This document shows, one piece after another, positions 1 through 20,000 of a stretch of DNA of 20,000 bases. The translations under genes and the position numbers were made by a program. The notes under the pieces are model-generated. The model worked only from the letters and a program-made list of their open reading frames with translations, was not told the origin of the DNA and searched no databases. The number at the start of each line of letters is the position of its first letter. Within the stretch, counting starts at the first letter, position 1. Source of the DNA: an uncultured virus (IMG/VR IMGVR_UViG_3300011646_000014) (lineage: Duplodnaviria; Heunggongvirae; Uroviricota; Caudoviricetes); IMG/VR virus record IMGVR_UViG_3300011646_000014, positions 44,947 to 64,946 of that record; one strand, 5' to 3'.

Positions 1-133
1 TCACATACCCATTGGCACTTGCTAACATATTAATTGTTCCCATGATTGGAATGTTAGCAACTGGCATAAACACACCAATAAATAGCAATAAAGCTCCAAC
101 CACCCCAATTGTTTGCTGCCTATCGAGAGTCAT
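1..133 (-). CDS. Membrane protein, 5' part (runs off the left edge)
   Basis: Manual translation from ATG at 133: MTLDRQQTIGVVGALLLFIGVFMPVANIPIMGTINMLASANGYV..., hydrophobic; ATG overlaps the TGA of the upstream gene (TGATG coupling); not in the ORF track. Confidence 0.8.
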   Translation of the reverse strand, partial: MTLDRQQTIGVVGALLLFIGVFMPVANIPIMGTINMLASANGYV

Positions 134-417
134 CACTTATTCTCCCATAGAATCTTAACAACCCTTCCTTGGCATAAAATCACCGTATATTGCTGCAAAT
201 CAATGTCATATTTATATTCAGTTGCAGCGCAGTAGAGTCGACCATCATTTAAAACGTAGAATCGCGGCTTTGGTCGTCCCATTTTATCAATAAGTGATGA
301 CTCACTATCACCCAATGAAACCAATTGGCCTGATGGTGTTCGCATTGCATTGGTTGTTCGGTCTGCAAATGCTAAAGTTGAAAATAATGCTAAAGCTAAA
401 ATAAGAAATTTGTTCAT
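133..417 (-). CDS. Secreted small protein, DUF2845-like
   Basis: Likely start MNKF at 417 after a GGGGA RBS; signal peptide ending AFA; 'AMRTPSGQLVSLGDSESSLIDKMGRP' resembles the DUF2845 N-terminus. Confidence 0.7.
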   Translation of the reverse strand: MNKFLILALALFSTLAFADRTTNAMRTPSGQLVSLGDSESSLIDKMGRPKPRFYVLNDGRLYCAATEYKYDIDLQQYTVILCQGRVVKILWENK

Positions 418-492
418 GTTATCCCCCTGTTTTTGAGGAGAATAACACATAAACAAAGATTTTAATTTACACTAATCCGTGAATTTTCAAGA

Positions 493-843
493 TTATTCAC
501 AACTGATATTTAGCTTCTGTTTATAGTAATCGATAGCCGATTTTAACTCTTTATCCAGTTTTCCTTTGGAATATTCATTTGGCTGTAATTGAATAAGTGC
601 GGGTGCGTATTCATCATTGTAGGTTGTTGGCCAATCAACACAGATAATTTTCTTTTGCTCAATTGGATCTGTTTTGGGGTTGTCCAGTTTATCTAAGTAC
701 CCAGAAATCTTCTTGTCAGATTGTTCAAACTGAGCCTTGTAATCAATAGACTCGGGTTTAGTTTCATGCTTTTGTCCTGAATCTTTATCGCATCCAGTCA
801 GACTTAATATTGAAACTGCTATGAGCAAAATTTTAATTTTCAT
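493..843 (-). CDS. Lipoprotein of unknown function
   Basis: Basic N-terminus, hydrophobic stretch and lipobox LTG-C. Confidence 0.85.
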   Translation of the reverse strand: MKIKILLIAVSILSLTGCDKDSGQKHETKPESIDYKAQFEQSDKKISGYLDKLDNPKTDPIEQKKIICVDWPTTYNDEYAPALIQLQPNEYSKGKLDKELKSAIDYYKQKLNISCE

Positions 844-852
844 ATTATTAAA

Positions 853-1395
853 TCAAATTAGTTTCTTAGAATGATCTTCTAAAGTATTAATTATATCAAG
901 ACCATTTACCACAATCATATCTATTCTTTCTGCATCAATATGATCAATATCATTTTTGATATTAAGGTCTACATTTTTTAGCAAAAGCGTCTCTTTTAAA
1001 AGAGAGTCTTGATAATCAAGCAAGCACTTCTCAACATCAATTTTAACCTTTTCCCACAAATATCTGCCTGTTACAGAGTAGTAGAAAAAATTAATTGGAT
1101 TTCCATATGGGAAAGCTTCAATCTGCGCATTTAGGTAGTCTAAATGGTTGTTGACTTTTGCTCTTAAAATTAACAAATCAGCAAGATTTTTAATTTCTGC
1201 ATTTTCGTTATCACTTAAAAATAATTTTTCTTTGATACCAAATTCAATCGAAAAATCATTAATTTTTATGATTTCGTCAGAAATGTTTTTCAAAAACCTC
1301 ATCTGCAAGCGCATATGTATTTTTTGCAAAATAAGGTATAGACCACCAAGAGCGCCTACTATTTTGAATATCCATATGAGATGTTCTATTACCAC
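853..1395 (-). CDS. Membrane-anchored hypothetical protein (candidate effector of the kinase/STAS module)
   Basis: 180 aa ORF with N-terminal TM segment (LIWIFKIVGALGGLYLIL) and helical-looking soluble part; starts 12 nt after the STAS gene. Confidence 0.75.
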   Translation of the reverse strand: MVIEHLIWIFKIVGALGGLYLILQKIHMRLQMRFLKNISDEIIKINDFSIEFGIKEKLFLSDNENAEIKNLADLLILRAKVNNHLDYLNAQIEAFPYGNPINFFYYSVTGRYLWEKVKIDVEKCLLDYQDSLLKETLLLKNVDLNIKNDIDHIDAERIDMIVVNGLDIINTLEDHSKKLI

Positions 1396-1407
1396 TATTA
1401 ATCCAGA

Positions 1408-1743
1408 TTAATTCTTTAGTTTAATATTTTCTGCATCTTTAATATATTTCCAAACCATGTCAACCAATGCAGGTCTTCTTGGAAAATCTAAAACCAATAT
1501 ATCTCTCAATTCCGAATAACTGAATCCATGATCTCGGACAAGACCTCCAAATGCCTCTTCCAAGAAAGATGATCCATTCATAGAGACACCTGTGAAATCT
1601 ATATAGATTTTTTCGCCATCATTAAGCTTGTTTAATCTTGGCAAAAGAACATCCTCACGAAAAGCTTCGCCAGTATATGTTCCGTGTATTCTATAGCGAC
1701 CTGATGGTCTTCTGTAAAATTCCTTAGCTACACTTAAGTTCAT
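1408..1743 (-). CDS. STAS-like domain protein (DUF4325-type)
   Basis: Motifs GRY..G..TGEAFRE..L.P, IDFTGV...GSSFLEEAFGGL typical of stand-alone STAS-like DUF4325 proteins. Confidence 0.85.
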   Translation of the reverse strand: MNLSVAKEFYRRPSGRYRIHGTYTGEAFREDVLLPRLNKLNDGEKIYIDFTGVSMNGSSFLEEAFGGLVRDHGFSYSELRDILVLDFPRRPALVDMVWKYIKDAENIKLKN

Positions 1744-1761
1744 TTCAATCTCTTCTAAACC

Positions 1762-2775
1762 TTAACAGTGCTTACTAACATCAATACTAGAATTGTTTAA
1801 TGGTATTAACCATGACACAATTGTACCATCTACAACTGTTTTGTAATTTTGTTTTTTATACCTATTTTCATCTTGCACACCTTTCGCCCAATAACCTTTT
1901 CTGCTATGAACCATCATTACCGAGCCTTTAATTTGATCACATACAGCTTTCATGTCCTGAAAACCTTTTCCTCTGTTGGGCATTTCAGTTGCAGTTTTCT
2001 GATATTCAGTCGCAATCTCGATCTTTGAGTCATCTTTAAGCCGCCCCCAAGATTCAACATTAAAAAACCGCTCTAAAGTTCCATCTGTAATTTTGGTTGG
2101 AATAGTTTTGGGAATCGTCCGACCTAAATCAGAGATAATAACGCTACATCTATCAGGTGTAATTGATAAAAATAAATACCATTTTTTATATGTATCACTT
2201 AACTCGTATGCATGATTAACGACATTTATCACAGCCTCACCTATAGCTGTATTGATTACGTCAAATGTTTCTGAATCCTCCCCAAATTTATCTTTTAATA
2301 CATTTTCGATTTCATCATAATCATCGCCAAAATCTGCATTTTCACCTGAGAAAGTATACCAGCGCTCAACTAGATTGTGAGAAGACTGTAGCTCATCAAT
2401 ATTCATACGTTTATAGATTTTTAGCTTGCTCAACATACCTGACACAACAGTATTGGAAGATGACCTTCCACGACAGATTACTGTAGGGTGTTTATCTAAA
2501 ATCTGATGAAAATGAATAGTAGCCATTGGAGTCAAAGATTTGACATTAGTAAAATCGAAGTACGGTCTTAAATTGGCGTTATCATGGTACTTTACAGCAT
2601 TTATCGCCCTCATAGTTTCGTGCCTATAAGAACTGTTGCCCAAATCAAAACATTCAGGCATAGGAACGTGAACATATTTATGTTTGGGGGTAGCTCTGGT
2701 TTTTGAGCCCATTTTCCGTAATTTAATATTTTTTCTAATCTGTATTTCAATTTGATGATAAATTTGTTTTTTCAT
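1762..2775 (-). CDS. GHKL (HATPase_c) ATP-binding protein, RsbW/SpoIIAB-like kinase with N-terminal STAS-like domain
   Basis: N-box EAVINVVNHAY, G1 DLGRTIP, G2 RGKGF, G3 GTIVSW; no obvious H-box or TM; N-terminal 'YFDFTNVKSLTP' resembles a STAS strand-loop. Confidence 0.85.
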   Translation of the reverse strand: MKKQIYHQIEIQIRKNIKLRKMGSKTRATPKHKYVHVPMPECFDLGNSSYRHETMRAINAVKYHDNANLRPYFDFTNVKSLTPMATIHFHQILDKHPTVICRGRSSSNTVVSGMLSKLKIYKRMNIDELQSSHNLVERWYTFSGENADFGDDYDEIENVLKDKFGEDSETFDVINTAIGEAVINVVNHAYELSDTYKKWYLFLSITPDRCSVIISDLGRTIPKTIPTKITDGTLERFFNVESWGRLKDDSKIEIATEYQKTATEMPNRGKGFQDMKAVCDQIKGSVMMVHSRKGYWAKGVQDENRYKKQNYKTVVDGTIVSWLIPLNNSSIDVSKHC

Positions 2776-2806
2776 AAACTTTTTTGAAGAACTTCTTAAG
2801 CAAAAG

Positions 2807-2835
2807 AATATACATATTTAATTTTAGGCATTCAA
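2807..2835 (-). promoter_or_regulatory. Candidate sigma70 promoter of the moron operon
   Basis: Minus strand TTGAAT (2835-2830), 17-nt spacer, TATATT (2812-2807), about 30 nt upstream of the kinase ATG. Confidence 0.55.
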
Positions 2836-2849
2836 TCACTTATCTTCAT

Positions 2850-3443
2850 TTATTTATCAGACAAATCATCCAGATACTTTTTAAACTCTCTCGCTGCTGC
2901 ATGTTGGGCTACACGCACAATTCCTGCTTGAGTCGAAATGTTTCGCTTATGAGCTTTAACAACAGCATCAAGATAGTGCTTATATGTACCGTAAGACATA
3001 TACATAATGCTTTCATGTGAATGTCCTGCTGATACCAGTAGTTGTAAAGAATCAAACCAAGAATCAGTATTTTCAACTTGCTTAGCTGATCTGCCACGGC
3101 GTTTCACGGGCTTCTCATAAAAATAAGCCTTATTTGCTTCTAAGGTTTTTCTTAGCAATTCAATATAAATATCAGGATTGCTGATTTTTGTTTTGATGAC
3201 TGAATCAATATCTAAATCAGTAACCAAGTTAATCATTGAATAACATTGAACTTCAAATTGAGAAATTATGGTTTCCAAAATCTCATCTGAATAGACTTCT
3301 ATATTGTTTAAATTGGTTTTTATTTCTGATGAAGCGACAAGCCACAAATCAAAATCTTTCATAGTGATTTGTCGAACATCAAGATCAAAATCAGCCACAT
3401 TCAATTTTAATGGCCTATTAGATGCAATAAAAAAATCATTCAT
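2850..3443 (-). CDS. Tail assembly chaperone (probable)
   Basis: Directly downstream of tail tube gene; C-terminal 'WFDSLQLLVSAGHSHESIMYMSY' resembles the gpT-like part of chaperones. Confidence 0.65.
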   Translation of the reverse strand: MNDFFIASNRPLKLNVADFDLDVRQITMKDFDLWLVASSEIKTNLNNIEVYSDEILETIISQFEVQCYSMINLVTDLDIDSVIKTKISNPDIYIELLRKTLEANKAYFYEKPVKRRGRSAKQVENTDSWFDSLQLLVSAGHSHESIMYMSYGTYKHYLDAVVKAHKRNISTQAGIVRVAQHAAAREFKKYLDDLSDK

Positions 3444-3459
3444 GATGAAATCCTATTTA

Positions 3460-3484
3460 GGCACAGGCATTAACTGCCTGCACC
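3460..3484 (-). other. Intergenic RNA stem-loop after tail tube gene
   Basis: Minus strand GGTGCAGGCA-GTTAA-TGCCTGTGCC, 10-bp stem with two G-U pairs, no U-tract. Confidence 0.5.
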
Positions 3485-3495
3485 AATTAAACAGC

Positions 3496-4251
3496 TTAAG
3501 GAGTTGCTGGAATCGTCACAATATGACCGTAAAGCCCCAACATATCATCAGATGCTTTCGATACATCTGCCAATGCCTGACCTTCAATCTGATACTGCCC
3601 CAATTCTTCATGAATCAAAGCGAATGTGGTTTTTGGAGATTTCTTGGTGCGCCATAGACGTACCGCAATATTGTCGCCATTGGCTGTATTGATGCCTTTA
3701 AAGAACAACTCGTATTCTTTATTAAAATCATTGGCAAGAGTCGTTTGAGTCACCGCCCCCGTGGTATAGGTCGCTAAAATCGGCATAGTCAAACCGGCAA
3801 TATCTTTAAAGATTACAGTGCCGAATTTTGCATCAACTGTGTATTTGCTTTCCGCAATGGTTACTGGTGTACCCGAAGTCGAATCGGTAAATGAAACTTG
3901 AGAAAGATTGTAGCCATCAAGTTTAATTTCATCACCAACCACTACAGTCCCAAGTGATACTGCTGATTTGGTAGTGCTTACAATTGAATGGTTTTCACCA
4001 GACACAACGTATTCCAAGTTTTTTTCATTCAACTCTTCAATTTGCCCAGAAAAGTTGACGGACGTGGTTTTAACCATGGTGAAATCGGTGCTGCGCTGAC
4101 CTGACATGCTTTCCTGATGCTCAACAACATCTGCATCAATTTCAAGCTCAAACTCAGGCACGTTACCAATCTGACGCATAGCACCAGCTACCCCATTGGC
4201 AATTGCAGACAGATAAAATTTGCCTTGCAATGACATATATTTTTTAGCCAT
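3496..4251 (-). CDS. Major tail (tube) protein
   Basis: 'GKFYLS....MRQIGNVPEFELEI' N-terminus typical of siphovirus tail tube proteins; position after neck genes. Confidence 0.85.
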   Translation of the reverse strand: MAKKYMSLQGKFYLSAIANGVAGAMRQIGNVPEFELEIDADVVEHQESMSGQRSTDFTMVKTTSVNFSGQIEELNEKNLEYVVSGENHSIVSTTKSAVSLGTVVVGDEIKLDGYNLSQVSFTDSTSGTPVTIAESKYTVDAKFGTVIFKDIAGLTMPILATYTTGAVTQTTLANDFNKEYELFFKGINTANGDNIAVRLWRTKKSPKTTFALIHEELGQYQIEGQALADVSKASDDMLGLYGHIVTIPATP

Positions 4252-4432
4252 CTACCTTTACCTCTTTAGTTGTTTTGGTTGGGGTGGTTTGTTTCGTTTC
4301 TGAAGGTTTTTTGAACTCCTCAATCACACCACGCCCCAAAAGTTCTTGAATCTGTGCATCGCTTAAACCACCTACAATGTCACCAGAATGAAAACGCCCG
4401 ACTGTTTGCCGGGCGATGTATTTTTTAGCCAT
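4244..4432 (-). CDS. Small virion-associated protein, paralog of 5794..6141 N-terminal domain
   Basis: KYIARQTVGRF.SG..V.GL...QIQELL..GVIEEFK aligns by eye with 5794..6141. Confidence 0.75.
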   Translation of the reverse strand: MAKKYIARQTVGRFHSGDIVGGLSDAQIQELLGRGVIEEFKKPSETKQTTPTKTTKEVKVDG

Positions 4433-4440
4433 GTTTTTAC

Positions 4441-4863
4441 CTATATGAATTTTTTAGATTCGAAAATTGCTGTTAAGTACGCAAACCCAGTTGAAAAGCC
4501 CTCTCTCACATCAATCAAATCGAGTGGTCGCACACTTGATGGCGACTGCCAACCTGACAACAACTCAATTACCTCTTCTAGCAATTCACCCGCCTCATCA
4601 GTCACAACATTTCCGTTGGTCATTTGGGATTGAGCATTTCGACAAGCAACCGTAACTGCCCAACGGATGCCCAACATATTGACCTTGGAATTTCCCGAGC
4701 TATCAACTTTAGTGATTCGCTGAAAGTTGACATGTGCTGCTGGGGTGACCTGTGACATTTCTGTGACTTTGACCGAATTCAACGGCGTATAGATCTGCTT
4801 AAATGCTGAAATTTCTTTTAGCTTTTCCGCAATCTCGTCACGCACAGCAAAGAAATTAGACAA
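4441..4863 (-). CDS. Tail terminator/completion protein, Mu gp37-like
   Basis: Probable TTG start at 4863 (MSNFFAVRDEIAEKL) after GGAG; 'W.VTV..RN' and 'L.GWQ' pattern; position before the tail tube. Confidence 0.7.
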   Translation of the reverse strand: MSNFFAVRDEIAEKLKEISAFKQIYTPLNSVKVTEMSQVTPAAHVNFQRITKVDSSGNSKVNMLGIRWAVTVACRNAQSQMTNGNVVTDEAGELLEEVIELLSGWQSPSSVRPLDLIDVREGFSTGFAYLTAIFESKKFI

Positions 4864-5338
4864 GTATAAATCTCCCAATAATGTCTAAGATATTTTCCTC
4901 ATCCTCAGAATTAATGCCAAGATAAGTGCGGGGTGGCACTTCAACAGACTTCACTTTGCGCCAGTTTCCTGCCACATTAAAAGTTAGATAATCAGCAGTT
5001 TTAGGAAGAATCGTGCCGCCAAAATGCATCATAGCTGCATACTCCTCGCCAGAACCCCATTCCACACCGTTTGACAATGTTTGGAAATTTAGGCCATTCA
5101 TTAAACGGCCTGTATCTCGAAGCGTTTGACCACCTTGCAGTTGCGCCCTCCAAGATTGTTTCCATGGATTACCGTCAACATCGTTTTGATTTACAAACCG
5201 CATCTGGCTAGAGGAAACGCCATATCCACCAATTTCGGTAAACATCTCATCTTTACGCTTGTCAAAATCAGCGAGTTGTTGAAGAACCTGCATCGCTACA
5301 GATTCACCATCAGCTTTGATTGAGATAAAAGCAGCCAT
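4856..5338 (-). CDS. Virion morphogenesis protein (Mu gpG / P2 gpS-like)
   Basis: Motifs DG.PW, TLRDTGRL, YAAMMHFGG, VPPRTYLGI. Confidence 0.9.
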   Translation of the reverse strand: MAAFISIKADGESVAMQVLQQLADFDKRKDEMFTEIGGYGVSSSQMRFVNQNDVDGNPWKQSWRAQLQGGQTLRDTGRLMNGLNFQTLSNGVEWGSGEEYAAMMHFGGTILPKTADYLTFNVAGNWRKVKSVEVPPRTYLGINSEDEENILDIIGRFILV

Positions 5339-5345
5339 CCCCACC

Positions 5346-5786
5346 TCACTTGACGCTAGGCATCATGTCCAAAGTCGCATCTCCAAACACACCACCCTTA
5401 TAAGTAGTGCCGATTGGCATGGTTGATGGCGCATTGACTGGCTTTTCTTCAGTAACTTGATTGCTTTCATTGAGGATATTTAAAACTGCTTTTCCGTCGG
5501 CAATGCGCTTTAGAAAGTCGATCTCCGCTTTGTAGCGGTTTTCGACCTCTTCAGTAGGTTGCTGAAAGTAGAGTCGATAACGGGCTATATTGCATGCCAC
5601 TCGTTTTAATGTGCTTGGCACACTCGGTAGTGGTAATTGGTACTTCACAGCAATATAGCTATCGATTTCTTCAGCAGCATCTTGCAACGCATCAGCAATA
5701 GAACTTACCGATGTCTGCATGGCTTCCAGATTGGCAATTTCACTAAACCCAAATCGTGCTTCAAGATCTTGTCGAGTTGCATACAT
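5346..5786 (-). CDS. Head-tail connector, Mu gp36-like (DUF1320)
   Basis: MYATRQDLEARFG...ALQDA..EIDSY...Y.LPL...P..L...ACNIARYRL...RY...I.FLK.IADGK. Confidence 0.9.
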   Translation of the reverse strand: MYATRQDLEARFGFSEIANLEAMQTSVSSIADALQDAAEEIDSYIAVKYQLPLPSVPSTLKRVACNIARYRLYFQQPTEEVENRYKAEIDFLKRIADGKAVLNILNESNQVTEEKPVNAPSTMPIGTTYKGGVFGDATLDMMPSVK

Positions 5787-5793
5787 ATGACAC

Positions 5794-6141
5794 CTACTTG
5801 GCATCATCTGCCGCTTTTGATGTTGGCTTCTTCGCTGTAGTGGCTTTTAACTGCTCATCAAGTTTTAACAACTGAGCCTTCAAATCCGCGATTTCGGCTG
5901 CATCTTTGGTTTTTTCATCAACCAATTTCTGATTATCGGCCTTCAAATCCGCGATTTCGGCTGCAAGTTGAGCTAATTGAGCTACTGTGCCATCAGCTTT
6001 GGATTGCGATTCCTCTGGCGGCTTAAATTCTTCAATAGCACCAGAATCCAAAAGGGCTTGAAGTTGTTTAGACTCAAGCCCTTCAATTTCCTGTCCTGGT
6101 CGAAAATGACCAATAGACTGTTTTGCAATGTACTTTGGCAT
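5794..6141 (-). CDS. Post-capsid protein with coiled-coil (Mu gp35 / lambda FI position)
   Basis: Small N-terminal domain plus heptad-rich tail with AAEIADLKA twice; between capsid and gp36-like genes. Confidence 0.7.
   Translation of the reverse strand: MPKYIAKQSIGHFRPGQEIEGLESKQLQALLDSGAIEEFKPPEESQSKADGTVAQLAQLAAEIADLKADNQKLVDEKTKDAAEIADLKAQLLKLDEQLKATTAKKPTSKAADDAK
5876..5965. repeat. Perfect 27-bp direct repeat (5876-5902 and 5939-5965)
   Basis: gccttcaaatccgcgatttcggctgca occurs twice, 63 bp apart. Confidence 0.95.
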
Positions 6142-6151
6142 TTAAGCCTCC

Positions 6152-7225
6152 TTAAACAAAGCCACGACCACCAACCAGACCATTCTTGTTGTTTGGTACG
6201 GCAAGCGGTGAAGATTCACCCAACATCTGAATGCTAGAAGGATTTTTTTCCTGCCACTGGCTTAAGAAAAACTCTAAAGGCTGGCCAAATGCTTCAATGT
6301 TTTGAATTGCGCAGTGAGCAATCCAACCGTTTGCATCAGAAACCAGACCAAAGAAGTCTTCAGGAATAAAACGCTCTGACACCCCATTTAGGTTGTGCGT
6401 TGCGTCATAAGTCCAAATCTGAATGTTATCAATATTGCCACGGAACTGCGGTTTTGATGGATCATCAAAAGTTGGGGTGATTGGCACACTGATCGAAGCA
6501 TAAGGTTTAATGAATTTTTCTTTAAACTCTTCGTTCTGCATCAATGAGTTAAAAACCTTTGACGATGTGAGCGCCAAGTTTGGCGCGACACCAGCATGCT
6601 CAACTGAAATATTGATCATCGATTGAATATCTTGCACAGGTGTTGCATTGGCCTGATTCCATTTTACCAATGGAGCAAAATTACATGCGGCATTACGCTC
6701 GTAATCGACCGTATATGAAGGGAAATCAGATGATGCAAACGTGGTCTTTCCATACAACAAGACATCGCGAGAGATTAAGAGTTTTCGGTTCTCGATCGAC
6801 TGGCGTAGGTGAATTGCCTTTTGAGCCTGATCAATTAATAGTAGTTCAGCGTCACTTAAGCGATTTGACCCTGTCGCCACAATACCGTAACGACGCAATT
6901 GAGTGACCAAGGCGGTATCTTGGACATCACTTGGCATGACGGTTACCATTGGCTTTAAATAAGCTGGCTTTACAAAACCAACTTTGCCTGATTCTGCCAC
7001 ATTGATTTGTCGACCAGCGACATTAGGCATCACGAACGGTGCTAGTGGAGTTGCAGTATTAAGCTCACCCACAGGAACTTCTTTTTTGTTATACGAAACA
7101 CGTTGAGGGAAGAACTTATCCATCAACCAAGTATCCACCTTTTTAGTGGTGTCTGTTAAAAGCACGAGTTGTGGAATATCCAATAACTCAACTGGTGCAT
7201 TTTGAAATGTAAAGCTAGTGCTCAT
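6152..7225 (-). CDS. Major capsid protein (lambda gpE family, HK97 fold)
   Basis: 'WLMDKFFP', 'LAPFV.P...G', 'PAYLKP', C-terminal 'ESSPLAVP'; 357 aa. Confidence 0.9.
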   Translation of the reverse strand: MSTSFTFQNAPVELLDIPQLVLLTDTTKKVDTWLMDKFFPQRVSYNKKEVPVGELNTATPLAPFVMPNVAGRQINVAESGKVGFVKPAYLKPMVTVMPSDVQDTALVTQLRRYGIVATGSNRLSDAELLLIDQAQKAIHLRQSIENRKLLISRDVLLYGKTTFASSDFPSYTVDYERNAACNFAPLVKWNQANATPVQDIQSMINISVEHAGVAPNLALTSSKVFNSLMQNEEFKEKFIKPYASISVPITPTFDDPSKPQFRGNIDNIQIWTYDATHNLNGVSERFIPEDFFGLVSDANGWIAHCAIQNIEAFGQPLEFFLSQWQEKNPSSIQMLGESSPLAVPNNKNGLVGGRGFV

Positions 7226-7227
7226 AT

Positions 7228-7611
7228 TTACCCCACGACTTTGCGTAATTCAATTTTGTTGTTAAGGCCTTGCGCACGCACTGCATCGTATTGAGCTTCA
7301 GTCAGTTTTGTGCCATTTACTGTAACTACGGCTAAGTCGTAAGCACCTTGCACGTAGATGGGCATTTCAAGTCCATTGTTGGCGTGATATGTCGATTGTT
7401 CTGCTGTCATGTCTCCCACCACAATCGCTTGCCAATCTCCAACCACACCTGATGTGATGGCTGGATGCGTTGCGACGTTCGCAGCACTGACTGCCACAAG
7501 ATCACCGCGCTTGTAAGCAACCCCTGCGGTCGGCTTCGCATTTTCAGTACGAACACCATCACCAACCACCAGTTGGCGACTTTCGATTGTTTCTGTAATT
7601 GTTTTACCCAT
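7228..7611 (-). CDS. Head decoration protein (lambda gpD-like)
   Basis: 127 aa immediately upstream of a gpE-type capsid gene; 'YKRGDLV', 'IYVQGAY' motifs. Confidence 0.75.
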   Translation of the reverse strand: MGKTITETIESRQLVVGDGVRTENAKPTAGVAYKRGDLVAVSAANVATHPAITSGVVGDWQAIVVGDMTAEQSTYHANNGLEMPIYVQGAYDLAVVTVNGTKLTEAQYDAVRAQGLNNKIELRKVVG

Positions 7612-7613
7612 AA

Positions 7614-8024
7614 TTAATTACCTTTCTGTTGGGCTGCTGCAAATTGATTAAATGCATTGTCTAATGCTGAACCTTGATGCTGTTGGCCAGTGCCACCCTG
7701 ACCACCTGTAGCTTGATGGCTAAACAAGTGCTGTAGGTGGGCTGGAACGATGTTAGTTTGCTGTTGTCCCAGCGCAGCGGGCTGTTCTGGTGTCTTGCTT
7801 GAAAACTGACGCAGTTGCTTTGCAGTAAATGCAAAAGTTGCATCATCCATATTTGTATATGCGGTTTTATCTTCAGCACTGAATTGAACTTTTAATTCAG
7901 TTTCCAAAGCCTGAATATCGCTTGTACGTTTTTCAGCTTGAAACTTTTTAAGTTCTGCCTGAGCTGCATCACGCTCTTGTTCAGCTTGTTTTTGAGCAGC
8001 CTGTGCTTTTTCTAATTCGGTCAC
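7614..8024 (-). CDS. Nested in-frame scaffold protein (internal start)
   Basis: Minus strand caaGAGGAcaccaacGTGaccgaattagaa: SD plus in-frame GTG at 8024, at the protease/coiled-coil boundary; 136 aa. Confidence 0.6.
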   Translation of the reverse strand: MTELEKAQAAQKQAEQERDAAQAELKKFQAEKRTSDIQALETELKVQFSAEDKTAYTNMDDATFAFTAKQLRQFSSKTPEQPAALGQQQTNIVPAHLQHLFSHQATGGQGGTGQQHQGSALDNAFNQFAAAQQKGN

Positions 8025-8573
8025 GTTGGTGTCCTCTTGGTTTGGTTGATTTGATTTACTTGTAAACGCTTCGATAGACGTATTCTCATCTGCTCCGAGT
8101 GAACAGATGGTGAATTCACGAATACGATTCTTACGAAAAACCACAATTGGCCCATTAAAGTCTTGGCCATTCACAGTGACGGTTTGTCCTTGGGATACTT
8201 CCTCCACTGATCCCGGCTTTATGTACAACGACATCTGAAATGGAAACTTGTCATCAGCATCTTTCACAATTTTCTGAGCATCATCGTTTGTCAAAAAATA
8301 ACCAGATACTTGGATTCCTTGTGTTGTGTTGAATTGATCAACAACTCCAATACGATTAGCGCCATGCTCTTCTAGTAACGGAGTTACTTTGGGGATTGAG
8401 ATGCCATCTAAATCAAAAACAACCCCATCACTACCCCAATACCAATGATCCGTTACACGTCCACCAGAATAGGCTGTACCTTGAAATGTACGTTTTTGAC
8501 CTTCAGCACCCTTAGGAACTTCTATGCCAGATACTGAAAACAGTAACGTCTTTGGATCTAAATCCTTTTTCAT
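7614..8573 (-). CDS. Prohead protease/scaffold
   Basis: 'F.GTAYSGG', 'PLL.EH', 'FQMSL', 'EFTICSLGAD' (His/Ser protease motifs) followed by coiled-coil, low-complexity scaffold half. Confidence 0.85.
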   Translation of the reverse strand: MKKDLDPKTLLFSVSGIEVPKGAEGQKRTFQGTAYSGGRVTDHWYWGSDGVVFDLDGISIPKVTPLLEEHGANRIGVVDQFNTTQGIQVSGYFLTNDDAQKIVKDADDKFPFQMSLYIKPGSVEEVSQGQTVTVNGQDFNGPIVVFRKNRIREFTICSLGADENTSIEAFTSKSNQPNQEDTNVTELEKAQAAQKQAEQERDAAQAELKKFQAEKRTSDIQALETELKVQFSAEDKTAYTNMDDATFAFTAKQLRQFSSKTPEQPAALGQQQTNIVPAHLQHLFSHQATGGQGGTGQQHQGSALDNAFNQFAAAQQKGN

Positions 8574-8585
8574 ATTTCACCCATT

Positions 8586-8607
8586 AAAAAAGCAGCCATA
8601 TGGCTGC
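8586..8607 (-). terminator. Rho-independent terminator between MuF and protease genes
   Basis: Minus strand GCAGCCA-TA-TGGCTGC followed by TTTTTT. Confidence 0.65.
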
Positions 8608-8624
8608 CTCTTGATAAGAATTAA

Positions 8625-9830
8625 TTAATTAACTAAAGCCCGTAGCGTAAAAATCAACTGTCCTTTGATGGTTTCAATTTTCACAACTTCAAATGACAAT
8701 CCAATAGGAAACAACACGCCCTGACCAGCATTCAGAACATTTAAATCAATACCCAAACCTGTTGCATTTTCTACCTTAAGAATAATTTCTCCACCATTTT
8801 CAGCAAAAAGCATTGGATGATCTAATGTAACTGTCTTACCCACTTCAAGCTTGGATACATAAGCAATCGTGCTAGATCCTGATACTGTTGCGGTTATATT
8901 TGCTGCGACTGCATGAATAGCCCCCATATCAGCAACAAGCCAACGTCTAAGAACATCATCAGCCAAACTGATTGGTTTCAGAGATAAGTAAGCTGTTAAA
9001 GCTGAATCATTCCCTTGAACGTAATCAATCAGAGTTTTAATTGCGCTTGGCCTGATTGTTGGATCAAGCGGGACCACTGTATTGGCAATCGTATCGAATA
9101 GCTCACGGCTGCCTTTATTCATGGGTGCTAGCAGGCTAGTTAATTGCTTACTAGCAGTCCATTCGGCTTGAATTGACTTCTTTTGATTCAGTAATTCATT
9201 TTTATCCAAAATTGAATCAGCAATCTTTTGATCAACTACCGCCTGCATTTCACCAAAAGTTAAAGGACTGGTAGACCAGCCCAAATCCTTAGCAACCTCT
9301 GGTAAATCCTCATCAGAAGTAATACCAATTTTTTTCGCTTGTTTCTCTGTAAGTGCAATTACAGTGCATCTGCACATGAACCCCCACGGCGGGTAGTACA
9401 TGAGCCAAAATGGATCGTCGATATGGCGAATAATACGATTAAGCGCAATATGTGTTGGTCTCACACGAGTATCGTCAATCGCTGAATACATTAAATAAGG
9501 GCGTTTAGCCTTATTTTTCTGCTGCTGAGTCCAACGACCGTAGCCATACGCTGTTTGAATGTTGGTCCTAAAAACATTCTTTAAATATGGTTCGCTTAAA
9601 ATGATTTCATTTTCTTCAACCAACTTTTTAAAGTCGTTGAATGTTGAACCGTCAGCAATCGCCTTATTGACCGCTTTCATCACCGTTTCAATCTGCTCAA
9701 TGCTAGACAAGAAACTCACTGTTGTCGCCATTTGACGAGTTTTCAAATCCATTGAATAGAACTCATCTGGCAAGACAATTTTACGTGACTCAGCAAACTT
9801 TAATGCTTCAAGAAAAGTGACAGGAGTCAT
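8625..9830 (-). CDS. MuF / SPP1 gp7-like head morphogenesis protein with C-terminal extension
   Basis: 'VFRTN.QTAY..GR', 'Y.AIDD.RVRP.H', 'DDPFW..YYPP.GF.CRC' MuF motifs; about 200 aa extra C-terminus with ART-like pattern. Confidence 0.92.
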   Translation of the reverse strand: MTPVTFLEALKFAESRKIVLPDEFYSMDLKTRQMATTVSFLSSIEQIETVMKAVNKAIADGSTFNDFKKLVEENEIILSEPYLKNVFRTNIQTAYGYGRWTQQQKNKAKRPYLMYSAIDDTRVRPTHIALNRIIRHIDDPFWLMYYPPWGFMCRCTVIALTEKQAKKIGITSDEDLPEVAKDLGWSTSPLTFGEMQAVVDQKIADSILDKNELLNQKKSIQAEWTASKQLTSLLAPMNKGSRELFDTIANTVVPLDPTIRPSAIKTLIDYVQGNDSALTAYLSLKPISLADDVLRRWLVADMGAIHAVAANITATVSGSSTIAYVSKLEVGKTVTLDHPMLFAENGGEIILKVENATGLGIDLNVLNAGQGVLFPIGLSFEVVKIETIKGQLIFTLRALVN

Positions 9831-11323
9831 TTATCCTCACTTGCTGTGGTATATCCCAGCACGTCAGCCGCATACAAAGCTCGATCAAGGTTGGTACTAA
9901 ACTGCGTCTGACTTGCACCCGGCATAAGTTGCATCAAGTTAAAAGCCAAAACTTCAGGCGTTTCACTTGATTGAATCAACTCATTGATCTGCTTTTGACT
10001 CAGTAGTTGTATGTTGCCCTGTTCAGTTGTTAATTCTTCAACCTCTTGCTGTTCAACACTCAACTTCTTCACATCAGCAGCGAAAGAAAATGCACGGTTG
10101 GGTAATGCATTAAAGTGCTGTGCAGGTAGGCTTTGCTGCAATTCAGAAACATCACCGTCCTGTAGTCCATATTCACGTTTGAAATACTGAGAACTAAGGT
10201 TAGCACCCGCGTTCTTTAATTTCACATCACGATCAGCTTTATCAGCATTAAGCGACTGTTCATCGCCTATGGTGATGATATGCCGCTCCCATCCATTCAA
10301 TGCACATAACGCATCAATGATTGCTTGAATGGTTGATGTAATCATTCGGATATCAGCATTCACCTTGTTATTCTGCACTTCAAGATGAACCTCTCCCAAT
10401 GCACGACTACCAGAATTATCCGTACCACTGGTAAGCGTTTGCCCTAAAATAACCTTTTGGATGCTTCTCTCGATCTTCTTGTCAAAAGATTCAAATGCTG
10501 CCGATCCGCCATTTCCATTAGATGAGGCTGTAAGAAGTGACACTTCATCGTTTTTATCCACTGAAAGTACCGACGCTGCATGTGCCGACAACAAAGCATC
10601 TTTTAAACCTTTTGTGTTGGTTTGTGACTTTCCAACCAATAGTGGATTCCCAAAACGCTCAACAAATTTAGCCCAAAATTTTGTTGTTCCATTTTTAAAG
10701 AACCATAACCAATACAAACGACTAAATAATGCTTCCCCATATGGATTTTCATAACTTGGCTTACATTGAGTTAAGAAATGTTTAAACTGCTGGTCACACT
10801 CCACATCACGATGCTGATTGTTGTACATTTGAAGCAACATCAATCGACCGTCATTTTTTGGCTCAAACCACTGCATTGGCTTCTTACCAATCCATTTCCA
10901 GCCTACAAACGTGGTAATGTTAGGACCTTCAATAAATAATGATGGTTGCTCAGGTTTTGTATAAACTGCTTCTAATACAGAATATCCATACCAACGCGCA
11001 TCCTGAGTTCCAAGACTTAATTCGGACCACCATTTTTTTAACTCACTCGTTAAAATCTGCGCTGGCAACCCCTCACTCGGCTCAAGCTTAAAAGGAGCTG
11101 ATTCAAGTTTGTCTTGACGTTTTTCAATACATTGATAAATCTCATCGTCATACATCAAAACACTTAAGCGATGCCGAGTTACGCCTGCCTTTCTTAAAAC
11201 CTCATCCAGATCAGGCATTTTGGTTAAAAAATTTAGGAATGCGATTTCAGCTTGTTGTGAATACAAATAACCCCCAGCTTGTTGGGGGTTGTCTTTATCC
11301 TTTGATTTATCTTTCTTAGCCAT
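9827..11323 (-). CDS. Portal protein (Mu gp29 / DUF935 family)
   Basis: 'DARWYGYSVLE', 'NPYGEAL', 'WAKFVERFG.P', 'K.ILGQTLT......GSRALGEVH.EV'. Confidence 0.92.
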   Translation of the reverse strand: MAKKDKSKDKDNPQQAGGYLYSQQAEIAFLNFLTKMPDLDEVLRKAGVTRHRLSVLMYDDEIYQCIEKRQDKLESAPFKLEPSEGLPAQILTSELKKWWSELSLGTQDARWYGYSVLEAVYTKPEQPSLFIEGPNITTFVGWKWIGKKPMQWFEPKNDGRLMLLQMYNNQHRDVECDQQFKHFLTQCKPSYENPYGEALFSRLYWLWFFKNGTTKFWAKFVERFGNPLLVGKSQTNTKGLKDALLSAHAASVLSVDKNDEVSLLTASSNGNGGSAAFESFDKKIERSIQKVILGQTLTSGTDNSGSRALGEVHLEVQNNKVNADIRMITSTIQAIIDALCALNGWERHIITIGDEQSLNADKADRDVKLKNAGANLSSQYFKREYGLQDGDVSELQQSLPAQHFNALPNRAFSFAADVKKLSVEQQEVEELTTEQGNIQLLSQKQINELIQSSETPEVLAFNLMQLMPGASQTQFSTNLDRALYAADVLGYTTASEDK

Positions 11324-11326
11324 AAT

Positions 11327-12865
11327 CTAACCTGTCATTGGTTCCTGATAGTTCTGCATAACCGTCGCTTCCTCTATCGCATCAATCAAAGTATCCACTT
11401 GGTCATCATGGTCATGTGTCATTGCTGCGGTAAATTCCTCGCACTCTTCTGTGAACTTAGAAACCCACGGCGCATTTATTGGCAGCATCACAAAACGATC
11501 TTGAGGCTTGTTTTCATAGTTATTTTCAAGCGGAACCTGTACATCCATAAACCTTGTCAATTTATCGGTGCCACGTTGAACAGGAATAACTGGAACGCCT
11601 GCATATGTGCCAAGATTTTGAATCAATTGAGTGCCGTGCGCCTTATCTTCCACCTTCATCCAACGGATCGGACGAGTTTCGTAAGTGTAGTCTTTATGTT
11701 TATCGATAAACTCTTTAGCTTGACGATTCATTTCAGGCGCTTCCCATTTACCGCGCAATAAATCGATCAAATAAAGCTTCCCATCAACACCAAGGCCAAC
11801 TAACAAAAACACTGTAAAGTCATTATGCTCTTTGATTTTCTGAGCAGTATCGACATAAATTGCCCGCCATTGCAGTGCTGGAAGTTCATCGTAGTAGCCG
11901 AACCATTCAGCTTTGATCAAATCACCGCCTAATTTCTTAGGTTTCTGCTGATACTGACTACTGAATGTATAACGAGATACCACCGCACCACTTTTATCCT
12001 TACCACCCTTCTCTAATTGAAGTAACGAAGTAAGAGATTCTTTTAACGGCCAATAGCTTTGACGACCTTTGTCATCACGCTCCACACTCAATGGCACAAG
12101 TTTTTGAATATGCTCAGGCAATGTTGCAATGTAGTCATCGTCAATTAAAGCGGGAATTGAAACTTGCTCCCACTCTCCTGGCACATTGCCTGACATCACA
12201 AAATTGGTCGGATCTTCGGAGTGAAGCCGCTGCATAATCATGATGATTGGCGTATCAGATTTCGCTTTACGTGAATTGACTGTGTTCAAAATCTTGCGAT
12301 TAGCTTTATCTCTCGCTGGCTTACTAAAAGCATCCTCAGGCTTAAGCGGATCATCCAAGATAATACAACCAGTAAAACCGTTATCTGCTAATGTACCTGC
12401 ACGGCGACCTGTAACCTGTCCACCCATCGATGCGGCATAGATATGCCCCGCCTCGTATCCGTCAACCGTGGTTTTCCAACTTGCCTTGGCATCAGTGCTG
12501 GTTGAAATGGATGTGGACCACATATGCTGAAATTCATCTGATTTGACGATGTTTCGAGCTGTTGCCGATACATCTTCTACCAGCGATTGAGAATAAGACA
12601 AGTACAAAAATCTTGAGCGTGGATTTAAACCAATTCCCCGCGCAATCAGATTTGTAGTTAATTCAGTTTTACCAGCACCAGGTGGGACATTAACCACTAA
12701 ATTGGCAATATTACCCTTTACCACCTCATCAATCAGCCATGCCACATAAACATGATGCCAATTGACCATGAATTTAAAGCCCATACGTGGCTTGAAAAAA
12801 CGGCGAGTAAAAAATAAATGGTCATCCTCGCACATCTTTTTTTCTACGTGCGTTTGAACATCCAT
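11327..12865 (-). CDS. terL: Terminase large subunit
   Basis: Walker A NVPPGAGKT, Walker B IILDDP, motif III MQRLH, RNaseH-like nuclease YVDTA..K..ND and HDDQVD. Confidence 0.95.
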   Translation of the reverse strand: MDVQTHVEKKMCEDDHLFFTRRFFKPRMGFKFMVNWHHVYVAWLIDEVVKGNIANLVVNVPPGAGKTELTTNLIARGIGLNPRSRFLYLSYSQSLVEDVSATARNIVKSDEFQHMWSTSISTSTDAKASWKTTVDGYEAGHIYAASMGGQVTGRRAGTLADNGFTGCIILDDPLKPEDAFSKPARDKANRKILNTVNSRKAKSDTPIIMIMQRLHSEDPTNFVMSGNVPGEWEQVSIPALIDDDYIATLPEHIQKLVPLSVERDDKGRQSYWPLKESLTSLLQLEKGGKDKSGAVVSRYTFSSQYQQKPKKLGGDLIKAEWFGYYDELPALQWRAIYVDTAQKIKEHNDFTVFLLVGLGVDGKLYLIDLLRGKWEAPEMNRQAKEFIDKHKDYTYETRPIRWMKVEDKAHGTQLIQNLGTYAGVPVIPVQRGTDKLTRFMDVQVPLENNYENKPQDRFVMLPINAPWVSKFTEECEEFTAAMTHDHDDQVDTLIDAIEEATVMQNYQEPMTG

Positions 12866-13332
12866 TAGTATTCCTCTTGAGCTTTCCTCACTGCGGCATC
12901 AACCTGTTCTGGTGTAGCTTGTACTACAGTGGTTTGTAGAGGTGAGCCATCTTTGCCAGTGACTTCAGTTTTATTAGTATACTTCCCACCTACATCCTCT
13001 GCCGCTTGACGCAAAATATTTAAAGCCGCAACACGATTTTTACTGTGCCTCTGGTACTGATTTTCTAAGCGCTGCAATCGTACTGCCAAATTAGCAATTG
13101 GGATTGCCTCGGGCTTACCCAGAAACATCTCACGAGTTTTTTCAAAATCATTTTTTAATTCTTCACTTAGATTCTCACCAGCCCGTTTTGTAGGGTCGTA
13201 TTTTTCACACTGCTGCTTGGTAACTTTTATGCCGTATTCTTGGTTGACGAGTTCAGCAGTTTCAGTGGGTGTATTAAATACGGCAAGTGAGCGAACTATA
13301 AAGAGTTTTACCTCTTTTTTTAGAGCCGCCAT
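12865..13332 (-). CDS. terS: Terminase small subunit (DUF2280-type)
   Basis: MAALKKEVKLFIVRSLA.F.TP....YDPTK..G..LS; C-terminal EVTGKDG.P; stop overlaps terL start. Confidence 0.88.
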   Translation of the reverse strand: MAALKKEVKLFIVRSLAVFNTPTETAELVNQEYGIKVTKQQCEKYDPTKRAGENLSEELKNDFEKTREMFLGKPEAIPIANLAVRLQRLENQYQRHSKNRVAALNILRQAAEDVGGKYTNKTEVTGKDGSPLQTTVVQATPEQVDAAVRKAQEEY

Positions 13333-13370
13333 ATCCTTAGTCCTGTCAACCTACGTCAACCTAAATAGTC

Positions 13371-13393
13371 AAAAAAAAGAGCCCGAAGGCTCT
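13371..13393 (-). terminator. Rho-independent terminator upstream of terS
   Basis: Minus strand AGAGCC-TTCG-GGCTCT followed by a T-run. Confidence 0.8.
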
Positions 13394-14033
13394 ACTTAAT
13401 CAGACACGTCCCACAACACGCAGCTATATTCTTTTCTGATACAAACGGCGCTTGCTTCGCGACTTCGACCAGACGCTTAATGTCATCACTCGCACCCCAT
13501 CGTTTGACTACGCCCACAAATTCCTCAACATCGTGCCCAGCCAAGTAATGCTTAGGTAGGCCTGTATGATCACTATAAACAATCTCTCCGTCTCCATCAC
13601 GCTCAACACCGATGTGATAAAGCTCATGTTCAATCAGAGCACAAAACTCTCGATCACTCGCTTGCTCGCAAAAGCCAGCATCAATGGTAATGAGATAAAC
13701 AGGTACAAAGCCAAACCAGTCACGCATCTGCTGTTCTTGGCGTGCTTTCTTCCAACCGCCTTGATTAAACATCACCTTTTCACATTGCCCCAACACCATG
13801 CGCTTTGCACGAGTAAATGCAGATGATGCCCATGCAAAGGCTAGAAACGTTTCGTCATCATGAAGTAGCTCGGCTATATGATCATGATCCGGGTTGTGCA
13901 GCTCTCCGCCCAATGTCAAAAAGTTTGCAATCACCCATTCTTTTAATTCTGGCGCAGCAATGATGCGAATTGCTTCCTCTTCTTCAGCTTGGTCGATAAA
14001 GTCAGTCTGGGGAAATGGTCTGTATTGGTCCAT
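13392..14033 (-). CDS. Putative phage metallopeptidase
   Basis: HELYH (HExxH) followed by HDVEEF..VV.RWG; common upstream of terS. Confidence 0.85.
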   Translation of the reverse strand: MDQYRPFPQTDFIDQAEEEEAIRIIAAPELKEWVIANFLTLGGELHNPDHDHIAELLHDDETFLAFAWASSAFTRAKRMVLGQCEKVMFNQGGWKKARQEQQMRDWFGFVPVYLITIDAGFCEQASDREFCALIEHELYHIGVERDGDGEIVYSDHTGLPKHYLAGHDVEEFVGVVKRWGASDDIKRLVEVAKQAPFVSEKNIAACCGTCLIK

Positions 14034-14478
14034 TGAATGTTTGCCCCTTTAACCTTTTAAGCCATGAAACGGCGAAGTTTGATTCGATCTGTAATGGCCC
14101 GGAATCATCAATCTTGTATTTATTGGCTGATTCTATACGAACAACTGTATAACCCAATTCATAAGCGCGATCGTAACGCTCCATGCTCCAAGCTTTTGTT
14201 GCAAGTTTTCCACCACGTCCACCTGACCATGGACCGCCAGATATTTCCACTAAAATCCTGTGTTCAATCAGATGAAAATCAAACCGCCAATGCTTTGTAG
14301 ACAAGAACTGAAATTTCTTCTCGTACTTGATGCCGAGTATGTTCAAGGATTTTTCAAAGTCTTCTTCAGCCTCTAAATAATTTTGTTTTGCTTTTGGAAG
14401 TGGTCTAGCTCTTGGTTTTATCTTTAGCGGTGATTTTTTGGTTTTGGATTTATAGGTTTCTATTTCCATAAAATGCAC
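14002..14478 (-). CDS. PD-(D/E)xK / Vsr-like (DUF559-like) nuclease-family protein
   Basis: 'WRFDF......LVEI.GG.W', 'Y..A..LGY.VVR'. Confidence 0.7.
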   Translation of the reverse strand: MHFMEIETYKSKTKKSPLKIKPRARPLPKAKQNYLEAEEDFEKSLNILGIKYEKKFQFLSTKHWRFDFHLIEHRILVEISGGPWSGGRGGKLATKAWSMERYDRAYELGYTVVRIESANKYKIDDSGPLQIESNFAVSWLKRLKGQTFNGPIQTISPD

Positions 14479-14483
14479 CCATC

Positions 14484-14503
14484 AAAAAACCGCCTTTCGG
14501 CGG
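14484..14503 (-). terminator. Rho-independent terminator
   Basis: Minus strand CCGCC-GAAA-GGCGG followed by TTTTTT. Confidence 0.8.
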
Positions 14504-14509
14504 CTCATG

Positions 14510-14692
14510 TTATTCATCAATTTGCTCATGCAGCTTTTTAATGAGTTCAACAAGTTTTTCTTTGTTCTGATCATTAATCCCAATTAATCCACTACTTGCA
14601 GCATTGTTTAAAACCGCAACTGTAATATCACCTTTAGCTTTAATTTTTGCACACTCGATTACCGCTTCAACTTCAATTGAATTCATTGTCAT
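14510..14692 (-). CDS. Small hypothetical protein
   Basis: 60 aa ORF with AT-rich upstream region and a terminator directly after. Confidence 0.55.
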   Translation of the reverse strand: MTMNSIEVEAVIECAKIKAKGDITVAVLNNAASSGLIGINDQNKEKLVELIKKLHEQIDE

Positions 14693-14746
14693 TTGATTGT
14701 TTCTCTTTTTTTAAAGTGAGAAACATTAATAATATGAAATTGACAA

Positions 14747-15232
14747 CTATTCAAGCGTGTACATCAAATCCTCTGGCGTATCCAGCCAACACCCATGCTT
14801 ATTACAAAACACATGAATGTCATTCAGGTACTCAGTGAATTGCCGAACACTTGCGTCCGCTGTGCTGATCAACTCAATTAATCCTGATGCCACTTGCTCA
14901 TAAGCAGGATGCTTTTCATCTTTTAATGTGCGCACTGCTTGAAACGTTGCTCTGTATTGACCAACATCATCACGATCATATATTCGAGCCAAGAAGTTCT
15001 TTTTGAAAAATAAATGCTCACTGTCTTTATCAGAGCCTTGATGCTTTGCCCACTGTGTAAGCCATTTCCAGTACAAGCGGTTTTGCGCCTTACTGCGGTC
15101 ATCTTCCTTCTGATCCACCCGAACAACAAGTGGCTTATTCTCGAAATTGGCTTTGGTGTAGTTTGTATGCAGATAAGACATTGTTTTAGTAATGTCCGAG
15201 TGATCTTTGATTGTGAACACTGCTGTTTTCAT
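14747..15232 (-). CDS. ninB: NinB-like recombination protein
   Basis: 'RSKAQNRLYW.WL' NinB motif, C-terminal 'ST....V.QF.EYL..I'; start MKTAVF after GAGGTG. Confidence 0.75.
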   Translation of the reverse strand: MKTAVFTIKDHSDITKTMSYLHTNYTKANFENKPLVVRVDQKEDDRSKAQNRLYWKWLTQWAKHQGSDKDSEHLFFKKNFLARIYDRDDVGQYRATFQAVRTLKDEKHPAYEQVASGLIELISTADASVRQFTEYLNDIHVFCNKHGCWLDTPEDLMYTLE

Positions 15233-15239
15233 GCTCACC

Positions 15240-15515
15240 TCAAAATATTTCATTATTTTCTAAATTCAACATCCTTTCAGTCTTTTCCAACCACTGCTCA
15301 AACATTGCTTCCGATTCTTGTCTATCACCTAATTTGAATTGATCGAATGCAGAATGACATTTGTAGCAAAGCGGGACTGTAAACTCATCGCTTGCTTTGA
15401 TTCCTCTACCCTTACCATGCTTTGAACTATTTGAATGAGCGGCTTGACTAGGACTCTGACCACACTTAATGCATGGCAGCTTTCTTATTTCGTTTAGCCT
15501 CTTTGTCGAACGCAT
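15240..15515 (-). CDS. Zn-binding HNH-like protein (DUF968/DUF1364-like)
   Basis: 'LPCIKCG....QAAH......GKG.GIKASD..TVPLC..CH'. Confidence 0.75.
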   Translation of the reverse strand: MRSTKRLNEIRKLPCIKCGQSPSQAAHSNSSKHGKGRGIKASDEFTVPLCYKCHSAFDQFKLGDRQESEAMFEQWLEKTERMLNLENNEIF

Positions 15516-15669
15516 TTTCCAACACCTCAATACGCTCTTTTAATAATCTTTCTTCTCGCTCACAGTCAGAACGAAATGAATAACTACTAAATAAATGATT
15601 GTAAGATTGCAGTTTGTTTAAATTGGCTTTGTATATTGCTAGATTCTTCTTTGCTTCGATCATATCCAT
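15466..15669 (-). CDS. Hypothetical protein
   Basis: 67 aa helical ORF in operon order. Confidence 0.6.
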   Translation of the reverse strand: MDMIEAKKNLAIYKANLNKLQSYNHLFSSYSFRSDCEREERLLKERIEVLENAFDKEAKRNKKAAMH

Positions 15670-15671
15670 GT

Positions 15672-15815
15672 CTAACCCATTATTAATCTATATGCACCAT
15701 AGAAAGCCAAGCCCAAAACAGTAATGATTGAGCACATACAAACCCATGCAAACATATTTTCAGCGCGATCATGCTCTCTTATTCTTTTTTGCATTCTTCT
15801 TGAGTATTCATCCAT
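15672..15815 (-). CDS. Small single-TM protein (47 aa)
   Basis: Manual translation MDEYSRRMQKRIREHDRAENMFAWVCMCSIITVLGLAFYGAYRLIMG*; below ORF-track cutoff. Confidence 0.6.
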   Translation of the reverse strand: MDEYSRRMQKRIREHDRAENMFAWVCMCSIITVLGLAFYGAYRLIMG

Positions 15816-15819
15816 ACAA

Positions 15820-15942
15820 TCACCAATTACACCAAACTAAATAAGCTGCAAATAACATCACAGCCAAATAAAACACCGTTTTGATTACGTTCTTAAACTG
15901 CTGACAATCTTCTTCAATTTGCTTGAGTTCTTCTTCGTCCAT
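15820..15942 (-). CDS. Small single-TM protein (40 aa)
   Basis: Manual translation MDEEELKQIEEDCQQFKNVIKTVFYLAVMLFAAYLVWCNW*; AAGGG upstream. Confidence 0.6.
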   Translation of the reverse strand: MDEEELKQIEEDCQQFKNVIKTVFYLAVMLFAAYLVWCNW

Positions 15943-15970
15943 AGCGGCCCTTTATTTTTCTATAGACAAC

Positions 15971-15997
15971 AAAAAAGCCCATCGAATGATGAGCTTT
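15971..15997 (-). terminator. tR'-like terminator downstream of Q-like gene
   Basis: Minus strand AAAGCTCATC-ATTC-GATGGGCTTTTTT. Confidence 0.75.
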
Positions 15998-16031
15998 CCA
16001 GAATTTTTAGTAAATTACTTAAACTTCGTCT

Positions 16032-16070
16032 ACTATAGCACAGATTAATGAAAATCCACTTAAGTGTCAA
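16032..16070 (-). promoter_or_regulatory. Candidate late (pR'-like) promoter
   Basis: TTGACA (16070-16065) at the end of the Q-like gene with TAATCT at 17 nt, and TGTGcTATAGT (extended -10 or pause-inducing -10-like element, 16037-16032); terminator about 35 nt further on. Confidence 0.5.
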
Positions 16071-16506
16071 GCACTAAACGCTTATCATGTCCCGCCAAAT
16101 AATAACGACCTGCGAATACCATATTTCTAATGCTTGATTCAGAATAAACAAACATATTACCCATTTGTTTTTCAGTTAAACCCTCAATCATTTTCTTAAG
16201 ATACAATTGCACACATACTTGTGCTGACTTACAAATACTGGAATCATTTACAACCGAGTTGATCAATTTGTCTATTTGGTCGTACTCATACTCATCGATC
16301 TGCAAGTAGACAAATTTGCCATTACTACTTCTACCTGACTTATCATTTTCTCTTACAAGCCAATATATCGTATTCACTTCTAGCGAATCTGGCTCATGCC
16401 CCCCTTTCATTCGACTAACTGACAAGAATGCAGCATATTGCTTCAACCACTCATCAATAGTGAATCTAGACCAGTCCATTTTCTTTATTGCTGCTACCGC
16501 ATTCAT
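16060..16506 (-). CDS. Late-gene antiterminator, Q-like
   Basis: MNAV....MDWS.FTIDEWL.QY N-terminus, C-terminal HTH-like region; followed by promoter and terminator at the start of the late region. Confidence 0.7.
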   Translation of the reverse strand: MNAVAAIKKMDWSRFTIDEWLKQYAAFLSVSRMKGGHEPDSLEVNTIYWLVRENDKSGRSSNGKFVYLQIDEYEYDQIDKLINSVVNDSSICKSAQVCVQLYLKKMIEGLTEKQMGNMFVYSESSIRNMVFAGRYYLAGHDKRLVLDT

Positions 16507-16516
16507 GCCTTTCCCC

Positions 16517-16954
16517 TTATGCCGCTTCAAGCATCAAATACTTCTTAATTTCATTAATCGCTTCATCTGCACCAAAACAAACTTTGCACATATAGCCTTG
16601 AGCCTCTAATCGCTGAATCATGATTTGCTGGCTTGGCTGCAACTTCCCTTTTTGTGCTTTCAATTCAATCCATAACCCATGAGCTTGACCATTAGGAACA
16701 ATGAGCTGTAAATCTGGTACACCTGCCTTTACTCCCATCTTTTTAAGCTTCGTCGCTTCAATGATATTTCTTGACCCACCATTGGGAATGTGAAATAAAT
16801 AATCACTCAACCGTCCGTCTTTGAACTTCACTCGATGCGCCCATGACATGACTGTAATTTGTTCCTGGTCTTCTGTTGGCACACGATTGAACTTCTTAGA
16901 ACGCGCAATCTTTTTTGATTGAATGCGTTGAGCGTCTTTGAATGTTGTGTTCAT
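16517..16954 (-). CDS. VRR-NUC domain nuclease
   Basis: 'TEDQEQ', 'FHIPNGG.R', 'GVKAGVPDL', 'WIELK...G.L...Q'. Confidence 0.92.
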   Translation of the reverse strand: MNTTFKDAQRIQSKKIARSKKFNRVPTEDQEQITVMSWAHRVKFKDGRLSDYLFHIPNGGSRNIIEATKLKKMGVKAGVPDLQLIVPNGQAHGLWIELKAQKGKLQPSQQIMIQRLEAQGYMCKVCFGADEAINEIKKYLMLEAA

Positions 16955-17175
16955 GCTTCACCCACTCTTTCAATAACTGTCTTGATGGCTTTCAAAGTCA
17001 TATCCTGATCAACTGGATTAATCAAAAGATTTTCGATTGCTTCGCATTTGCGTTTATATTTTTCAGCTCTTGCCGCATGATGCTTATATTTCTTATCAAG
17101 ACCCTCATTAAATTGAAGCAATTCAGCGTGCTCTTTTTGAAGCTGCTCAAGTGTCATCTGCATGTATTCGCTCAT
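16951..17175 (-). CDS. Hypothetical coiled-coil protein
   Basis: ATGA overlaps with both neighbours. Confidence 0.7.
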   Translation of the reverse strand: MSEYMQMTLEQLQKEHAELLQFNEGLDKKYKHHAARAEKYKRKCEAIENLLINPVDQDMTLKAIKTVIERVGEA

Positions 17176-17636
17176 ACTTCACCGCCTTTGAGTGCTTGCG
17201 CTAAAGACTTAAATGTTCGAATCATGGCCATTTGTAGAAACTCATGATTACCACGCATATCCTCCTCCACATACCGTGAAGCATGTTGAGTCTCTTTTAA
17301 TGCTGCATCCACCCGCGCCTGCAACTCATCAACTTTCGCATTAGCTAAAACGAAAGATCGTTCCATTGCTGCAATAGTGAAATTCCTTCCTTCTATTTGT
17401 TTTAGTTTTTCCTGAATAATATTTTTCACTCCCTTCTTGTAAGCAGCATGATCAAGTCTCAATTTCTCATTATTTTGATTAAGTTCATCAATCTGCTTTT
17501 GCTGTTCTTGCCACCCAACAACAAAAAACGAGTAGCACATTCTTGTTGGTTGAGATGAATATTCACCTGTTTCATCTTTACTGAGATCAACACATGAATT
17601 ACTGAATACTCTCTCAAACGCTTCACGACTATTCAT
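17172..17636 (-). CDS. Hypothetical phage protein
   Basis: 'REAFE' start, 'W.EQQ..IDEL', C-terminal 'ALKGGE' typical of nin-region small genes. Confidence 0.7.
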   Translation of the reverse strand: MNSREAFERVFSNSCVDLSKDETGEYSSQPTRMCYSFFVVGWQEQQKQIDELNQNNEKLRLDHAAYKKGVKNIIQEKLKQIEGRNFTIAAMERSFVLANAKVDELQARVDAALKETQHASRYVEEDMRGNHEFLQMAMIRTFKSLAQALKGGEV

Positions 17637-17639
17637 TTC

Positions 17640-17780
17640 TTAATTCCTTTTAAAGCTCATAACAGAGCAATGATATTGATCTCTACTTATCCAAAAATTA
17701 GCCCACTCTGGCGCACCATCTAATACCTCTCTCGCTCTATCAATCCCTTTCTCTGCTACAAATTTATGTACGTTAGTCAT
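17640..17780 (-). CDS. Small hypothetical protein (46 aa, possibly truncated)
   Basis: Manual translation MTNVHKFVAEKGIDRAREVLDGAPEWANFWISRDQYHCSVMSFKRN*; GAGGGG RBS; fills the gap between neighbours. Confidence 0.6.
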   Translation of the reverse strand: MTNVHKFVAEKGIDRAREVLDGAPEWANFWISRDQYHCSVMSFKRN

Positions 17781-18117
17781 GACTTACCCCCTCAATCGCT
17801 CTCATCCCCTTTTTCATCATTTCAAATTGGGTTTTAGAGCATGGTGTTTTTCGATTTTTGATTAACCCTATCTTTGTGCTCGAACAATTCATGTAATTCG
17901 CCAAATCCAAAGTTCGACCTAATTTCGCATCTAGCCAGTCACTTAGTTCTTTTGCTTGTTCTTCGGTTAATCTCGGCATCTGAGTTTGAGTTTTTGCCCT
18001 GCCACGCAACTTGACTTCCCGATTATTAAACTTTTGCTTCGGTGCAATACCAGTGAATCCCTGAATCACTGTAATTTTGTTGCCCTGTGCCAACCATTCT
18101 TCTACTGACATGCTCAT
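17773..18117 (-). CDS. Hypothetical protein with C-terminal HTH-like motif
   Basis: 'VEEWLAQGNKITVI' N-terminus; 'LANYMNCSSTKIGLIKN' HTH-like. Confidence 0.65.
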   Translation of the reverse strand: MSMSVEEWLAQGNKITVIQGFTGIAPKQKFNNREVKLRGRAKTQTQMPRLTEEQAKELSDWLDAKLGRTLDLANYMNCSSTKIGLIKNRKTPCSKTQFEMMKKGMRAIEGVSHD

Positions 18118-18362
18118 GCGGCTTTACCTCGCTCGTGAAAGGATTTCTTTTGATAACTGCCCTTAGCTCTGGTTTTGCGATACACATTGTCATAACAACC
18201 CTTGCAAGCTGAATCAGGGCGATGAACCACAGTTCCGTCCTTGAGCTTGTCTTTAATCATGTACCAGAACTCAGAATCGGCAGGCCAATACTCTTGACAG
18301 TGCTTGCAGAACTTTTCTTTGCCCAATTCGGTTTCGATGAAAGTTGGATTGTTGTTTTTCAT
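18114..18362 (-). CDS. Small Cys4 zinc-finger protein
   Basis: CKHC...FW...CKGC; ATGA overlap with dnaB stop. Confidence 0.7.
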   Translation of the reverse strand: MKNNNPTFIETELGKEKFCKHCQEYWPADSEFWYMIKDKLKDGTVVHRPDSACKGCYDNVYRKTRAKGSYQKKSFHERGKAA

Positions 18363-19610
18363 GCCGCACCGCCTTGCGCTTCATTCACACTCATAAAGCG
18401 ACAAATGTCCAAACGATCAATCACACGCACCACACCGCGCTTACCATGGCGGTTTTTAACAACACACAGCTCCGTAACACCTGTTGGAAGGTCTTCATTG
18501 TCTGAAATTGGATTAGCCAAAACAATCTGATCTGCATCTTGCTCAATCTGCCCAGATTCTTTGATGTCAGATGCCTTAGGTCTTTTGCTTTTTTCTGCAT
18601 CACGGTTTAATTGCACAAGCGCAATTACTGGGCATTTAAACTCCTTGGCCATCGATTTGAGTTCACGGCTAATTGAGCTAACTTCCTGATAGCGGTCTTT
18701 TTTGCTTGGGTCGCGTACTAACTGCAAGTAGTCGACAACAATGCAGCCCAGACGCTTATATTTGCGTTTAGCTTTACGTGCGTATGAGTGAATCTCAGCA
18801 ATTGTTGGCTTTTGCTTGTCTTCAATGTGAATTGGCAATCGCTTGAATTGATCATTAGCGCGAGCAAAGTCTTGAAGCATTCCGTCGTATAGCTCGGCGT
18901 TGTGAATGTTGTCGTATGGAATATCGGTCAATGCTGAGATACATCGATTTGTCAGTGTTTCAACGTCCATTTCTGCCGAGATGAACAAAACGGCTTCTTC
19001 ATGCCTGAATGCGGTTTGCAAAGCCAGCATTTGAGCGAGTGTAGACTTACCTGAACCCGGGCGGCCGCCAATCACGCAAAAATGACCCTTTTGGATCGTT
19101 CCGATCAAGCTATCCAGATGTTTAAGATTAAACTGTACGCCTGTGAATGTTTTTTTTGCTCTAGCTTCAGCTTTCTCAATCAATCGTGTGCTTGCACGAT
19201 CCAGTGCTTCTTCAAAAGTGAAACTTGATTTTTCAACCTTGTCTGACGCTGTAGATCCATCAAGAAGATTTTCGGCAGCAATGTGAACATCAGGGATTGT
19301 TAAGTCTTGCGCGATCTGTGCAATGCTCTCTCCAATTTTTTGCACTTCTCGATGCGATTTAAATTTGTTGAGTTCAGCAGCATAGGTACTCAGGTTGTAA
19401 AAACTTGATGGCGAATCTTGTAGCAATCTCACAAGATATTCTTCACCGCCAATCAGATGCAGTACATTTTCCTGTTTGAGTTTTTGCTCAACCATTACCG
19501 CATCGTACGGCTTACACTCTGTAGCAAGTTGCGATACTGCTTTGAATATTTGTTTGTGTCGTTCAGAGAAGAAACAATCTGCATCAAGATCACCGCTCAC
19601 GACTTCGAAT
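18359..19610 (-). pseudogene. dnaB: Replicative helicase DnaB, 5'-truncated
   Basis: Walker A GRPGSGKST, SAEM, Walker B IVVDYLQL, LVQLNR, SGQIEQDAD, KNRHG; the usual N-terminal E..VL..LM helix and native start are missing, and the ORF-track start at 19633 lies in unrelated sequence. Confidence 0.8.
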
Positions 19611-19732
19611 TTTGGCCTTGGAATGAACAACACTGGAAACCAAAAAGTCCACGTGAAGATTTGGTAAGAGCTGCCGCTCTATTGATTGCTGAAATTGAAC
19701 GTATTGATCGCAAAGAAGCTGAAGGAGGTTGA
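19600..19732 (+). pseudogene. 3' remnant of a phage early-left gene
   Basis: 'FWPWNEQHWKPKSPREDLVRAAALLIAEIERIDR' matches the common phage WPW...WKP...R.DLVKA.ALI.AEIER.DR C-terminus; upstream part of the ORF is only antisense dnaB. Confidence 0.75.
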
Positions 19733-19733
19733 T

Positions 19734-20000
19734 GTGAAAATTAGATTAGAGGAAATGACTCAACAAGATAAAGATGATCGTTTGAATCGGTTTCTAACTG
19801 CACCAGAGCAACAACTTTTCCCTCAAGAAGATGTTGCGATTTACTTAGCATGTTCAACACATACACTTCAAAGGCTGCGCTGCACCGGCGGTGGAATTCC
19901 TTACTCAAAAGTGGGTCGCAGCGTTGCATATAAGAAAGCAGATGTGCTCAGGTTTCAGCAGAAGCAAACAGTAATGAATACAGCTCAACTTGCTTCTTAG
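19734..20000 (+). CDS. Excisionase-like HTH DNA-binding protein
   Basis: GGAGG SD then GTG at 19734; 'VAIYLACSTHTLQRLRCTGGGIPYSKVGRSVAYKKADV' MerR/Xis-type winged HTH; 88 aa. Confidence 0.8.
   Translation: MKIRLEEMTQQDKDDRLNRFLTAPEQQLFPQEDVAIYLACSTHTLQRLRCTGGGIPYSKVGRSVAYKKADVLRFQQKQTVMNTAQLAS

Follow-up and report, generated by a model that had tools for sequence, protein, structure and literature searches.

A mobile prophage cassette encoding a STAS-GHKL kinase, a stand-alone STAS protein and a single-pass membrane protein: a candidate kinase-gated defence switch

Which process is controlled by three tightly packed genes for a kinase, a STAS protein and a small membrane protein that travel together in a prophage? 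The locus lies in a 20,000-nucleotide stretch (the window) that forms the end of a 64.9-kb provirus record. An earlier note, made from the sequence alone, had read the trio as an orphan partner-switching module carried on a prophage moron, in which the membrane protein could be the partner released by the kinase/STAS switch upon phage attack. The analysis described here favours, with a probability of about one half, a kinase-gated toxin–antitoxin defence switch with a membrane effector. The closest homologues carry Acinetobacter names (A. pittii, 78%; A. schindleri, 61%; and A. baumannii for the third gene), which points to an Acinetobacter as the probable host.

Table 1. Features of the cassette and its surroundings (positions refer to the window).
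Feature	Position	Strand	Basis
Inserted segment (moron), ~2.4 kb	450..2864		Missing from sister prophages (BLASTN)
STAS-GHKL serine kinase, 337 aa	1762..2775	-	Folds, conserved boxes; phrog_3364
Stand-alone STAS protein (DUF4325), 111 aa	1408..1743	-	PF14213
Single-pass membrane protein, 180 aa, GTG start, candidate effector	853..1395	-	Hydropathy, model; phrog_33562
Lipoprotein, 116 aa, probably separate accessory gene	493..843	-	Within insert; phrog_478
Candidate sigma-70-type promoter TTGAAT-17-TATATT	2807..2835	-	9/12 consensus positions; 60 nt ahead of kinase start, within insert
197-aa gene behind major tail gene, probable tail chaperone, outside module	2850..3443	-	phrog_14432, no known function

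The kinase, STAS and membrane protein genes follow the 197-aa flank gene in series, with gaps of 18 and 12 nt between the three, and their coordinates and lengths were reproduced as first described. They belong to a series of accessory genes that separates the tail genes from a tape-measure-sized gene. Several of the accompanying claims held only in part. The trio is AT-rich as stated (30–36% GC across 501–3000, versus 41–45% across the structural block at 3501–8000), but 32% GC is likewise found in the gene preceding the cassette (3001–3500), so that low GC is not restricted to the trio. The proposed promoter of the module does exist within the insert, but sites of this kind were found 9 times in a scan where 17.2 would be expected by chance, and the site therefore provides no promoter evidence by itself; a simple promoter pattern was missing ahead of three of four related kinases. 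Contigs from the RNA-labelled runs X15 and X19 overlap parts of the stretch, although contigs cannot show transcription. Finally, the insert sits directly behind the 197-aa gene, as claimed, but the label of this gene as a tail chaperone rests on its position.

The limits of the insert were defined through a search with the 197-aa gene, which found nine viral loci, one of them identical to the stretch. In seven of the other eight (L167-L173) both flanks align: the BLASTN match ends at 2865 and restarts at 449, the two flank matches being 18 nt apart in these insert-free sisters, whose copies of the 197-aa gene are 92–95% identical. In the eighth locus, the match ends soon past this gene and is followed by a different ORF. 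The common break indicates that the region of ~450–2864 is present or absent as one block, in agreement with its description as a moron. The block contains the trio, as had been noted, together with the candidate promoter and a fourth gene, that of the lipoprotein. Because of its low GC and the many other sites occupied by the trio elsewhere, the block was probably gained by insertion rather than lost from the sisters.

The surroundings show further peculiarities. The PHROG 478 label of the lipoprotein is recombination directionality factor, a misfit with its lipoprotein signal, and a 116-aa gene resembling it comes after the trio in locus L004; the downstream genes listed for the relatives show no constant fourth gene. 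Elsewhere in the provirus, beyond the window, a gene close to the lysis genes codes for a protein of 4365 aa (G000:C1:4673-17770, minus strand). The region adjoining the left end of the stretch (G000:C1:41130-45402) holds accessory membrane or secreted and regulator-like genes that vary among the seven aligned sisters, and by its gene content appears to be an accessory-gene hotspot ahead of the tape-measure-sized gene.

A scan with 34 sequences taken from the kinase alignment yielded 108 loci (49 in species genomes and 59 in viral contigs), all picked by one kinase motif, so that the following counts hold for that clade only. The STAS gene lies directly behind the kinase in 103 of them, and the complete order of kinase, STAS and membrane protein is intact in 98, which bears out the linkage of the third gene to the pair. 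In five further loci the third gene is broken or displaced (L022, L030, L037, L074, and L076), and the remaining five comprise three interrupted by a contig end or an insertion sequence (L026, L043, and L103) and two weak matches of another type (L055 and L056). A transposase-like gene separates kinase and STAS gene in L026:6449-7339, while in L022:4854-6278 both are joined in a single 474-aa frame followed by a gene of the third family, either a natural fusion or a frameshift.

The upstream gene was assessed in 70 loci, out of 75 candidates from which the stretch's own copy and four fragments were dropped. It is repressor-like in 22 of the 70, with a median gap of 60 nt to the kinase frame, and otherwise includes tail, tape-measure, terminase, Q, holin, and antirepressor genes, as well as housekeeping genes. 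Among the upstream genes from species genomes, 7/34 are of phage type, which means that part of the prophage bias stems from the way in which the loci were sampled. Plasmids of Acinetobacter indicus (NZ_CP044461.1, 35% identity) and Vibrio alfacsensis (NZ_CP140107.1, 26%) carry kinase homologues as well. The trio is a mobile unit present in many other viruses and bacteria. Regarding the defence islands in which its homologues had been envisaged, 13 of 142 immediate neighbours have PADLOC matches, six of which were set aside because they are RpoD, ABC ATPases, repressors or an antirepressor, leaving seven credible defence genes, a count that comes with no background rate; among the downstream neighbours in relatives, credible defence genes number 4/72.

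The kinase holds a basic N-terminal arm (residues 1–36, net charge +10), which forms one basic helix in the model, followed by a STAS fold (31–128) and a SpoIIAB-like GHKL domain (134–332). All the motifs originally quoted are present, namely the N box (E180-Y190, with N184 as the predicted catalytic residue), D216-G218, R268-G271, and G317-T318. In an alignment of 137 kinase relatives (133 of the best 150 matches, after short ones were dropped, plus four from the search that gave the Acinetobacter names), N184, H188, D216, G218, and G271 are invariant in every sequence, and the arm ahead of the STAS domain has a median of 44 residues and a net charge of +13, reaching at least +5 in 132/137. 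The family is large, with 782 clusters at 50% identity with E ≤1e-10, and 1723 at E 0.001.

Matches to the HATPase_c_2 and RsbW/SpoIIAB profiles remain below the cut-off (26 bits versus 145 for the latter), and the best matches of a PDB sequence search are of the SpoIIAB/RsbW type (E 8e-5 to 5e-4). The best fold match of the AlphaFold2 model (pLDDT 75) is SpoIIAB (1L0O; Z 12.0, rmsd 3.0, 138 residues aligned), other matches being 6M36 (Z 9.5) and SiaB-SiaC (6KKO; Z 9.2, rmsd 4.2, 149 aligned). The STAS-like segment recognised at the N-terminus is recovered as a middling match of residues 31–128 to the anti-sigma antagonist STAS protein 4QTP (Z 7.5, rmsd 3.0, 92 aligned). The STAS fold runs straight into the GHKL fold, and neither Pfam nor NCBIfam gives a HisKA/DHp match, consistent with the missing H-box; a two-component histidine kinase was ruled out by this absence of a DHp domain. 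Sequence and fold matches thus support an RsbW/SpoIIAB-type serine kinase paired with a STAS substrate.

Two homologous systems have recently been characterized by Chambers et al. (EMBO J 2026, PMC13373217): VapKSC (PDB 9Z7O) and CapK-CapS (PDB 9Z71-9Z73). In the latter, CapK phosphorylates CapS given ssDNA, and CapK homologues sense DNA damage. In the former, VapS neutralises the PIN toxin VapC, for which its tail (residues 94–116) is needed and which is abolished by the S48E substitution; the operon confers ~2 logs of protection against one phage, whereas the activation of VapK by ssDNA was predicted, not measured (PMC13373217). The passage from kinase to STAS protein, partner release and phage block is therefore already documented in a homologous system, and the module can no longer be called an orphan.

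Homology to VapK was measured against five natural kinase-DUF4325-PIN loci (L134, L175, L176, L177, and L178) and not against the published VapK itself, which the kinase of L177 resembles by eye. The kinase profile aligns with these five kinases over 254 columns spanning both domains (probability 99.1%, E 6.8e-19; 95.8% with a single-sequence profile), and the STAS proteins of all five loci hold PF14213, as in the stretch. A tree of 96 kinases groups the 81 that are of the stretch's type in one clade (support 0.87), separate from the VapK type (0.98). With a single VapK-type sequence, this is the sister of the stretch's family (0.93), whereas with five of them a type associated with a two-helix membrane protein becomes the sister (0.995) and the VapK type a separate clade, so that the deep order is unstable.

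The predicted ssDNA-stacking aromatic residue of VapK, F54, was located by eye from the appendix of the paper (whose numbering is offset by +5 relative to the sequence given there) via L177 and L134. It corresponds to Ser80 in the stretch's kinase, and is aromatic in 7/137 relatives versus 4/5 VapK-type kinases. The position of CapK W68, also mapped by eye, is likewise aromatic in 7/137. One VapK-type kinase, that of L178, itself holds an arginine at the stacking position.

The STAS protein matches PF14213 (DUF4325) with 51.1 bits (cut-off 23) and carries the DFTGV...GSSF motif that had been pointed out. Residues S58 and S59 are invariant in 84/84 non-redundant copies, all of them only 99–118 residues long and devoid of a wHTH. 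A search of the PDB with the STAS profile retrieved VapS (9Z7O) as a weak match, third of four (E 0.22), which places S58 on VapS S48; Ser58 is thus the predicted phospho-acceptor. In this weak alignment, the protein ends 7 residues past the alanine aligned with VapS A91, versus 25 for VapS.

The third protein holds a hydrophobic helix at residues ~5–23 (hydropathy peak 1.86, with no later value above 0.62) and is modelled as entirely helical (pLDDT 84). It has no match in Pfam, NCBIfam or PADLOC; its fold finds nothing at E 0.001 among viral models (best E 0.13), a third-gene profile nothing below E 0.08 in PDB sequences, and its language-model features only matches at chance level (≤0.81). 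The third gene of the stretch and those of its relatives share the same architecture. For this comparison, the genes of the 98 intact loci, Marinobacter phage AS1, and L003-L007 were combined (104 genes of 138–214 aa; 84 at 80% identity). An N-terminal helix with hydropathy of at least 1.6 is present in 70 of the 84, and a second helix in none. The number of Lys/Arg residues flanking the helix (n=84) has a median of 4.5 after it and 0 before it, which predicts that the helical domain is cytoplasmic, on the same side as the STAS protein. The broad family has no invariant residue, as would fit a non-enzymatic effector, and its mean column identity is 17%, versus 45% for the STAS protein.

All 104 third genes fall into one single-linkage BLAST cluster, which the stretch's protein reaches via L005/L006 (E 1e-5, then 4e-4 to L079). 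A profile of 79 third genes outside its subclade leaves it unscored, and its profile–profile probability against the broad family is 1–15% (reversed control, 0.5%). On these links, the stretch's third gene and the broad family probably share a common ancestor. No PIN domain was found in the stretch's protein or in any of 78 third genes by a scan that detects PIN in five control loci (one below the cut-off), and PADLOC-type defence matches among the same 78 amount to seven families with one member each. Among 8000 candidates scored, a weak test, longer fused forms of the third gene numbered zero.

More specific identities have also been considered for this protein. A HEPN RNase was suggested by R78, N83, and H84, which do not vary among 24 close relatives, but this reading was rejected due to a His-to-Phe replacement in L006 and to the absence of invariant residues in the broad family. 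For the third protein of L023, the nearest named family by language-model features is KilB (PF27072), a lethal plasmid gene, with a score of 0.87 that is below the 0.9 bar (130/256 features shared, no alignment); nine of its ten best named matches agree on it. KilB was not seen for the stretch's protein, had no match in the Pfam and NCBIfam scans of the third genes, and yielded no papers in a full-text literature search, so the link to this family is a lead only.

A wider, unbiased sample of 400 Gammaproteobacteria genomes held 66 DUF4325 matches in 59 genomes (including the unpublished genome G044, which enters this tally only). Of these matches, 34 lie in frames of at least 330 aa, and those checked (L117) are fused HTH-GHKL-STAS proteins. 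Such fused proteins of ~340 aa (most of L117-L145) are the commonest DUF4325 form in this sample. The 50 loci inspected include six of the kinase-STAS-membrane type (in two of which the kinase is truncated or has no score), two with a PIN-type third gene (one by Pfam, the other by motif only), two with a different membrane third gene, and five kinases with no recognised third gene. The membrane form is therefore commoner here than the PIN form (6 versus 2), and the VapKSC survey retained, by its method, only loci with vapC (PMC13373217). The two loci with a different membrane protein (L149:118-1986 and L153:412-2568) are sister-clade kinase-STAS pairs whose third gene apparently encodes two membrane helices and has no Pfam match. 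In L148, L154, L157, L159, and L160, a short STAS-GHKL kinase neighbours a DUF4325 gene but no recognised third gene, which may represent another output class; pairs of this kind indicate that kinase and STAS protein can have other outputs. Hence, as far as the sampled sequences tell, the third-gene slot varies between kinase clades (PIN, two-TM or none) and not within the stretch's clade, where it is almost always filled by a helical protein with a one-helix anchor. A freely variable effector slot, which the earlier note had raised as a point to check, is accordingly not supported.

The folds and topologies of the three proteins, the conserved active site and serine, the gene order, the mobility, and the homology to VapK and VapS are directly established. 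In the proposed mechanism, the STAS protein would silence the membrane protein's cytoplasmic domain; an infection signal would activate the kinase, which would phosphorylate STAS Ser58, and the phosphorylated STAS protein would free the membrane protein, leading to cell arrest or death. Phosphorylation and partner release are proposed by analogy with VapKSC, while linkage and topology point to the membrane protein as the partner of the STAS protein. As the earlier note had stated, the provirus scan gave no match to PF04542 (sigma-70 region 2) or PF07228 (SpoIIE/PP2C phosphatase), which fits a one-way switch. The trigger and the output are the least certain parts: the trigger is probably a nucleic acid, perhaps read by the basic N-terminal arm and not via the aromatic residue of VapK/CapK, and the output might be membrane damage or arrest. 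The lost aromatic residue, the missing VapS-type tail, the weak family link of the third protein, the few defence neighbours, and the pairs free of a third gene count against a defence switch. The bolder proposal that the module represents an undescribed but widespread class of prophage anti-phage systems, joining the VapK/CapK switch to new single-pass effectors and to a different trigger acting via the basic arm, falls somewhat short of even odds; it would make the membrane effector a third output of the kinase-STAS switch, after transcription (CapKS) and RNase release (VapKSC).

Some of the same observations could be accommodated if the membrane protein were the input of the system, sensing DNA injection or envelope damage and controlling the kinase-STAS pair, with the kinase or the modified STAS protein acting on a host protein as output. 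The missing ssDNA-sensing residues would call for another input, the inhibitory tail of VapS is missing from the STAS protein, and the third protein, as might be expected of a sensor, evolves rapidly and shows no catalytic signature. Its gene, however, occupies exactly the order and position of the VapC slot, and a short N-terminus with a median of no Lys/Arg before the helix leaves hardly anything outside the membrane to sense with, making a sensor unlikely. Lysogenic-conversion signalling with no phage conflict, such as an envelope or biofilm control similar to that of SiaB/SiaC, would agree with the fold match to 6KKO and with the scarcity of known defence genes next to the cassette, but it is very improbable, given that neither a phosphatase nor a fixed output gene travels along, that the distribution is patchy and mobile, and that the nearest characterised homologues are immune components.

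The position of many cassettes close behind repressor-like genes, and the response of CapK homologues to DNA damage, would also suit a module that tunes the cycle of its own prophage, for example as a DNA-damage sensor for induction or lysis timing, and not a defence. This is distinctly unlikely, though somewhat less so than the SiaB/SiaC-like signalling, since the module is wholly missing from sister phages, occupies many unrelated insertion sites (housekeeping neighbours included), and encodes three proteins that all lack a DNA-binding domain. In lambda, moreover, the place behind cI is taken by rexAB, exclusion genes that are expressed in the lysogen. The kinase-gated defence switch with a membrane effector remains the preferred reading.

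Since the logic of STAS-dependent release by a kinase has already been shown for VapKSC (PMC13373217), the module is a membrane-output cousin of that system, and its novelty is lower than the earlier note held. Its membrane form was undescribed in full-text searches, although it could figure in large tables of predicted defence systems; the parts of PMC12904381 and PMC13092281 that were available contain nothing on it, and the available part of Matelska et al. (PMC5499597) describes the coupling of PIN genes to DUF4325 genes. If the proposed switch is true, the kinase-STAS immune switch, described as recently as 2026, would gain an output that acts on the membrane, and both DUF4325 and a family of small membrane proteins that has no name would be assigned a function. 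Small, self-contained and carried by Acinetobacter-type prophages, such a cassette could alter the phage range on lysogens, which is relevant to phage therapy.

Among the known systems, SpoIIAB-SpoIIAA and RsbW-RsbV share with the module the GHKL fold with its N, G1, and G2 boxes and the absence of a phospho-histidine domain, but the stretch's kinase has an additional STAS domain. The fused HTH-GHKL-DUF4325 proteins combine the same GHKL and DUF4325 domains, but in a single polypeptide with a DNA-binding domain and no membrane partner. In CapK-CapS, a STAS-GHKL kinase gene is also directly followed by that of its STAS substrate. However, CapK carries an HTH and CapS a wHTH, both missing from the proteins of the stretch, for which no repressor function is thus expected, and an immune operon lies downstream, whereas the downstream genes of the stretch have no PADLOC match.

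The search for a known system that would already cover the trio gave no PADLOC match, but it identified CapKS and VapKSC as close relatives. The module shares with VapKSC the gene order, an HTH-free STAS-GHKL kinase, a DUF4325 STAS protein that stands alone and carries the same serine, and a third gene directly behind. On the other hand, VapC is a PIN RNase and the stretch's third gene encodes a single-pass helical membrane protein; the basic N-terminal arm of the stretch's kinase (36 aa) has no counterpart in VapK; the predicted ssDNA-stacking aromatic residue of VapK is not conserved in the stretch's clade, where a remodelled site elsewhere is possible; and the STAS protein is without most of the inhibitory tail of VapS. 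The module is therefore not a member of VapKSC, but its switch, by analogy, would work like that of VapKSC.
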